A stretch of DNA of 64,000 nucleotides from a virus. The position numbers were made by a program, and so were the translations under genes. Positions 1 to 64,000 of this stretch are shown one piece after another (the first letter of the stretch is position 1; every line of letters begins with the position of its first letter). The notes below the pieces were generated by a model that worked only from the letters and a program-made list of their open reading frames with translations, was not told the DNA's origin and did not search any database. Location of the stretch: positions 115,554 through 179,553 of IMG/VR virus record IMGVR_UViG_3300005663_000028; one strand, written 5' to 3'.

Positions 1-341
1 AAGGCTGCCATCTCACATTTTGGTGGACGATCGTCATTTAATTTCTTACATTCTATCGCATCAATAAGTACTCCGATACATGCTAAAGCACTTGCCAGAT
101 GAGGAACTTCGGTTTTTTGATCAGCCCATTCCCCATTAAACCACTTATCTAGATGACGATTTACTGCTGCAAAATAAACAGAAGCCTTAACACCAGAGAC
201 TCTGTAGTTATAGCCCCCATACTTCAGATCACCTTCAGTCATAGCTAGAGCACCATACGCCCTTGCTGTAGTAGGAAATAGGCTCAAATCTAGTCTAGCT
301 GTTGCCATTCTATCTTTAGGATTTGTATCTTTTTTCTTCAT
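1..341 (-). CDS. dATP/dGTP diphosphohydrolase-domain protein (DUF5664), runs off window edge
   Basis: Hand translation from ATG at 341 (TAATG overlap with primase stop): MKKKDTNPKDRMATARLDLSLFP...EGDLKYGGYNYR...RHLDKWFNGEWAD...PHLASA, matching the DUF5664 pattern (KYG.NWR, RHL..W..GE..D, PHLAHA). Not in ORF track because truncated. Confidence 0.75.
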   Translation of the reverse strand, partial: MKKKDTNPKDRMATARLDLSLFPTTARAYGALAMTEGDLKYGGYNYRVSGVKASVYFAAVNRHLDKWFNGEWADQKTEVPHLASALACIGVLIDAIECKKLNDDRPPKCEMAA

Positions 342-1531
342 TAAACCTTTTCCTCCACCAAATAACCATCAGAAAACAACTCTGCCCGAGAAGCCTTCTG
401 TATGATAGGATTAATTTTCTTTACAATATCATCTGCAAACATCTCGCCAATATCTTTTCCAGTCTCAGGTGTTACGCAAAATACTCGAAAGTAATGAATC
501 AAATCTTGTTCTAACTTCTTCATAGCTTTGAGACCGGCTTCGTCATTATCAAGCATACACACAATGGTTAACGCCCCTGCGTTCTGTAGCATCAACCGCT
601 GCTGACGAGACATGCTAACCCCTAGTAGTGCTACGCTATTTCTAATCCCTGCCGCCTCACATGCCCAAACATCTCCAGGGCCTTCAACCAAAACAGCATA
701 GCCCGTTTTGTTAATAAATGGTTTCGCATACCAAATATTGTAAAGACTCAATTCCCCACGGAAGTCTTTGGAATGCTTCCATTTCGTGTACACTCCACCG
801 TACTGCTTATCTGGACACGATTGTCGTTCAGGATGGTGATGCATTCCACACTTAGAGCATTTGTCATAAATACTACGACCGGACCATCCAATCACATTTC
901 TCCCTGTCACATCCAGAATAGGGAAAAACGCTCTTTTGTACATAGGTTTACCCTTAACGTTGCAGAATGAAATATAGTATCTAGCAATAATCTCCGGAGA
1001 AACACCTCGGTTAGGATAATAAACCTGATCTGATTGTAGCTGAGAAACTATATCTCTCAGTGGTGTCCCCTTCCTATTGATAGTCGCTTGTTTTTTCTTA
1101 TGCTGCTTGACAAATTTAGCTATCTCAATATCCTGAGCCGTACTTGCATCAACACTACACTTATCCAACCCCAATGCCTGAGACACGAATCTGACCGCTT
1201 GCTGAAACCCCCATACTTTTTCTGTCTTGCTGCTCATCGCCCCACGGACCAACCCAAACACGCTTGTCGATGGACCAGTTATCGGTTCAAGATGACAACC
1301 CCTGGTTTTACACTGCCAATGATTAGATCGAATAGCCCAAAACATACCTCTTTGATTATCTCCCTCATGAACAGGACAGGCACATTGAAGATAATCGTGA
1401 CGTTCAACAAATTCTAATCCTAGCGCATCGAACACCTCTGCTATGCGGTCATTAGCTCGATCTTGGATAAATGCCACTTTGTCACTGCTAATGTGTTTCA
1501 TGAGCCTCGTTATCCGGCACAGATTGCGCAA
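341..1531 (-). CDS. dnaG: DNA primase (DnaG-like)
   Basis: N-terminal CPVH..DN...C Zn finger, Toprim VEGPGD and DNDEAG motifs; adjacent to helicase. Confidence 0.88.
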   Translation of the reverse strand: MRNLCRITRLMKHISSDKVAFIQDRANDRIAEVFDALGLEFVERHDYLQCACPVHEGDNQRGMFWAIRSNHWQCKTRGCHLEPITGPSTSVFGLVRGAMSSKTEKVWGFQQAVRFVSQALGLDKCSVDASTAQDIEIAKFVKQHKKKQATINRKGTPLRDIVSQLQSDQVYYPNRGVSPEIIARYYISFCNVKGKPMYKRAFFPILDVTGRNVIGWSGRSIYDKCSKCGMHHHPERQSCPDKQYGGVYTKWKHSKDFRGELSLYNIWYAKPFINKTGYAVLVEGPGDVWACEAAGIRNSVALLGVSMSRQQRLMLQNAGALTIVCMLDNDEAGLKAMKKLEQDLIHYFRVFCVTPETGKDIGEMFADDIVKKINPIIQKASRAELFSDGYLVEEKV

Positions 1532-2930
1532 CTTGTGAAAACTGCTTACCTTCTATAAACGCCCCTACTGATAACCTGCTTAAGATATTGATATAATTAC
1601 CGCTTTCCATTCCCGGTCCGTTTCTAGTGTCTGTTACTACCAATTTTTTAGTTCCATTTACTGGGGGGTCTTCGTTCAATTCTGTTGGTGTTTTATCTTT
1701 TAGGATGGTAAAGTTAGAGCATAGCCATCCAATTCTATCTGACCCAGAAATTACATGAGCACCTTCTTTTTCAACACCATCTCGGTTTAATTGAACAGTA
1801 GCAAGAATGGGTAATCCAAATTTAACGGCAAAGTTATGCAACGCAGTAATGAGAAACCCGAGTAATTGATGTTCTTGTAGATTATTTTTAAACCCACCAT
1901 CATCCATCAGTTTCAAATAGTCGTAAATAATTAAACATGGCTTAGTTGCCCCACTATCAGTAAATCCAACAGTTTTAGATAACCATCGTCTTGCAATCGA
2001 CATAATTGCTTGCGGAGATAAGCCTGCTACGGAAAAATGATCAATGGGAAGTTGTTCAATCTTTTTCTGACAACCCCAGAGAGCTTCTGACTCATGTTCA
2101 TTACTTTCGAATTGACCAGTTTCAACATGATTCAATTCCACGCCAGATACCAAAGAAGTTAACCTATACAATTGCATATCACTGGTAAGTTCTGTATCTA
2201 AATACAGTACCGGTATTCCGTTCCCTGCTACGTTACGAGCTATATTTATACAGAGAAAACTTTTTCCTTGCTTCTGACGAGCCCCAATAACATTAACCGT
2301 AGCGGGACGAAAACCTCCTCCAATCATAGCATCCCATATAGGAAATCCCGTTGGTATACCTACAATGTCCTGTGGATTTTCTGATAAAGCATCCATGGTG
2401 CTCTTGAACTTATCTCCTAAAGTTACAACCCCAACACCCTGGCTCGTTATTTGACCAGTAAACTCAAACACCGGCTCTTCAATTAAGCTGATGATTTCAT
2501 CAACACCTTCTACTCCAGTAACCTTTTTAAGACTGGATTGTATCGTTGCTGCTATCATATACGCACGACGAGCTAAGGATAGTTTATATACCGCAGCTAC
2601 TAATGACCGAACATTATCTTGAGACGACCCTGTTTCACCAATAATATCCTCAAGATATTCTGAGTATTTTCCTCCCGTAATGAAATTGCTGTACCCAAGA
2701 ATTTTTGCCACTGCCTGTATACTCGGAATATCGAATGTTTTAGTATCTTCGTTATGAACCAGATGGGAGATGATTTTGAAAAGTTTTTGGTTGTGGGTCC
2801 AATAGAAGTCTCTTACACTAATAATCTCTTCAACTTCAAAGAAACAATCTGCTCCGTACGTAGTTATTCCGGCAAGGATAGCTCGTTCCATACCAGAGTC
2901 TTGAAGAATAGCGTTGGTCTTGTTACCCAT
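1488..2930 (-). CDS. dnaB: Replicative DNA helicase (DnaB-like)
   Basis: Walker A GARQKQGKS, IIYDYLKLM, VQLNR, SGSDRI; N-terminal DnaB helical domain. Confidence 0.92.
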   Translation of the reverse strand: MGNKTNAILQDSGMERAILAGITTYGADCFFEVEEIISVRDFYWTHNQKLFKIISHLVHNEDTKTFDIPSIQAVAKILGYSNFITGGKYSEYLEDIIGETGSSQDNVRSLVAAVYKLSLARRAYMIAATIQSSLKKVTGVEGVDEIISLIEEPVFEFTGQITSQGVGVVTLGDKFKSTMDALSENPQDIVGIPTGFPIWDAMIGGGFRPATVNVIGARQKQGKSFLCINIARNVAGNGIPVLYLDTELTSDMQLYRLTSLVSGVELNHVETGQFESNEHESEALWGCQKKIEQLPIDHFSVAGLSPQAIMSIARRWLSKTVGFTDSGATKPCLIIYDYLKLMDDGGFKNNLQEHQLLGFLITALHNFAVKFGLPILATVQLNRDGVEKEGAHVISGSDRIGWLCSNFTILKDKTPTELNEDPPVNGTKKLVVTDTRNGPGMESGNYINILSRLSVGAFIEGKQFSQVAQSVPDNEAHETH

Positions 2931-3444
2931 TAAGTCTACCCTTAGTTCCTTTGAGACATTTTGGACACTTTTGTCCTATCTCTCCGTTGGGCCTATCAGA
3001 ATTAAAAAATTCAGTACATTCGCTGCACGTTGCTTTGTAAATTGTCGCAGGTGGTCTTTTTACCCTTGTTTTGTTATTCCTTGTTTTCATCGCCTTTTGT
3101 TTATTTTTTTCTATTTCTTCAGGATCAGGGGAGTTGGTAATAAAGTGAGTATTATCATCTGTTAAGATAGAATCGTCTTCTACCTCCTTGGTTTTTTTCT
3201 TCTTTTTCCCACTTCCCTTTGGGCGTCCAGACTTTTTCTTTTCTGGATTTGTGGTTTTCCGTATTGAGGTATTGGATACTATAGCACCAATGTTAGCCAA
3301 TGCTTCTTCTGCCGAAAAAGTCCCAATAAATTCCTCTATTTGTGGTACCGGCAATGAAATCCCCGTTAACAATGAGTATCCCTGACAAACATCTTCCCAA
3401 CTACCTTTTGTAATACCTTGTTTTATATAATCTATTGGACTCAT
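2923..3444 (-). CDS. Hypothetical protein, Lys-rich with C-terminal Zn ribbon
   Basis: Coupled ORF; CSEC...CPKC. Confidence 0.6.
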   Translation of the reverse strand: MSPIDYIKQGITKGSWEDVCQGYSLLTGISLPVPQIEEFIGTFSAEEALANIGAIVSNTSIRKTTNPEKKKSGRPKGSGKKKKKTKEVEDDSILTDDNTHFITNSPDPEEIEKNKQKAMKTRNNKTRVKRPPATIYKATCSECTEFFNSDRPNGEIGQKCPKCLKGTKGRLNG

Positions 3445-3860
3445 CTATTCACCCCTTCGTTATACCTAGCTCTAACTAACCCACTAATACTTTGTCCAAT
3501 CATTTCAATTCTACGGGTAAGATATGCAATCCGTTCCACTCTTAACTCTGCCAACCTTACCCATTCGTTCAGTTTTGGTTTGTCGTCTCCGAATAAACGA
3601 TTGACTACTTGGCCAGACCATCTGAGAAAGGTCTTACATTCATTCGTCTTCTGTTGGAGGAATAGGGCGTATTGCGATAAAATGACTGCGTCTTCGGATA
3701 ATTCTGTTGACGACCTTTCTCTTAGAGACTCCCTTGTAAACCCAAGAATATCTTCTACCTCAGTGTTGGATGGTTGATAGTAAGGAAGCCCAAGAGATTC
3801 TATCCATCGATCAAGCTCGTTCCTATAAACAGTTTTTTCATCTTGCAAGCTACTCATCAT
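3441..3860 (-). CDS. Hypothetical helical protein (possible UvsY-like recombination mediator, unproven)
   Basis: Coupled ORF between recA cluster and helicase; function inferred from context only. Confidence 0.55.
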   Translation of the reverse strand: MMSSLQDEKTVYRNELDRWIESLGLPYYQPSNTEVEDILGFTRESLRERSSTELSEDAVILSQYALFLQQKTNECKTFLRWSGQVVNRLFGDDKPKLNEWVRLAELRVERIAYLTRRIEMIGQSISGLVRARYNEGVNR

Positions 3861-4209
3861 AAATCTCTAAAAGTCGAAATCCGTTCAGGTTACACCAATC
3901 TCTCTTATTCTGATCCGTAGTCTGCTGTTTGTGAAACGCTCTTTTCGTTTTATGAAAATGCTTTATGTGCTCTGTGTGTTGACGTCCATGCGCCTCTACC
4001 ACCAAGTCTAATGATGGTATGAAAAAATCTAAAATAAAACCTTCCCCTGGAACTATAACCTCCTCAAAAATAACATCATGAGGGTATTGTTGGACTAGTT
4101 GCTGTCCTATTTCGTACTGAAATTGTGACTTAGATTTACCTCTAGTTCGAAGTCTTTTATTACTCAAGCGAAGATTGGTAGTTCCACCACTAAGTAGTTT
4201 AACTTCCAT
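3850..4209 (-). CDS. PD-(D/E)XK / DUF559-like endonuclease
   Basis: LDFFIPSLDLVVEAHGRQH motif. Confidence 0.75.
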   Translation of the reverse strand: MEVKLLSGGTTNLRLSNKRLRTRGKSKSQFQYEIGQQLVQQYPHDVIFEEVIVPGEGFILDFFIPSLDLVVEAHGRQHTEHIKHFHKTKRAFHKQQTTDQNKRDWCNLNGFRLLEIYDE

Positions 4210-4210
4210 G

Positions 4211-4735
4211 TTAAACTACCGTCACCACTAATTTTCTAATTGTCTCAAGTTCTTTCGTTATCAACAGTCGATTGTTGGGCTCCCACCTAACAACTTCTAT
4301 ATCCTGATTTTCTAACATGTCTCTAACAACCGAATTAAGATTATCAACCCGAGCATTAGAATACGCTCCTTTTGATGATGTTGTAATCGGTCCATATACT
4401 ACTCGTTTAATTCCCTTTTGAATGATATGAGCCCAGCAGTGGGTACACGGCGGTCCTGTTACATACACAGTAGCCCCATCTAGGTCACCAATAGCATTTA
4501 GTATTGCATTTTCTTCTGAGTGTAAAATTGGTGGGTATTTTTCAGGTCTAGTTTGAGGCATTTTGTCATCATCAACACCCCTTGGGTATCCATTATAACC
4601 TTGACCAACAGGACGACCACGTTTATCAACTATTACACATCCACATTGCGTACTCTCATCTGGACTTCGAACCTTAGCCCAAAGAGCCTGAATCATGAAA
4701 TAGTCATCAAAACACAATCTACTTCTTAACATCAC
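4211..4735 (-). CDS. dCMP deaminase
   Basis: HSEENA and PCTHC Zn-binding deaminase motifs; GYNG. Confidence 0.9.
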   Translation of the reverse strand: MMLRSRLCFDDYFMIQALWAKVRSPDESTQCGCVIVDKRGRPVGQGYNGYPRGVDDDKMPQTRPEKYPPILHSEENAILNAIGDLDGATVYVTGPPCTHCWAHIIQKGIKRVVYGPITTSSKGAYSNARVDNLNSVVRDMLENQDIEVVRWEPNNRLLITKELETIRKLVVTVV

Positions 4736-5774
4736 CTGTCTCCTGTGGGAGAACTATATCTCTCACTTCGTCTTCTAATTTCTTCAGTTTATCTGGATTC
4801 TCAGTCAAAAAATTCGATAACCTAGCAAGCCCCTGAAATTTCGGTGGATCGCCGCCATCTGCAAACATCGGAATTGCATACCATGATCCGGCCTTCTCGA
4901 TTAGTCCAAGGTTCTCTGCTGTCGTAACTATATCCCTGGTAGTGTCTATGCCAATTCCATACCTAAGAGGTAATACGCAAGGCAACAGTGGCCTTCCCAT
5001 CGCAGATGATTGTATTGTTATGTGCATGTCGTGGCCGTCTGGGGCATTAGTCTCTGGGTTTTTCTCCCATTGCTTGGTCCAAGTGACCTTTAGCCAAACA
5101 GAACAGGCATATTGTATCGCCAACCCACCTTTCTCCATCCACTTTGGACCCATGGGTTCCCTGTTGGTCATCATCTGAGATATGAAAATTAAAATTACAT
5201 CATTAGTATCAACAACTTGCTGAGCCCTTCTGAAAAACGCCGACAACAACTTTGCTGGTCCTGCCATATCCTTATTAGAACCAATATCTTCTTCATGTTC
5301 TGTCATTGTCGAGAGTGCTGCAATGCTGTCTATTACAACCACGGCCTTTTTTTGTGTTTTAGCGATGCGTTCTATGATGTTCAAATAGTCTTCTGCCATG
5401 AGCGGTTTATCTAGTTGGCTTGGAATTACCTTAAGTTTGGTCGGGTCAAGTTCCCTAATTGTAGCCAATAGAGATGGGGTACATCGTTTTTCTATATTGA
5501 TGTAAAATGTGGGACGATTAACCAATTGTGCATTTTTAAGCAATTCAAGACATAGGGATGTTTTTCCGGACTTTGGCTTGCCTGTTATTAGACAAATTGT
5601 TCCATCAGGAATCCCCCCGCTTAATGCCATGTCAAGAGACAATGGGGTGTGAAGAACATCTCTAGATCGTGGAGCCAGAGCGTCACTCGCTGGAGCAATT
5701 ATTCCTTCACCATGTATTCTAATAAGAAAAGCATCTAGCGATTCATTTTCGATCTTCGACTTCTTTTTAGCCAC
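4719..5774 (-). CDS. recA: RecA/UvsX-like recombinase
   Basis: LDMALSGGIP, Walker A GKPKSGKTS, VVIDSIAAL, GG.A..Y, GSWY. Confidence 0.9.
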   Translation of the reverse strand: MAKKKSKIENESLDAFLIRIHGEGIIAPASDALAPRSRDVLHTPLSLDMALSGGIPDGTICLITGKPKSGKTSLCLELLKNAQLVNRPTFYINIEKRCTPSLLATIRELDPTKLKVIPSQLDKPLMAEDYLNIIERIAKTQKKAVVVIDSIAALSTMTEHEEDIGSNKDMAGPAKLLSAFFRRAQQVVDTNDVILIFISQMMTNREPMGPKWMEKGGLAIQYACSVWLKVTWTKQWEKNPETNAPDGHDMHITIQSSAMGRPLLPCVLPLRYGIGIDTTRDIVTTAENLGLIEKAGSWYAIPMFADGGDPPKFQGLARLSNFLTENPDKLKKLEDEVRDIVLPQETGDVKK

Positions 5775-6237
5775 CCTCTATTTCCCTTATCTTTGCCAGT
5801 ACACCCTTTTTACCCGTATCAACAAATGTTGAATTCCTTTTGGAATCAATTTCTTTTACGGAGGGTTTTGCACTAAGTTCAGTTCTTTTCTTTTGCAATT
5901 CAGCTTTTCTAGCAACAATACACCTAGTTACTTTTTGCACAGTAGTTTTGTATGATAGTGATTTTATGTTATGCTCTTTAATTATTTGAGTAAAAGCTGT
6001 TTGAGTAAGCGGGTCTTTATTTCCAACACTCTTAAGAACATTAGACACACCCTTAACTTCGCGTCCGAATTTTGGACCCCAGTATTTTTTGTCACTCCAG
6101 AATCTTGGACCTATCTTACTGTTTACATTTAGACAAATCAACTCTATAATATAAGCTTGAAAGGTGACATATAACCCAGGTGTTGTCGGTGACTTAAATG
6201 GAAACTTTTCACTCTGTGGTTGATGTCGTATTGCCAT
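5767..6237 (-). CDS. Hypothetical protein
   Basis: Coupled ORF in tiled operon. Confidence 0.6.
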   Translation of the reverse strand: MAIRHQPQSEKFPFKSPTTPGLYVTFQAYIIELICLNVNSKIGPRFWSDKKYWGPKFGREVKGVSNVLKSVGNKDPLTQTAFTQIIKEHNIKSLSYKTTVQKVTRCIVARKAELQKKRTELSAKPSVKEIDSKRNSTFVDTGKKGVLAKIREIEGG

Positions 6238-6674
6238 TATGTATTCTTTATTAAAAAGAAACCAGCTTCTATCACAGTCTTTTCTTCTGCAAACGCCTGA
6301 TCGAATTTTGGTTGTCTATACCACGATACATTAACCTTTTGTCCGTCATAATAGCCAATACCACAATCATTGTATTGAGGACCGTTCCAAACACCACGGT
6401 GCTTGTTTCCAAAGAAATACCCCTTTTGGTTCGGAGGCATTTTTATATCCACACCATTCGGTCCCTGAAGTCTCATTTCAGTTATCGAAATACCTGGATT
6501 AACCTTTAGCCAATCGGCAAGTCTTGCCCATGCATGTCGAATATTTTCCTTTCTATCATCCTGAATAACAGTTCTTCCATCAGACAGTGATGCCAAAAAT
6601 CTCACCACCGGTGTTTTTTTTGTTACTTCAAACGCTAATGTCTGGTCATTGACTGTTTCTGTTTTATTCTCCAT
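6237..6674 (-). CDS. Hypothetical protein
   Basis: Start moved to ATG 6674 (MENKTETV) to limit overlap. Confidence 0.6.
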   Translation of the reverse strand: MENKTETVNDQTLAFEVTKKTPVVRFLASLSDGRTVIQDDRKENIRHAWARLADWLKVNPGISITEMRLQGPNGVDIKMPPNQKGYFFGNKHRGVWNGPQYNDCGIGYYDGQKVNVSWYRQPKFDQAFAEEKTVIEAGFFLIKNT

Positions 6675-7026
6675 CTTGATCCTTTCCACTAAAAGGAGAG
6701 CGACCCAACTGCTCATCCGCCCTTTGAGATTCACTCGGAGTCATAGCATGAACACCTTTACCGGCATTCAGTGCAATTGCTTTGTTCTTAGGTTTAAGGC
6801 AAACGAGACGGTCATCCATATGATTAGGCTTTGATTTCTTTTTCTTATCCTTTTTGGGTTTTTCTGTTTGTTCGGACATATCTTCTTGGCTAGATAAAAA
6901 ACTATCAAGAATAGCAGATATATCGCTCAGAAAAACCTGTCGTGTTTTCGTCGTTTTCCGACCTAGATTCACCGTCGAATCTTCTAGAAACCTTAAAAGC
7001 TTTGCCTTAAATTTACTTGCTGTCAT
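6664..7026 (-). CDS. Hypothetical protein
   Basis: SD-preceded ORF in tiled operon. Confidence 0.55.
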   Translation of the reverse strand: MTASKFKAKLLRFLEDSTVNLGRKTTKTRQVFLSDISAILDSFLSSQEDMSEQTEKPKKDKKKKSKPNHMDDRLVCLKPKNKAIALNAGKGVHAMTPSESQRADEQLGRSPFSGKDQDGE

Positions 7027-7321
7027 TACGAAACCTCCTTTGTGCTACAATATACGATGTTCTATTTTTACTTCGCAAAAATGTCGTATACTGCTGATAA
7101 CACTCCTGACTACACGCTATTAATTTCCAAAACATACCACCACGTTCTTTGTCTTTCTTGTGTACATTGTTGCTAGAGTTCAGTGGGTCAAACAAGTCCC
7201 CCTCACCAGACGCTAACACAAAAAATCTATTATCCAACCACTTAGCAAAAACCTTAAAATCCACAACCACTCCATCGGTTTTGTGGGGTGTTCCATTTAT
7301 GTCAACAGTAATTAAATTCAT
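7013..7321 (-). CDS. Hypothetical protein
   Basis: Coupled ORF. Confidence 0.55.
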   Translation of the reverse strand: MNLITVDINGTPHKTDGVVVDFKVFAKWLDNRFFVLASGEGDLFDPLNSSNNVHKKDKERGGMFWKLIACSQECYQQYTTFLRSKNRTSYIVAQRRFRNDSK

Positions 7322-7656
7322 TTTTTAACCCACGTCTTAAAAAGAAAGTCTGCTTCTGGAGCCCCGGTGGTATCGTTCTCAATATCGAATCCAATCTGAT
7401 CGTTGGGAGCACCAGGATAAAACTGTCCAGCAACTTGTTCCACATAAGAATATCCAGAACAAAATCCACACTTAGCAACCACTCTTGTAAGCACTTGTGA
7501 TTGAGGTTGAGGTTCTTTACTAATACTGGTTAGCTGTAAACACAATAGTTTTTCCCCACAGTCTGCACAACAAAGAGTGACAATACCTCTGTCTACCAAA
7601 CCCTTGAGTTGGCGTTCTTGCTGTTTTCCAATTTCGAGTTTCTTTTTTTCCATCAA
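7318..7656 (-). CDS. Hypothetical Zn-finger protein
   Basis: CADC...CGFC. Confidence 0.55.
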   Translation of the reverse strand: MMEKKKLEIGKQQERQLKGLVDRGIVTLCCADCGEKLLCLQLTSISKEPQPQSQVLTRVVAKCGFCSGYSYVEQVAGQFYPGAPNDQIGFDIENDTTGAPEADFLFKTWVKK

Positions 7657-7964
7657 TCTATCGTTCCTTCCCTAATGTATTTTTCCGGATTCTTGAGTAT
7701 TCTTTTGTCTACTTTACCATCTCGCCACCACGGTTGCTCTGCCTTAAACTTACCCTCTCCAAGCTTATCCTTCTTAGGCAAAACTCGCCCCCCAGTACAC
7801 TTATTCTTTGTTCCTTCAATGATTGGCGACAAACCCATACCAATCAGTTTAATCAACTTTGGTCGACCACACCTAGGGCAATCAACAAGAGGCTCTGAAG
7901 ACATCGAATGAAACGCCTCAAATCCATGATCACACTCACCGCATTCATACTCATATGTCGGCAT
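7653..7964 (-). CDS. FmdB-family zinc-ribbon protein
   Basis: MPTYEYECGEC...CPRCG signature. Confidence 0.85.
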   Translation of the reverse strand: MPTYEYECGECDHGFEAFHSMSSEPLVDCPRCGRPKLIKLIGMGLSPIIEGTKNKCTGGRVLPKKDKLGEGKFKAEQPWWRDGKVDKRILKNPEKYIREGTID

Positions 7965-8266
7965 TAATCATTCCTAGTTGTTGATAATACTTTCACCGAA
8001 TCCGGAGGAATTTCTTTAATGTTCTCCATGGGATCAGGCTCTTGACTTAGGGTGTCAAAATGTGCAAGAACTTTTTCTCTATCACATTCATCAACACCAA
8101 ACAATAATTGTTCTTTTAATCTTTGCGCCTTTTGCTCTTCTGTCGGTTTCAAGTTTAGAAGATCACCCAGTCCTTGCGCATCTTCCTTCAAATCCCAAAC
8201 ACAGAAGTTCTGAAAAGTTCTACGAATCCACCTACAAAAACGTGCTACTAATCTTTTTAATACCAT
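7964..8266 (-). CDS. Hypothetical protein
   Basis: Coupled ORF. Confidence 0.5.
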   Translation of the reverse strand: MVLKRLVARFCRWIRRTFQNFCVWDLKEDAQGLGDLLNLKPTEEQKAQRLKEQLLFGVDECDREKVLAHFDTLSQEPDPMENIKEIPPDSVKVLSTTRND

Positions 8267-8272
8267 AATTTC

Positions 8273-8488
8273 TTATCCCATGTTGATATTAACCTGAATC
8301 ATATCTTTAACCTGTTCGGCATCACCGTTCATACTGAATTCTTTTAGAAAAAGAACTATATCCCCAAGAGTCGCTTTATCAAGATAAACATTGTGAAGAC
8401 GCTGCATATTGGTTGATCTTATTTTTTTCTCAACTTCCCGTTGAGTTTCTGATTGTTCACAAACAGACATTGTATTGGTTACTGTCAT
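8273..8488 (-). CDS. Hypothetical protein
   Basis: First gene downstream of promoter motif copy 1. Confidence 0.55.
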   Translation of the reverse strand: MTVTNTMSVCEQSETQREVEKKIRSTNMQRLHNVYLDKATLGDIVLFLKEFSMNGDAEQVKDMIQVNINMG

Positions 8489-8515
8489 TCTGTTCCCCTT
8501 TTTTGTTTTTCTTAC

Positions 8516-8577
8516 GATAACGGGTATACCCCGTTATCTTACTATACCTCTAACTCCTTTTTTTGCCCCACAAATGT
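8516..8577 (-). promoter_or_regulatory. Conserved phage promoter copy 1 with palindromic operator
   Basis: Minus strand GGGGCA-17nt-TATAGT-AAG followed by inverted repeat GATAACGGG-N5-CCCGTTATC (8516-8538); near-identical at 20149-20210. Confidence 0.65.
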
Positions 8578-9111
8578 CCCTCTTTTTCTTGCAAAATGTC
8601 CTAAATTTTTCCGATCCTTCTCACAATAATCACCCAGAGCAACACATTTTTTCAATTCCCCCTTGATTTTCGACACAGTGTCCGGAGAATCTTTTCCCAC
8701 ATCTTTAATCGCACCGGTCAGCATTGACAACATGTTACCCCGTTTCATAAACGCCCGGACCAACAAAAGACCCGCTCCAAGAAAAATTACAGCCATGATA
8801 GATGTTCCTATGACTACGGCTCCAGCACCACTATAATTGATAGTCTCCGCCTGTATGCTTTTCCTCCAGACGGATAATTCTTCGGCGATTTGAGTCGTTT
8901 GTTCTATTCGATTGTTGACCTCCCCTATCTGATCTGCAACGACGGTATTATCGGCCTTTTGGTCAACGATTTTTTCAAGGACACCCATATCATTACGAAT
9001 CCCCTGTATATCTGTCTTGACTGCCTCTGGAGAGACGCAGGATAGCAAGACACAAAATAGAATAGTAAAGACTACAGCACCGACGCTTACTTTTTTCGTT
9101 TCTTTGGACAT
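8542..9111 (-). CDS. Lipoprotein with coiled coil and internal TM helix
   Basis: ATG 9111 after GAGG; lipobox VLLSC, heptad-like segment, hydrophobic AGAVVIGTSIMAVIFLGAGLLLV. Confidence 0.6.
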   Translation of the reverse strand: MSKETKKVSVGAVVFTILFCVLLSCVSPEAVKTDIQGIRNDMGVLEKIVDQKADNTVVADQIGEVNNRIEQTTQIAEELSVWRKSIQAETINYSGAGAVVIGTSIMAVIFLGAGLLLVRAFMKRGNMLSMLTGAIKDVGKDSPDTVSKIKGELKKCVALGDYCEKDRKNLGHFARKRGTFVGQKKELEV

Positions 9112-9536
9112 TTTTGTTTCCTCTTTTCGAATACTGCATTGACTAGAGCATCCGCACGCTTGTTCTGGTTTCGTGGCACCCACTTAATTGTGTAATCTTC
9201 AAAGTGATCCAATAGTTTCAACACGTGATCTCTATGATCTATTAATTCTTGTTTCTTGGCCTTAAACGCTCCAGTAACTTGCTTAATGATTAACTGCGAG
9301 TCACCGATTATATAGATGATATCTACTCCAGCTTTGAGAGCACCTTGTAGGCCAGCAATCAAGGCTCTATACTCAGCCAAATTTGATGTACCTGTCCCAC
9401 AGGTTCTACTTCCAGATGCAAAAACTTCGGTTTCATCTTCTGGATTGCAGATATACCAACCATATGCCATCTGACCCTGTCGAATACCCCCATCGAAATA
9501 GAGTGTGGCACAGAATTCATTCATAAAGTTCCCCAT
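9087..9536 (-). CDS. rnhA: Ribonuclease HI
   Basis: YFDGG, SNLAEYRAL, GDSQLII, WVPR.QNKRAD: D-E-D-D catalytic set. Confidence 0.9.
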   Translation of the reverse strand: MGNFMNEFCATLYFDGGIRQGQMAYGWYICNPEDETEVFASGSRTCGTGTSNLAEYRALIAGLQGALKAGVDIIYIIGDSQLIIKQVTGAFKAKKQELIDHRDHVLKLLDHFEDYTIKWVPRNQNKRADALVNAVFEKRKQKCPKKRKK

Positions 9537-9739
9537 CTAATAACTTCCCCAGTAGAGTGATCAATAGGTTTTCCGAGAACGTGTGCTGCCCATTCCCGCT
9601 CCTCCCTGGTATATTGTTGACGTTCGCACTTTGTCCCTCTTCCCGCACAAATTTTTTCAGCCATATCCAAAATAAATGTTCGTCCAAAAACAGGACAGTT
9701 CATCAACCCAAGATTAAATGTGTCGTCAGTGACTTTCAA
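9521..9739 (-). CDS. Hypothetical protein
   Basis: Coupled ORF. Confidence 0.5.
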   Translation of the reverse strand: MKVTDDTFNLGLMNCPVFGRTFILDMAEKICAGRGTKCERQQYTREEREWAAHVLGKPIDHSTGEVIRWGTL

Positions 9740-10692
9740 AACGGTGTCTCCCCATCTTCAATTTCAGTTATCGGACCTGAGCACATATCGCGCATAAAGC
9801 ATTTTTTACACGCATATTCATTATCCGTCTTGGGGAAAAAGTCGGGGTTGTCTCTATTTTCGAAAGCCTTCTTAAGCATTGGGGATTCATTCCGAATTAT
9901 ACCAGCCTGTCGCTTCATGTGCTGCATCGTTACTTCTAGATGTGGAGCGGCCTGTTCTCCCAATTCTGCAAACGCTGCGAGATACACTGGGATAATCACA
10001 ATATCTTCTGGCTTCTTGGCCCATTTCTGCTTTAAAGCATAAATCCCATAAGTAACCAACTGGTCTATCACTGAGTCAGACACTTTACCAGTCTTCCAGT
10101 CCAGGAGATAAACTTTACCTTTATACCTAAATCCACAGTCGATCTTAAGCGTTACCTCCTCTCCCGTGTCTAGCTGAAACTTCTGGAAATCCTCTAATGT
10201 CAACCAATCTTCGTTTTTCAGACCCTTAAGAACCTCGAATAGAGGCATCTCATAAAAAGCCTTGAGTGATTTTAAAACCTTCTGCTTACATCGATCGGTA
10301 GTATCCTTATCGATATCCTCTTGATAAAAATGTTCTGAGAGGTTAATATTTCCCTTTGGCCTCCCCTGCCACCTCTTATCGATGCTTTGCTTCCAGCCCT
10401 TTCTGAGAGCTTGAATGCCACCCTTTTGTGCTTGCTCTAAATTTATCCACTCTCCAGTGGCCCGACCAGTTGTGATGATTTCTTCTATGATATTATGCAC
10501 CACTGAGCCCGTCCACATCGCAAAATTCGTCATCTGTTTGAGCATATAGGCGCGCCTTTTTTCTTGAGGAGCTTGTGATTCCCAACCTTTCCAGGCAGTA
10601 TTATACATTAAATTATACTTCCACATACACTCTCGCATACACTGAACACGAGAATTCGACCACGCATAAGATTGCTCGAATATTTTACCCAT
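9736..10692 (-). CDS. PD-(D/E)XK nuclease (RecB/Cas4-like)
   Basis: KIDC...LLDWKTG; N-terminal Cys plus C-terminal CxxC-x5-C Fe-S staple pattern. Confidence 0.8.
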   Translation of the reverse strand: MGKIFEQSYAWSNSRVQCMRECMWKYNLMYNTAWKGWESQAPQEKRRAYMLKQMTNFAMWTGSVVHNIIEEIITTGRATGEWINLEQAQKGGIQALRKGWKQSIDKRWQGRPKGNINLSEHFYQEDIDKDTTDRCKQKVLKSLKAFYEMPLFEVLKGLKNEDWLTLEDFQKFQLDTGEEVTLKIDCGFRYKGKVYLLDWKTGKVSDSVIDQLVTYGIYALKQKWAKKPEDIVIIPVYLAAFAELGEQAAPHLEVTMQHMKRQAGIIRNESPMLKKAFENRDNPDFFPKTDNEYACKKCFMRDMCSGPITEIEDGETPF

Positions 10693-11335
10693 TGATTTTT
10701 CCTTTCCTTGTTCTTACCGGTGTCGTTAAAGCTTTTTCTATTGTCCATTTACGTCTTAATCTCGTAAAAAGTGTACTAGGTTTAATATCAACTTCTTCGG
10801 CCCAAGCTGCAATGCATTGTGTTTTCCCAAAACAAGTAATTAAACGATTGTTTCGCTTATTTCTCATTTGTTCTTTTTTAGTTGCCCATCGACAGTTGGA
10901 TTTATAGTATCCTTTATCATTATTAATTCTGTCAATCTGAAGCCCCTTTGGGGCTTCACCCATATCTTTGAGAAAATTTTCAAATTTTCTCCATCGCTTG
11001 CAGACTGTAATTCCTCGACCACCGTAATCTTTCCATTGTTTATTATTCGGATTATTACATCTTTGAATCATATCCTGCCATATTTGAAAAATACGAGTTA
11101 CTTTATTTTTTCTTGCGTGTCCGTGTTGAGTAAATCTTTTTATAGATTCTTCTTTTCGCCAACATCCACAACTTTGAGTATGACAATTCTTAAGACTCCC
11201 AGCCCGTGCAGTAATCTTATTTCCACAATCACATATACATAGCCACTGAATATTATTGTGTTTATCCTTGCCGTCCACACGAATAATAATCAATCTCCCG
11301 AACCTCTTCCCAGTTAAATCAATAAACTTACCCAC
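10685..11335 (-). CDS. HNH homing endonuclease (paralog 1)
   Basis: IDLTGKRFGRL, WLCICDCG, SCGC, YGGRGITVC, IDRINNDKGY...NCRWAT; start moved to GTG 11335 overlapping upstream stop. Confidence 0.85.
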   Translation of the reverse strand: MGKFIDLTGKRFGRLIIIRVDGKDKHNNIQWLCICDCGNKITARAGSLKNCHTQSCGCWRKEESIKRFTQHGHARKNKVTRIFQIWQDMIQRCNNPNNKQWKDYGGRGITVCKRWRKFENFLKDMGEAPKGLQIDRINNDKGYYKSNCRWATKKEQMRNKRNNRLITCFGKTQCIAAWAEEVDIKPSTLFTRLRRKWTIEKALTTPVRTRKGKING

Positions 11336-11882
11336 TTTTCCACTCTTCTCCTTCATCATCCTCATCGTCACAATCATTCTCATTCTCATCCTCATCCTCA
11401 CCATATTTATCCAACCACATCCCGACTCCTTCCAGGACTCCTTCTCCTATTATGGAAATACCCATCGCTTGCATGAATAGATTCTCAGAATCATAAATCA
11501 GTTTCAGGATAGGTTCGTCGTCAATTACAATGGATGTCAAAGAAAACTCGAAAATAAAGTAGATAATTTTTAACACTTCAGATGACAATGATTGTCGAGC
11601 AGCCATTTCGTCTAATAGATGGCGTAACGATTTTTGGCAATTATCTTTGAATTCGATGTCTTGTTGATCGATTTCCAAAAATTCTTCTGCAACAGCCTCA
11701 ATTACCTTGACAACCTTTCTGGATTCCCAGCGAAGGACATAAACAGTTGTCATTGCAGACTTCATTTTGATTTTTTCAAATCCCTCAATAATGTCTTTAT
11801 GTTCCTGATCATTTTCAGGTGCGAGCATTTTGACATTATGTTCTTCAACAACCTTCACTTTTCTTCTCCTTAATAATCTCAT
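11328..11882 (-). CDS. Hypothetical acidic protein
   Basis: SD-preceded ORF with D/E-rich tail. Confidence 0.55.
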   Translation of the reverse strand: MRLLRRRKVKVVEEHNVKMLAPENDQEHKDIIEGFEKIKMKSAMTTVYVLRWESRKVVKVIEAVAEEFLEIDQQDIEFKDNCQKSLRHLLDEMAARQSLSSEVLKIIYFIFEFSLTSIVIDDEPILKLIYDSENLFMQAMGISIIGEGVLEGVGMWLDKYGEDEDENENDCDDEDDEGEEWKSG

Positions 11883-11912
11883 TACCGTCCACTAACAACG
11901 ATCACAATCAAT
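11870..11912. repeat. 43-bp direct repeat, copy 1
   Basis: TTAATAATCTCATTACCGTCCACTAACAACGATCACAATCAAT; 4 mismatches to 12270-12312. Confidence 0.9.
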
Positions 11913-12282
11913 CTTTCACACAATCACAATCAATATCCCGATTTAGCATAGGAACTCGTCCTGTTCCATGACAGTCCAGACACCTTGTGTTTGGCAATTG
12001 ACTAAACCAATCGATAAATGACTTAATAGTACCTTGATCCACAATAAAAAGATACCCACTTAAAAATACCTCAAAATAATCTCTATTATCTTTTAGTGCG
12101 GACTGTAATTCATCACAAAAGACCTTGTGTTGTTTAATTGGACGAGTAAGTGAGTGTATGGGTTCGATATTGGGAGGGTGTGTGATTTCTGTAAGAATAC
12201 CTTGATCACAATATGTATAAGTTATTGTAGTTTGTCCTGTACTGATCAACATTGAGTTATTAGAATCTTTTAATAATCTCAT
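11908..12282 (-). CDS. Hypothetical protein with C-terminal CxxCxGxG motif
   Basis: ORF lying between the two direct repeats. Confidence 0.55.
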   Translation of the reverse strand: MRLLKDSNNSMLISTGQTTITYTYCDQGILTEITHPPNIEPIHSLTRPIKQHKVFCDELQSALKDNRDYFEVFLSGYLFIVDQGTIKSFIDWFSQLPNTRCLDCHGTGRVPMLNRDIDCDCVKD

Positions 12283-12312
12283 TACCGCCCCCTAACAACG
12301 ATCGCAATCGAT
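12270..12312. repeat. 43-bp direct repeat, copy 2
   Basis: TTAATAATCTCATTACCGCCCCCTAACAACGATCGCAATCGAT. Confidence 0.9.
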
Positions 12313-12549
12313 AGTTTTGGAAACACGTCTATTTTCACCACAAGTAGCTTGAGCACATGAAGCATCGTTATCTCGAACCCTAACTTTCCCTGTTCCATTA
12401 CACTTTAAGCAAGTAGCCATTCGGACCATTGCGACACAATTACCACACAGATCATAAATGCCAAAAGACACACTGCCCTTATCTTCACTGTTTATACCCT
12501 CATTACAAATATCACATTTACGACTTTTCATTTTCTTCCCCTTAAACAA
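12292..12549 (-). CDS. Hypothetical Zn-finger protein
   Basis: CDIC, CGNC, CLKCNGTG. Confidence 0.55.
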   Translation of the reverse strand: MFKGKKMKSRKCDICNEGINSEDKGSVSFGIYDLCGNCVAMVRMATCLKCNGTGKVRVRDNDASCAQATCGENRRVSKTIDCDRC

Positions 12550-13717
12550 AAATTGGAGCTTCCACAGTCTTACCCTTCAAAGGGTGTATTAAGAAAAATG
12601 ACTGCTGTGGAGTTTCGAAGGCAGCTTTTATGCTAAGACTATATGGTCCATACCCAATTATCGATCCATTTCCAACAAAGTTTTTGCTAGAAATCCTCTG
12701 GTGCCAGTGGCCAAAAACATCCAAGCTTGCCGGTTTGGATTGATTCCACTTATCTATTGCTTTATTCAAGGGGATAGTAACTCCCCCTACTCCCCCTGCA
12801 TATCGTATATAGTTCCCGTGATGAAATCGTATGGTCTGATCATATACATCTAAATAATTGAAATACCCTCTAGACAACTTAAATCGTACCACCTTAGACT
12901 GTTCATAGTATGACAGCAAAAAGTTGTAGATTAGCCATTCGAAGTTGTTTTCAACGCATGTAGATATTCTTATCTTCGGCGTCGTCCGACTATGGTTCCC
13001 AACGCTGGTGACAACAGTTATCTCGTCAAAGTCCCCATTTTCTACCATATAGTCTATCGCTGATACGCACATCTTGTATACGTCTATAGAAGCTTCTACC
13101 GGGGACATAGCATTGCTTTCCATAAGCTCTTCGTGTATGTATCCAGCGATCATATCTCCACCGAGCCAAAGTACTAATTTTCTAATATTTGACTTAGACC
13201 TTGTCATGTCTATCAACTTCAAGCCGTTCTTAAATACTTTGTTGAATCGCTCTTTAGCTATCTTTGGATTATATTCATTGAGTCCATCTATGGTTCTCGG
13301 ATCAACAATCTCTTCGTAGTGTAAATCAGAACACAGGATGACAGCAGTAGACTCAGAAGGTCTACCATCTGTGACCACCTTTATTTTTTCGTGATCTATT
13401 AGATCAAGGTTTCTACTAAATAACTCTATGCTGTTGAGTTGATTCGTCTGTTGCTCCATCACCCCAAGAAGTTCATCATACTTTTTCTTTAGCAATCTCT
13501 TTTCTATTGTCGCTCTCTTCAGTTTCGCATCCAGACCAATCTCTTGTCCAGCAGACAACTGTGGAGTCCCTGGTACATAACCTTTGTCTAGGGCCTTATT
13601 GTAGCGACTACTAAGGGTTTTGCGAGGAATACCCATCACTTTTGCCGCTTCCGTTACGCTACTGTACTGCGATACAGCATCTATTGCCTCTTGTAATGTT
13701 TTGTTTTCACTTTCCAT
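12542..13717 (-). CDS. HTH plus calcineurin-like metallophosphoesterase
   Basis: SDLH, GD, GNH, HHG, GHWH motifs; N-terminal SVTEAAKVMGIPRKTLSSR HTH. Confidence 0.8.
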   Translation of the reverse strand: MESENKTLQEAIDAVSQYSSVTEAAKVMGIPRKTLSSRYNKALDKGYVPGTPQLSAGQEIGLDAKLKRATIEKRLLKKKYDELLGVMEQQTNQLNSIELFSRNLDLIDHEKIKVVTDGRPSESTAVILCSDLHYEEIVDPRTIDGLNEYNPKIAKERFNKVFKNGLKLIDMTRSKSNIRKLVLWLGGDMIAGYIHEELMESNAMSPVEASIDVYKMCVSAIDYMVENGDFDEITVVTSVGNHSRTTPKIRISTCVENNFEWLIYNFLLSYYEQSKVVRFKLSRGYFNYLDVYDQTIRFHHGNYIRYAGGVGGVTIPLNKAIDKWNQSKPASLDVFGHWHQRISSKNFVGNGSIIGYGPYSLSIKAAFETPQQSFFLIHPLKGKTVEAPIFV

Positions 13718-13746
13718 AGTTTCTAATCACCTTTCTTCGACGATTT

Positions 13747-15516
13747 CTAAAGATCACATGTACCACTAGGGCAGTCATCAACTGCCGCCTGTTCTTCCGA
13801 CTGCTCCAAGTACTTTTTAGCTTCTGACAGCGGGACAGGTGTTAGGGGAGACTCGCTCCGACTACCGTCCCGATATATGGTAACACCCTTCAACTCACCT
13901 ATGTATTTTCTGATAGCGAGGGATAGTTGCTCGACAGAAAAGTCTGTAGAAACATTAATTGTTTTGCTAATCGCCCCGTCAATATGTCTCTGACACACCG
14001 CTTGCATTTTCAGATGATCTTCTGGTGAAATATCGTGTGCGTTTTGAATGTGCTTAATGGACTTATTTTTCCTGAGAAACTCAGCTAGTAATGGATGAAT
14101 TATAACTCTTGTTGTTCCATTTCTTTTATCTTTGTTGTGCATGTCTTTGTGTTTGTTGAATCGTCTCTTATGAACTGCCTGAAACACTGGTTCTATACCC
14201 GACGAACAACCAGCGACTAATGAGATAGTCCCGGTCGGCGCGGCCGCTAGTAAGGCACAATTGCGAATACCATGTTCTTTGATTAGACGATGATGACTGC
14301 GAGTAAGATGTTTTTTTGCAAATCCAGTTCTGGTGTGCTTAGTTGCATCAAAAGCTTGAAATGACCCCTTCTCTACGGCCAAAGTAATACTAGCATGATA
14401 AGCCTGCTTTTTGATAAAGTTCATAACCTTATCCACAACTTCTCTAGCTTCTTTACTAGAATATTTGAGGCCAAGTTCAATCAACATGTCGTGCAACCCC
14501 ATGACACCTAAACCAATCCGACGATGTTTTTGTGATGTCTGCTTAATGATTTCGAGTGGGTAATTGTTTTGTTCCAATACGTTGTCTAGAAACCTGACTC
14601 CAATAGCAACAGTTTCTTCTAGTAAGTCCCAATCTACTTCTCCGTTTATTATATGTGTGTGGAGATTAACAGCACCTAAGCAACAACATCCGTATTCTTC
14701 CAACGAAACCTCACCACATGGATTAGGAGACGAAACCTCTCCACCACTAACATATGATATAGTATTTTGTTCTTGCATGAGGCCCATATTGAGTAAACCA
14801 GGGTCTCCACCGTTCCATGCATTTTGAATAATCTTATCCCACAAGTCTTGAGCAGCAATCTTTCCTCGCTCTTCACCCTGCCACTTAAAGACTACGTCTT
14901 CCTTACTATCCAGTAGTTTGAAAAACTCATCATCAACCAGTACAGAAATGTTTGCATTAGTCAACTCATTATGGTCTAGCTTAGCTTCAAGAAACTCTGG
15001 CAAATCAGGGTGTCTCCAATCAAGACAGTAGAGTAAGGCACTTCTTCTGCCACCTCCCTCACGTAACTCATTACAGACTGCGTTTATGGCTCGCATAAGA
15101 CTAACCGCTCCGGTAGCCTCGCCGCCAGTTCCTCGAATGGGAGTACCTCTTGGACGTATTTTTGAAAAGCTAATTCCAACCCCTCCGCCTGTACCAGATA
15201 TAATCGTAACCGACCTGAGAACATCTCCCCATCCTTCTCTACTATCCTCAGCAGGCAAACAAAAACAATTTAATAACATCCCCCTTGGTCGTCCTGCTCC
15301 CCTCCATATTCTTCCCCCAGGAGAAAACCGGTTGGTTTGCAAAACATCCAAAAATCTATCAAAGTATTCATTTCGTTTAGTACCTAATTCTGCATCAGCT
15401 ATTGTTCGAGCTACTCGTTCACACGCTTCGGCAAAAGTTTCATCTTTGTGGATTGCATAACGATCTAGAAAAATTTCTAGAGCATTGCCTTTTGGTTCGT
15501 AAACTTCCAGACTCAC
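13747..15516 (-). CDS. nrdJ: Ribonucleotide reductase, class II (adenosylcobalamin-dependent)
   Basis: FSPGGR, LLNCF, GGGVG, NPCGE, APTGT, KGVTIYRDGSR, C-terminal CPSGTC; no nrdB or nrdG in window. Confidence 0.88.
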   Translation of the reverse strand: MSLEVYEPKGNALEIFLDRYAIHKDETFAEACERVARTIADAELGTKRNEYFDRFLDVLQTNRFSPGGRIWRGAGRPRGMLLNCFCLPAEDSREGWGDVLRSVTIISGTGGGVGISFSKIRPRGTPIRGTGGEATGAVSLMRAINAVCNELREGGGRRSALLYCLDWRHPDLPEFLEAKLDHNELTNANISVLVDDEFFKLLDSKEDVVFKWQGEERGKIAAQDLWDKIIQNAWNGGDPGLLNMGLMQEQNTISYVSGGEVSSPNPCGEVSLEEYGCCCLGAVNLHTHIINGEVDWDLLEETVAIGVRFLDNVLEQNNYPLEIIKQTSQKHRRIGLGVMGLHDMLIELGLKYSSKEAREVVDKVMNFIKKQAYHASITLAVEKGSFQAFDATKHTRTGFAKKHLTRSHHRLIKEHGIRNCALLAAAPTGTISLVAGCSSGIEPVFQAVHKRRFNKHKDMHNKDKRNGTTRVIIHPLLAEFLRKNKSIKHIQNAHDISPEDHLKMQAVCQRHIDGAISKTINVSTDFSVEQLSLAIRKYIGELKGVTIYRDGSRSESPLTPVPLSEAKKYLEQSEEQAAVDDCPSGTCDL

Positions 15517-16169
15517 TAAGCATCTCCCCCTTTTATATGCATCCCCTGAAACGGACAGGTGAATTTAGGTTGTTCGGTCCCAGGCTGTTTTCTTAGATAA
15601 GACAAAACGGCTGAGTAAAATGGTTCTATGTATCTATTATAATACTGTTTAGAACCTGAATAAGATGCAGAATCTGCAATCCGTACAGCAAACCAATTAC
15701 CTATGTTGTCTTGCCCCACATCGGCAACAAATTTACGTATTGTTTTTTCCCGTGCCGCATTGCTTATGTCATACATATGAGTAGAGACTATTCGAGACAC
15801 TCGATCAATTATGTAGTCAGAAGCGCCCCATGAACTCAAAGTATCTTCAGCAATATTCGCCGACGCTATGGGGTGTCCAGGAAACCTAGGCAAAGATGGA
15901 TCATCAACTGGTTGTATATCACATTTCCCAAGATCGTGGAATAAACCTGCAAGCAAAGCTATGTCTTTATCGTCATGCAAAAGATCGATCACCGCCATTG
16001 TGTGTTCCCATACTGACTGGCCGTTTTTTTGATTTACATATTTCGTCGCTTCGAGTTCTGGAAAATTAATGCTTGGACATATCCAACACATACTTGGCCA
16101 ATCATTTCGCATTCGCAACAAAATTGTTTTCAGTGATGACGATTTAGTCATCACACACCACATTTTCAT
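15516..16169 (-). CDS. HD-domain phosphohydrolase (resembles CCA-enzyme C-terminal HD region)
   Basis: VWEHT, LFHDLGK, FPGH, THM. Confidence 0.75.
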   Translation of the reverse strand: MKMWCVMTKSSSLKTILLRMRNDWPSMCWICPSINFPELEATKYVNQKNGQSVWEHTMAVIDLLHDDKDIALLAGLFHDLGKCDIQPVDDPSLPRFPGHPIASANIAEDTLSSWGASDYIIDRVSRIVSTHMYDISNAAREKTIRKFVADVGQDNIGNWFAVRIADSASYSGSKQYYNRYIEPFYSAVLSYLRKQPGTEQPKFTCPFQGMHIKGGDA

Positions 16170-16983
16170 CGATAAATTGATTCACTATTGTCATAGAAAT
16201 AGCATAAGATAGGTGGGGAAAAAATTGTCCATTAAAAGCAATGTCAACCTTAAATGGAATGCCTATCAAATAATAGTGACCATCGTAGAACTTAAACAAA
16301 CCACCACCACTGGAGCCTGGGGCTATATGTGCCGTACTAGTGTATAGGGTGTATTCTTGTCCGTCCTGAATCTTAGTCAATATCTGAGACACAATCCCAA
16401 AAGTGGGACTAGGACTATTTCCAAGTTGACAACCAACCGCATATACTTCATCAAAAACTCTTACGATTTCTAACATTTTTTGGTTGGCTAATTTTACTAC
16501 GGCAAATTGTTTAGAAGACTCAAACGACAAAAGGGCTAAGTCGCGATGAATACTTTCGGCAACGATCCGTGTTTTATGTCGCGTTCTTTCTTTTGTTTGA
16601 TGGTCAAACGTTAGAACAGAACAACCATAATTAACTTTTACTATTTTTGGTTTACCCGTTACAACATCTGCTCCAACCACATATTCAGCAATACGATTTG
16701 CTATAACGTGTGCGTTAGTTAACACCCTATATTCGAATACCTCTTTTTCGTCAATATCTAAACGATCAATGATGGTCCCAGACCCATTTCCGAAATGTGT
16801 CCCAACGAGAACTACAACATCCCTCATTTCTTTTTGTTTCAAAGTGATCGTGTCTACGGACACAACAATCGTTGATTCTGTATTGTGACTACTGTCTACT
16901 GTTTCGGGAGCAGAAATCAACATAATTCCTGCAAGTAAACCAATAATATATTGCACTATCTTCAAAAACATTTTTACTCCCAA
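16144..16983 (-). CDS. Trypsin-like serine protease with N-terminal signal/anchor
   Basis: TNAHV, DLALL, GSSGGG catalytic triad. Confidence 0.85.
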   Translation of the reverse strand: MGVKMFLKIVQYIIGLLAGIMLISAPETVDSSHNTESTIVVSVDTITLKQKEMRDVVVLVGTHFGNGSGTIIDRLDIDEKEVFEYRVLTNAHVIANRIAEYVVGADVVTGKPKIVKVNYGCSVLTFDHQTKERTRHKTRIVAESIHRDLALLSFESSKQFAVVKLANQKMLEIVRVFDEVYAVGCQLGNSPSPTFGIVSQILTKIQDGQEYTLYTSTAHIAPGSSGGGLFKFYDGHYYLIGIPFKVDIAFNGQFFPHLSYAISMTIVNQFIDENVVCDD

Positions 16984-16987
16984 AAAT

Positions 16988-17017
16988 ATAAGGGTGGTCC
17001 AACTGGACCACCCTTAT
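16988..17017 (-). terminator. Perfect 13-bp hairpin, likely intrinsic terminator
   Basis: ATAAGGGTGGTCC-AACT-GGACCACCCTTAT, followed by ATTTTT on minus strand. Confidence 0.65.
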
Positions 17018-17025
17018 TAATGCGA

Positions 17026-17472
17026 TTAATTCCTAAATTCCTCAACGGCATCAAGAGCACCATCGATACCTGCGTTGATTAGACCAATAATGAGTTCTTG
17101 GTCATCAGTAACGCTAAGATTTGCCCTAACTAAATATCTCTCCAATAAATCAATAATCGTTAAGCCGTAAATTTGATATTTCTGTGGAAGCTGCATTTTT
17201 GCAAGCTGCCGAGCACCAGCAAAATTAGGGGTACCGGGTACAGCCAACAAATCTTTTAACGCAATCAAATATCCTTCTACGACTACCACATCCTCAGAAG
17301 GAGTATTTGCCTCACTTAAAACAAGTCTCGTAGCCAGTTTAGAAAAGACAAAAATATCAGACTTGAGAGTCTGTGCATTATCCTGCCAATTGTTTCCGTT
17401 TGTCGTAGAACAACCAGCCATTGGCAAAACCATCGCCACCAACATCAACAATACTGCTAAAACACGCTTCAT
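17026..17472 (-). CDS. Lipoprotein of unknown function
   Basis: Signal peptide with lipobox MAGC. Confidence 0.7.
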   Translation of the reverse strand: MKRVLAVLLMLVAMVLPMAGCSTTNGNNWQDNAQTLKSDIFVFSKLATRLVLSEANTPSEDVVVVEGYLIALKDLLAVPGTPNFAGARQLAKMQLPQKYQIYGLTIIDLLERYLVRANLSVTDDQELIIGLINAGIDGALDAVEEFRN

Positions 17473-17516
17473 TATCCATTCTCCTTACACACAAAAACTA
17501 TAATCCAGTTAAGGGT

Positions 17517-17864
17517 TTATACACCTTCCGACCTACCTCTTTCCAATTTTTCTCGTCTCCTTTGTTTAGACACTTGGTTCTCACTTCCCTCATTTTTATT
17601 TCTTTCATCCCTATCTTTACCAAATTTTCGTCCCCTCTTTTGTTTTTGTGATTTGTCACCGTGTATAGTAGCAGTATTAATTCTGTAACATTCTCCACAT
17701 TCTACATTTCCTGTACCTGTATTAATATGTTTTTTCCTGCATTCACCTTCACATTTTAACACATGTCCCCCAGAACAGGCACACAAATCAACCCCCAATA
17801 ATCGTTCTAAACGATTAATTCGTTTTTTAGCTTTGTTGCTCTTGTTTCTAACCTTTTCGTTCAC
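17517..17864 (-). CDS. Hypothetical Cys/Lys-rich protein
   Basis: Tiled ORF. Confidence 0.45.
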   Translation of the reverse strand: MNEKVRNKSNKAKKRINRLERLLGVDLCACSGGHVLKCEGECRKKHINTGTGNVECGECYRINTATIHGDKSQKQKRGRKFGKDRDERNKNEGSENQVSKQRRREKLERGRSEGV

Positions 17865-17865
17865 A

Positions 17866-18381
17866 CTACTTCTCCAATTCCATCTGATGCCTCTGTCGCA
17901 TTTTACCTATTGCCCTATCCCTTGTTCGACAAATTGTAGAAGAAACACTCCCACAATTTTGTGATATTTCTCTGATAGTTTTATTGTTAAAAAATAATTC
18001 TATTATTACATGATGTTCGTCCCTGGTTAAAAAGCTGAGATATTCTTGCACTGTCATATTCGCATCCATATCGTGGATAGGACTAACAATATTAGCTGTT
18101 GAATTTTCAGATACGGATTGTGTGCGACTTGCCCTCTGTTCCACATCTCGAACATGTCGTAACACACCAAATAGTCTACTATAGAAAAATGTTGTAAACG
18201 CCCCTCGCCCATCGTAGCGAATCATACATCTTAGCAACTCCTCTTTCGCGTGAGACTTTAGATTCTCTATATTCATCCTGTTACGACTAACCCTATAAAC
18301 TATCCTATGTATTAAAGGTACGTATTTTTTACAAGCGTACATAAAATATGCTTTTGTTATACGGCGTTCCGGTGAAATCAT
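17866..18381 (-). CDS. RNA polymerase sigma factor (sigma70-family regions 2 and 4)
   Basis: YDGRGAFTTFFY region 2; FLTRDEHHVIIELFF...TIREISQ...RAIGKMR region 4 HTH. Confidence 0.75.
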   Translation of the reverse strand: MISPERRITKAYFMYACKKYVPLIHRIVYRVSRNRMNIENLKSHAKEELLRCMIRYDGRGAFTTFFYSRLFGVLRHVRDVEQRASRTQSVSENSTANIVSPIHDMDANMTVQEYLSFLTRDEHHVIIELFFNNKTIREISQNCGSVSSTICRTRDRAIGKMRQRHQMELEK

Positions 18382-19034
18382 TAAATAAAATCTCCGTCAA
18401 TTTGCTGTTCCATCTTCGGGGTCCAAATACCATCGATTAAACCTATTTTCATTGCTTGTTTAGGAGACATCCATCCAGTATCTCGCATAAGTTCCTTAAG
18501 CTTTTTCGGAGAAAGCTTTGATCTTTTCGCTAAATCGGTTACCTTCTTGTCATAATCATCCTTCAGATAACCTGTCATTGCTAAGTGCTTCTCAATGGAA
18601 TCCGCTGGAGCTTGAATTACTATAGAATGTAACATCATTGACGAATTGGGTGTTGCAAATCTAAACCCTTTTGTTCCATACATGGCAATCATAGCGCCCA
18701 TAGAATGAGCATATCCACGAACAATAGTATTGATGGGAGCACGACACGCTGCCATTTGATCTATAATTGCGTATCCAGAAGACATACACCCTCCTGGACT
18801 ATTGATGTACATATATATAGGGTCTTTAGATAAAGAAAACACTTGCAAATAACTACAAGTTTGTAAAGACGTGATTTCATCTATAACACCAGAAATTAGT
18901 AGTCGCCGTGTTTTTATTAGGAAATCTTCAACCAACTCATTAAACTCTACACAAATCGAACCGCCCCCCTCCTGTTCTGGACTATGTGTTTCTTCACAAT
19001 TACCGTTGCATTTCTTTTTTTTACTAAACTGCAT
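18381..19034 (-). CDS. clpP: ClpP-family protease subunit
   Basis: YINSPGG, AHSMGA (Ser), MLH (His), RD (Asp), AMKIGLIDGI. Confidence 0.9.
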   Translation of the reverse strand: MQFSKKKKCNGNCEETHSPEQEGGGSICVEFNELVEDFLIKTRRLLISGVIDEITSLQTCSYLQVFSLSKDPIYMYINSPGGCMSSGYAIIDQMAACRAPINTIVRGYAHSMGAMIAMYGTKGFRFATPNSSMMLHSIVIQAPADSIEKHLAMTGYLKDDYDKKVTDLAKRSKLSPKKLKELMRDTGWMSPKQAMKIGLIDGIWTPKMEQQIDGDFI

Positions 19035-19908
19035 TAATTTCTCCGAAAGGATGACACCGTTTGTGGAGTAATTTCAATTTTTCTGGACTAGTGACAAGAT
19101 AAGTCTGTGTTGTCGATAGATGTTTGTGACCCAACAAAACTTGAATAAGTTCAAGATCAACTCCTCGATCCATAAGTGACGTTGCGCATGATCGTCGCAG
19201 TGTATGAGAAGTAGTGTGTTTCACACCAGCACGACGCGAAAGAGATAGTAACATACCACTAACCGCCCTGCGACTAATCCTCTGGCCATCCCCCTTGACA
19301 AAAACAGCATTAGAGGTAGATTTCCGTTCTAAATCTATGTATTCTTTAATAGCCTCTATGCATCGACTAGTGGTTGGGACGATTCTCTCGCAGAAACCCT
19401 TGCCCTTCACCTTCATTTCTCGTCTGGCAAAATTGATGTCGCAGACATCAAGACTACATAATTCTGAGACTCGCAGCCCACTGTGATACATAGTCAGTAT
19501 AATAGCGACATCCCTACGAACGTTAGTTGCTCGCAATACGGGTACACGATTTTCCACAGTGGCCACCAGAGCGTCCACAGCCTGAGATTCAAGTACATCA
19601 AATGTTCCTTTTTCAATACGAACAGAGTCTGTCATTCCTAGAATGTTTTTATCCAATTTTCCAAGACTGATGAGGTGGTTACAAAAACAACGAATAGACA
19701 TGTATTTTCTACGTACACTTGTCGACTTAAGCCCTCGTTGGTGTAGACTGCTAACAAATTCTTCAATAAGTTTCGCCGTCAACTGTTTGTTTCCGATAAA
19801 ACATAGAAATTCTTTCACATCTCTAGTGTACGCTGAAAGTGTTTCCTGAGATAAACCAAGTTCTGTTAGGATGTATGTTTCAAACCCATCAATTGTTAGG
19901 GAAGTCAC
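19024..19908 (-). CDS. XerC/XerD-like tyrosine recombinase
   Basis: GLRVSEL, VKGKG, HTLRRS, LGH, TQTY: complete R-K-H-R-H-Y set. Confidence 0.9.
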   Translation of the reverse strand: MTSLTIDGFETYILTELGLSQETLSAYTRDVKEFLCFIGNKQLTAKLIEEFVSSLHQRGLKSTSVRRKYMSIRCFCNHLISLGKLDKNILGMTDSVRIEKGTFDVLESQAVDALVATVENRVPVLRATNVRRDVAIILTMYHSGLRVSELCSLDVCDINFARREMKVKGKGFCERIVPTTSRCIEAIKEYIDLERKSTSNAVFVKGDGQRISRRAVSGMLLSLSRRAGVKHTTSHTLRRSCATSLMDRGVDLELIQVLLGHKHLSTTQTYLVTSPEKLKLLHKRCHPFGEINAV

Positions 19909-20125
19909 GCTGAAATTCCAATCTCATTTCTTTGGAATTAAAAATGGCCTGCATATAAGATTCCGGAGAACCGTCTCCCCATTGAAGTCTCGCTTGAGTA
20001 GAAATCTCTCTGAAAGAAAAACATATTTTGGATTCTAATCCGCAACACTTACCGTCTTGTCCAATATTCTGTGCCTCTGCACAGATATGTGGTCGATCCG
20101 GATTTTGTTCACACTCATAACACAT
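19889..20125 (-). CDS. Small Cys-containing hypothetical protein
   Basis: Start moved to ATG 20125; the track's longer start overlaps promoter copy 2. Confidence 0.55.
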   Translation of the reverse strand: MCYECEQNPDRPHICAEAQNIGQDGKCCGLESKICFSFREISTQARLQWGDGSPESYMQAIFNSKEMRLEFQRDFPNN

Positions 20126-20148
20126 TGTTTCTTTTCCTTTTTTCTTGC

Positions 20149-20210
20149 GATAACGGGTATTTCCCGTTATCTTATTGTACACCTAACTCGATTTTTTGTC
20201 CCAAAAATGT
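20149..20210 (-). promoter_or_regulatory. Conserved phage promoter copy 2 with palindromic operator
   Basis: Minus strand GGGACA-17nt-TACAAT-AAG, then GATAACGGG-N5-CCCGTTATC (20149-20171). Confidence 0.65.
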
Positions 20211-20232
20211 AAGGAAAACCATGGTTTTTTTC

Positions 20233-22050
20233 TTACACTCTAGGATATTTTGATTCAACCCCCTCGGTTCCATCTTCCAGCTTGACTATTTCCAGTCCAT
20301 GTGCAAAAAGCGGTGCTTTATCTTGTAGGATACGGCAGATTTTGACGGCAAGCTTTCTTATCTCAAGGTCGGCGGCCGGATTTGCCCGTAATTCAATCAA
20401 GTGACGAATTGCTCTTGCATTCATTGTGACAACTATTTTGGTTTCTGTGGCATTCGGCAATACAGATCGTGCAGCTTGACGAGCCTTTTTCCTCCGTTCT
20501 AGTCCACTCTCTATATCACTATACATATCCGATAGTTTAGTTGTCAATTCTTCATAGACTTGTCGAGACCTTTCGCAGTGTTCAATCCACGATCGATAAG
20601 CTTCTGGATCAATCTTTTCCAATTCTTGCATAGCAGGAGGAACTATAAAGGACACATCAGAAGAATCAACATACCGTTGACTAATTTGAGAATACGAAGC
20701 AATTCTGTGACGAACTAACTCGTGTGTTAAGCTGCGGGAAACATTCCATATTAAGAAATTGAAACTGGCATGCTCAATACAAGAATTTCCACACCATACC
20801 GGTTTACCATTTCTTCTGACATAAAGTGTATGATTTGGAACTTCTACGCAATAAACATTCCCTTCCCAGGAATCAATCCAGGATGTTTTTCCTACGCAGT
20901 CAACATATTTGTTCACTTCAGGCTTAAGTTCTTTTCTTATGACAGATAAACGTATAAGTGTTTTATTCCCGAATGAATTTTTTCTTTGTGTTCCTTCGTA
21001 TTCGTGGCAGATGTTGGCAGCCAATCCTATGTGTAGACATAATTGTTGAAACTGGTTTGCCAATTTCCTACTCGTAGTGTCAAAGGATATTTGGTGTGAT
21101 CCCCGCGATCCATCAGCTTCTATCAAGCCTTCATACAAAGCAGTTAATTGATCAATGGAACTTTTCACAAATAAATATTGTGGAATTTGCTTGTTTCTAT
21201 CCTCGGTATACATATCTCTAAACACACGAACTTCTGCATCAGTAGACAAGGTTACAGCAAAGTTTCCGTCTTGACCCTCCCTAATTGGTAAATTCAGTGA
21301 CTCACACAATCCTTTTAGAAAAGAAATTTTTCTCTCCTTGTATAGATGAAACTTTACTTGCCTGCTGTTTGGTTGACTACTTCCGTCTCCAATGGCAAAT
21401 CCCAACAATTTATAATGATTACAACTCATATCATCTGTTTGGTGTCTGATTTTCCAATCCGCAGTTTTAATATATGCGTGTGAGGAATCATTTAGTTCAT
21501 CCGCCCTAATTAGGTCAAAATTTTCTCTTTTTCTGCCTTGTTTAGTGGTGGTTTTGCATACCAACATACTGTGATTAGGAGTCACTAATAAGTCTACACC
21601 CTTACCCTCCACTCGATACATCTTACCTTTATGTAAGTATGTCGTAAAGTTAGATGCTGGTTGATATTCCAGTTTGCCATCTACACTTCTCGTAGCAAAC
21701 AAATCTTTGTCACAAATATCTCTAAAGTATTTCCACCCATCAGATGTAAGAACTTCTGTCTCTTCATCATAACAGCCATGTCCTATCTCAATGAGATGCT
21801 TAATATGATCTTCGTGAGACCTTCCCTTGGGTTCCTCTCCCTGTTTGGGCCAACTTAAGTAGCATAATCTCCCCGCTGCTTCCACTAGCCATTCCGCATC
21901 GTCATCACCAAGAGATATCATAGACTCTAGCTTCTTTTCGAATTCAGGCCAAGCGAGGCCATGGTCTTGTAAGAATTCTGTTATTCCATCAATTTCTATA
22001 ACTGGTTTTCCCACCAGTACGACTTTCGGTTCAGTTACAAAATTACTCAT
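20233..22050 (-). CDS. thyX: Flavin-dependent thymidylate synthase with intein
   Basis: GRLCY, GHG|SCIEH, SRSLTHELVRHR..SYSQ.SQRY, ARSVLPN. Confidence 0.92.
   Translation of the reverse strand: MSNFVTEPKVVLVGKPVIEIDGITEFLQDHGLAWPEFEKKLESMISLGDDDAEWLVEAAGRLCYLSWPKQGEEPKGRSHEDHIKHLIEIGHGCYDEETEVLTSDGWKYFRDICDKDLFATRSVDGKLEYQPASNFTTYLHKGKMYRVEGKGVDLLVTPNHSMLVCKTTTKQGRKRENFDLIRADELNDSSHAYIKTADWKIRHQTDDMSCNHYKLLGFAIGDGSSQPNSRQVKFHLYKERKISFLKGLCESLNLPIREGQDGNFAVTLSTDAEVRVFRDMYTEDRNKQIPQYLFVKSSIDQLTALYEGLIEADGSRGSHQISFDTTSRKLANQFQQLCLHIGLAANICHEYEGTQRKNSFGNKTLIRLSVIRKELKPEVNKYVDCVGKTSWIDSWEGNVYCVEVPNHTLYVRRNGKPVWCGNSCIEHASFNFLIWNVSRSLTHELVRHRIASYSQISQRYVDSSDVSFIVPPAMQELEKIDPEAYRSWIEHCERSRQVYEELTTKLSDMYSDIESGLERRKKARQAARSVLPNATETKIVVTMNARAIRHLIELRANPAADLEIRKLAVKICRILQDKAPLFAHGLEIVKLEDGTEGVESKYPRV
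20785..21774 (-). mobile_element. Intein with LAGLIDADG endonuclease (330 aa) in thyX
   Basis: Begins CYDEETEVLT, ends YCVEVPNHTLYVRRNGKPVWCGN before Ser; LLGFAIGDG and LYEGLIEADG motifs. Confidence 0.92.
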
Positions 22051-22319
22051 CAGATTTTTCCCTCGTTTTCAACAATAAGGTCCAATTCTTTAGCCCGATT
22101 CCCACACTCTATCAATTTACGTCCAATCATAATAGCTTCATCCCCTGTAAAATCCATAGGGAAAAATCCTTTGGGCCAATAATTTCCCATTTTCTCTAAA
22201 TCAAGCTCCACGTTAACACATACATCTGGTCCTTCTCCCCATGTACAAGATATACTTACCTCATCCCCCGTTTTCAAAACATATTCCGATACCGGACCTT
22301 TATCGTGGTGCATCTTCAT
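22050..22319 (-). CDS. Hypothetical protein
   Basis: Coupled ORF. Confidence 0.55.
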   Translation of the reverse strand: MKMHHDKGPVSEYVLKTGDEVSISCTWGEGPDVCVNVELDLEKMGNYWPKGFFPMDFTGDEAIMIGRKLIECGNRAKELDLIVENEGKI

Positions 22320-22356
22320 TACCCTTTCTTATTTCACAAACTTCCAACAATTCCCA

Positions 22357-22686
22357 CTAACGACAAGTTTCACCCCATCTATACTCTTCTAGTTCATTAA
22401 CATTCCCTATATAACAAAGCGCTCTTAAAGCATCTAAATTATTCCCATTGTAAATTGGATTTATCGTCGAATATAAGTCGAATCTCCAACAACCATCCCA
22501 TATTCCTTTAATTACACCATCTTTGTGACAAAAGACACAGGTTCTCTCATATGAAGTTTTACCCATTGGGTGCCAAATATGTCCAAATGGCCAAGTCCAA
22601 AAACATTGCTTGTGAGATAGAAAACCGTTTCTGTTTATTAATTTGTCAATTTTCCTGGTTATTGCAGCCCTAAGTTTTGTTCTCAT
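22357..22686 (-). CDS. Hypothetical protein
   Basis: Coupled ORF. Confidence 0.5.
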   Translation of the reverse strand: MRTKLRAAITRKIDKLINRNGFLSHKQCFWTWPFGHIWHPMGKTSYERTCVFCHKDGVIKGIWDGCWRFDLYSTINPIYNGNNLDALRALCYIGNVNELEEYRWGETCR

Positions 22687-23096
22687 TTTCTCTTTCTCTT
22701 ATCAACAGCCTTTTGCAATGCTTTAATCATCGGTTTTACATCCCAACTCCACATGAATTGGTCGAATGGCGATTCCGGATCCAAGCATTCAGCGTCAATT
22801 TCAGTCAATGGACATTTACCACAATCGCCGCTACGACGGGGATCATGAGTTTTACACAACGCACATGTAGAATCATCAATTCTTAGATAAGCAATATCAC
22901 GATCACAATCATCTTCATCGTCAGTAACATCCGATTTATTCATCACATTTCCATCGTATAGTACTACATCGTGTTTCTTTAGGTTTGCGGGTTTAAGGCC
23001 AAGCCATTTCTTAAGTGAGTGTCTAAGAGCGTATCTTTTAGACACTTTATCTGCCGGTGTTCGATAAAACTCTTTTTTCCATGTTGCCAAACTCAT
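22683..23096 (-). CDS. Hypothetical protein
   Basis: Coupled ORF; CALC...CGKCP. Confidence 0.55.
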   Translation of the reverse strand: MSLATWKKEFYRTPADKVSKRYALRHSLKKWLGLKPANLKKHDVVLYDGNVMNKSDVTDDEDDCDRDIAYLRIDDSTCALCKTHDPRRSGDCGKCPLTEIDAECLDPESPFDQFMWSWDVKPMIKALQKAVDKRKRK

Positions 23097-23356
23097 TGTT
23101 TTCTCCTTAAATCATAAAGCATTTTACACTTCTCTTCTTCGACTTTATTCAAGTTAATATCGAAATAATCTGCTAACCATTGTTCAATTCTAGAATGAAT
23201 GGGCCAGTATTCTTCGTTTTCCCTATTGCATATGAACAAATGTTTTTCATCTTGTAGCCATTCCAAAAATCCACCTATCGTCTGCGACTGATCTCTTACT
23301 GCCGCCATTTTTTCGCATTCCAGATATCTTTTTGGTTTATCCTGTTGATTTTTCAT
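23093..23356 (-). CDS. Hypothetical protein
   Basis: SD-preceded ORF. Confidence 0.55.
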   Translation of the reverse strand: MKNQQDKPKRYLECEKMAAVRDQSQTIGGFLEWLQDEKHLFICNRENEEYWPIHSRIEQWLADYFDINLNKVEEEKCKMLYDLRRKQ

Positions 23357-23399
23357 TTCTTTTCATCCAAAAAGATATCAGATTGTATTGTTGGCGGTT

Positions 23400-23777
23400 T
23401 CATATTTTCTTTCCTTTATGCGAATATGCGAAACTAATACAAAACGAATCCACATTGGGAATAAACGGCAAAGCGAATATTTCTTTAGTTTTCTGATGTA
23501 AAATAACTTCTGACATCAAATGATCAATGAGTTGCCCCCGCTCTGTTGCTGTTTTTGTGTATTCAACGTTTAAAGAAATATGAGTAATTTGTCCATTTCC
23601 ATCAAACTCTTCTTGAAGAAAGAGTAGTTGTTTACGTCTACCTTTCTGAGTTTTTGCAAATTCCAAACAATAGATTTTAAAAGAATAATCATCTCCATAA
23701 TCTACTTCATAAGTTTCAACAACTTCACTACCTTGGATTTGAATTTTATTTGATTCCAGAAAGCTTTTCGTCAACAC
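23400..23777 (-). CDS. Hypothetical protein
   Basis: Coupled to brxL. Confidence 0.5.
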   Translation of the reverse strand: MLTKSFLESNKIQIQGSEVVETYEVDYGDDYSFKIYCLEFAKTQKGRRKQLLFLQEEFDGNGQITHISLNVEYTKTATERGQLIDHLMSEVILHQKTKEIFALPFIPNVDSFCISFAYSHKGKKI

Positions 23778-25240
23778 TTGACTTCTCCTTTTGTTATTTT
23801 GTACGGAAGCGTAACGCCCTTAAATTCGTTCGGTGAAATTATTGCTAACTGTTCCACCACACGACTCCTAAGACTAACAGCAATATCTAAAACAATTTTC
23901 AATTCACTCGACTCAACAGTATCAGAAGTTCTATGGGGAAATATCAGCTTCAACAACCCCGATCCAATCCGGACCAAAGACCTTTGATTCCGTTGAGACA
24001 TATCCCCAAAATCGACGTTACCCATTATAAGCGGAGCGTAGTTTCTATCTCTCATATGATGCATAATTTCACTGATATAATCGGCCATAAACCCTTCACC
24101 CTTAGCGAGCTTTGATTCACGAATCTGTGGGATGCGCCAACCTGGAATATACCCGTGTATTCTATCAAGGAAGGCTCTGTCTTGATTGATTACTTGGGGG
24201 AATGGGGAGAACAAACTGCGATATCTTACAGAGACTTCTCTTTTGTTGCGATCACAATCAATGTTGCCAGCAAACATAATGGAGCAACCGGAAGTAAATT
24301 CCGCTGTACCACGACCAAATCGCCCCGAATTCATAAAGTCCTTCAACATATCTATCAAGTCGCCTTGCCCAGACCACTTATTGGCCCCTCGACTACTAGC
24401 AAACTCATCGAACATAACTACATCTCGGTATCCAATGAGACCCAACTGTCGTCTCAGTTTGTCATAAAACAAGGATGCTACAGTAGTTTGACCACCAGAA
24501 ATAACAAAACTATAAGAACTGAGTGATTGATATGCAAATGTCTTTCCAGTCTCTGGTGGTCCCAGTTCTACAAGATTGACGTTGGGTTCAATAAACGGGA
24601 CCAATCTTGCTATGTATAACCACTTCTCCTCTTCAGAAAGATGATCCGGATCAAACCCAATGCTGGTAATCATCAAGTCCAACCATTCTTGGTCTGTAAG
24701 TTTAGCTCTACGTTCTATCCAAGTATCGACGTTGATTCCAGTAATTTGAATTGGCTTGAACTCGGTCAGTAAAAACGGATACAATTTGTTTCTCATCACA
24801 AACGAATCATCATAAATGATTTTGAAAACCCCCCAAGCCCCTGTCGTCAAGAGAGTCTCCCCGAATTCTGCGATAAGATAGGGGTCTATCCTTACGTATT
24901 GGTTCCCCAAAGCTGTGACATCACACCAATATTCATCTTTCGATTCATCATATCGACATCTGATTCGGCCAATGAGGGTGTATTCACCCTTCTCACGAAT
25001 TTGACTTTTCACCCAATCCTTCTGATCAGCTTCCATAAAATGCGAATCGAGAAGCTTACCAATTCTTTCCAACCCAGGAGTCGGATCGGTGGGGTCTACC
25101 ATTTCTGCAACAAGGAAATCTGCTACAAAACTTGGTAATTTTCTCCATTGTTCATTCAAGATTGTCAGACTTTTGTTTACAATTATTCCGCGATCTGGGA
25201 AAACAGTAGTTATTTTTGATCTTGTCTCAGTTTCGATCAT
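23771..25240 (-). CDS. brxL: BrxL-like AAA+ ATPase lacking C-terminal Lon protease domain
   Basis: EWLDLMITSIG, LARLVPFIEPNVNLVELGPPETGKT, DVVMFDE, DRAFLDRIHGYIPGW, SQRNQR; 489 aa. Confidence 0.8.
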   Translation of the reverse strand: MIETETRSKITTVFPDRGIIVNKSLTILNEQWRKLPSFVADFLVAEMVDPTDPTPGLERIGKLLDSHFMEADQKDWVKSQIREKGEYTLIGRIRCRYDESKDEYWCDVTALGNQYVRIDPYLIAEFGETLLTTGAWGVFKIIYDDSFVMRNKLYPFLLTEFKPIQITGINVDTWIERRAKLTDQEWLDLMITSIGFDPDHLSEEEKWLYIARLVPFIEPNVNLVELGPPETGKTFAYQSLSSYSFVISGGQTTVASLFYDKLRRQLGLIGYRDVVMFDEFASSRGANKWSGQGDLIDMLKDFMNSGRFGRGTAEFTSGCSIMFAGNIDCDRNKREVSVRYRSLFSPFPQVINQDRAFLDRIHGYIPGWRIPQIRESKLAKGEGFMADYISEIMHHMRDRNYAPLIMGNVDFGDMSQRNQRSLVRIGSGLLKLIFPHRTSDTVESSELKIVLDIAVSLRSRVVEQLAIISPNEFKGVTLPYKITKGEVKC

Positions 25241-25888
25241 TTATTTTCTCCGCTTCTTATGTTTTCTCACTGGTGTCATTAAGGCTTTTTCTATTGACCA
25301 ACCATGATTTAATCTCCAGTAAATAGTATTGACATGAATTCCAATTTCTTCAGCCCATGCTGTAATGCATTGTGTTTTCCCAAAACAAGTAATTAAATGA
25401 TTTGTCCGTGTATTTCTTGCCTGTTCTTTTCTGGTAGCCCAGCGACAATTAGATTTACAATATCCTTTATCATTATTAATTCTGTCAATCTGAAGCCCCT
25501 TTGGGGCTTCACCCATATCTTTGAGAAAATTTTCAAATTTTCTCCATCGCTTGCAAACTGTAATTCCACGACCACCATAATAGAGATAATTACCATTACT
25601 GGGATTGGTACATCGTTGAATTATGGCAGCCCATATCATATAAGTTTTAGATGATTGACCATTCTTGTTATGACCATGAATTGTATTTTTCATGCTAGTC
25701 ATTTTCTTTTGTAGACAACCACAACTTTGTGTGTGGCCACTCTTTAGATAATCACCGCGAATAATTTTTTCTTGTCCACAATCACATCGACACAACCATT
25801 CATGATTTCCATATTTATCTTTTTTAAGATGTCTTAATACCAAAAGTTTACCAAATTTTTGTCCAACCAAATTTATTAATTTTGACAC
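25241..25888 (-). CDS. HNH homing endonuclease (paralog 2)
   Basis: Same motif set as 10685-11335; 95 bp identical to it. Confidence 0.85.
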   Translation of the reverse strand: MSKLINLVGQKFGKLLVLRHLKKDKYGNHEWLCRCDCGQEKIIRGDYLKSGHTQSCGCLQKKMTSMKNTIHGHNKNGQSSKTYMIWAAIIQRCTNPSNGNYLYYGGRGITVCKRWRKFENFLKDMGEAPKGLQIDRINNDKGYCKSNCRWATRKEQARNTRTNHLITCFGKTQCITAWAEEIGIHVNTIYWRLNHGWSIEKALMTPVRKHKKRRK

Positions 25889-26148
25889 AATATTTCACTA
25901 CCTTCTAAGAGGGACAATGCATCTGATCGTTGTACCAAAAACTCTTCCCCAACAAACTCGGGAGTAGCTGTATTTGACATCCTTGTGGCCGCTACTGGAT
26001 TCCTTAGACACATCAGGTGTATCGCCCCCACCAATCCCTCAGACTCTTTAGAATAGCTCCAAGAGCCGTCTGTGGAATACTCGACTTGGTTTCCGTAAAA
26101 TATTTCTTCTCCAGGTTGAATTTTTCCATTACAAATTAAACATTCCAT
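25876..26148 (-). CDS. Hypothetical protein
   Basis: CLIC...HLMC. Confidence 0.5.
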   Translation of the reverse strand: MECLICNGKIQPGEEIFYGNQVEYSTDGSWSYSKESEGLVGAIHLMCLRNPVAATRMSNTATPEFVGEEFLVQRSDALSLLEGSEILCQN

Positions 26149-26535
26149 TATCCCGTAATCTCCGTGCGCACCGCCTAAGATAAATTAAATCATGAGTTAA
26201 GTCTAATTCAATGGAATCTTCGTTTTGACTCATGATATCATTGTTGCGTTGAAATTAACATTTGCTTCGATCTTTCTATAAGATAATAAATCACAGAGAT
26301 ATTCAGCTAGACAGAGAATATATGTGGTTGTTTCACTGGTAATCCCTTCTAAGTTATTTGCGCCATAATTCTAATACTTATTTCAATTAAAATGGTTCAT
26401 TTATGAGAGAGAATACGAGCAAAGTAAAGTAACTGAATTACTATTAGTATAGAGAGGGAGTTTTTGCAAAAATGTTCCAACAAAATCAGAAAAAAATGAA
26501 GAAAATCTTTTCTCTACAGTTACCACTTTATTCCT

Positions 26536-27042
26536 TTAAGTGTCAAATTTTTTCCTTAGTTGTTTCAGAGCACTTTTGTTAGTCAGACTTTCGTCAGGAT
26601 TCATGCGGTCAATTATCAACTTTCCATCTAGGTGGTCGATTTCGTGTTGCCAAATTCTAGTTGTGACACTATCTCCAATTGTCCGAATCGGGAGTCCATT
26701 AAGTCCTTCACCTTCTAAAATTGAAGAGGTGGCTCTTTGTATTGTTACAGAAACTCCAGGCAAAGAAAGACATGCCTCGATTGCTTCGCTTTGTCCACTA
26801 AGATAAAGTAACACTGGATTCCAAACAACTTGATTCGTATAATTTTGCTTCCAAACAAACATACGGATATTAAGTCCGACTTGGGGTGCTGCAAGTCCGC
26901 AACCTATTCTATTCGTCATTATTTTCCACATCTCTGTTGCTAATGGGAGTCGTTCCTTCAGAACTGTTTCTCTATTTATTCCATTAACAGCATCATTACA
27001 TATCTTATAGAGTATTGGATCAGGATAATATACTAGTTGCAT
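26536..27042 (-). CDS. def: Peptide deformylase
   Basis: GCGLAAPQVG, EACLS, HEIDH. Confidence 0.92.
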   Translation of the reverse strand: MQLVYYPDPILYKICNDAVNGINRETVLKERLPLATEMWKIMTNRIGCGLAAPQVGLNIRMFVWKQNYTNQVVWNPVLLYLSGQSEAIEACLSLPGVSVTIQRATSSILEGEGLNGLPIRTIGDSVTTRIWQHEIDHLDGKLIIDRMNPDESLTNKSALKQLRKKFDT

Positions 27043-27269
27043 TGAGCCATCCTTAACATATGATCAGTAACCCAAAGAGATGCATTTCTATACCTACACA
27101 CCCACTTACCAAACTCTTCATCTAACATTTCTGTGTCTGGCAATCCCAATTCTATTGGAGAATCAAACCAGAGGAGTCTACAAATATCTGGAATTTCCCC
27201 GTGACAGACTTCGAGTACGAAGTCATTGCTCCGGCACCTTATTACTGTCGGCATTAATTTACTCATCAA
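27033..27269 (-). CDS. Hypothetical protein
   Basis: Coupled ORF. Confidence 0.45.
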   Translation of the reverse strand: MMSKLMPTVIRCRSNDFVLEVCHGEIPDICRLLWFDSPIELGLPDTEMLDEEFGKWVCRYRNASLWVTDHMLRMAQCN

Positions 27270-27504
27270 TTGTCCTTTCCTCTATAAATAATTTCCTTTT
27301 CCAATTCTTGAAGTCGTTATCTACGTCAGCCTTGGGATTACTATGTGTTTGTTTACATGTTGGGCACTTAATACATTCTTCTTCTATTGGTCCTATTTCG
27401 TTTTCTGCCTTTTGTTTTGTGGAGAATACACCTCTGACCCTACTACTCCCTACTGGTTTGTTGCCACACAATTGATCACTTTGCATTACTAGATAGACTT
27501 TCAT
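27259..27504 (-). CDS. Hypothetical protein
   Basis: Coupled ORF. Confidence 0.5.
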   Translation of the reverse strand: MKVYLVMQSDQLCGNKPVGSSRVRGVFSTKQKAENEIGPIEEECIKCPTCKQTHSNPKADVDNDFKNWKRKLFIEERTIDE

Positions 27505-28046
27505 TTGATTTTCCTTTTGAGTATTTTTTCTAGTCTTTTTATTCCCTTATTATTTGTCTTTTTCTCAGGGTACGCAAAGCTTTTGTGAACAATACGTCCT
27601 TCTACAAAAATGCCGTAATGTAGTGAGTCTATTATATCTACGGTAAATTTAGGCAAACCTTCAGGAAAGAAGGCATCCTTAAACTTTTGGACCTCTTCTT
27701 GGTTTTCGTAACCTTCTAATAGTAATTCAAGATAAAAACCTTCCTTTGTCTGAAGCTCTGAACAACTCATATTTTTACCTTCTACAACGATCTCCCCAGT
27801 ACAAGGTTCTCCCCATCCTTGATCTAGATTATTTTGATTCCACTCAGCTAGTTCTTCTGTATCGAACAATCTTGGATATGCCGACCCATCACCACAATCC
27901 TCTATAGAATAATAAATAATCAACTTCTCCACCTTCATAATACTCTCCTTGTAACACACACATACTAAACTAGCCTGACTGACGGAATTCTTTTGCAGTA
28001 CTTTCCTTGTATAGTTCCGGAAAATCATCGCCATCGATTCGAACAT
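27501..28046 (-). CDS. Hypothetical protein (true start probably MKVEKL, about 27941)
   Basis: Tiled ORF. Confidence 0.5.
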   Translation of the reverse strand: MFESMAMIFRNYTRKVLQKNSVSQASLVCVCYKESIMKVEKLIIYYSIEDCGDGSAYPRLFDTEELAEWNQNNLDQGWGEPCTGEIVVEGKNMSCSELQTKEGFYLELLLEGYENQEEVQKFKDAFFPEGLPKFTVDIIDSLHYGIFVEGRIVHKSFAYPEKKTNNKGIKRLEKILKRKIK

Positions 28047-28227
28047 ATATAGGGAATTTTATTGATCTTTGTAGACGTTCTGCTCGTTTGATTGCCTTAT
28101 CCTTTGTCTCTGTTTTCTTCCAACATCTCCTAAGAGATACAAATATTTCGTTATGGATTAATAAATTAACAGAAGCTGTTTTATCTGGCCATACATTTAT
28201 CTCTATTCGATTTGCATGCGATTTCAT
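27970..28227 (-). CDS. Hypothetical protein
   Basis: SD-preceded ORF. Confidence 0.5.
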   Translation of the reverse strand: MKSHANRIEINVWPDKTASVNLLIHNEIFVSLRRCWKKTETKDKAIKRAERLQRSIKFPIYVRIDGDDFPELYKESTAKEFRQSG

Positions 28228-28241
28228 ATTAACTTCCTTTC

Positions 28242-28427
28242 TTAAGGCTTAAAAGTTTTTCCGATAGAGGGATGTCTCATTATTTCAAATTCAATTGTAT
28301 TTCTTAGGTCGGCCTCAAGTGTATCCAGAAATTCCTTTGAAACGCGACTCATCGGCCTCCCCGCCCGCATTTCCTCAAATCTAACCAAAATGAACTTCTT
28401 GACTGCCGCTCTATTTAGTAGACTCAT
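28242..28427 (-). CDS. Putative histone-fold protein (alpha3-truncated)
   Basis: MSLLNRAAVKKFI...SRVSKEFLDTLEADLRNTIEFEIMRHPSIGKTFKP: RVS loop, long alpha2 and GKT.K loop align by eye with archaeal HMf; TAATG-coupled start at 28427. Confidence 0.55.
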   Translation of the reverse strand: MSLLNRAAVKKFILVRFEEMRAGRPMSRVSKEFLDTLEADLRNTIEFEIMRHPSIGKTFKP

Positions 28428-28633
28428 TACCTTCCCCCACACTGAGTTTCCCGCTCCTGAGTTTCCTCTCTTTGGTAATATTCTTCTTTGTCTCGCTGAG
28501 AAACTGTCTCCCCCAAAGCCTCTTCTATCTCACCTATGAAGTGAGCACATTCGGCACCTAGGAATCCTTGTCCATCTATGGAACAATTACCTTCGGTGTC
28601 TATGTCGATGACTATTTTCTTTTCACCTCTCAT
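28427..28633 (-). CDS. DUF2997-family protein
   Basis: IVIDIDTEG...GQGFLGAEC...IEEALG...KEEYY. Confidence 0.75.
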   Translation of the reverse strand: MRGEKKIVIDIDTEGNCSIDGQGFLGAECAHFIGEIEEALGETVSQRDKEEYYQREETQERETQCGGR

Positions 28634-28646
28634 ATTATTCCTCCGT

Positions 28647-29183
28647 TTAGTACTTCAGTCCTTCGAAGTAAAGGAATCGCTCGTATTCCCCCTTACACCC
28701 ATCTTGTTTAGCTAATTCGTCGCTCGCATCACAGAGTTCTTTAATATCTTGCTTGAATTTAGCTAATTCGATCTGCAATTGGTCGGACGTAAAAACACCC
28801 TTTTTCTTTCTTGCTCCAATCCATGTTTTTTTACTTATTTCTACATCTACGTCCAAAGCAGATATCCACTTAGCTTCGACCCTGATGCCACACTCTTCCC
28901 AAATTCGAACGAGATACGTTCTAGGTTTGAGTAGCCGACGAAGTTCTCTTGCAGCTTCTTTTTTTGTCATGGTTTCTTTCCTAGTTGAAACTCTTGGTAT
29001 GTAAATTGTTTGTATCCCCCTCCTACCTTTTCTTCTCGTAAATGGTTTGTACCAAATTTTTTCACAACCACTTCCCCCACAAGTTGCACATATTACTGCG
29101 GTTCCTTTTGGCTCAGCACACCCAATATATAAACCAGTTCCATCACAATCCCAACATTCTGCTTCTATACTTTCCTGACTCAT
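28647..29183 (-). CDS. Hypothetical protein with DnaJ-type CxxCxGxG repeats
   Basis: CWDCDGTG...CATCGGSG; may be two genes. Confidence 0.5.
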   Translation of the reverse strand: MSQESIEAECWDCDGTGLYIGCAEPKGTAVICATCGGSGCEKIWYKPFTRRKGRRGIQTIYIPRVSTRKETMTKKEAARELRRLLKPRTYLVRIWEECGIRVEAKWISALDVDVEISKKTWIGARKKKGVFTSDQLQIELAKFKQDIKELCDASDELAKQDGCKGEYERFLYFEGLKY

Positions 29184-29237
29184 CGTTTTATTTCTCCAAT
29201 CACTAGGGACAAGGTTCAGATAAGGGCTCTAATTGTC

Positions 29238-29474
29238 TCATAATATACCCCAAGGTGTCATCCAACAATTTCTATAAGCGGCTTGACGAGCCCTTCTCCT
29301 TGCTACGACTAATGACGTACATCTTTTGATTTTACGAACATAAGCCGCTTGTTCTTTCATGTAAGGCAAGTGCCAATCTATCCATTGTTTGTAATTGAGT
29401 TGTCCCAGGCCGAATAAGCATACACCTTCTTCGCAATGACTACTACCATCAAAGATTTTCCAGTTAATTTTCAT
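29238..29474 (-). CDS. Hypothetical protein
   Basis: Start moved to ATG 29474. Confidence 0.45.
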   Translation of the reverse strand: MKINWKIFDGSSHCEEGVCLFGLGQLNYKQWIDWHLPYMKEQAAYVRKIKRCTSLVVARRRARQAAYRNCWMTPWGIL

Positions 29475-29703
29475 GATCCTTATTTTCCACAAGAGCCAAT
29501 AATCTTCTAGCCCATAGAACTTTTCCTGCATTTTGTCCCGCTCTGTATGCCCGCTGGGGAGAGTATTCTGCATAACCACACACTGTACCATTCTTATCCC
29601 TTTTAAGTTGGTCTGACCAACACTGTTTTTCTGCCATCTGCCTAATGTGTTTAACCAATACAATGAACTCATCTGCCATATCTTTATTACGTGCCCATCC
29701 CAT
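29464..29703 (-). CDS. Hypothetical protein
   Basis: SD-preceded ORF. Confidence 0.5.
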   Translation of the reverse strand: MGWARNKDMADEFIVLVKHIRQMAEKQCWSDQLKRDKNGTVCGYAEYSPQRAYRAGQNAGKVLWARRLLALVENKDHEN

Positions 29704-29927
29704 TTTTCTTCTCCTTATGAAATTTTTCTGTTTACAGAAAATTTCTTATCTAGAGTCTGTGACCCCTACACTTTTAACCCGAACATCTATAATATCAAGA
29801 TCGTCTGCGTCCATTTCTGGAAAAAAGTCAGCCCCTTCAAGAGCATATGTGCCGTTAGCTTCTTCGTCTTCGTGAAGCAAAACATCTAGAACTACTCTAT
29901 AATGTACTTTTCTCATATTTTTCTCTC

Positions 29928-30233
29928 TTATTTTGTTAAGCCTCTAGCAAACTGTTTCGCATCAGAAAAGCAGAAAAAATCTTGATACCACGATTGGCGT
30001 TTTGGGGAGATAGACACGGAATAATAGAATCTATTTCCGTATGCATTATATTTTCTTATGGCATAACTTCCATTATTCTGGACTAATTTTCCCCTGGAAT
30101 CGTATTCTCTAATCCAAACTGTTTTACTTCTACCTCTAGTTCGAGACATAAAACAAACCTCCTGGAGAAAACTCCTTAATCTCGAACTCAATCGCTTTCT
30201 CACGGTTTTTGTTTTGGTGAAGAATTTTCCCAT
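29928..30233 (-). CDS. Hypothetical protein (true start probably MSRTRG)
   Basis: Tiled ORF. Confidence 0.45.
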   Translation of the reverse strand: MGKFFTKTKTVRKRLSSRLRSFLQEVCFMSRTRGRSKTVWIREYDSRGKLVQNNGSYAIRKYNAYGNRFYYSVSISPKRQSWYQDFFCFSDAKQFARGLTK

Positions 30234-30390
30234 CTAGAGATAAGACCTGCCAGACTTGTTCGCCTTCATGAAATTCTACGTTTGATGCTTTGTGGACATT
30301 TGTTACTTTACCAATAGCGAACAAGTCGATTTGGTCTGTCCATAAACAGTGAACATCACCTTGGTTATCTATGTCTAAAACCACCTTCAT
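30136..30390 (-). CDS. Small protein of the type seen beside DUF1257/DUF2997 modules
   Basis: VLDIDNQGDVHCLWTDQIDLFAIG...ASNVE pattern, recognised from recall only. Confidence 0.55.
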   Translation of the reverse strand: MKVVLDIDNQGDVHCLWTDQIDLFAIGKVTNVHKASNVEFHEGEQVWQVLSLDGKILHQNKNREKAIEFEIKEFSPGGLFYVSN

Positions 30391-30412
30391 CGATCAGACT
30401 CCACTTTTATTT

Positions 30413-30598
30413 CTATGGTTCAATGCAATATACAACTAACGCTACTATAGAAAGCATCCAAGCGACCAAAATAACTAGGGTTATTTTCCAACTAAAAATC
30501 AATCCTAACAAAGCTAAACAGAGTCCTCCCCCAAAAAGCCAAACACAAATAACGGAGTCCCAAATTTTCATGAGTTTCTTTTTTATTTTACTTTTCAT
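30413..30598 (-). CDS. Small two-TM membrane protein
   Basis: Two hydrophobic segments. Confidence 0.5.
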   Translation of the reverse strand: MKSKIKKKLMKIWDSVICVWLFGGGLCLALLGLIFSWKITLVILVAWMLSIVALVVYCIEP

Positions 30599-30760
30599 TT
30601 TGTTGTTCCCAAGCGTAGTGTCCCGTTCCGAAAGGCCCCCACCCTGTTATCCTTGGTGCTGCCTGAAGTGCCGCACCAAGTGTCCAACTATACCAGACAC
30701 ATAACGATAGTAATCCCGTCTAAAAACATACTTGGCCTAATTTTTTCATATTATTTTCCC

Positions 30761-30985
30761 TTAATAGTCCCACATAGGGACAAATCCAAAAACATCGACT
30801 AATTCCGCTAATAGTTCTGGACCTTCTAAACAATTTTCATCATTTTGCATAACAGATTCACCGTTAAAACATTGAGTTTTAATAAAAAATTCCAAAACTT
30901 TTTCAAAGACTTTATTTTTTGTTTCTTGATCATCGTGATACATAAGATTCAATAGCGATTCTCCCTCAAATGTTCTCATTGTCAT
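30761..30985 (-). CDS. Hypothetical protein
   Basis: Tiled ORF. Confidence 0.5.
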   Translation of the reverse strand: MTMRTFEGESLLNLMYHDDQETKNKVFEKVLEFFIKTQCFNGESVMQNDENCLEGPELLAELVDVFGFVPMWDY

Positions 30986-31181
30986 TTTTTATCCTTTCTT
31001 GTTTGTCCATAGCACTTTCAAGGTCTTTCCCCACCGCTTCCCAATCTTTGCGAATAGTATCCTCATCAGTCACAGACAGTATTTTTTCCGTTTCTGCGAA
31101 TGGACGAGGGTTTTCTTTTGGGAAAATACCGATCTGTGACATAGCTTTCCATAGATTTTTCCAGAACTTTTTAAGGGTCAC
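30966..31181 (-). CDS. Hypothetical protein
   Basis: Coupled ORF. Confidence 0.5.
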   Translation of the reverse strand: MTLKKFWKNLWKAMSQIGIFPKENPRPFAETEKILSVTDEDTIRKDWEAVGKDLESAMDKQERIKNDNENI

Positions 31182-31420
31182 TTTTTCTTTCCTTCATTAG
31201 CTCTTTTTTCAATTTGTCTAATCTCTTCTTGTGAAAGATATTTGTAAGCAGCCATCCTTTGCTCTTTTGCATATTCTACTAAACTACCACAGCTAGCCCC
31301 ACCAAAAACACCTCTGACAAAAAGTTGTGTTCTTGCCGACAGATCGTCTGTATCGTATTTGTCTATAACGAATGTGGTGAATTCAGCTAATGCATAGGCT
31401 ATTTTATCGACAGACATCAT
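31178..31420 (-). CDS. Hypothetical protein
   Basis: Tiled ORF. Confidence 0.5.
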   Translation of the reverse strand: MMSVDKIAYALAEFTTFVIDKYDTDDLSARTQLFVRGVFGGASCGSLVEYAKEQRMAAYKYLSQEEIRQIEKRANEGKKK

Positions 31421-32930
31421 TAATTGTCCCTTTTTGGTTTGTTATAGTAAAATCGACATTTGTTCGAAATTCATTAATATCAGAACATCCAGCATACGAT
31501 ATTCCCGACCTTAAAGAACCTGCATATCTTTTAAGTAACTTTTCTAATGATTCTCCTAGTGGAAGGTATTTTACGCAACCTTCCGGGGCGTCATTACTTA
31601 CTGAGCCTCTCCATTTTTCTTGTACTAATCTACTGGCCATTCCTGCATAGATTTTTTCTCCGTGTTCATTTAACAAGGCGGCACTTTCCGGGCATGAAGC
31701 AAAAATCTTACCAGCCATTACACTCGATGAGCCTGCGGCTATTGCCTTAACAAAGTCTGCTGGTTCCCTAATTCCTCCATCGCTAATTATTGGTAATCCG
31801 TAGGTTCTAGAGGCTGTTATACATTTCTGGATGGCTGAAAATTGTTTCTCCGTTACACCTGCCGTATTTTTGGTTTCACAAACAAATCCTTGTGCTATCC
31901 CAACCTTTACGGCCGATGCAAAGTCTGCGCTTTCTGCGAACAAACCTGGGTTAATTGTATTTCCAACTACGATATGAACGTTTGGTGCAAACTGTTTAAT
32001 TAGACGGCCAAGTTCTATAACAGGTTCACAATATCCATGCGCTACATCAATAAAAATAATATTAGCATTAGCCCGAATGAGCTTCTTGGCTAGATCAAAT
32101 TGTGAAACACCGATACCTACCGAAACCGCTACCCATCTGTTGTTTTTATGTATTTGGTTAGTCCATTTTTCCAACACGTTATCAGAAGAGGCCCTATGGA
32201 GAACCCCCATAGCTCCTAATTTTTCTAATAAAATACAAAATTCAGGGTTGGTTACAGTGCTCATGTTAGAAGCAATTAATGGAATATCTAATTCAACACC
32301 TCTTATTATTTCGGATACAATATTTACATTAGACCGTGATTGAACTACTGATTTTTTTTGAAGAATACTGACGTCTTCGAATCCGAGAGATATTGGTGTT
32401 GTCGACATTTTGATAGAGGGGTTAATAAAATATTCACAAGTACTATGGTCAAAATGAATAATACCCCGACCGACGAGATCAAAAGCAATTTTTTCCAATT
32501 TTGAATGTAATTTTCTATGGTTGGAATTACTTGATACGGCACAGAGGTTTGTCAATGAGTTATCGTCTTTTCGGCCGTTAATGTGGTGGATTATCCACCC
32601 ATTATCTATCAAATTAAACCCCGTGGTTTCTTCCATAACTAGATGGTGTTCCCCAATATAGCGTTTTCGTCTTTCATCCCAAATCATTATGTAATTACCA
32701 GGCTTACCGGCCTTGATTTTCCTACCGAATCTGGTTTTTATTTTTTGGTTGTCCCTGCTTCTGGAGCATGGTCCACACAAATCCTTTCCCCATTTTTCCC
32801 TAGAATCTTTGGCTTTTCTCCACTGTGGTTTACTTTCTGTCCCACAAGAGTCACATATCTTTAATACTAGGTATGTTCTCTTTAATGTTGAAAAGTCGTT
32901 TATTGTTTTATTATCAAGTGTTTTGATCAT
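31404..32930 (-). CDS. In-frame fusion of Zn-finger/HNH endonuclease (aa 1-174) with IMPDH/GMP-reductase family enzyme (aa 175-508)
   Basis: N-part CDSC/CGPC, EHHLVME...HHINGRKDDN..TNL; C-part IPLIASNMSTV, IDVAHG, GIAQGFVCET (catalytic Cys), DGGIR, YAGMAS, PEG. No CBS domains; flap lacks the IMPDH Arg-Tyr dyad, so closer to GuaC. Confidence 0.85.
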   Translation of the reverse strand: MIKTLDNKTINDFSTLKRTYLVLKICDSCGTESKPQWRKAKDSREKWGKDLCGPCSRSRDNQKIKTRFGRKIKAGKPGNYIMIWDERRKRYIGEHHLVMEETTGFNLIDNGWIIHHINGRKDDNSLTNLCAVSSNSNHRKLHSKLEKIAFDLVGRGIIHFDHSTCEYFINPSIKMSTTPISLGFEDVSILQKKSVVQSRSNVNIVSEIIRGVELDIPLIASNMSTVTNPEFCILLEKLGAMGVLHRASSDNVLEKWTNQIHKNNRWVAVSVGIGVSQFDLAKKLIRANANIIFIDVAHGYCEPVIELGRLIKQFAPNVHIVVGNTINPGLFAESADFASAVKVGIAQGFVCETKNTAGVTEKQFSAIQKCITASRTYGLPIISDGGIREPADFVKAIAAGSSSVMAGKIFASCPESAALLNEHGEKIYAGMASRLVQEKWRGSVSNDAPEGCVKYLPLGESLEKLLKRYAGSLRSGISYAGCSDINEFRTNVDFTITNQKGTINDVCR

Positions 32931-33043
32931 GTTGTTGCTTCAGCTAGTCTGATAATTATATTCTGGGTCTTGTTCGAATTCAGAGAAGGTCGTTGCGGGA
33001 CCAGCAAGATGTCGTTAAAACAAAGATCGTGTTGTTCAGTCAT
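32927..33043 (-). pseudogene. Remnant 5' end of the original guaB/guaC gene (38 aa)
   Basis: MTEQHDLCFNDILLVPQRPSL... matches the L.FDDVLLVP..S N-terminal motif; TAATG- and ATGA-coupled on both sides. Confidence 0.75.
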
Positions 33044-33300
33044 TAGTCAATTTTCCATTTCTTGTTTTTCCCAAGGGTTAGTCCTAACGCGAAAGCTCTC
33101 ACTTCGTCTAGAGATTGAAATACCCCCATTTTAGTTTCACATCTTGGGTCTTGGCTATCCATCATAGACTGCCATTTGTTTATATACCTACTATCTCCCA
33201 CAATAAAGTTTTGATTATTTAAGATATCAAGGAAATAACAGTTTCTTCTCAGTTCGTCTTGTAATCGACGAAATCTAATTACCGTGGTAGAGTCGTACAT
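33043..33300 (-). CDS. Hypothetical protein
   Basis: SD-preceded ORF. Confidence 0.5.
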   Translation of the reverse strand: MYDSTTVIRFRRLQDELRRNCYFLDILNNQNFIVGDSRYINKWQSMMDSQDPRCETKMGVFQSLDEVRAFALGLTLGKNKKWKID

Positions 33301-33312
33301 TTGTTTCTCTCC

Positions 33313-33741
33313 TTAAAGTTTTATTTTTCTTACCAACGAATATTTCTTTTTGTCTGTTGGTTTCGGTTTGGGATTTTTGACGGCGTACTCGGATGCATAA
33401 TTTTTACCACCATGCCCTTCAACCACATTCAATACACTGTCTCCCGGTGCCGCTGCTGGTGCCCCCGCACACATTTTGAAAAATTGTTCTGGACTTATTA
33501 AGTCTATTCCTAAATATCGAGCAATTTTTGCCTTAGCAGACATGCTTGCCGGGTCAGCTATAACCAGTATAGTTGTTTTACTAGTTACTGTTTTGGTTGT
33601 TGACGCATTGGCAGCTACTGCTATGGCCTCCATTTCGCTACGAGGTTTAGGACTTTTACCTGTGAAGCAGAATATTGCTGGCTTTATGGCTCCAGTACTG
33701 TCATTCAAAAATTGCATTGGCATTTCTATTCTGGTCCCCAA
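33313..33741 (-). CDS. Stand-alone BRCT-domain protein
   Basis: FCFTGKSPKPRSEM...TVTSKTTILVI...SAKAKIARYLGIDLIS, like the NAD-ligase BRCT. Confidence 0.8.
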   Translation of the reverse strand: MGTRIEMPMQFLNDSTGAIKPAIFCFTGKSPKPRSEMEAIAVAANASTTKTVTSKTTILVIADPASMSAKAKIARYLGIDLISPEQFFKMCAGAPAAAPGDSVLNVVEGHGGKNYASEYAVKNPKPKPTDKKKYSLVRKIKL

Positions 33742-33929
33742 CTGTATGACTTAAGAACCTTTCCATCTCTTTTAACCTCGAACGATCCACTACCATCTGC
33801 ATTTATAGTGGTTGAGGAGAATGTTCTCCAAGTATCCGCTTTACCCGTAGCCGATTGACTACCGAGTCTACTAGACCCTTTACACCTATTTGCATCATAT
33901 CCAAAAGCTCTTGCTCTACATTTAGCCAT
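33726..33929 (-). CDS. Hypothetical protein
   Basis: SD-preceded ORF. Confidence 0.5.
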   Translation of the reverse strand: MAKCRARAFGYDANRCKGSSRLGSQSATGKADTWRTFSSTTINADGSGSFEVKRDGKVLKSYSWGPE

Positions 33930-33940
33930 AACAATTCTCC

Positions 33941-34357
33941 TTACCTATATCCAGTAATCTCAACCCTTTGGTGACCACTCTCAGGGCATCGCTCTCTAGT
34001 GACGGTCCGCCCCATCTCTTCTTGGTCTAGCTTCAGTTTATGAAACGCATAATTTTGCCTGAGTTGCCCAACCCATTTTGCCCCATACCTAGTGGAGTCA
34101 TATTCTGAGATAATGGCTTGATATGTTTCTTCTTCGGTTTTTGCGAAACCCAAATCATTAGACATGTCTCCGACATGTCTCTTTCGGATTATGATATGGG
34201 CCTTCTCTGCCCTCTCGTCATCTTTCCAGCCAACGAGAGACTGAGGGGTAGCATGTACCTCTATTTGGTCGAGGCTCCACTTACCAGTTTCCATTAAAGC
34301 AGCGACTAATGCTGTTTTGTCGGTAAAAACGGTCTTTACTATGCAATATCTTGACAC
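33941..34357 (-). CDS. DUF1257-family protein
   Basis: GTG 34357 after GGAG; SRYCIVKTVFTDKTALVAAL...DLGF...YQAIISEYD...QNYA. Confidence 0.7.
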   Translation of the reverse strand: MSRYCIVKTVFTDKTALVAALMETGKWSLDQIEVHATPQSLVGWKDDERAEKAHIIIRKRHVGDMSNDLGFAKTEEETYQAIISEYDSTRYGAKWVGQLRQNYAFHKLKLDQEEMGRTVTRERCPESGHQRVEITGYR

Positions 34358-34358
34358 G

Positions 34359-35390
34359 TTATTCTCCTTGGTTTTTGAGGTACCGGGCTCTTGCAAAAGC
34401 ATTTAGGGGTGGAATTACCACCCCATTACATTCACAATTATTCTGTAATTCTCCACAGTCTGAGCAAAATGAGTCATCGCAACGACAGGGATAAAAATCA
34501 CAATCACCACACCATTCGTCGTCGTCATTATCATTCCATTTCTTTATCCCCGCACGAGGGTACCATTTACAGACAGTGGAATCATTTTGAAGGACATCAC
34601 CGCATCTGCACCTACGTGGAGATACCACTTTGGGATCGTCAGGACAGACACAGTCGAATCCGTGGCAATCTTCACATAGTTCGTCGCAGATACACACATC
34701 TTCGAGACAAACATCGCACCAAGGATCATTTTCATCACTGTCGTCTAGACAATCGGTACACCATACCTCTCCCTTTTCACGATCCATAATACCACAAAGA
34801 TTGCACCCGGCGTTATCTTTGTCGAGCCCGCATAAACATTGACAATGAACATCGTCTACGAAACCACAATCACAGTCAAGGAAATCATCTAGACAGCTTT
34901 TACAGATGAATCTGCCGTCAGTTGTTTTCCTTGCAATACTACAAACGGAACATCCCCTACCCTCACAGCAGTCACTTACGCTATCACTACATTCGATACA
35001 ACAATCATTGTCTTCGTCACAGAGACAGTCACAATCATGGTCACTATTGTGACCCGAGCAATCAATGAATCTTTGGTGACATTTATCGCATGTGTCGTCT
35101 GCTATACATTCTTCGCATAGTTTTTTGTTACCATCAGCCAAACTTCCGTTACAATCGACACAAGTTCCTCGATAGACTTCGTCAGCATCAGCTTTGCACT
35201 GATCATCTTGACTACATTCGGGACACTCACATCGACCAGCCATAAACTCGTTAATACTGGTCAATAAATCATGGATCGCTATCGCGTCGGGAGTGTTGAC
35301 CCCTTCTGATGTGCGAATCCAACCGTGGTCCCATATTCTTTGGAATTCCTGAAATAAAGACGTCGCTACTTGAATATTACTTTTTACCAT
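34359..35390 (-). CDS. Cys/Asp-rich multi-CxxC protein
   Basis: About 50 Cys in 343 aa as CxxC and CxC units. Confidence 0.65.
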   Translation of the reverse strand: MVKSNIQVATSLFQEFQRIWDHGWIRTSEGVNTPDAIAIHDLLTSINEFMAGRCECPECSQDDQCKADADEVYRGTCVDCNGSLADGNKKLCEECIADDTCDKCHQRFIDCSGHNSDHDCDCLCDEDNDCCIECSDSVSDCCEGRGCSVCSIARKTTDGRFICKSCLDDFLDCDCGFVDDVHCQCLCGLDKDNAGCNLCGIMDREKGEVWCTDCLDDSDENDPWCDVCLEDVCICDELCEDCHGFDCVCPDDPKVVSPRRCRCGDVLQNDSTVCKWYPRAGIKKWNDNDDDEWCGDCDFYPCRCDDSFCSDCGELQNNCECNGVVIPPLNAFARARYLKNQGE

Positions 35391-35401
35391 TTTTTCTCTC
35401 C

Positions 35402-35662
35402 TTAAAGTTCCGAGGGTTTTTGAAATTTACGTGGTTTAGGATTTTTGTTTTCCCATTGTAGTAAGCCTGTTTTTATTTCTGCCTCCATTTGTTCTTTTAG
35501 TTTTTGAACTATTTTTAATCTTTGTTTATGCTTTTTATCATCCCATTTAACAAACTCTGATGTGAGCTTTTTCTTTCCGTTACAGTACCCACACCGTACA
35601 GAGCGGTGCCCCAACCTTGTTTTTCCTTGTCCGTAACACTCGGGACAATTCCTAATTTTCAT
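35402..35662 (-). CDS. Hypothetical protein with DnaJ-type Zn finger
   Basis: CPECYGQG...CGYCNG. Confidence 0.55.
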   Translation of the reverse strand: MKIRNCPECYGQGKTRLGHRSVRCGYCNGKKKLTSEFVKWDDKKHKQRLKIVQKLKEQMEAEIKTGLLQWENKNPKPRKFQKPSEL

Positions 35663-36651
35663 AATATGATCCTTCGTTTGAGTTCCCCAAGGAACCCACC
35701 TGCATTTTCACCCTCTGCCGCCGCCTTTTGTCTAATCGAGTTTAGCGCATTTGTTACTCCATCCTGCACTGTGGTTGATTCGAAATCTTCAGGAGATGCT
35801 GTAGAGTCCAGAAACATTTCGCTAAACTCTGTGAGCATTTTTTCTATGTCTTGGTCTTCAAAGATATTCATCTTCCGGAAACGATCGACGTACTTGCGAT
35901 AGCTGGTAATTGACCTAGCTGTTAGTTTCTTGCTCTTCTCCTCATCCTTGTAAGGTTGGCCACTGACACGGGCGGTCATCATGTCACAGAATTCGATCGT
36001 TTCTTGTCGCATGGCGGCTACATATTCGCCTACGAATTTCTCCACCTCTTTCTGCATTTGTTGTCGAAGTTCTTTTTCTCGTTCTATCTGGATTTTTTGT
36101 TTCGCCGAAACTTCCTCGACTGTGGTTTCTTGGATTGATCCAATCCCAGCTATTTGGAACAAATACCAATCGAACTTATATCGCTTTCTGAGGTGCTTTG
36201 TGCTTGCCGGGTAGTTTCCCTTGAGACATTTTTCCCAAAAATCAGGATGATCCTCCTTTATTTTACCAACGGTGTCGTCGAATCTGACCATGAAGCTGTC
36301 TACCCTATTGAAAAATTCCTCTTTGAGGTCTTTCAACTGTTGCTCTACGGTAGTTAGAATGTTGTTCGGTACAAAATGGGCGCTAGCCACGCAAAACGGG
36401 ATTGACCATTGTTCCAGAATCTTCCTTGCTTTTTGACTTATCTGGTCAAAGGCTTGAAGCTCTTCCTTTGGCACCATTAATTTTCTGCCGAGGTTGACTA
36501 TGTCGCTTGGAAGATTCTCTTGGTTTTCATATCCCATCTTGACGAGGTCTGCTCGTGTTAGCATTTTGCGTCCGCTCCACACCCCTATCTTAAGATTGAC
36601 GAGTGTTCCAAGTTCAAACAGATTGATTGTGTTTTTGTCTGTCGTTGTCAT
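35659..36651 (-). CDS. DUF3150-like protein
   Basis: LVNLKIGVWSGRKML...LGRKLMVP...F.FDW.LFQI; recall-level family match. Confidence 0.6.
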   Translation of the reverse strand: MTTTDKNTINLFELGTLVNLKIGVWSGRKMLTRADLVKMGYENQENLPSDIVNLGRKLMVPKEELQAFDQISQKARKILEQWSIPFCVASAHFVPNNILTTVEQQLKDLKEEFFNRVDSFMVRFDDTVGKIKEDHPDFWEKCLKGNYPASTKHLRKRYKFDWYLFQIAGIGSIQETTVEEVSAKQKIQIEREKELRQQMQKEVEKFVGEYVAAMRQETIEFCDMMTARVSGQPYKDEEKSKKLTARSITSYRKYVDRFRKMNIFEDQDIEKMLTEFSEMFLDSTASPEDFESTTVQDGVTNALNSIRQKAAAEGENAGGFLGELKRRIIL

Positions 36652-36660
36652 TTTTTTATC

Positions 36661-38244
36661 CTAGTTTGAGTTAGGGTCTCCATTACTCAATACAATTTTT
36701 CTACCTTCTGCTTTTGGTTGAGGATTCTCCTTATGGGGATTTGCGGGCTTCGCGTGTTTTTTGCACCACATTCTTATTGAACCAATACGATCCGATTCAG
36801 TTACTGATAGTGGTATAATTTCTCCTATTGCTTGTATCAGGTGTTTTTGCTTAAGCTTTTTATCATTTCCAAATGCTATCTTTAAGGACACCTTAACTAT
36901 TTGTTCTATATCGGCTCCCGTACACCCAGGAGTGGCAATTGCCAGTTTTGTAATATCTAAATCTTTTGATATTTTATTTCTTTTGGAAAGATGGATATTG
37001 AATATTTCTTGACGCTCTCCTTCGCTCGGCAGGTCTAATCCAAAAATTTCATCGAACCGCCCTTTGCGACAAAATTCTGGAGGCAGTGACTGGACCTGAT
37101 TAGCTGTCGCTATTACATAGACAGGGGATGTTTTATCATTTAGCCATTTCAGAAATATTCCAAAGACCCTACGAGAAGAACCTCCATCTGAATCTCCGGT
37201 TCCTCCGAAGCCTTTTTCTATCTCGTCCAAAACAAGTACACAAGGAGCGATAGTCTCAAGCATCCTGATAGCATCTCTCATATTAGACTCTGATTCCCCA
37301 ACATACTTATTCATAATACTACCAACGTCGAGCGAAATAAGTGGTAAGCCAAGTTCAGAAGCAACGGCCAGAGAGAGTAATGTTTTTCCACAGCCAGGAA
37401 TACCGACGAGCATCAATCCTTTAGGAAACTCAATACCAAAATCCCTTGCCTCTTGGGTGAAGCAGGGTTGATCTAATCGAATGTGTTGTTTCAACGCTTC
37501 ATAACCACCAACACTATCTAAACCACCTTCTGGGGGTTCTATGTAGGTAAGCAACCCAGACGCACGAATTATGGCAGCTTTTTCCCTAATTATTGTTTGG
37601 ACTGCATCGACATTCAGGTCTTTATGTTTTCTCAACGCCAACGCAACTCTGTCTGCCACCTGCTGAGTAATCATTCCTTGACACGCATCGATAATTTGTG
37701 GTAAGATTTCTGGATCGGGTTCAAATTTACCCCCGTCTTCTGTTTCCACACTACGACATACATAAGAGATTCGTTCTGCTATCTGCTTTTTGTCTGGTAG
37801 ACTGAATTCAATAGTTGTTATGTCATGAAGTAACTGTTTGGGTACATGGAAATCCGGTCCGACGAAAACGATGGTTTGTTCTACGGACGATATTATTTTG
37901 CGCAGATCATCTAAATATCCTATGGCCATGTCGTGTTTTGAGTACTTGCCTTGTTGTAGATAGAGTCCAAAATCTCTTAAAACACAAACGGTTTTCTCTG
38001 GGAACCCAAGAATTGCTGGTAAATGATCCTCGACGGGCACCTTCGACTTAGGAGCCCCGCTTACCGCTATTCCTCCTTCGTCAATCCATCCCTGGGAGAT
38101 GGACCACACAAAGACTTTCCTGTCAATTTCTGCCGCCGCCTCTGCAATTTCAGCAATAGCCCTGTCTTTTTCAAAGGTATCTACATTCAACAAAGCATGA
38201 CCCGAAAGTATGTAATCGATAAGGTCTTCTTTGAAATTTCCCAT
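36661..38244 (-). CDS. Ycf46-like tandem AAA+ ATPase
   Basis: Degenerate N-terminal AAA; SVGGYEALK, GIPGCGKT, LDEIEK, TANQ...LPPEFCRKGRFDE. Confidence 0.88.
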   Translation of the reverse strand: MGNFKEDLIDYILSGHALLNVDTFEKDRAIAEIAEAAAEIDRKVFVWSISQGWIDEGGIAVSGAPKSKVPVEDHLPAILGFPEKTVCVLRDFGLYLQQGKYSKHDMAIGYLDDLRKIISSVEQTIVFVGPDFHVPKQLLHDITTIEFSLPDKKQIAERISYVCRSVETEDGGKFEPDPEILPQIIDACQGMITQQVADRVALALRKHKDLNVDAVQTIIREKAAIIRASGLLTYIEPPEGGLDSVGGYEALKQHIRLDQPCFTQEARDFGIEFPKGLMLVGIPGCGKTLLSLAVASELGLPLISLDVGSIMNKYVGESESNMRDAIRMLETIAPCVLVLDEIEKGFGGTGDSDGGSSRRVFGIFLKWLNDKTSPVYVIATANQVQSLPPEFCRKGRFDEIFGLDLPSEGERQEIFNIHLSKRNKISKDLDITKLAIATPGCTGADIEQIVKVSLKIAFGNDKKLKQKHLIQAIGEIIPLSVTESDRIGSIRMWCKKHAKPANPHKENPQPKAEGRKIVLSNGDPNSN

Positions 38245-38291
38245 AGAAAAATCTCCATATGTTTGTTTAGTTAATTAAAGGAATCTTGTAC

Positions 38292-38507
38292 TCAAGATTC
38301 CAGGAGTGAACGGACTTGGAAAAGCTCATTTCGAGTAGAGAAGACATCAAACCCCAAATCTTTCACCAGTAACGATAGGTGCTCCAATAACACCTCTATA
38401 TCATCCTCGTGTTTGGCAGATTTCTTTCTGCTTATCAGACTATCAGGCCCGATATCCTCTCGATTAAGGATTTCCCTCAATTTGGCTTTTATTTGCTTCT
38501 GATCCAT
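38292..38507 (-). CDS. Small helical protein, probably leaderless; paralog of 40442-40747
   Basis: ATG at predicted +1 of promoter copy 3; LGFDVFSTRNELFQVRSLLE. Confidence 0.55.
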   Translation of the reverse strand: MDQKQIKAKLREILNREDIGPDSLISRKKSAKHEDDIEVLLEHLSLLVKDLGFDVFSTRNELFQVRSLLES

Positions 38508-38510
38508 CAC

Positions 38511-38548
38511 CTTATTATACGTCCAACTCCTTTTTTTGTTTCATAAAT
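38511..38548 (-). promoter_or_regulatory. Conserved phage promoter copy 3 (no operator)
   Basis: Minus strand GAAACAAAAAAAGGAGTTGGACG-TATAAT-AAG; same CAAAAAA..GAGTT.G..GTA.A.TAAG core as copies 1 and 2. Confidence 0.6.
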
Positions 38549-38563
38549 CCTAGCTTTTCTTTT

Positions 38564-38761
38564 TCATGAGTTCTCGGACCTGGACTGCGGAACAACCGAA
38601 CCTTCATCATTCCTGAAAAGCCCTATCTTCCCCAACACGACTTTTTCTGTCTGGCTACCCCCATCACACCCACTAATCTCAACCCAATGAGTATGACAAA
38701 GGTTTTTCCCGATATACTTGTAATCGGACATATTCCGACATCGGGGGAAGTCACATATCAT
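38564..38761 (-). CDS. Hypothetical protein
   Basis: CDFPRC...LCHTH. Confidence 0.5.
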   Translation of the reverse strand: MICDFPRCRNMSDYKYIGKNLCHTHWVEISGCDGGSQTEKVVLGKIGLFRNDEGSVVPQSRSENS

Positions 38762-39024
38762 ACTAGCTCTACGTTATGTATCGTTAAATTACCCAAAGTT
38801 CCATCCCACTCATCAGGATATGGTCTTGCTCTCATAAGGCGACTTCTGGGCATAGTTGTTGATATCATTTCTGTAGTACGGCCCTTTTTCTCCCAATACA
38901 AAATACTATATTCGTCTTTACAATACGCCCCTCCCATGACTATGCATACTTGTTCGTCATAACCAGTACAATTTTTGTTGTCAAACCTAACAATCGCCAA
39001 ATCACCAATTCTCGCCCTCATCAC
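38758..39024 (-). CDS. Hypothetical protein
   Basis: Tiled ORF. Confidence 0.5.
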   Translation of the reverse strand: MMRARIGDLAIVRFDNKNCTGYDEQVCIVMGGAYCKDEYSILYWEKKGRTTEMISTTMPRSRLMRARPYPDEWDGTLGNLTIHNVELV

Positions 39025-39040
39025 TTTACCCCTTTGTTTG

Positions 39041-39328
39041 TTACGAGTCGTCTACTTGGTCTGTAAACAACTCTGGGTCCAGGTCAGTTTCTTCAATAGT
39101 TTTTTTATCATATAGTACATCGCCGCATGTATCTAGGATGTGTCCCAGTTTACGAAGGATACGAGAACCTTTTCGGTGATCACCAGTGCTACACAATTGA
39201 TTAGACATAGCCCCTATGATTCCCCTCTGAACTACAATGGTTGTCTCTCCTGTTGCCGTATTGACTTCGACAACTTCGAACGGCGGGTCATTCCGGGTTT
39301 CACGTTCCATCTGATCTGACATTTTCAT
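39041..39328 (-). CDS. Hypothetical protein
   Basis: SD-preceded ORF. Confidence 0.5.
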   Translation of the reverse strand: MKMSDQMERETRNDPPFEVVEVNTATGETTIVVQRGIIGAMSNQLCSTGDHRKGSRILRKLGHILDTCGDVLYDKKTIEETDLDPELFTDQVDDS

Positions 39329-39363
39329 ACTCCTGTCTTAAAAAGAGATTAGTGCCTGTAATT

Positions 39364-39579
39364 TCATTTTGTTTCGTTTGAGTTTGTGACAACAAACTCT
39401 ATTTCATCGGCCCGGTAACGACCTTTGAGACCATCATCCCACTCCACAGAGATGATTGCTCCTTCTTCGTCAAAATTGATTTCCCCAATCTCTCCCAAAC
39501 CAAACTGGCCGTGCTCTACCTTAATGATTGCAGTCATCTGATTACCTCCGCATAATATTTTTTTGCAATAGCTCTCCAC
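39364..39579 (-). CDS. Hypothetical protein (true start probably MTAII)
   Basis: Tiled ORF. Confidence 0.45.
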   Translation of the reverse strand: MESYCKKILCGGNQMTAIIKVEHGQFGLGEIGEINFDEEGAIISVEWDDGLKGRYRADEIEFVVTNSNETK

Positions 39580-39779
39580 GCGACTAGGATAATTACGGTG
39601 TCTGCGGCTCCAGGAACATTAAAATGCGACTTTAATTCCTTAACCCATTTTGGACATCCTGGCCCTTTCCAAACTCCATTCCTTTCTAAGTACATCAAGT
39701 CTTGGTATATTTCATCTGCTTGACACAATATTAAATCATTGGCAAGAATTTCTTCTGCTATTGACAGTACGTGTGACAT
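39534..39779 (-). CDS. Hypothetical protein
   Basis: SD-preceded ORF. Confidence 0.5.
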   Translation of the reverse strand: MSHVLSIAEEILANDLILCQADEIYQDLMYLERNGVWKGPGCPKWVKELKSHFNVPGAADTVIILVAWRAIAKKYYAEVIR

Positions 39780-39869
39780 AATTCAACTCTCCCTTTAAGA
39801 GCCAGAACTTTTTTGTGGTGTATAACATATATGCTTTGGTACATAAATTGGTAGAAAAGGAGGTTTACG

Positions 39870-40109
39870 ATGAGTAAACGTATTACAAGACTGTTACTGG
39901 TTGCTGGTTTTCTGTTCTGTGTTACAGGATGTTCTATAGTTACGAACGGTGAAGCTAGTTGGGAAGTATTCATGGGTGCAAGACACAAACAGATTGGTGA
40001 AAAGCCCGCTTCTGTTGGTATACAGTCCAAGGTCATAGAAGATGTGATTTCTGCTATGGTCGGGACCAAAGATGCCCCGGAAGATACCCCAGAAAATACT
40101 CCTGAGTAA
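39870..40109 (+). CDS. Small lipoprotein (counter-strand pair, copy A)
   Basis: AAGGAGG SD; lipobox VTGC; SWEVFMG. Confidence 0.7.
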   Translation: MSKRITRLLLVAGFLFCVTGCSIVTNGEASWEVFMGARHKQIGEKPASVGIQSKVIEDVISAMVGTKDAPEDTPENTPE

Positions 40110-40121
40110 TTAATAGCTACT

Positions 40122-40412
40122 GTGATGAGAAACATTAGTATACTACTACTATCCGTCTACCTACTCATATTTTCTCTAAGCTGTTCCGTTACAACGAGGG
40201 GTGGTAGTTGGGAAATTTTCACTGGAGTTAGGATAACTCAACACAGCATACAACAGCCTTCTATCGGAATAGAGTCTCAAGTTTTAGACGGGCTTATTGA
40301 GGCTCTTACTGATGGAAAAATAACACCTGCCGAAAAAGAAATCATAATTAAAATCATCTGGTGGACTGCTAAGTGGTACTTTAACATTCCCGGTGTGATG
40401 GATTTGTTTTAG
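40122..40412 (+). CDS. Small lipoprotein (counter-strand pair, copy B)
   Basis: Lipobox SLSC; SWEIFTG...SIGIESQVLD aligns with copy A. Confidence 0.65.
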   Translation: MMRNISILLLSVYLLIFSLSCSVTTRGGSWEIFTGVRITQHSIQQPSIGIESQVLDGLIEALTDGKITPAEKEIIIKIIWWTAKWYFNIPGVMDLF

Positions 40413-40441
40413 TTCTGTGTTTGCGAACATACCTTAATAGT

Positions 40442-40747
40442 TTATTCCCCCCTCTTGTCTTCCAAAAGTGTACGGAGCACCGCACACTCGCGCCGCGTAG
40501 CTTCAAGGTCAAATACAACATAGTTTGTGACCAACCTTACGGAATTCATGGAATCCATAACAGTCGAAAGGACTTTACCGACAGTCTGGAGATTCTCTTT
40601 GTGTTGTTCATCTTGTTGTTCCTCGACCATAAGACTTATTCCTTCTTTTAGTTTTGATAGACTGCTTATTAGTCCACTGAGGAGGTTTACGAGTTCGTCT
40701 CCTGATTTTTCTTTAGACATTTTGAATCTTCCTATTTTTGGTGTCAA
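40442..40747 (-). CDS. Coiled-coil protein with FDLEATRRE motif
   Basis: NYVVFDLEATRRECAVLRTLLE. Confidence 0.6.
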   Translation of the reverse strand: MTPKIGRFKMSKEKSGDELVNLLSGLISSLSKLKEGISLMVEEQQDEQHKENLQTVGKVLSTVMDSMNSVRLVTNYVVFDLEATRRECAVLRTLLEDKRGE

Positions 40748-40878
40748 TCATTATACCCACCTTTAGTGCAGGTTATCATGTATTTAGATTTTATACGGAT
40801 CGCTTCTGGTGGAGTATAACCCACTCCATGTTTGGAACACAGTAAGCAATTCATCCCCTGGTCAATCTGTTTTATTCT

Positions 40879-41538
40879 CTAGTCAATCATTTTCTCTCTG
40901 GTTTCGTAGTAGTCGCATTGTGAGAAATGTTTGTATGGAGATTCACCCAATGGGCACCAATGTATTATTCCGTTTTCGTCGACAAACATATTGTCGTTCA
41001 TAGCGTTGTCACACATAGCTACGTCTTGATATTTGCTTGGCACGTTGTTATCATACGCCCTACCAACTAATACAATGTTCAGACCCAAGTCCCCAGCGAA
41101 TTGCACAAAAATACGATGCTTATGTTTGAATGATTGTTTTAGTTTTTCAAAAGCTTCTTGTCCGTATCCATCTTTGGAATGAAATTGTGATTGAGATATT
41201 CTAATGGTAATATTTTGAGTATCTAAGCTCAAAATAACACGAACAAATTCATCAAGGGTTGCTTTTTGTTTTACGAATACACCATTTGTCATTATGCCTC
41301 CCTGATAATGGCCTTGAAAGGTGTTTCTCATTAGATCGCCGTAATTCGGAATTAAAGATACTTCTCCACCCATTACGGATATATTTGAATCCACTCCTTT
41401 AGGTAACCATTCATTTAATTGTTGGGACATCTTTTCCGTCATGTGGGTCTTATTTGATGGGCCAGACCTGAACATGCAATGATCACACGTCTCGTTGCAA
41501 AAGTTCGTTAATCTGATCGTTGTTTCGTGTTTGGACAT
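40879..41538 (-). CDS. Radical SAM protein
   Basis: CNETCDHC (CxxxCxxC), MGGE, MTNG. Confidence 0.82.
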   Translation of the reverse strand: MSKHETTIRLTNFCNETCDHCMFRSGPSNKTHMTEKMSQQLNEWLPKGVDSNISVMGGEVSLIPNYGDLMRNTFQGHYQGGIMTNGVFVKQKATLDEFVRVILSLDTQNITIRISQSQFHSKDGYGQEAFEKLKQSFKHKHRIFVQFAGDLGLNIVLVGRAYDNNVPSKYQDVAMCDNAMNDNMFVDENGIIHWCPLGESPYKHFSQCDYYETREKMID

Positions 41539-41583
41539 GTAGTTGACTCCGCTAACATTGATTATGTTTGTGGTCCAAACACA

Positions 41584-41868
41584 TTAAATCTCGTTCTCAT
41601 TTGGGTGATCTATGCAAAAGCAAAGTTCCCATTCTCCTACATGGCTGGTGGTTGTGTTGCTTTGGTTGTCCCATATACCACAATTATCAATAGAGAGGAA
41701 CATCGGTGACTCCTCTCCCTTGGATTTCATAAGCGACAACAGAGCTTCGGCAACTTCTTCTTTCGAAAAACAAAATGTCGTCGACGCCCTACACTCACAT
41801 TTTCGCAACCCGTGCATTTTACTCGTTGGTGAGCATCTACACTCTTTTGGTCTGTGTGTTTTCTTCAT
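41584..41868 (-). CDS. Hypothetical Cys-rich protein
   Basis: SD-preceded ORF. Confidence 0.5.
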   Translation of the reverse strand: MKKTHRPKECRCSPTSKMHGLRKCECRASTTFCFSKEEVAEALLSLMKSKGEESPMFLSIDNCGIWDNQSNTTTSHVGEWELCFCIDHPNENEI

Positions 41869-41870
41869 TT

Positions 41871-42464
41871 TTAACTCTCCAGTTCTTTCCAGTATTTTTT
41901 ATCGAGATGATCCCTCATTCCGTTTTCTGAAGGATTGTCTCCATAAAACCCCCAACACGAATTCAGGTTTGGACCCTTACCGTCGCAATGTTCATAGGGT
42001 GGACCCCGTAGGACAAATCTATATACGTCACCTCTAAGATATTGATCATATGTCTCAACTTCACCGATTAGGCACTGACGGGTTTTCCTTCTTATTTCTG
42101 TTTTAAGGGTGTTCGTTCCGCCGAACGTTGATTCTGCCATTGCTTTAGTACAAAATATAAAACCGATTTGACCACTGTCCCACCGACAACCGAATGGGGT
42201 TGTTTGGATAGCAAGACCAGAGTGGTTCATCAGGTAAAGGGGTAGGATTACCGCAACGTCATTAGACGCTTCGATTACATTTTCCATTTCGTCCCATGAA
42301 TTATAATCATCATGTTTCAATTCGTGTTCGTCACCAAGATTGAGATTTTTGTGAAAACAAACCATTTGCCCAATATTATCCCAACTTCTTGGGGATTCGA
42401 CGTCTTCGTCTGGGTGGATTTCTAACGTGCAGCCGTCTTTGAGTTTTATTGTTTTAATCATCAT
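41871..42464 (-). CDS. Conserved phage hypothetical protein
   Basis: ESPRSWDNIGQMVCFH...WDSGQIGFI...YDQYLRGDVY...SCWGFYG. Confidence 0.65.
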   Translation of the reverse strand: MMIKTIKLKDGCTLEIHPDEDVESPRSWDNIGQMVCFHKNLNLGDEHELKHDDYNSWDEMENVIEASNDVAVILPLYLMNHSGLAIQTTPFGCRWDSGQIGFIFCTKAMAESTFGGTNTLKTEIRRKTRQCLIGEVETYDQYLRGDVYRFVLRGPPYEHCDGKGPNLNSCWGFYGDNPSENGMRDHLDKKYWKELES

Positions 42465-42466
42465 TT

Positions 42467-42805
42467 TTAGCTCGCCCCTTCCTTCTTTTGCTCTAGGAAC
42501 TTTTCCAATCGATTTTGAAACTGTTCAACATACATTTTAAGTTCGCCTAGATCACACTCAAATGACACGGTAATAGATGAACACATGTCCAAATAGACTT
42601 CTTCAACGGAGGCTATGTCCGGAGGTATATTGAGATCGAATAATCCTTCAGATAACACATTTGTGTTTCTGTATCCTTTTACTTGTCCTGCATATGCGTG
42701 CCCACCGTCGTACCTTTCTGTTACCTCCTCATCAAATTGTCTGTCGGACGTCCAATCTGGTAAACCAAATATCACCTGAACGCATTCAATACTACTTTGG
42801 GCCAC
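42467..42805 (-). CDS. Hypothetical protein
   Basis: Tiled ORF. Confidence 0.5.
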   Translation of the reverse strand: MAQSSIECVQVIFGLPDWTSDRQFDEEVTERYDGGHAYAGQVKGYRNTNVLSEGLFDLNIPPDIASVEEVYLDMCSSITVSFECDLGELKMYVEQFQNRLEKFLEQKKEGAS

Positions 42806-43019
42806 GATTCCATTCCTTCCATTTTTCGATAAGTGCCATCGCCTCTTTGTCAGAAAGCCATTGTTTAGACACTCCGTTTTCTGCGGCGAAGTAGAACTGT
42901 TTGCCTGTTGTGGATTGTTCGTTTACGGAGACATGGATTATATGGTTGGTTCTCATACACGGATAATATGGATACCCAAGCCCTTCATCTCTGGTCATAG
43001 TAGCGATAATCCACTTCAT
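42792..43019 (-). CDS. Hypothetical protein
   Basis: Tiled ORF. Confidence 0.5.
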   Translation of the reverse strand: MKWIIATMTRDEGLGYPYYPCMRTNHIIHVSVNEQSTTGKQFYFAAENGVSKQWLSDKEAMALIEKWKEWNRGPK

Positions 43020-43022
43020 ATT

Positions 43023-43682
43023 CTACTTCGCTCCCATTTCATTTGTAAGCAAATTCAAATCGATTTCTTTATCAAGCTCGCAACCTCTCAGCCACTTGGC
43101 GAATTGTGCAACTCTTAATCCCGCTGAAACGTTTGCGCAGTAAATGGTTGTCTTAGCCGTACACGACCCATTGTAAGTTTCTGCTTGTGGGAAAAATGTT
43201 GTGCCGTAGTGCTCTCGTGAAGTGTCATCATAGACGATGAATATTCTCATATATTCAGCGCTCATCCTGGCATCTATAAATAAGTCTGCTCGTTCTTTTA
43301 CGGTTTCGAAAATTGATTTTCTGGTGGAAATTTTATCTACACAACAAAATAGTACACCCCCAGTGAAGTCCATTGATCGGAACTTACGGTTGACGGTAGT
43401 TATTTCAATTGCGGGGTTGATAGCAGCACAAATATCCTTGACTGCATCTACTTTGAATTTTCCGAGATCGGCTTCGTGATATCCTTGACAAGCAAGATTC
43501 TCTACAGAAACTAAATCGAAGTCGATAAGCCGTAGTCGTGGCACTCCAATAGCTGCCAGTTGAAGTGCCACTTGTCTTCCTCCTGCACCGACACCAACTA
43601 TTGTGGCTCTAATAGCGGATAGTTTATCTGGTGGTATTAATTCTTTTTGTCTGATGTCTCTATTTTTTAGCAGATTTTCCAT
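43023..43682 (-). CDS. ThiF/E1-like ubiquitin-activating enzyme
   Basis: IVGVGAGG, IDFDLVSVENL, KVDA, CCVD...R, DARM, candidate catalytic SCTAK. Confidence 0.88.
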   Translation of the reverse strand: MENLLKNRDIRQKELIPPDKLSAIRATIVGVGAGGRQVALQLAAIGVPRLRLIDFDLVSVENLACQGYHEADLGKFKVDAVKDICAAINPAIEITTVNRKFRSMDFTGGVLFCCVDKISTRKSIFETVKERADLFIDARMSAEYMRIFIVYDDTSREHYGTTFFPQAETYNGSCTAKTTIYCANVSAGLRVAQFAKWLRGCELDKEIDLNLLTNEMGAK

Positions 43683-43726
43683 GGTTTTCTACTCCTTTTG
43701 TGTATAATAAGGTTGGAGGAAAGGTT

Positions 43727-44365
43727 ATGAAATATTCGAAAGCCCAACAAAGTCGCGTAGATAAGGGGTTGTGCGCTAAATGTGGGGAGCCCACTGATCA
43801 TACTGTTTATTGTTCCAAATGTACTAGAGTGTGTACTGAATACAATAGACAGAGAAGGGCCAAGCGACGAGAGTTGGGAATATGTTATACGTGCGGAAAC
43901 AGTACGGAAAATAATCGTGCGTATTGTCCAGAGTGTCTAAAAAAGGCTCGTAAATATAGAACTGCTTACAAATTGAAGGCTCCATACGGTGTTTGTGTTA
44001 TTTGTCGTGTGGAATCATGCCTGCCATCATTAGTAGACGCAACATTATATCGGCGAATTTGTCAGAACTGTTATCTTAAAAACGCGTCCTGTTCACAATT
44101 AGGGTCGGTTGAATACTGGAAGCAATTGCTTTGTAAACTAGAAGCCCAACAATTTCGTTGTGTATATTCTGGAGATGAACTTATATTGGGAGTTAACGAT
44201 TCCATGGATCATATTTATCCAAAATCTAGGTATCCTGACAAAGCCCTAGACCCATCTAATATCCAATGGGTTACTCGCACAGTCAATATGGCTAAGGGGT
44301 GTTTAGATCATGATGAGTTTTTAACCCTAATTCGCCGTATCAACAACCGTTTTCCAAAAGACTAA
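43727..44365 (+). CDS. Zn-finger/HNH homing endonuclease on the opposite strand
   Basis: GGAGG SD, ATG 43727, upstream TATAAT; repeated CxxC; CVYSG...MDHIYPKS...NIQWV...VNMAKG. Confidence 0.8.
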   Translation: MKYSKAQQSRVDKGLCAKCGEPTDHTVYCSKCTRVCTEYNRQRRAKRRELGICYTCGNSTENNRAYCPECLKKARKYRTAYKLKAPYGVCVICRVESCLPSLVDATLYRRICQNCYLKNASCSQLGSVEYWKQLLCKLEAQQFRCVYSGDELILGVNDSMDHIYPKSRYPDKALDPSNIQWVTRTVNMAKGCLDHDEFLTLIRRINNRFPKD

Positions 44366-44430
44366 TCCTCTTCTGTGTTCATGATTAGTTTTCGTTGACG
44401 AATATCCCTATCTTCAATAACTGAAGTCAT
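44362..44430 (-). pseudogene. Remnant 5' end of the original E1 gene (22 aa)
   Basis: GGAG SD, then MTSVIEDRDIRQRKLI versus E1 start MENLLKNRDIRQKELI. Confidence 0.75.
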
Positions 44431-44432
44431 AC

Positions 44433-44609
44433 TTAATCTCCATAAAACCCTAACGTTGCTGAATTAGTTCTAGCCCAGCTTTTTTCTTCTGTTGTCGCCT
44501 TTACTCCATCTATGATGTCTCTAATTTGCAATTCTAATTCTGTCATATCTCGCGGATCGATCCTAACCATTTCGTTTTGTATTTTTTCGATTTTTTGTTC
44601 TGCATTCAT
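44433..44609 (-). CDS. Small hypothetical protein (58 aa)
   Basis: Hand translation; ATGA-coupled to JAB stop; ends 2 nt before the E1 remnant. Confidence 0.5.
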   Translation of the reverse strand: MNAEQKIEKIQNEMVRIDPRDMTELELQIRDIIDGVKATTEEKSWARTNSATLGFYGD

Positions 44610-45529
44610 TGTGCTGCCCTCATTATATCCAATCGTTCATCGGCATTGTCAGCCGCCCAGGTTTCCATAATTCTGGTGATTCTTGCTGTTGGTTTATTAA
44701 CTGGCATACCATCTTTGAACCACGTTTTGGTAATCGGGTTATAACTGTACCAAAAATTATCTTCAGGGTTCCAGCATTCAGCATCTCCGTCTGCAAGCCA
44801 ATAACAATCATAGTCATTGTCGTCGTAAAGGTAGTCGTTATTGTCGTTGTCAGAATGACAACTGATAATGTCCAGAGAATCGGAGGGTACCGATTCTCGG
44901 TTTTCCATATAGTAATCAAGCCAATTATCGTCATCGTCTAGAAATTGAGTTCCTCTATTAACAAGGGGTTTGTTAAAGGCTGAACAGAACTCAATTTCGG
45001 TGACTTTGTCTTTGTATTCCTTTTCCCATTCTTCTTTATTCGAACCCTGAAAGGGCTCTGACCAATCAATCTCTATCGGTAGTTCTTTGATTATACCAGG
45101 GCCAATGTTTACCTTTAGTCTACAATAGGTTGCACCTCCATTGGCTATGATGAACATGACTGCCCAATGTGGATGGGAGAAGGCGTTTCTGAAGTTGTTC
45201 TCGTCTGTTGGGGAGGGTTGTGGGCAATTTGCCGGATGGGAATGTGCGAGAATATTTAGACATTGCCACGAAGCAAGTCCAGCGTCTACCATGCGTTCCC
45301 CAAAATCAGCCAAATCTTCGGGGTCCATGTCGAATGATACACTTGTGCATTTTTGTTTGATCAATGCGAAGTCGGTTACTAATAGCGGGTCTTCTGTGCC
45401 AGTTATGCAATAACCGGCAACTTCTGTCGACCCCCTATTCCGCATCCACAAAAGCTTAGCGTAAGCATACGCGGAGAAACGCAATGCGTTTCCGAAGGTC
45501 ATCTTTGGTTCCATAAAATTGTTAGACAT
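44606..45529 (-). CDS. JAB/MPN+ (JAMM) metalloprotease
   Basis: EVAG...AHSHP-x5-PS-x2-D motif; acidic C-terminal tail. Confidence 0.85.
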   Translation of the reverse strand: MSNNFMEPKMTFGNALRFSAYAYAKLLWMRNRGSTEVAGYCITGTEDPLLVTDFALIKQKCTSVSFDMDPEDLADFGERMVDAGLASWQCLNILAHSHPANCPQPSPTDENNFRNAFSHPHWAVMFIIANGGATYCRLKVNIGPGIIKELPIEIDWSEPFQGSNKEEWEKEYKDKVTEIEFCSAFNKPLVNRGTQFLDDDDNWLDYYMENRESVPSDSLDIISCHSDNDNNDYLYDDNDYDCYWLADGDAECWNPEDNFWYSYNPITKTWFKDGMPVNKPTARITRIMETWAADNADERLDIMRAAQ

Positions 45530-45623
45530 TTTTGTTTCCTAATTGTGAACGTACAACAAAAATTCAAGAAATGCATTAAGCATTCCAGCCATCATAAACA
45601 AAAAACTTACGAATCCTACCATT

Positions 45624-46907
45624 TCATACTCCTGTTCCCGCTAGTATACAATAATGTTTGTCGTCGCATTTCTCGCACGATGAAACACCACAGTAAAGAC
45701 ACCTGTTAATACAATTACTGCAAGTCGTTTTACTGCAATCACCGCAAGTGTCTTCACAATTTGGACAGAGGTAATCTTCGCACACGCTACACTTCGGAGC
45801 ACCATCTACACAGTCGTCGCATATAGTTGAACTGCAATCGGCACAATTATTAGAACATTCGATGCAATGTTCTCTGTCTTCGTCACATATTTCACACGTT
45901 CTTATGCACGAACCGCAATGAATGTTCGTGCATAGGTTGCATGTATTAGCACAAGAGATACATAAGCCCTCATTACACTCATCACAAGATGTACTACATT
46001 CGTCACATCGCCAATTACCACAATCTTCGCAATAGACCATTTCTGCGCAATGGTCACATAGGCCGGTGTAACATTCTTCACAATAGATTGATTGTTCTTC
46101 GGATATAGATTCGTTACATGAATCACAACTGAGTTGATTTTCTTTGTACCAATACCGAAGTTTCTCATGGGGGAATTCGTCGTTATATGTTCGCATGATT
46201 GCTTCAACAGTTGAGAAGTAGTACTCAAGCGACCCATGGTTTAGTGCATTTGTCAGAGTTTCTTCCCCTTCTTGACCTTCGCAAAGTTTTTCGTTTAATA
46301 CGTGTGGGTGGGTAAGACCTTTGTTGCTTGATTGAACATTGTCGATAGATTCAATTGTTAATCCATCTTGTGGACATTGAATGTCTAGCTGCAACCAAAA
46401 GCCCCCTAATTCAACCTCCTCATTCCCGTCTTCCAAACACACATCGTTGATTTTGACATTTAGCCATCCATTCCTAAATATGACCTCAGACCATTGAGTG
46501 TTGATAGCTGTGATTTCTTCGATTGCTTCTTTCATAGTAAGCGGAACCATTGATTGGTCTGTTGCCCATATTTTCACATTTGCAGCTACCCTTGCCAACA
46601 TAGTCTCTACATCTCTTCCCAACTCAGGTAACATGGAGTCGACTATGTTTTGGTAAACGCCTGGGGTTACTATACCAATATATTCTTCGGTCCACTCTCC
46701 ACTCTCATTGTCGATAACATGGGTCGACTCCTGGGTTCTGGGTATCCCACTCAAACGGTAGATTTTTTCCCACTTAGCCATTTCCTGAATTTTTTGCTCC
46801 ATACCTTGGAGATAATGACTTATTCTGTCGCTAGGTGGGGTGGCCGCTTGTTCTACCATCCAATTTTTGTATGCTAGGGCAGCACGACGTACAAGTTTAT
46901 CATTCAT
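45624..46907 (-). CDS. Prokaryotic E2-like conjugating enzyme with C-terminal CxxC array
   Basis: HPHV-x4-LCEG E2 active-site motif; about 19 CxxC in the last 167 aa. Confidence 0.72.
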   Translation of the reverse strand: MNDKLVRRAALAYKNWMVEQAATPPSDRISHYLQGMEQKIQEMAKWEKIYRLSGIPRTQESTHVIDNESGEWTEEYIGIVTPGVYQNIVDSMLPELGRDVETMLARVAANVKIWATDQSMVPLTMKEAIEEITAINTQWSEVIFRNGWLNVKINDVCLEDGNEEVELGGFWLQLDIQCPQDGLTIESIDNVQSSNKGLTHPHVLNEKLCEGQEGEETLTNALNHGSLEYYFSTVEAIMRTYNDEFPHEKLRYWYKENQLSCDSCNESISEEQSIYCEECYTGLCDHCAEMVYCEDCGNWRCDECSTSCDECNEGLCISCANTCNLCTNIHCGSCIRTCEICDEDREHCIECSNNCADCSSTICDDCVDGAPKCSVCEDYLCPNCEDTCGDCSKTTCSNCINRCLYCGVSSCEKCDDKHYCILAGTGV

Positions 46908-47188
46908 TAGGATTCATCCACGAACAAGTGTTTAATTTGATCCCATGGATACCATTCATCTCCAATGTAAATACCGAGACCCTGTTCATGCATGAATCCC
47001 AGTATGTTTTGTGCGGTTTCGTCGCCGTCATCCATTACCCTGCTCAGGGCTTCCATATCGCTATCTGGCATAGAGTCCCACACATTGGAATATGTTTGTC
47101 CGTGATCATCATAGATGCGATACCCAAATGTTTCATTACCATATGGATGGTTGATGAAGATGGTGGGTTGTAGTGTGATTCTATTCAT
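46907..47188 (-). CDS. Hypothetical acidic protein within the Ubl cluster
   Basis: TAATG-coupled to E2. Confidence 0.55.
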   Translation of the reverse strand: MNRITLQPTIFINHPYGNETFGYRIYDDHGQTYSNVWDSMPDSDMEALSRVMDDGDETAQNILGFMHEQGLGIYIGDEWYPWDQIKHLFVDES

Positions 47189-47231
47189 TTAATCTACCCA
47201 ATCTCGACTTAGGTCCATAACCAACCGCTTA

Positions 47232-47280
47232 GTAAAAGAAAGGGGGCCGGGGAGATTCCCCGACCCCCATTTTCTTTTAC
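47232..47280. terminator. Bidirectional intrinsic terminator after Ubl
   Basis: 12-bp GC stem GGGGGCCGGGGA-GAT-TCCCCGACCCCC flanked by GTAAAAGAAA / TTTCTTTTAC. Confidence 0.75.
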
Positions 47281-47520
47281 TTATTCACCTTCGATTTTTT
47301 TCGGCGTCAATGAGACCCGATCCTCATTTTGCAGAACATAGTCCTCATACGCTTCAATTGAGGTTCCATTCGCTCGAATCCGAATAAGAAACTCATCAGG
47401 ATCCCCGTTAAACGACACCTCAAGAAACTTCTCCAGAGTTGTGTTAGGGACCACGGGAATCCGAACAGGGATTCCACCATCAGCATTACTTACCAAGGTT
47501 ACTTCAATCATACCTTCCAT
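47281..47520 (-). CDS. Ubiquitin-like (beta-grasp) protein
   Basis: 79 aa; IEVTLV...TTLEKFL...IRANG...LQNEDRVSLTPKKIEG-E, with penultimate Gly. Confidence 0.78.
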   Translation of the reverse strand: MEGMIEVTLVSNADGGIPVRIPVVPNTTLEKFLEVSFNGDPDEFLIRIRANGTSIEAYEDYVLQNEDRVSLTPKKIEGE

Positions 47521-47580
47521 CGTTCTTCTCCTTAAACAAGGGTTTCAGTGATTTACGTAAAATCACATTTGGTTACACTT

Positions 47581-47844
47581 CTACAAATGAGCTATTTGCT
47601 CCCATTTACGTTCCGTGATCTTTCTTGTTATTGAGTGCCAATCCATATTCATACCTATCGCCGCCGATTCAATAGCTTCGTCCAATGTATCTCCAGTCCC
47701 GAAAGAACACAAACCATTAGGAATGGATACTTTTACCTTATATCCAAACATAGGACTATATTGTTTTGTTACCACCATACCTACGAAAGCCACCTTTTCC
47801 GCCCATGTAATCATATTAGTTTTCCTTTTTATGGACCAAACCAC
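47581..47844 (-). CDS. Possible HicB-like protein
   Basis: IPNGLCSFGTGDTLDEAIESA resembles the HicB P..PGC.T.G.T.EEA motif. Confidence 0.4.
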   Translation of the reverse strand: MVWSIKRKTNMITWAEKVAFVGMVVTKQYSPMFGYKVKVSIPNGLCSFGTGDTLDEAIESAAIGMNMDWHSITRKITERKWEQIAHL

Positions 47845-48296
47845 TTATTGATTTTACGAACGAACCAACAAGGCCGGAATAAATAGTTATAAACACTGTC
47901 TCTCAGACGATCCCAAGTAACTTCCCACATCAATATCGGTTTATTACATTGGTATGTTAGACAGATCAAATGGCTTACTGGGTTTGGATAATTCATTACA
48001 CCATAGCTCTCGCACTTTTTATTTGTTACAACATGTTTGAGTTTCTCATCGAAGATTACTGTACGTACTTTGATTCCACTATACATGAAGGTTTCACAGT
48101 CAAGACTGTGCAACTCTTTTGCTGTCCAGTCCTCCCACTTACGGAATCGCCTAAAAAATTCATCGAAGTCATCGCTCGGAATTTTGAGCAATTGTTGTTT
48201 TCCATGCTGGTCAGTCCAGGAAAAATGATGATGGTCGTCCGCACCTTCCCAAACATAGAGAGACTCAGGATTACACAAACAACGAATGTATGACAT
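47829..48296 (-). CDS. Hypothetical protein
   Basis: Tiled ORF. Confidence 0.5.
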   Translation of the reverse strand: MSYIRCLCNPESLYVWEGADDHHHFSWTDQHGKQQLLKIPSDDFDEFFRRFRKWEDWTAKELHSLDCETFMYSGIKVRTVIFDEKLKHVVTNKKCESYGVMNYPNPVSHLICLTYQCNKPILMWEVTWDRLRDSVYNYLFRPCWFVRKINKWFGP

Positions 48297-48299
48297 TAT

Positions 48300-48638
48300 T
48301 TATTCCTCTCCTATCCCATACTCTTCCATCACAGCCGCTGCACCATCCCGAATATCCATCAACAACTCCACAGCCAACCTTTCGGCGTCTCGCTGAGCGG
48401 CCTCCCGCGACCTTCTTAACCCACCTTTTCTTCTAAATGATCCAAAATACACTATTCCCGTCCACTCATCTGCCGCCCACACAGACTTTACACATGTGAG
48501 ATAAACATCTTTCCACAGAGCACAAGATGTACTGTGATTTGGATGTTGTTTGTTCGCCCATCTTTTAGTCAATGCTATTCTTTTATGTCGAATATTCATA
48601 GCATCTTCTCCCACGTCCATGGGCCAAACATTAAACAT
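48300..48638 (-). CDS. Hypothetical protein
   Basis: Tiled ORF. Confidence 0.5.
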   Translation of the reverse strand: MFNVWPMDVGEDAMNIRHKRIALTKRWANKQHPNHSTSCALWKDVYLTCVKSVWAADEWTGIVYFGSFRRKGGLRRSREAAQRDAERLAVELLMDIRDGAAAVMEEYGIGEE

Positions 48639-48808
48639 ACTTCACTTGAGTTCCATTCCCATCCGAAGTACCAATCCCCCTTTCCGGTAGGGAATGAAAA
48701 AAGAAAGGTACAATATTCCCAATAAGTATTTTTCCTTTTAAGACTAATTGGAAACATTAGGACAACAGAGAGCCAAAAAAATCCTAAAAACTTAATATCA
48801 ACACTCAT
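48596..48808 (-). CDS. Hypothetical aromatic-rich protein
   Basis: Coupled ORF. Confidence 0.4.
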   Translation of the reverse strand: MSVDIKFLGFFWLSVVLMFPISLKRKNTYWEYCTFLFSFPTGKGDWYFGWEWNSSEVCLMFGPWTWEKML

Positions 48809-49089
48809 TCTCGTTTCCTCCCTTTCTTTGTCTTGCTACGAGACTCCGTCTTAGTCTCCCCCAACAGTTCGGTCGTCCTCGCTAAATGCAATTTAATCCA
48901 CTTTCTCTTAGTCTTATCGGAAGCATACCCATACCCTTCGCCTTCTTGTAGCAAAAGGTTCAACTCATTAACAGTTTTTGCGTTTTTGATACGATCCGCC
49001 AGACTGGTCAGATTAAATTCAACAGCTATCGTCATGACAGTTCCTCCAAAAGACCTAGCACCTCTATTTTCCCCATTAATTGACCGCAT
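48805..49089 (-). CDS. Hypothetical protein
   Basis: Tiled ORF. Confidence 0.45.
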   Translation of the reverse strand: MRSINGENRGARSFGGTVMTIAVEFNLTSLADRIKNAKTVNELNLLLQEGEGYGYASDKTKRKWIKLHLARTTELLGETKTESRSKTKKGRKRE

Positions 49090-49307
49090 TCGGCATCAAT
49101 GATGGTTCCGCTAGATTGAATCTCCCCAAGATTACTGATGTGTAGGTGAAGGTGAGAGATGTCAGGATTGCCAAGTTTACATGCCACATCTTGTAGATGT
49201 TGAATAAGAGCCCTACACGAACTAGCTAGACTTTCTCTATGGTGTGTGATTCTTTTGTCTAGACGAGTTTTTAATTCCTCAAGTTCATTTAGTTGAGTCA
49301 AATTCAT
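49032..49307 (-). CDS. Hypothetical protein
   Basis: Coupled ORF. Confidence 0.5.
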   Translation of the reverse strand: MNLTQLNELEELKTRLDKRITHHRESLASSCRALIQHLQDVACKLGNPDISHLHLHISNLGEIQSSGTIIDAECGQLMGKIEVLGLLEELS

Positions 49308-49510
49308 TAGTTTTTTCTCCTAAACCAAAAAGAACAATTAATAGAATCTATTGTAATAGCTATTCCTAAAACAATACTGGCCATAATGCTAAATCTGTCG
49401 TCTGACATCATCTGTAGTTTGTCTCCATATTCCAGTCCAACAATATCCATACTACACTTAGCCACCACGAGTAACGGTATTACAATAGCTGTCCACGCCG
49501 TCATTTGCAT
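49307..49510 (-). CDS. Small membrane protein
   Basis: Two hydrophobic segments. Confidence 0.5.
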   Translation of the reverse strand: MQMTAWTAIVIPLLVVAKCSMDIVGLEYGDKLQMMSDDRFSIMASIVLGIAITIDSINCSFWFRRKN

Positions 49511-49543
49511 TCTCCTTTTCCCGAGAAGTTGTACTCAACTTAT

Positions 49544-49816
49544 CTAGTGCCCACTGCACGCATGCTTATTGATCATCATGAATGCACCAACTAAAATCAG
49601 TATGAAACCCGCAATCCAATGGGTCATATCGTGTGGAAGCCACTTTTCAACAATTCCCCCAATAGAGACACCAACTCCGGTCGCGACCGCTAAGCCGATT
49701 GCAGTACCAATGATCACTGTTGCCTTACCATATTCGGTAACAAGACAGGCTGATCGCAACAGGCACCCTATTTCTGCCATAAAGACCACAAATGCAATAA
49801 AAAGTGTTGTCTGCAT
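49544..49816 (-). CDS. TMEM165/GDT1 (UPF0016) single-repeat membrane protein, degenerate motif
   Basis: FVVFMAEIG-CLLRS...VIIGTAIGLAVATGVGV..G...WLP....WIAG three-TM pattern. Confidence 0.65.
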   Translation of the reverse strand: MQTTLFIAFVVFMAEIGCLLRSACLVTEYGKATVIIGTAIGLAVATGVGVSIGGIVEKWLPHDMTHWIAGFILILVGAFMMINKHACSGH

Positions 49817-49818
49817 GG

Positions 49819-50898
49819 TTAGTTCTCCTTTAGAACATTTTTATGCGGGCGAATTTGTTTCATTATATATTCTTCGACTCTTCTGTGGTTACCATCAAAT
49901 ATGGCGAACATTGCTAACTGGTGTTTCATCTCCTTAACTAAATTCGCAAAAGCTGCTCGCCCTGACAGGTTAGGAACTGTACTGACTTTACCCAGAACTG
50001 ACAAGAATTGTTTTTTAATCTCAAGAAGCAAAGTCATATATTCAAGTTCGAGGGAGGCGGCCAATCTGTCAAGTTCATTGTGATAATCTACATCAACAAC
50101 TCTCCACATAACCTCTGGAACCAGACCCGTAACCATCGTATCCCAAACACCGAGTGGAGTTAGGTCCGCTAACAAATTGCTCCGTCTAAGATAATCTTTA
50201 GATTTGATTTTTACCCGTAGACCGTTTGTGAATCTAACTATGAATCCCTCAAGTTCACTACCTGGAATCGTCTTGATTTGTCCACGGCAGTACCCAAGAT
50301 AAGTTTGATCATATGATTCCGCCAGTGTGAACCCGAACTGCCTACCCCATAACTCAACTCGTTCCCAACAATATTCTACCCCAGTGTGGCGATTATATGC
50401 CCCCAATAAAATTAAATCCTCCCGATTGCCGTAATCCACGACTATCCGGGTAGCAGGACAGATAAGTTCAAATAACAATGTTACTTCGTCTGGCAAACCT
50501 GTAAGGTCATATTTTTTCAAGAATTCTGTTGCCCAAACGGCGCCAATGCTCTTAAATGACCCCCTGGTGGCGATTTTGTGTTGATTATCGTGACGATATA
50601 GAATCCCAAGCCATCCATCTTCTTTACGGAAGAGTCTGAATCCATCTTTCCATGGAAGGTTATGTTCCTGAGTTTCCTTTGTTTGGTTCGTATTGAAAAA
50701 CTTTGGAAATGCCCTTGCGACGACCTCCCCTGTTTTTCTATTAAGAATGATTCCCCTACTGTTTAGGATGATGTCATCCCATTTTTGGGTTTTGTTGACG
50801 TATGAGTAAACCCTCAGATCGCCCAAGTCGTCGCATCTGAGTAGTTTCTGTTTAACCAATTGATCTCGTTGTTCGACTTCTTCTTTTGTGACCCTCAC
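49819..50898 (-). CDS. RNA ligase (T4 Rnl1-like)
   Basis: SRGIIL, AFPKFFN, motif I KEDG, ATRGSF, FELI, EGFIV, VKIKS. Confidence 0.88.
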   Translation of the reverse strand: MRVTKEEVEQRDQLVKQKLLRCDDLGDLRVYSYVNKTQKWDDIILNSRGIILNRKTGEVVARAFPKFFNTNQTKETQEHNLPWKDGFRLFRKEDGWLGILYRHDNQHKIATRGSFKSIGAVWATEFLKKYDLTGLPDEVTLLFELICPATRIVVDYGNREDLILLGAYNRHTGVEYCWERVELWGRQFGFTLAESYDQTYLGYCRGQIKTIPGSELEGFIVRFTNGLRVKIKSKDYLRRSNLLADLTPLGVWDTMVTGLVPEVMWRVVDVDYHNELDRLAASLELEYMTLLLEIKKQFLSVLGKVSTVPNLSGRAAFANLVKEMKHQLAMFAIFDGNHRRVEEYIMKQIRPHKNVLKEN

Positions 50899-51067
50899 TC
50901 TTCTAGTCCTTCATGGTAATAAATAATGAGATAGTCCCCCTCATCAGATTCCTCGCAATTTTCTACTGCCCCAAATGCATTTTCGTATATAGCTGCAAGT
51001 TCATCTGCGCCGCAATCCCTGATTAATTCGTGCAATTCATCTGCCGCTTGTTGGTGACTAATCTTTT

Positions 51068-51283
51068 TCATCTTAGGTTCCTTTGAAGTACTGGTCTGGT
51101 TAGTTTATTCTGAGCCTTGAAACACTCTAGACACGCTGTTTGTCCAAACCATTCTCCCTCCCAGTCATTGGGGAGTATGATATCTTCATACACAGGAATT
51201 CCATGCGTGTTATACGTGGATTCTCCACAAACAAAACAGTCAGCGTGGGATTCATTCATATTGATGATAAGGGTTTTGGGCAT
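51068..51283 (-). CDS. Hypothetical Zn-finger protein
   Basis: CFVC...CLEC. Confidence 0.5.
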   Translation of the reverse strand: MPKTLIINMNESHADCFVCGESTYNTHGIPVYEDIILPNDWEGEWFGQTACLECFKAQNKLTRPVLQRNLR

Positions 51284-51297
51284 GGAATTCTCCTAAA

Positions 51298-51372
51298 TAC
51301 CCCTGACCGGGCTCGAACCGGCAAATCTCCAGGATGAAAACCTGGTGTCTTAACCAATTAGACGACAGGGGC
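51298..51372 (-). tRNA. tRNA-Glu(TTC)
   Basis: Cloverleaf GCCCCTG/CAGGGGT; anticodon arm CCAGG-TTTTCAT-CCTGG; T-loop TTCGAGC; no encoded CCA. Confidence 0.9.
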
Positions 51373-51398
51373 GTTAAGAAGCGTAGCTTCTTCACTAG

Positions 51399-51653
51399 TT
51401 AAGTGATGTTGGCTATTATCTGGCGAATGTTGCCAACTGTACATGGAAACTCAGATTGATCAATACCGTGTGTTCGCTTATGCCACCAGTACGTATCTCT
51501 TTTGAAGGTATCGTGCCATTCTGAATGTAAGCAGGCGTGACACTGAGCCGCCGCTGCGATCTCAAGTCCTGCGAGGAAATTTTCTTGATCGCGTTTTTCG
51601 AGATCGTCTGGACTCAATGACCAGAACGGGTCTTCATCTCCATCCTGAAACAT
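51399..51653 (-). CDS. Hypothetical protein
   Basis: Tiled ORF. Confidence 0.45.
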   Translation of the reverse strand: MFQDGDEDPFWSLSPDDLEKRDQENFLAGLEIAAAAQCHACLHSEWHDTFKRDTYWWHKRTHGIDQSEFPCTVGNIRQIIANIT

Positions 51654-51703
51654 AGAAAACTATTTAAGCCATTCGATTGGTGACAACATTCAATTCTCTC
51701 CGC

Positions 51704-51760
51704 AAAAAAGGGGTGGGGAAAGGGTAGGTAACCACCAAATCAACCCTATTCCCCCACCCC
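51704..51760 (-). terminator. Intrinsic terminator candidate
   Basis: GGGGTGGGG...CCCCACCCC stem followed by T6 on minus strand. Confidence 0.6.
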
Positions 51761-51784
51761 AGGTGGTACAGAAGAAAAGTCTCC

Positions 51785-52048
51785 CTATTTTGAATTATGT
51801 GATTTGAAAAGGAAACCACATAGGATACTTAATCCCCATGCTTGTAGGAACCCAATTTCCTGAAGACCGAATATGTCGGGACATAGAACATTCCACAGCC
51901 ACAGTACTGGAAGAGCGAAGATCGCTGAGAACAAAACTACCGTAATTAAAAATCCAACTAATACTCCGATGAAAATCATAACACTCTGCATTGTAATCTC
52001 CTTTTTTGAATTTATCAATAGGTTGTTGTGACAACTCCCGTTACTCAA
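51785..52048 (-). CDS. Small membrane protein (true start probably MQSVM)
   Basis: LWLWNVLCPDIFGLQEIGFLQAWGL conserved phage pattern. Confidence 0.55.
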   Translation of the reverse strand: MSNGSCHNNLLINSKKEITMQSVMIFIGVLVGFLITVVLFSAIFALPVLWLWNVLCPDIFGLQEIGFLQAWGLSILCGFLFKSHNSK

Positions 52049-52460
52049 TTAACTGATCCAGGGAAGGAAGACTACCCAGAATCGCCTTGGCGACTTCTAC
52101 ATCTTCAGCGAACTGAATTTCGACAATGGCATTGTCCATTGCTGTCGATAGCTTATTAACGGCGATTCTCTTGGAAGTCATGAGTTGGCCTTCATACGAC
52201 TCCACCGCCTTCTCGAATTCATCCCATTTGGAATCGAGTTGTTTTTGCTCTTGGTCCAGCTTTGTTTGTTTCGAAGCCAAGGATTCAAGTGTCTTAGTAA
52301 GACTTCTGCATAGTTTTGCAACAAAATCACTTGCATACTCTTGAATATCTTGGATTCTGTAACCACGTTTCTTGGGAAACTGCTTATCAAGCTCCCTCTC
52401 CAGAACCTTAGCTCGACCCTGAAGCATCTTTACCAACAAATCTCTCTGTTTCTGATTCAT
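52041..52460 (-). CDS. Coiled-coil hypothetical protein
   Basis: SD-preceded ORF. Confidence 0.55.
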   Translation of the reverse strand: MNQKQRDLLVKMLQGRAKVLERELDKQFPKKRGYRIQDIQEYASDFVAKLCRSLTKTLESLASKQTKLDQEQKQLDSKWDEFEKAVESYEGQLMTSKRIAVNKLSTAMDNAIVEIQFAEDVEVAKAILGSLPSLDQLIE

Positions 52461-52461
52461 T

Positions 52462-52680
52462 TCATTTTCCTTTCTTGAGAACTATTTGTTCAAATCTTTC
52501 TGGTAGAAAAAATCTACCATCACATGCATCAACGTGCTTCAATATTTCTTCTATTTCGGGTGTACGTCCTCCTTGTTCAATTACTACGTCAACGAGTACA
52601 TCATAGGCTTCTTCCCTAATTCCATCGTCGTCGTTTAGCAAGGCTATCATTAGCTTAGCCATAGGTTCATGAAATTTCAT
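52462..52680 (-). CDS. Hypothetical protein
   Basis: SD-preceded ORF. Confidence 0.5.
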   Translation of the reverse strand: MKFHEPMAKLMIALLNDDDGIREEAYDVLVDVVIEQGGRTPEIEEILKHVDACDGRFFLPERFEQIVLKKGK

Positions 52681-52729
52681 TTTCTTAATTCCTTTTTACG
52701 AGTCGTTAGTGGCGAACATCGCCACGTTT

Positions 52730-52918
52730 TTAGTCTGGATTAAAAAATTCCACTATCTCAGAAATAGCCCACATAAAGAGTGCGACACCGACAAAGACAC
52801 CAAGTGTACTAAGTACTTCCATTTCCAAAATCATTATAGTTATTAGCCCAATTGCAACCAACAACAAAATAATCGTGGCTATGGCCTTTCGAATACCCCA
52901 AACAATTCTCATACACAT
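52730..52918 (-). CDS. Small two-TM protein
   Basis: Hydrophobic segments. Confidence 0.5.
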   Translation of the reverse strand: MCMRIVWGIRKAIATIILLLVAIGLITIMILEMEVLSTLGVFVGVALFMWAISEIVEFFNPD

Positions 52919-52924
52919 CTCCTA

Positions 52925-53212
52925 CTAATTATAGGGCCAATCACACTCATGACAAAAACACTCCGATCCTTCTGGAGCATTAGAATGCACTTCTAATGTT
53001 TTTTGTTTACAATTAGGGCACACATCCATATTCAAGGGTTTGACAGAGTCAAACCCGAAGCGTTTCATTAATTCAGCATCACCATACACCAATTCCCTAA
53101 TTGTCTTGGGTACTTCGTTAATGCGATTGGCGAAAGCCCGATCGCCTCCGAATTTGTTAACCCAAGAGTTCAATTTGCGGTATAGCTCTGGTCTCATTTT
53201 TTCTTTTCCCAC
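52925..53212 (-). CDS. Hypothetical protein with Zn ribbon
   Basis: CPNC...CHEC. Confidence 0.5.
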   Translation of the reverse strand: MGKEKMRPELYRKLNSWVNKFGGDRAFANRINEVPKTIRELVYGDAELMKRFGFDSVKPLNMDVCPNCKQKTLEVHSNAPEGSECFCHECDWPYN

Positions 53213-53298
53213 AAACGTTTACTACCAAGGTAGTATGATAAACAACAGATTACCCAACACAGCAAGACAGGCATATGGTTTTCCATATGATGTGTTCC

Positions 53299-53487
53299 TT
53301 ATGTGTTTTTGCAACAAATTCTATTAAGGATTCTTTTCCAGAGGGGTGGGACAACAACAAACCAGTCTTTGTGGATCAATCTTCCGTTTACGGAGTAAGC
53401 GTTTCCTCTTGGGTCTAATTCAACTTTGTAAACCTTGCCACCTTTGATCCCCAAAGACGATAAATTACACTTAGCTCGGACTTTCAT
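53299..53487 (-). CDS. Hypothetical protein
   Basis: GGAGG SD. Confidence 0.5.
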   Translation of the reverse strand: MKVRAKCNLSSLGIKGGKVYKVELDPRGNAYSVNGRLIHKDWFVVVPPLWKRILNRICCKNT

Positions 53488-53525
53488 TCTTCAACCTCCC
53501 TATATTCACAAAGCATTCCCGGAAC

Positions 53526-53600
53526 TGGGGGCTGTGGGATTCGAACCCACGATCTCAAAATTATGAGTTTTTTGCTTTGGTCCAGCTAAGCTAAGCCCCC
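53526..53600 (-). tRNA. tRNA with CAT anticodon (elongator Met or Ile2)
   Basis: GGGGGCT/AGCCCCC acceptor (G1:C72, not initiator); loop CTCATAA; T arm GTGGG-TTCGAAT-CCCAC. Confidence 0.88.
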
Positions 53601-53616
53601 GTAATAGATAAATAGA

Positions 53617-53829
53617 TTACGCTCTTAATTGTAGAGACACGATGTCTCTCCGTGAGATTGTTTCAGTCTTAATCTTGCCACTACCATTCTTATCTGTCCC
53701 GGCGCAATACTCAACTGTGATATTTCTCTCACTTGTTTCGAGAACCGTGCATGGCTGGTAAATAGCCTCTTTTGTCCCATTCATTGTCCGAACAATCACC
53801 AAATCACCCTTTTCTACTTTCTCTATCAC
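53617..53829 (-). CDS. Small SH3/KOW-like hypothetical protein
   Basis: KGDLVIV pattern. Confidence 0.45.
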   Translation of the reverse strand: MIEKVEKGDLVIVRTMNGTKEAIYQPCTVLETSERNITVEYCAGTDKNGSGKIKTETISRRDIVSLQLRA

Positions 53830-54054
53830 AATATCTCCCTAAGTAAACTAGTCTCTAGTACAAACCCACCCCGCAGCTATTTAGTCAATTCCAAGACTGA
53901 CCGCAATATCGTCTACACCAACGACCTGACCAGTTACGCCCGTTTCGCACATTTCCCCCAAACAAAACGCCGCCGCTTCAAATGAGGTAAATGGAGTGGT
54001 AATACTCCAGTGCAAAGCTCCGTGATTTTTATGTAAAATCACCCAGGACATTTG

Positions 54055-54297
54055 TTACTCCTTGTCAAGTATCCTTTCAAGACTCATCCAGATTTTTGAC
54101 ATAAACCCTTGGGTGTATGCTAGGTTTGACCTGGCCGATATAAATACCCACTGGTCGATTGTTGGGTCTAACCTTAGCATACCAACTTCGTAATTCCCAG
54201 ACCAAACACAAGCTCCAACCAAATCTCCACCTTCACTATCGTGAGGCAAAACCAGACAATCACAGTGAGTACTAAGAATAATCATTGTCTTCTCCAC
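54055..54297 (-). CDS. Hypothetical protein
   Basis: Tiled ORF. Confidence 0.45.
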   Translation of the reverse strand: MEKTMIILSTHCDCLVLPHDSEGGDLVGACVWSGNYEVGMLRLDPTIDQWVFISARSNLAYTQGFMSKIWMSLERILDKE

Positions 54298-54424
54298 CCG
54301 TTGGGGGAATTTATTCCCCCGACCGAAGTCCCACCCAATTCGGTATCGTGGTTACTACCACCCCGTCGCATACATATCGGCCTTTCCGGCCTCATTTACA
54401 TATCTTTCATTCCTCAGTCTCCAA

Positions 54425-55177
54425 TTAGTGATCCTTTTTATTATTACGTAACTGGCTTGTTCGTTCAGTCTTATGTTCATACAATACTGTTAATGTCGAG
54501 TTAATGTCAAAGGCTAGCCCTTCAAGTTCGTGCCAGTAATAACCAGACCCTTCAACTTGTTTCTGTGTCATAACAGATATATCCCCTAAGTATTGCTTGT
54601 AGGTTGCTACGTAACCTGGATCACGGAAATCACCATACTTAGGTGTCCAGTCATGCTTATGATACCACGACAATGGAAGTAATTTGCGATAACTATGATT
54701 GCGATCTTCATCGTGTCTATACCATACACGACGGACATGTATTGTTTCTGCAAAATCGGTTTTATCTATAATGACAAGTTTCATTCGAGATTGAGATTCT
54801 AGAACGAACAATCGTTTGTCTACGTGTGGAATGAACCACCCGTGATTATCAAGATCGTTGAATGTAAATCGATCTGTTTTCGTGTACTGTAATCTTTTGA
54901 GCATTTCATGGACCATTAGAATGTCGGGTAACATCTGTCGGAATCGGAACCACCCCAATCGATCCATCGTCCAACGGACTAATAGGTCAAAACACCCACG
55001 ATCTTCATCAACACTACTCAGTGCTGACGAGAAAAAGGTCGCCAAAATATCCGTATCCCCCGACCATTTGCGCCGTAGAATGTCTGCCACATGTATACCA
55101 AATGATTCAGCAACTCCATGTTGTTCCATATGTTTATCGAGATGGTTTGTAAGTTGATCTAGTTCTTTAGTAGTCAA
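54425..55177 (-). CDS. Hypothetical protein
   Basis: 250-aa tiled ORF. Confidence 0.55.
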   Translation of the reverse strand: MTTKELDQLTNHLDKHMEQHGVAESFGIHVADILRRKWSGDTDILATFFSSALSSVDEDRGCFDLLVRWTMDRLGWFRFRQMLPDILMVHEMLKRLQYTKTDRFTFNDLDNHGWFIPHVDKRLFVLESQSRMKLVIIDKTDFAETIHVRRVWYRHDEDRNHSYRKLLPLSWYHKHDWTPKYGDFRDPGYVATYKQYLGDISVMTQKQVEGSGYYWHELEGLAFDINSTLTVLYEHKTERTSQLRNNKKDH

Positions 55178-55661
55178 TTGACTTCATCCTTTCGATATCC
55201 AAAAATCCCTCATCAAAACAAGGAGGACGAAACTCGGCGAACATCCTATTTATAATCTCATCAGGCACCTTTCTTTGTCGAGCTTTGTTCCTTTCAACAC
55301 AAACCGCAAATGGAGTATCCATCCACACACACGAAATGTCCACATTCAACTCCTCAGCTATTGTAATCCAGATTTTTCGACTCTCTTTTGTCAGATGGGT
55401 TCCGTCGATAATAACACTATGGCCGATATCGAGTAATACTCTCGCCACTGTTTTGACATGAGACCACACCATATCTTCCGCTGGTTCATGATAATCCGCA
55501 CCGGTCAAGGTCTTGCGAAACTCATCGGGACACAAAACTATTACGCCAGTTGAGCCACAATCTATACACTCTCGGATATTCTGTAGATATGTGGATTTGC
55601 CAGACCCAGGAGGGCCACACATGATTATCAGCATTTTACACCTTCTCCACATACAACACAA
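55167..55661 (-). CDS. Polynucleotide kinase-like P-loop protein (AAA_33)
   Basis: CGPPGSGKST, PDEFR, VIIDGTH, RNKARQRKVP; no phosphatase domain; true start probably MLIIM. Confidence 0.85.
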   Translation of the reverse strand: MCCMWRRCKMLIIMCGPPGSGKSTYLQNIRECIDCGSTGVIVLCPDEFRKTLTGADYHEPAEDMVWSHVKTVARVLLDIGHSVIIDGTHLTKESRKIWITIAEELNVDISCVWMDTPFAVCVERNKARQRKVPDEIINRMFAEFRPPCFDEGFLDIERMKSIDY

Positions 55662-55828
55662 TAGATGGCGTCATTATCACCACAATCTGTCCATGAATTC
55701 GGTAGTCCAAGGTCACTCGTTATTCCCGTTTGATGTTCCGCCTCAGTCTTATTCTCCGGTGTAAAATGCTTCGCGCATAAACCTGTTTCACCACATGCTG
55801 TACCTTGTTGGGTTATTAAAGCGAACAT
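55628..55828 (-). CDS. Hypothetical protein
   Basis: Tiled ORF. Confidence 0.45.
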   Translation of the reverse strand: MFALITQQGTACGETGLCAKHFTPENKTEAEHQTGITSDLGLPNSWTDCGDNDAIYCVVCGEGVKC

Positions 55829-56085
55829 TTTACACTCCCGTCAATAACAGTTTGTGCTGCTTCGAAAAGGACCAATGAGGCCCCTTCTAATGACGATCTT
55901 AGGGCAGAATGAACTTGTCTAGTAGTTAGAACAGGTATGACTGCCTCATCTGGAGCTTGCGGATGTTGATATAGTTGTTCAACCACCTCATAGAGAGTAA
56001 TGTACTTTCCCTCGCTCGCCGGTTTGGTAAACCATGAGATATGCTTTTCGCTTACAGGTTTTTCGTTGATGACGGTAATTATCAT
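55816..56085 (-). CDS. Hypothetical protein
   Basis: SD-preceded ORF. Confidence 0.5.
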   Translation of the reverse strand: MIITVINEKPVSEKHISWFTKPASEGKYITLYEVVEQLYQHPQAPDEAVIPVLTTRQVHSALRSSLEGASLVLFEAAQTVIDGSVKCSL

Positions 56086-56101
56086 GGTATTTTCCTTTCC
56101 C

Positions 56102-56629
56102 CTACGGGTTGTTAATGATCAACTTGAGATGAGAAACTCTCAACTCTCTTTCTCTCCGTTCTCTCCTACTCATCCTACGTCTCGGTTGATTATTAATCCA
56201 CGCCAGTTCCCTATGAGCCCGAACAACTTTGGGATCACGCAACGCATCATGAATCTCACCAGAGGAAACTAAACCACACGCACTACCGTCAATCCGACGT
56301 GAAATCCGACTTGCAGTAGTCCTAGCTGATCTCGGCCTAATTAAAGTACCTCTCTTTTTCTTCCACTGCCCATCCAACCCCTGTTCCATATGAACATCGC
56401 TCTGACCCCTACGGCGAATCGAGAACCCCATGGTGCCATTGCCACATCTCTTTTGTGTCTGGCTATCCCCCTTAAACCTCTTTCCCCCCTTAACCGGAAC
56501 ACAATGCTCAGACCTGGGTATCTTGTGATCCTTCGCCCACTCCCCATCTTTCCCGTGGAGAAAATTATATCCATAACCACCACCAACAACTCCAAGAACA
56601 ACGACTTCTTTCTTTTCTCTGCGACTCAT
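56102..56629 (-). CDS. Basic Arg-rich hypothetical protein
   Basis: ATGA-coupled ORF. Confidence 0.45.
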   Translation of the reverse strand: MSRREKKEVVVLGVVGGGYGYNFLHGKDGEWAKDHKIPRSEHCVPVKGGKRFKGDSQTQKRCGNGTMGFSIRRRGQSDVHMEQGLDGQWKKKRGTLIRPRSARTTASRISRRIDGSACGLVSSGEIHDALRDPKVVRAHRELAWINNQPRRRMSRRERRERELRVSHLKLIINNP

Positions 56630-57285
56630 AGTGGCTCTCCTTTGCGAATATATTTGTCAACCACTCCAACAAATACCGAATCTTTCCGATTAAATTCATC
56701 CGTGACATATCTACTAACATTGTTGACACGAACCTCTTTTCCCGATTCAACAAGACGATAAATAGAGGTTCCAGCGATCTTGTCTTGTTCTTGTGAATAC
56801 CACGCATTGTTAATACCTGATTCTGCGGTGTGGTGTTTGGGTTTCCCGTGTTGCGAAACCTGTGGTTTCGCGACACATTCGAGACATGGTTTCGTTGATC
56901 CAGGAATGATCATGGCGATTTGTTTGGTTCCTTTGCACCATCTGCAAAGTTTGGGTCCAGAGTTAACTTCTTCCTCTTCTTTTTCCCAATCATCTAATCC
57001 CAGAACTTTGCGGAAGTGTGCTCTCTGCCTGTCTTGTAGAAGTTGATCCACGTTTCCGCAAGCAGAGATCAATTGTTTTCCTCCTCGTTTGATGATTCTA
57101 TATGAGTCTTCGTCTATCCATCCCGGCCAGTCGTTGACGTTATCTGGGTTTACGCACCATGTCAACCCGGCGTCTCTGCCGTTTGGTGGGTCCACTATGA
57201 TATATGTGTTTCCGTGAATGAAAGAACCTGGCTCGTCTATTACGACAGTGTCTCCCGGTTTGGCTTTTTCTAGTTCAGAACCCAT
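56626..57285 (-). CDS. Mosaic hypothetical protein with HFRKVLGL motif
   Basis: Shares motif with 62433-62729; CRWCKG. Confidence 0.55.
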   Translation of the reverse strand: MGSELEKAKPGDTVVIDEPGSFIHGNTYIIVDPPNGRDAGLTWCVNPDNVNDWPGWIDEDSYRIIKRGGKQLISACGNVDQLLQDRQRAHFRKVLGLDDWEKEEEEVNSGPKLCRWCKGTKQIAMIIPGSTKPCLECVAKPQVSQHGKPKHHTAESGINNAWYSQEQDKIAGTSIYRLVESGKEVRVNNVSRYVTDEFNRKDSVFVGVVDKYIRKGEPL

Positions 57286-57291
57286 TAAGGT

Positions 57292-57804
57292 TTACTCCTT
57301 TAGCTCACATTGCCTATCACCATTTATGAAGCCTAACACTCCATCTTTCGTACCCACTACGTTTATGCAAAAGAAAAGTGGCTTTCCTGATATCTGCTTT
57401 TTGTTTGGTAGGCTAAACTCAATATTTGTTTCTCTAGCTAGTTTGAGATATGAATAACCTTGAAAGATGAAAATAGAACCTGGGGGGATTTCATAAAACT
57501 CGATCTGATTACATGGGAATGGATGGGGCATTTTGATTGTAGAGACACCGTACTCAAGGATTGGGAAATCACTCTCCATGATTTCATCTTCCATTTTGAA
57601 CGCAAGCTTCCACGCCTCATTTATGTCGGTGAACACTTCGCACTTCCCAAACAAGCGATTTACCCAATCCATATTGAAGAATGGAGGCCCCATATCATCA
57701 GGAAGGTCTGGGTTGTAGTTAATGTTTTCAATTGCCATCGCATGGGCAACCCGATATTCCGGCCCCGCTGATTCGAGGACGTAGATTCCATTGTCAGCAC
57801 TCAT
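57292..57804 (-). CDS. Hypothetical protein
   Basis: MSADNGIYVL start; SD present. Confidence 0.55.
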   Translation of the reverse strand: MSADNGIYVLESAGPEYRVAHAMAIENINYNPDLPDDMGPPFFNMDWVNRLFGKCEVFTDINEAWKLAFKMEDEIMESDFPILEYGVSTIKMPHPFPCNQIEFYEIPPGSIFIFQGYSYLKLARETNIEFSLPNKKQISGKPLFFCINVVGTKDGVLGFINGDRQCELKE

Positions 57805-57819
57805 GCTTGCTCCTTTTCT

Positions 57820-58242
57820 TTATGAGCCCCACAAAATAGCCCAGATGCCAAATTCATTGTCATCCCAAAGACCAATTTTTTCTAACCCCCGTTCCATCCT
57901 CTTTCTGACATCCGAAGCGGGTAAGTGTATTAGTTGCGATGGTTTCTCACAATCATTAGCTACTTCAGAGACTGCTCCAGGACCAGCGACAGTAATGAAA
58001 TCCTCCCACTCGATATCGAACACTCGGAAGGTACACAGAGTATTCATATCACGGTTGTATTCAGGGATTGTTTTATGTAGAGTCACCCACAGCGGTTTAC
58101 CACATTTGGCGCAGAATTCGTCATCCTTAATCCGGGATTCTGGTATGTTGTGTTCACATTCCCTAACTTTTTCTGTCAGGAAGATTTTGGATTTAGGAAT
58201 TCGACATCCGACCACAGCGGCTGCGTGGTATGTTGTGCTCAT
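57820..58242 (-). CDS. Hypothetical protein
   Basis: CEH...FCAKCG. Confidence 0.55.
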   Translation of the reverse strand: MSTTYHAAAVVGCRIPKSKIFLTEKVRECEHNIPESRIKDDEFCAKCGKPLWVTLHKTIPEYNRDMNTLCTFRVFDIEWEDFITVAGPGAVSEVANDCEKPSQLIHLPASDVRKRMERGLEKIGLWDDNEFGIWAILWGS

Positions 58243-58404
58243 TCTTATTCTCTCTTTTTATCACATAGATGAGGAAACGGTAGCATTCCGGAACATCAGA
58301 CACCAGAATGCCAGACACAAAAAGATGATTACTGCTGCTGTTGCGAATCTCCACGCCATTGACATGGTATTTCCTCTCCGAGAGAAATCCCAGGAGCTTT
58401 GCCC

Positions 58405-58776
58405 CTAGGTATTTTCTGTCTCAATTACGCCGTTATTATTACAGGTCCAGGCATAGACACGACAAGGACCATTGTAGTCATTGTCCTCTGGCATATCGTC
58501 ACCTTTGATTTGGTTGAAAACATCCCAGCATTCATCTTCTGAGTCACACAGGACTATCATTAACCCATCGGCAACGGCTTGGTCATCACCTTCGCAAGTG
58601 CAATTAACGAGACAATCCACCCCATGGACATCGTTTACGACAAGAAACGGAACAGCTTTTCGTAGCTCATCAAAACTATGATTTATGTCGGGGTCTGGGA
58701 ACAAAACAACGGCCCACTTACCAGAGAGTTTGCAATAATGTTGAACCAAATCTGTCAGTGTCAATTTTTTCATCAA
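58405..58776 (-). CDS. Hypothetical acidic protein
   Basis: SD-preceded ORF. Confidence 0.55.
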   Translation of the reverse strand: MMKKLTLTDLVQHYCKLSGKWAVVLFPDPDINHSFDELRKAVPFLVVNDVHGVDCLVNCTCEGDDQAVADGLMIVLCDSEDECWDVFNQIKGDDMPEDNDYNGPCRVYAWTCNNNGVIETENT

Positions 58777-58865
58777 TACTTCTCCTTGACTTCAGACCAG
58801 TTGTCAAGAACTACTATGGCTGCTTCTTGTGTTTGCGACATTTCAATACTTCACTTCTTTCCCAG

Positions 58866-59099
58866 TTAGTCCCAGTCGTAACTACACTGTTCCGTTCGCT
58901 TACCCTGTCGACACCATCTCTCATAATCCCAGCTATAGATAGCCATTTCACCATCAGGTGTCATTCCGCATGTTTGCCCACCCATCCACTCATGAAAATC
59001 CTTAGCTTCTTGTTCTGTGTGGGCTTTTTTGACCATCTCAGATGTGACATAGTAGAATTCACCCTCTTCATGGTAGATAAATTCGTTCTTTTGAATCAT
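58866..59099 (-). CDS. Hypothetical protein
   Basis: WMGGQTC...YSWDYERW. Confidence 0.55.
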   Translation of the reverse strand: MIQKNEFIYHEEGEFYYVTSEMVKKAHTEQEAKDFHEWMGGQTCGMTPDGEMAIYSWDYERWCRQGKRTEQCSYDWD

Positions 59100-59123
59100 T
59101 TTGATCTTCCCTTTTCTGTCTGG

Positions 59124-59327
59124 CTAATCATTAAAATGAACACTGCCACGACACTTACCCATGCGGGTAATTCCCACAAATCTTAAAGATTTGCATATTC
59201 TATCTATGTTACCCCTTGGCCCATCTGGGCTTCCTCCCACACACTCTAATACCTGGAGCAAAACACTAGCTTCTTGTTGTGTCAGTTCCAGGGTAACTGG
59301 TTCTCTTGTTATACTAGCTTTAGCCAT
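59124..59327 (-). CDS. Hypothetical protein
   Basis: Start moved to ATG 59327 after AGGAG. Confidence 0.5.
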   Translation of the reverse strand: MAKASITREPVTLELTQQEASVLLQVLECVGGSPDGPRGNIDRICKSLRFVGITRMGKCRGSVHFND

Positions 59328-59357
59328 TTCAATCTCCTTTTTTGTTTTGCTTCTGAC

Positions 59358-59431
59358 TAGGGCGAGTGGGATTCGAACCCACAAACTATTGAGTTTTAAA
59401 CCCAATGCCTCTGCCGTTGGGCCACCGCCCC
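59358..59431 (-). tRNA. tRNA-Leu(TAA) with 6-nt variable region
   Basis: GGGGCGG/TCGCCCT acceptor, A73, 3-bp Leu-type D stem, TTGGG-TTTAAAA-CTCAA. Confidence 0.85.
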
Positions 59432-59607
59432 TAATCTGGGTAATTTTCCCTAAAGGCTTTGCGAAGCTCTATGAGCCACATAGCCCTCTGTAGGCCACAG
59501 CAGCTTGCCAACTGCTCTCTGTTCATATCCATATGACCATGTTCTCCGATGTACTGACAGTCCGCTATGAGCCCTTCAATGGCCTCTCTGAGTCGATCGT
59601 TCATGTC

Positions 59608-59841
59608 TCAGTTCCTTTTATTAGCAATAAGCCTGTCAATCCATCCTTTTCTACCTGCTAAGGGATTCAAAAGGTCGTACTTACACCCTTTTACCCAATC
59701 CCCGTCCACAAAAGCCGCGTAACACAAAGTTGCCACGCCCGGTTCTTTCGGTGTTGCGCCGTCTGGTTCTTTGTTCAGGATGTAGTTTGAAGTGGCACTG
59801 CTAGTTAGACGGCCACAGTTAGTGCATTTGATTGATGCCAT
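59608..59841 (-). CDS. Hypothetical protein
   Basis: SD-preceded ORF; CTNCG. Confidence 0.5.
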   Translation of the reverse strand: MASIKCTNCGRLTSSATSNYILNKEPDGATPKEPGVATLCYAAFVDGDWVKGCKYDLLNPLAGRKGWIDRLIANKRN

Positions 59842-59873
59842 GTTGCTTTTATCTCCTATATATCAAAAGGAAA

Positions 59874-59950
59874 GCCCCGCAACCAGTTGCACCAATCGTT
59901 GTGGAGTACTATACCACAAGCCTCTGGTTATCCGCAACTGACTACGGGGC
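59874..59950 (-). other. 77-nt bulged hairpin (terminator, attenuator or small RNA)
   Basis: GCCCCG/CGGGGC, CAGTTGC/GCAACTG, ACCA/TGGT, TTGTGG/CCACAA stacked stems; followed by TTTCCTTTT. Confidence 0.5.
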
Positions 59951-60002
59951 CTATTGTCCCCCGGACATCCCGCACCTAAGCTCCCTTCGATGCGGTCCCC
60001 TA

Positions 60003-60377
60003 CTATCCTAGAATCCGTTGAACCACAATGGTTGTCGGTTGTAGTGCGTCCATGTAGTACGCAATGCTGTTAACAAGGCACACAATGGTCGATCCTACGA
60101 CTATAAGGGTGCCGAATATTCCGCCCACTATCCGAATAATGGACCCGTCTTCCTTTTGGCGACACCTCTTTGCCAGATTGAAGCAGCCCCAAAACAGAGC
60201 CACCCCAAGAGCCACAAAGAGTGGCCATACCGCGAGACACGTCCAAGCTGCGAACGTGTTACTCCGCACTACCTCCTCTATCATCGTCTCGGCTACTGGC
60301 AATATCCGCTCTGCTGCCATGCCCACCTTATCCGCCAGACTGTCCACAATCACACTAACATCGTTCACATCCATCAC
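60003..60377 (-). CDS. Membrane protein
   Basis: Two TM segments; GGAG SD. Confidence 0.55.
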   Translation of the reverse strand: MMDVNDVSVIVDSLADKVGMAAERILPVAETMIEEVVRSNTFAAWTCLAVWPLFVALGVALFWGCFNLAKRCRQKEDGSIIRIVGGIFGTLIVVGSTIVCLVNSIAYYMDALQPTTIVVQRILG

Positions 60378-60653
60378 TCAATCCTCCAAAATGGGTTTTC
60401 TACTATCTGAATCGGTCCCCCCGGACCTAGCTACCTTAGTGACGCCTTGACGTAGTCCATGTGTTCTGGTTTAACGTCAATCTGCCAATAATTATCCGGT
60501 AGTGGCATGGCCAGAAACCAAGCAGATCGCTCAATCAGTCTAGCCACCACTCCATGAACTTTGTGCCCTGGTACGTGAATCCACTCGGCTTCTGTTGTCT
60601 CCATCGTCTCACCCTCCTACCTGATTGATTGTCTCGTTTCCTTTACACTACCC

Positions 60654-60963
60654 TCAGATTCTGTTCAGTCTGCTGATAAGGCGTAGTTCGTTCCATTCCC
60701 TATTCTTTTCCGCTTCGTGCCTAAGCCGCAACGCCTCAATGTGAGCGTCACCCCATGCTTGGCAATCAATCGCAAACGCTCCCCAGTCTGCCCCACCGAT
60801 CTCACTCGCTCTGCCCCCCCATGGCTACCAAGTCGCCAGCCCCGTTGAACGAGAACGACCCGCTACCCTCAACCGTTGAGCATGGCCAACGCTCCGACCA
60901 CTCGGCCGCATCACGCTCACTGTACGTTACTGTGAATCCATCACCATTATCATACGTTCTCAT
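60654..60963 (-). pseudogene. Gene frameshifted at a G7 tract
   Basis: 310 nt (3n+1); deleting one G at 60814-60820 joins MRTYDNG...GDLVAMG to ...GADWGAFAIDCQAWG...RI*. Confidence 0.55.
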
Positions 60964-61036
60964 TTGGATTTCTCTCTTTGAATGGGGTGTTTTACGTACG
61001 GGGTAAGCAAGACAGGAACTAGGGGCGGCGGTGCAG

Positions 61037-61180
61037 CTACTCTCCTGTATTGATTGTAACTCCATCAGCGTCACACTCAACCGTTTCTATGGCGAGAGGT
61101 CCACAATCAAAACAGTCCACATCAACTTCGGCATCACTCGGATGCTTTGCGAGTTCGTCCATAAGTTCTTTTACTTTCAT
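61037..61180 (-). CDS. Small acidic hypothetical protein
   Basis: AGGAG SD; MKVKELMDELAKHPSDAEV. Confidence 0.55.
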   Translation of the reverse strand: MKVKELMDELAKHPSDAEVDVDCFDCGPLAIETVECDADGVTINTGE

Positions 61181-61199
61181 AGTTTTCTCCTTGTTAAAA

Positions 61200-61303
61200 C
61201 GGAACTGGGAGGATTCGAACCTCCAACACCAGGAAATGAACAACCTCTACCCTGCCTCTACCCAAGTTCACGTCCCTTTCTCTGCCAATTGAGTTACAGT
61301 TCC
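61200..61303 (-). ncRNA. tRNA-like RNA with 37-nt anticodon-loop region
   Basis: Perfect GGAACTG/CAGTTCC acceptor, D arm, canonical T arm, AGGGA/TTCCT anticodon stem enclosing 37 nt. Confidence 0.7.
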
Positions 61304-61307
61304 ATAG

Positions 61308-61340
61308 AAAAAGGGGTCGGGTGTTACCACCCGACCCCCT
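61308..61340 (-). terminator. Intrinsic terminator
   Basis: GGGGTCGGGTG-GTAA-CACCCGACCCC then T-run on minus strand. Confidence 0.7.
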
Positions 61341-61347
61341 CGGAAAG

Positions 61348-61557
61348 GAGCCGTATGATCCACAAATGGACCATACATCGTCAACAACAAAAAGAGATCG
61401 AGCGGGGCACTGACCGCCCATGGGGTGATATCCCCAACCCGCCCGATCTCAAAGAAGAGCCGAAGGTAGTCGAGCTTCAAAATTATAACTACCGAACTCG
61501 TGCTCGACGACAAAGTAGGTTAACCGTCGACACCTACAATGCCCCCTATTACGGCTC
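61348..61557 (-). ncRNA. Candidate structured ncRNA (about 210 nt)
   Basis: Closed by GAGCCGTA/TACGGCTC; several long internal helices; bounded by tRNA-Tyr and a terminator. Confidence 0.5.
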
Positions 61558-61565
61558 AGACGGTA

Positions 61566-61637
61566 TGAGGCTACCAGGGGTCGAACCTGGATTACGAGGG
61601 TTACAGCCCCGCATTCTACCAATTGAACTATAGCCTC
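61566..61637 (-). tRNA. tRNA-Tyr(GTA) with 4-nt variable loop
   Basis: GAGGCTA/TAGCCTC, A73, CGGGG-CTGTAAC-CCTCG, T arm CCAGG-TTCGACC-CCTGG. Confidence 0.88.
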
Positions 61638-61652
61638 AAAAGGAGTTGGGTA

Positions 61653-61874
61653 TTACCCATCTACCACACCCCTTAAGTGCCTTTCGGCATCATCCAAACT
61701 CCTGCCTAGGTCTGTTAGGGTAGCACGACCTACTGGTAGCACATGGTTTGGTTTTGTGTAGTCCAACAGTTCCAAATCTCCTCTCAATTCCCTCTGGATT
61801 TCCTGTACTTTGGGCAACAACTTTTTCGCGATACCGTCTATTGTTACCCTTTGTTCTGTTTTGTTTTTCATCAC
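61653..61874 (-). CDS. Hypothetical protein
   Basis: GGAGG SD. Confidence 0.55.
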   Translation of the reverse strand: MMKNKTEQRVTIDGIAKKLLPKVQEIQRELRGDLELLDYTKPNHVLPVGRATLTDLGRSLDDAERHLRGVVDG

Positions 61875-61898
61875 ACCTCCTTATGCCAGGATACCCAC

Positions 61899-62231
61899 CT
61901 AATCACTCGCCACTTTCAGTCCGAGTTTCTCAGCTATAAACCATTCGTCGTCTCTTGCAGGTCCAAGTCCGAGAGTGATACTATACCCCTCCACTCTTAC
62001 TCGACCATCCAGTATTTTGACAAATGCGGCGCTTACAGCATTCCCTGATACAACTGCTGTTTCGTGATCACGCACATCCCAAGCCAATGCGTTTGCGAAA
62101 AAGAATGTGTCTTCCTCAAGCCTGACGTATTTTAGATATGGTTGACATTTTCCTTCACCGTTGTTGTTCCACCCATTAACAAACCACTTGGTTTGGTGTG
62201 TGTTCATCCAACACTCTGGTCTAGATGTCAT
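61899..62231 (-). CDS. Hypothetical protein
   Basis: SD-preceded ORF. Confidence 0.55.
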   Translation of the reverse strand: MTSRPECWMNTHQTKWFVNGWNNNGEGKCQPYLKYVRLEEDTFFFANALAWDVRDHETAVVSGNAVSAAFVKILDGRVRVEGYSITLGLGPARDDEWFIAEKLGLKVASD

Positions 62232-62245
62232 AGCACCTTACTCCC

Positions 62246-62581
62246 TTAATCATTCTTGGGTAGATCAGGCAAAGGCCACCGTTTCAGTTGTCCACGATAA
62301 GGCGTACCCGTTTGTTCCAAATACGCTTCACGCCACTCTTTTCGCGATGCGTTTCTTTGTCTGGTCTGGTTGTTTCGATGACCCTTCGGGTTCTCTTTTT
62401 TCTTTTGATCGCTCATTATAGCTTCCTTTCTCTTACCAGGGGTCCAAACCCAAAACTTTTCGGAAGTGTTTTGTTTGCTGATCGCGGAGTTTTTGATCGA
62501 CGTCGGCGGGCATTGTATCCGTTTTTTGTCCATTGGCTCGGAGGACGATTCTGTAACTATGCAAACCGATACTCGATTCAC
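62246..62581 (-). CDS. Small basic hypothetical protein (true start probably MSDQKK)
   Basis: AGGAAG SD before MSDQ. Confidence 0.45.
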   Translation of the reverse strand: MNRVSVCIVTESSSEPMDKKRIQCPPTSIKNSAISKQNTSEKFWVWTPGKRKEAIMSDQKKKENPKGHRNNQTRQRNASRKEWREAYLEQTGTPYRGQLKRWPLPDLPKND

Positions 62582-62729
62582 CCCGTAAGACTCCTTTCAT
62601 CCAAACTCGCCCACATTCTTTTTCGTCAAGCCGTAACACTACTACTTCCATGTCGTAACTGGCACAAATTTTATTTGTAACCAGTATAGTATCTCCCACC
62701 TTTGCGTGTTCTTTGTTGACCGTACTCAT
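62433..62729 (-). CDS. Hypothetical protein with HFRKVLGL C-terminus
   Basis: Shares motif with 56626-57285. Confidence 0.55.
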   Translation of the reverse strand: MSTVNKEHAKVGDTILVTNKICASYDMEVVVLRLDEKECGRVWMKGVLRGESSIGLHSYRIVLRANGQKTDTMPADVDQKLRDQQTKHFRKVLGLDPW

Positions 62730-62763
62730 AATCTTGCCCCAACGGATAAAGAACAGCGGGTTG

Positions 62764-62928
62764 CTAATCCCTTTTCGTAGACCCAGGACCGGCTTGTCTC
62801 TCTGTATTACAGATAGTACAGCGATAAGAGACTGTTCCGCCAGACTCCTTCATTTCGTTGTGAACTCGCTTATCTGTTCCATAAAGACGATCCTGCGCCG
62901 TGTGCTTACAGGTGCATTTGAGAATCAT
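62764..62928 (-). CDS. Small Zn-ribbon-like phage protein (last phage gene)
   Basis: AAAGGAA SD; MILKCTCKH..QD..YG...RCTIC. Confidence 0.6.
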   Translation of the reverse strand: MILKCTCKHTAQDRLYGTDKRVHNEMKESGGTVSYRCTICNTERQAGPGSTKRD

Positions 62929-62941
62929 TGTTGGTTCCTTT

Positions 62942-63511
62942 CTGTTGGTGTGTGTGGGGGTAGCAGGACATATGTTGGTGTCAGAACACATCTTTGTTCA
63001 GTATCAAGTTTATAAGCAAGATTCAATCCTCCGGATAGACCCTGCTAGAATTGCTGCTCAGGTCGTAACAGGGATAGGTTTTCTGGGTGCAGGTACTATT
63101 ATGAGGTTTAAGGGTAGTGTGAGGGGATTAACCACAGCAGCGTCTCTCTGGGTTGTAGCAGGTATTGGCCTGGCAATAGGTAGCGGATTTATTATACCCG
63201 CTATCTTCACAGCCTTTATTGCGATTATGACCTTAATTTTACTTCCAAAAGTTGAAAGTGAAATTAAGAAAGATAAATATATAACAATGAAAATGTTAAT
63301 TGCTGGTCAGGAACATTTTCTGGACAACATAAGAAGTGTTCTGGAAAGATATTCTCTAAAATTACAAACTTATAAATTTGAAAGGGACTTCCAAAAAAAT
63401 GAGATTATGTATGACATAAACGTTAAGTATAAGGATGAAGAGATGTTAATGCTTGCTTCGAACGAAATGACAAAAACAATCAGGGATATAAAAAAATTAG
63501 GCTGGGAATAA
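62942..63511 (+). pseudogene. mgtC: MgtC/SapB family protein, 5'-truncated at the phage junction
   Basis: DPARIAAQVVTGIGFLGAG, VRGLTTAASLW, C-terminal ACT-like domain; first TM helix and the ERE..AGLRTH motif are missing. Confidence 0.8.
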
Positions 63512-63544
63512 TTCTTACTATAAATGAGGAGGTGCTAAATTACT

Positions 63545-64000
63545 ATGAAAAAAATTCTTATATTTCTTATTTTTTGTATTATACCTTCATTTCTCTTACT
63601 GGGTGCTTCAAATCCAGAACAGGTTCTTAAAAAACTTGATTCTATAGAAAAGACTATTTCTGATCTATCATTCAGAATTCTTGCCCTAGAGAAAAGGATT
63701 ATCTCACTTGAAGAAAAATTCTTGCTGGAGAGGTCTGAGACAGAAGCACAATTCAAAAGGATTCCTGATGTTTTCAAACAGTCTGATGAAGATTTTTCAA
63801 TAGTGAACGTTACTTACGAAACTCATTATAATGATACAATTTTTAAAGGTAACATTATAAATAAGTCAAATAAAGATTACAAATATGCACTCTTTAAAAT
63901 AAGTGTCTATGACAAAAAGGGTGCTGTCTTGGCAAGTAACGATTTCTACATATTGAATATGGACAGGGGGACAAGAAGGTCGTTTGAAGCAACAATGGGT
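63545..64000 (+). CDS. Secreted coiled-coil plus FxLYD-like domain protein (runs off window)
   Basis: GAGGAGGTG SD; signal peptide MKKILIFLIF; GNIINKSNKDYKYALFKISVYDKKG pattern. Confidence 0.65.
   Translation, partial: MKKILIFLIFCIIPSFLLLGASNPEQVLKKLDSIEKTISDLSFRILALEKRIISLEEKFLLERSETEAQFKRIPDVFKQSDEDFSIVNVTYETHYNDTIFKGNIINKSNKDYKYALFKISVYDKKGAVLASNDFYILNMDRGTRRSFEATMG

Follow-up and report, generated by a model that had tools for sequence, protein, structure and literature searches.

Organization of the JAB-E1 locus

The window, i.e. the whole 64,000-nt stretch of DNA analyzed here, covers positions 115,554-179,553 of the virus record IMGVR_UViG_3300005663_000028, and the region under study occupies its positions 43,023-44,430. 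The genes for a JAB protein, a 58-aa ORF, a short stub and an E1-like protein form an operon on the minus strand, with an HNH endonuclease gene on the opposite (plus) strand. The following features were distinguished (window coordinates):

44606-45529, minus strand: JAB/MPN deubiquitinase-like gene, 307 aa (PF14464 Prok-JAB, 1.6e-5)
44433-44609, minus strand: 58-aa ORF between JAB and the stub, with a 4-nt overlap with the JAB stop
44362-44430, minus strand: 22-aa stub MTSVIEDRDIRQRKLIMNTEED, starting 2 nt after the stop of the 58-aa ORF, with GGAG 9-12 nt upstream
44383-44430, minus strand: stub codons 1-16, MTSVIEDRDIRQRKLI, the putative displaced 5' end of E1 (E1 N-terminus profile and heads of relatives)
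44362-44382, minus strand: stub tail, MNTEED and stop, with no homology to E1 codons 17-22
43727-44365, plus strand: free-standing HNH endonuclease gene, 212 aa (matches to phrog_1035 and phrog_144)
43683-43726, no strand: divergent spacer of 44 nt with the ribosome-binding sites of HNH and E1
43635-43682, minus strand: E1 codons 1-16, MENLLKNRDIRQKELI, the candidate imported head
43662-43682, minus strand: codons 1-7, the clearly foreign part of the E1 head
43023-43682, minus strand: ThiF/E1-like gene, 219 aa (PF00899 ThiF, 4.2e-24, residues 19-202)

The three elements that a previous sequence-only reading had placed here, a stub, a reverse-strand HNH gene and the real E1 gene, were all recovered at these coordinates. 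The JAB gene, which in HNH-free relatives is directly ahead of E1, is complete, judging by the alignment of its C-terminus (...ADERLDIMRAAQ, followed by the stop) with the JAB ends of relatives. The 58-aa ORF belongs to a real family of small proteins, with 17 matches in the library at E <= 1e-3, most of them of 53-60 aa and 43-58% identity, and no match to it was found in any fetched related locus or in three related phage records. The alignment of this family proved too variable for scanning, and scans with single proteins yielded only a spurious match inside a 570-aa protein.

By its sequence, the E1 gene is functional and encodes a full-length ThiF/MoeB/E1 adenylyltransferase-like protein: the GVGAGGRQ loop is present, and the length of 219 aa is that of most of 120 homologues, in agreement with the earlier claim that the gene was kept working. 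The spacer contains GGAGGAA and AGGAGTA, the ribosome-binding sites of HNH and E1, respectively, and a conserved TTATACAC core. A scan of the region for promoters and terminators gave counts no higher than in shuffled sequence, and the 2.8-kb region, searched as DNA against the phage collection, had no match. Two minor features at the joint between the stub and HNH, a 14-nt match with 13 of 14 positions identical (44308 and 44379) and a weak 10-nt hairpin (44358-44367 and 44383-44392), were judged not significant.

Origin of the stub

A 16-column profile of the E1 N-terminus, built from 40 homologues with the window left out, was run over 127,900 six-frame window positions. The scores were 48.0 bits for the real E1 start, 44.5 bits for the stub and 0.7 for the position that came next, a similarity far above chance, and the offset of the E1 motif from the initial Met is identical in both. 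Among all fetched loci, only the window has two such E1-start matches. The five E1 bodies closest to that of the window (77-80% identical) have heads that agree with stub codons 1-16 at 11-13 of 16 residues and with the present E1 head at 9-10. At the DNA level, nucleotides 1-48 of the stub are 67-73% identical to the E1 starts of loci L022, L020 and L005, compared to 54% for the window's own E1 start. Since this similarity equals that of the E1 body to these relatives (68-73%), the stub has not decayed. These comparisons identify the stub as, by origin, an N-terminus of E1.

The stub tail is a different matter. From stub codon 16 to the stop of HNH there are 17 nt, which together with the overlapping stop codons make up this tail; its identity to E1 nucleotides 49-66 is 11-28%. 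In the L008/L023 pair of related loci, the HNH cassette brings a new JAB tail, ACA ATA GAA GCA TAA; the window has ACA GAA GAG GAT TAG. The tail of the stub may be a donor JAB tail, the sequence being too short for proof.

The stub and the E1 start had been described as related by synonymous recoding. The counts behind this description were reproduced: codons 7-16 have seven residues in common (R8, D9, I10, R11, Q12, L15 and I16), six of them with different codons (AGG/AGA, GAT/GAC, ATT/ATC, CGT/AGA, CTA/TTA and ATC/ATA in stub and E1, respectively), and Q12 alone uses the same codon (CAA). However, orthologous E1 genes of different phages differ at 53-63% of the codons for conserved residues, and six of seven is within this baseline (binomial P about 0.13 at p = 0.58), so that ordinary divergence between lineages takes the place of recoding. 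Over codons 8-18 there is no fixed difference between filled and empty alleles, only a tendency at Leu15 and Pro17 (TTR/CCA vs CTN/CCS), which may reflect simple base composition.

The HNH protein and its family

The 212-aa HNH protein matches phrog_1035 ('endonuclease VII', 4e-11), phrog_144 ('HNH endonuclease', 1.3e-5) and phrog_589 (7.5e-4). The Pfam HNH_4 model hits the same C-terminal stretch in three family members with 13-18 bits, under its cut-off of 22, and no PDB sequence match was found. About five CxxC pairs are followed by a C-terminal motif, DH (161-162)...N178...N187, in which D161, H162, N178 and N187 do not vary across an alignment of 11 family members, the paralogues of 39% identity among them. 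We take this motif, DHIxPxS...N...N, to resemble the Cas9-type HNH. The AF2 model has a mean pLDDT of 86, and its best Foldseek matches in PDB are almost all HNH domains (the NmeCas9 HNH, the retron/Septu HNH, and the Gme HNH nickase 4h9d with TMt 0.58); they are weak, the best E-value being 2.3e-3, and no match passes E <= 1e-3.

The family is rare. A word-seeded search of a 5.8-billion-protein collection found nine proteins, and scans of viral and metagenome contigs with the HNH protein and the family alignment added few loci (L008 again, a 42% paralogue and distant matches). A paralogous HNH gene was observed at the E2-JAB junction in some phages with the Ubl-E2-JAB-E1 operon.

HNH genes and E1 heads in related loci

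In all seven HNH-bearing loci that were read (the window, L007, L008, L016, L017, L018 and L019), the HNH gene is divergent to E1 behind a conserved spacer of 42-47 nt, and five of the seven E1 genes start with (M/V)ENLL. HNH is absent from the JAB-E1 junction in L004, L005/L006, L020/L021, L022, L023/L024 and the contigs of the E1 proteins P0002 and P0061. The bodies of the MENLL-type, HNH-associated E1 proteins are scattered over the E1 tree, and their union in one clade is rejected (AU p = 2.8e-12). The topology was taken from a careful tree, as a quick first tree was not optimal (a constrained search improved on its likelihood by 57 units). In the careful tree, seven changes of the HNH label are required for seven rows, and the starred branches force at least five of them.

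The module is more similar between loci than the E1 bodies that adjoin it. Between L007 and L008, nucleotide identity is 82% in HNH, 89% in the spacer, 100% in E1 nucleotides 1-21 and 66% in the E1 body; for the window and L008 the respective values are 74, 73, 90 and 65%. Two pairs of sister E1 proteins, both with 100/99 support, display the exchange directly. In the first, P0069 (L008) has HNH and starts with VENLLEN, whereas P0066 (L023) is HNH-free, starts with MTQELTIS and overlaps the JAB stop; a blastn comparison of the two loci finds that homology ends after ...ERP of JAB and resumes at E1 codon 9. In the second, P0049 (L007) has HNH and P0061, which starts with MVNDLAD, has none.

Since the junction, spacer and head are shared while the bodies are scattered and HNH-free sisters have other heads, HNH, spacer and E1 head move as one module, and these comparisons document both its mobility across E1 lineages and the swap of heads. 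The shared heads, divergent arrangement in 7/7 loci and polyphyletic bodies also bear out the earlier proposal that the HNH gene carries its own copy of the E1 5' end, and a ribosome-binding site travels with it. On comparative grounds, the HNH gene fits a free-standing homing endonuclease gene: it is patchily present at one site among collinear relatives, the phylogenies of element and host gene are in conflict, and the flanks look co-converted.

Structure of the present E1 gene

The E1 gene of the window is most likely a chimaera of an imported head and a resident body. Its nucleotides 1-21 are 90% identical to those of L008 and L007, but nucleotides 49-657 only 64-65%. The body (residues 34 onward) forms a clade with P0002-P0024 (100/99), in which nearly all heads are stub-like. 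The neighborhoods of five of these proteins (P0002, P0004, P0005, P0010 and P0024) were read, and all are HNH-free at the JAB-E1 junction; in the first four, E1 overlaps the JAB stop or starts within 34 nt of it. Residue 34 (G) is already of the window's own clade type, and the right-hand limit of the imported tract is placed between codons 16 and 33. This limit is poorly defined: residue 16 (I) of the present head is of the window's own clade type as well, and codons 8-33 are uninformative. No HNH-free genome close enough to serve as a true empty site was found, the best having 78% amino-acid identity.

It had also been expected that HNH-free relatives would start like the stub. This holds for the closest E1 bodies but fails in L004 (P0024), which has neither HNH nor stub, starts with MENLINRD and has an odd JAB-E1 spacer of 170 nt. 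Within the window's clade, which has 22 other E1 proteins in the database, P0024 is the only HNH-free E1 with a MENL start, and MENL could be native to this E1 lineage. A search of the 170-nt spacer for an HNH remnant, as would be left if loss of a homing endonuclease gene were the source of the MENL head, found nothing above noise.

Possible scenario of head displacement

We propose, as the probable explanation, that an HNH module from a co-infecting relative was inserted in the resident E1 gene, displacing its head to the stub, and that E1 is now read from the imported start. The free-standing homing-endonuclease module would have entered E1 at about codon 16/17, carrying a few JAB-tail codons, the opposite-strand HNH gene, the 44-nt two-way spacer with both ribosome-binding sites and at least the first 16 codons of the donor E1. 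Because JAB and the start of E1 overlap or are contiguous in HNH-free relatives, such an insert would be tolerated only if it brought both a new upstream-gene end and a new E1 start, and the module would supply both. In other phages the resident junction seems to have been cleanly overwritten by the module; in the window, the left-hand join would have been non-homologous, probably because an extra 58-aa gene is present where the donor had JAB, and resident codons 1-16 would have survived upstream as a consequence. The stub would be a coupled 22-aa ORF, probably translated and functionless, and translation of E1 would proceed from the imported start. We infer the direction of the event (resident stub, imported head) and a break near codon 16/17 from these comparisons; the conserved RDIRQR-coding stretch is the putative HNH target, and the imported allele is presumably resistant to cutting. 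The donor itself is unsampled, since the nearest HNH (L008) is only 74-75% identical.

A less probable alternative, which we consider unlikely, is that the whole E1 gene, and perhaps everything downstream, derives from an HNH-bearing parent with a native MENLL start. Of the E1 gene of the other parent, only the stub would then be left, after a break near codon 16 and an illegitimate join to the HNH 3' flank, with the second crossover far off; the event would still be HNH-driven, with a long conversion tract, and the head would be native to the body. P0024, with its MENL head and no HNH inside the window's E1 clade, is what this alternative would expect, and a clade of it with the window is not rejected (p-AU 0.87), but in the careful tree the window groups with P0002/P0003/P0004 to the exclusion of P0024, albeit weakly (88/75), and the E1 body is 80% identical to P0004 vs 71% to P0024. 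Also in its favor, a switch back to resident sequence is marked by no informative site ahead of residue 34; against it, both sister pairs with good resolution have a tract that stops by about codon 8-9, and the same relatives come out in similar order whether ranked by JAB, on the left, or by the E1 body, on the right.

It is very improbable that the two E1 starts arose by tandem duplication of the resident 5' end in situ upon HNH insertion (a target-site duplication), followed by divergence. The copies are in register, with equal offset from Met, as such a duplication would produce, but their nucleotide identity is only 54% across 48 nt, or 63% within the conserved codons 8-16. Divergence of this extent would have scrambled an unselected stub, which still resembles relatives at 67-73% of nucleotides and 11-13 of 16 residues, and the 90% identity of nucleotides 1-21 of the present head to the L007 and L008 heads also argues against it. 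An artefact, whether a short ORF arisen by chance, a chimaeric assembly or an intron carrying an antisense ORF, is barely conceivable even for a metagenome-assembled viral contig, given that the stub profile score is 44 bits above background, a nucleotide repeat search of the region detected only chance-level short repeats and none able to mislead an assembler, the same E1 and HNH proteins occur on three contigs, Rfam reports no intron or other RNA family in 43000-44800, and E1 has its own start and ribosome-binding site.

Comparison with known systems

The closest parallel to the proposed head displacement is provided in fungal mitochondria by mobile endonuclease ORFs (mORFs), which give rise to gene hybrids, namely in atp6 of Allomyces macrogynus, atp6, atp9, cox2 and nad3 of Glomus sp., atp9 of Rhizopus and cox2 of Mortierella (PMC3630166). 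There too, a free-standing endonuclease ORF resides in a host gene, a foreign gene end is fused in frame and expressed, and the native end persists close by as a duplicate that has been displaced; at the DNA level the copies are distant (63.5% in Glomus atp6), as proteins they are similar, and the native copy groups with close relatives while the inserted one groups elsewhere (PMC3630166). The mORFs differ in that the C-terminus is replaced, in organelle genomes, by LAGLIDADG or GIY-YIG enzymes encoded on the same strand (PMC3630166). In the phage, the N-terminus and the translation start would be replaced by an opposite-strand HNH gene, and the module would also give the upstream gene an end and contain both ribosome-binding sites in its two-way spacer.

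The seg/mob endonucleases of T4-like phages (SegF, SegG, MobE and others) are known for intronless homing and marker exclusion; they spread in mixed infection by double-strand-break repair, with co-conversion of the flanking host sequence (PMC2988022; PMC2790892), and homing endonuclease genes mark boundaries of genetic exchange between phages (PMC10448857). Like them, the gene described here is a free-standing phage gene, putatively of homing type, between or beside conserved genes, and probably of the HNH class with zinc-finger DNA-binding parts. The T4 systems normally leave no duplicated gene fragment, and the present family is separate and small, with no Pfam HNH model at threshold.

Endonuclease genes also split phage genes, as do mobE in Aeh1 nrdA, mobA in T4 gene 39/60 and a seg-like gene in gene 43 of Aeromonas phage 25 (PMC2988022). 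As here, the endonuclease gene is inside the coding region of a conserved phage gene whose function is kept, but in those cases both fragments are needed and reassemble as protein (PMC2988022), whereas in the window the upstream fragment would be redundant, the module bringing a complete replacement head including the RDIRQ motif.

Implications for phage conjugation operons

Head replacement by a nuclease cassette is of a kind known elsewhere, and the window appears to be an unusually clear phage example. It would be a clean natural record of the way in which a selfish nuclease can invade the first codons of a gene that is needed and leave it working, the start, ribosome-binding site and upstream end traveling along. 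The stub marks the join at codon 16/17, beside the most conserved 5' motif, RDIRQR, and so permits a guess at the target site of the HNH family. For annotation and phylogeny there is a warning, as the first codons of these E1 genes track the history of the nuclease rather than that of the gene. The locus further shows that many large, uncultured phages share a Ubl-E2-JAB-E1 operon conserved well enough for a dedicated homing element to live on it.

More tentatively, and on balance somewhat doubtfully, the lineage may regularly repair homing-endonuclease breaks by homologous invasion on one side and non-homologous joining on the other, the HNH family being a specialized parasite of phage ubiquitin-like conjugation operons. 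If true, each invasion would leave a dated footprint, a displaced native gene head marking the cut position, and the module, because it includes a gene tail as well as a gene head, would be built for overlapping gene junctions.

The E1 operon and the stub

The window forms the final 64 kb of a 179,553-bp IMG/VR virus record. The E1 gene, coding for a ThiF/E1-like (ubiquitin-activating-type) protein, lies in a minus-strand operon around 43-47.5 kb of the window, in which these elements follow one another from the upstream JAB gene (JAB/MPN deubiquitinase-like) to E1:

44606-45529, minus strand: JAB/MPN gene with a Prok-JAB match
44433-44609, minus strand: 58-aa ORF overlapping the JAB stop
44362-44430, minus strand: 22-aa stub ORF MTSVIEDRDIRQRKLIMNTEED, starting 2 nt past the 58-aa ORF and preceded by GGAG
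43727-44365, plus strand: zinc-ribbon/HNH gene (212 aa) with PHROG matches
between the HNH gene and E1: spacer of 44 nt
43023-43682, minus strand: ThiF/E1 gene (219 aa), start MENLLKNRDIRQKELI, matching PF00899 at 4e-24

All descriptive details of the sequence-only reading for the stub, the HNH gene and E1 were correct, including the six codon pairs. A 16-column profile of the E1 N-terminus, derived from 40 E1 homologues with the window left out, was scored on 127,900 six-frame window positions and gave 48.0 bits for the real E1 start and 44.5 bits for the stub, compared with 0.7 for the third best position; on this basis the stub is a genuine E1 5' end. It is placed where the E1 start is expected and is translationally coupled to the preceding ORF; in the HNH-free loci L005, L020, and L023 the JAB stop is overlapped by the E1 start, and in L022, also HNH-free, E1 starts 2 nt behind it. 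The stub-E1 homology stops exactly at codon 16, and the last 17 nt before the HNH stop have no similarity to E1.

The 58-aa ORF belongs to a family of 53-60-aa proteins (17 matches at E ≤ 1e-3) with the conserved motif DMT..EL.IR, and has no counterpart in any related operon examined. Its last codons and the stub start (44420-44450, TTTTATGGAGATTAAGTATG) resemble the JAB end and E1 start of L022 (1990-2014, ATTTATGGAGAACTGATTATG), which may reflect shared descent of the junction or merely a shared ribosome-binding site. Upstream of JAB (45624-47520, minus strand) lie three genes for which a Pfam search gave no family: one whose 427-aa product bears a long CxxC array, and two ORFs of 93 aa and 79 aa, the second ending in ...KKIEGE. 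These three genes, JAB, and E1 look like a phage-borne ubiquitin-like conjugation operon; many contigs from large uncultured phages (L005, L007, L023, and others) have conserved such an operon.

The HNH gene and its conserved module

The 212-aa protein is a predicted HNH-superfamily nuclease. It matches the PHROG endonuclease VII (4e-11) and HNH endonuclease (1.3e-5) families, and the same C-terminal stretch has a sub-threshold match to Pfam HNH_4 in three family members. Eleven family members share the motif D161-H162...N178...N187 and five CxxC pairs without variation, and a fold search with the AlphaFold model (pLDDT 86) yielded as top PDB matches almost only HNH domains, with weak E-values. 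The family is rare, with 9 proteins found by a word-seeded search of a 5.8-billion-protein collection.

We read seven loci bearing this family (the window, L007, L008, L016, L017, L018, and L019). In all of them the HNH gene is the divergent neighbor of E1, and a conserved spacer of 42-47 nt with the core TTATACAC ... AGGAGTAAAAA carries the ribosome-binding sites of both genes. The E1 start is (M/V)ENLL at five loci; the other two have a more distant HNH protein (about 56% identical) and E1 heads (first ~16 codons) of other types. In the two locus pairs compared, the module is better conserved than the adjoining E1 gene.

Identity of module parts and E1 body in two locus pairs
L007 versus L008: HNH gene (nt), 82%; spacer, 89%; E1 nt 1-21, 100%; E1 body, 66%
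Window versus L008: HNH gene (nt), 74%; spacer, 73%; E1 nt 1-21, 90%; E1 body, 65%

When L008 was compared by blastn with the HNH-free locus L023, homology was lost right after JAB ...ERP and came back at E1 codon 9, so that the piece inserted in L008 carries a new JAB tail (TIEA*), the HNH gene, the spacer, and a new E1 head. A two-ended module makes functional sense: since JAB and E1 overlap at the empty site, insertion is impossible without rebuilding both gene ends. The last 17 nt of the window's stub appear to resemble the short JAB tail borne by the L008 module, a stretch too short for proof.

Mobility across E1 lineages and origin of the two heads

E1 trees were built from residues 34 onward, excluding the head. 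The bodies of MENLL-type, HNH-bearing E1 proteins are scattered, and a single-clade constraint lowers the log-likelihood by 279 units (AU p = 2.8e-12). For its seven rows on the careful tree, the HNH label has to change seven times, at least five of these changes being forced by well-supported branches. In two sister pairs, both supported at 100/99, one lineage occurs in a filled and an empty form: P0069 (L008, HNH-bearing, VENLLEN) with P0066 (L023/L024, no HNH, MTQELTIS, E1 start overlapping the JAB stop), and P0049 (L007, HNH-bearing, VENLLEN) with P0061 (no HNH, MVNDLAD).

In the tree, the body of the window's E1 groups at 100/99 support with P0002, P0004, P0005, P0010, and others; those with neighborhood read are HNH-free at the JAB-E1 junction. 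As anticipated for HNH-free relatives, the five closest bodies (77-80% identical; HNH-free where the neighborhood was read) have stub-like heads such as MSTIIEDRDIRQRELI, identical to the stub in 11-13 of 16 positions and to the present head in 9-10. The best matches of the present head (13/16) are P0022, P0069, and P0089, with bodies 63-71% identical to that of the window; where the neighborhood was read (P0022 and P0069), they are HNH-bearing. Likewise, over nt 1-21 the stub has 76% identity with L022/L020/L005 and 43% with the E1 of the window, and for nt 1-21 of E1 the values are 90% with L007/L008 and 48-52% with L022/L020/L005. Over 48 nt the stub resembles the latter relatives as closely (67-73%) as does the functional body (68-73%); it is not noticeably decayed, and the event is therefore not ancient. 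On its right side the imported tract would extend at least to codon 7 and, by argument, to codon 16; with a shorter tract, codons 8-16 of the two copies would have started out identical, yet 10 of their 27 nt are different today. The tract stops short of residue 34, where the window's own clade type is seen. Among four HNH-bearing loci with sufficient flank (the window, L007, L008, and L019), the stub is kept only in the window.

The synonymous recoding of the replacement start, proposed earlier as a special feature, turned out to be ordinary: codons differ in 53-63% of conserved residues between orthologous E1 genes of different phages, with which six of seven is consistent, and the two head copies are simply alleles of different lineages. 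The associated proposal of a cut site lost through the foreign head is plausible; cut-site removal by imported sequence is usual for such elements. Across codons 8-18 nothing fixed distinguishes filled from empty alleles, only a tendency that may reflect base composition.

In some relatives the junction one step upstream, that of JAB with the Cys-rich E2-like gene before it, holds an HNH paralogue (39-42% identical, E 3e-47), which likewise runs opposite to the operon:

L005, 2319-2996, minus strand
L006, 2319-2651, minus strand
L020/L021, 1245-1832, minus strand
L009/L012, 3001-3594

The L006 paralogue is shortened to 110 aa, and the L020 JAB N-terminus departs from the usual M..P.MTFG..LRF head, which suggests the same head-swapping logic, plus decay, at this second site. 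The L007 HNH copy (2654-3346, minus strand; 230 aa), with an aberrant extended C-terminus divergent past DEFFGL and an overlapping 67-aa ORF (2519-2722, plus strand) between JAB and HNH, may be decaying; the contig of its HNH-free sister P0061 has a 71-aa ORF in the corresponding place, overlapping the E1 start.

Proposed course of events and alternatives

The most likely course of events is a cross with an HNH-bearing relative, a break, and one-sided homologous repair. The window's ancestor and this relative would have shared one cell, and a break would then have occurred near codon 16/17 of the ancestor's E1, adjacent to the best-conserved motif of the 5' region. Repair of the right-hand side would proceed via homologous invasion of the donor E1, with copying proceeding leftward through the donor E1 head, spacer, and HNH gene to the JAB tail. 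On the left, the recipient has the 58-aa gene where the donor has JAB; because nearby homology would be absent there, the copied strand would be joined to the broken end without it, and recipient codons 1-16 would survive as the stub.

Alternatively, the entire E1 may have arrived with the HNH gene, leaving the stub as a remnant of the other parent. HNH-free, stub-free relatives starting with the MENLLK version had been named as evidence against a replaced head, and formally one such relative exists, L004 (P0024), with the start MENLINRD. A clade of the window and P0024 is not rejected, although on the careful tree P0024 falls just outside the group that holds the window (88/75); we consider arrival of the whole gene rather unlikely. 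L004 is unusual in having a 170-nt non-coding JAB-E1 spacer (784-953), whereas in other HNH-free genomes the genes overlap or are separated by at most 34 nt; this spacer, in which no HNH remnant was detectable, may be the scar of a lost module. In the short-tract and the whole-E1 versions alike the HNH is the driver, and only how long the converted tract is sets them apart.

Misassembly is unlikely, as no nucleotide repeats above chance level were found and the E1 and HNH proteins are both present on three contigs; so is an intron, given the lack of any Rfam family match and the separate start of E1. An in-situ duplication with later divergence of the copies conflicts with a stub that is intact and relative-like, and with the L007/L008-like present head. 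A chance ORF is ruled out by the profile score.

Relation to known mobile endonucleases

In T4-like phages, free-standing seg/mob endonucleases spread via intronless homing with co-conversion of flanking markers, and some split host genes, both pieces of which work (PMC2988022, PMC2790892); in ICP1 phages, nuclease genes mark boundaries of genetic exchange (PMC10448857). The closest structural parallel is the mobile endonuclease ORFs of fungal mitochondria, which bring a foreign C-terminus fused to atp6, atp9, cox2, or nad3, the native C-terminus remaining downstream as a displaced duplicate; DNA identity of the copies is low, protein identity is high, and the native copy clusters among close relatives (PMC3630166, citing the original Allomyces atp6 case). 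The window case mirrors these at the 5' end and in a phage, with the HNH gene lying on the other strand and a module that rebuilds the end of the upstream gene as well. It provides a clear, well-documented example that yields a testable target-site prediction.

A candidate second stub-plus-HNH case lies in the same genome. The 508-aa ORF at 31404-32930 (minus strand) is an in-frame fusion of an HNH_3 domain (residues 95-139) and a complete IMPDH/GMP-reductase domain (182-501) with its own head (LGFEDVSILQKKS), and is preceded by a 38-aa ORF (32927-33043, minus strand) with an IMPDH-like head (CFNDILLVPQRPS). If this case holds, the repair pathway of this phage may tend to leave stubs behind.
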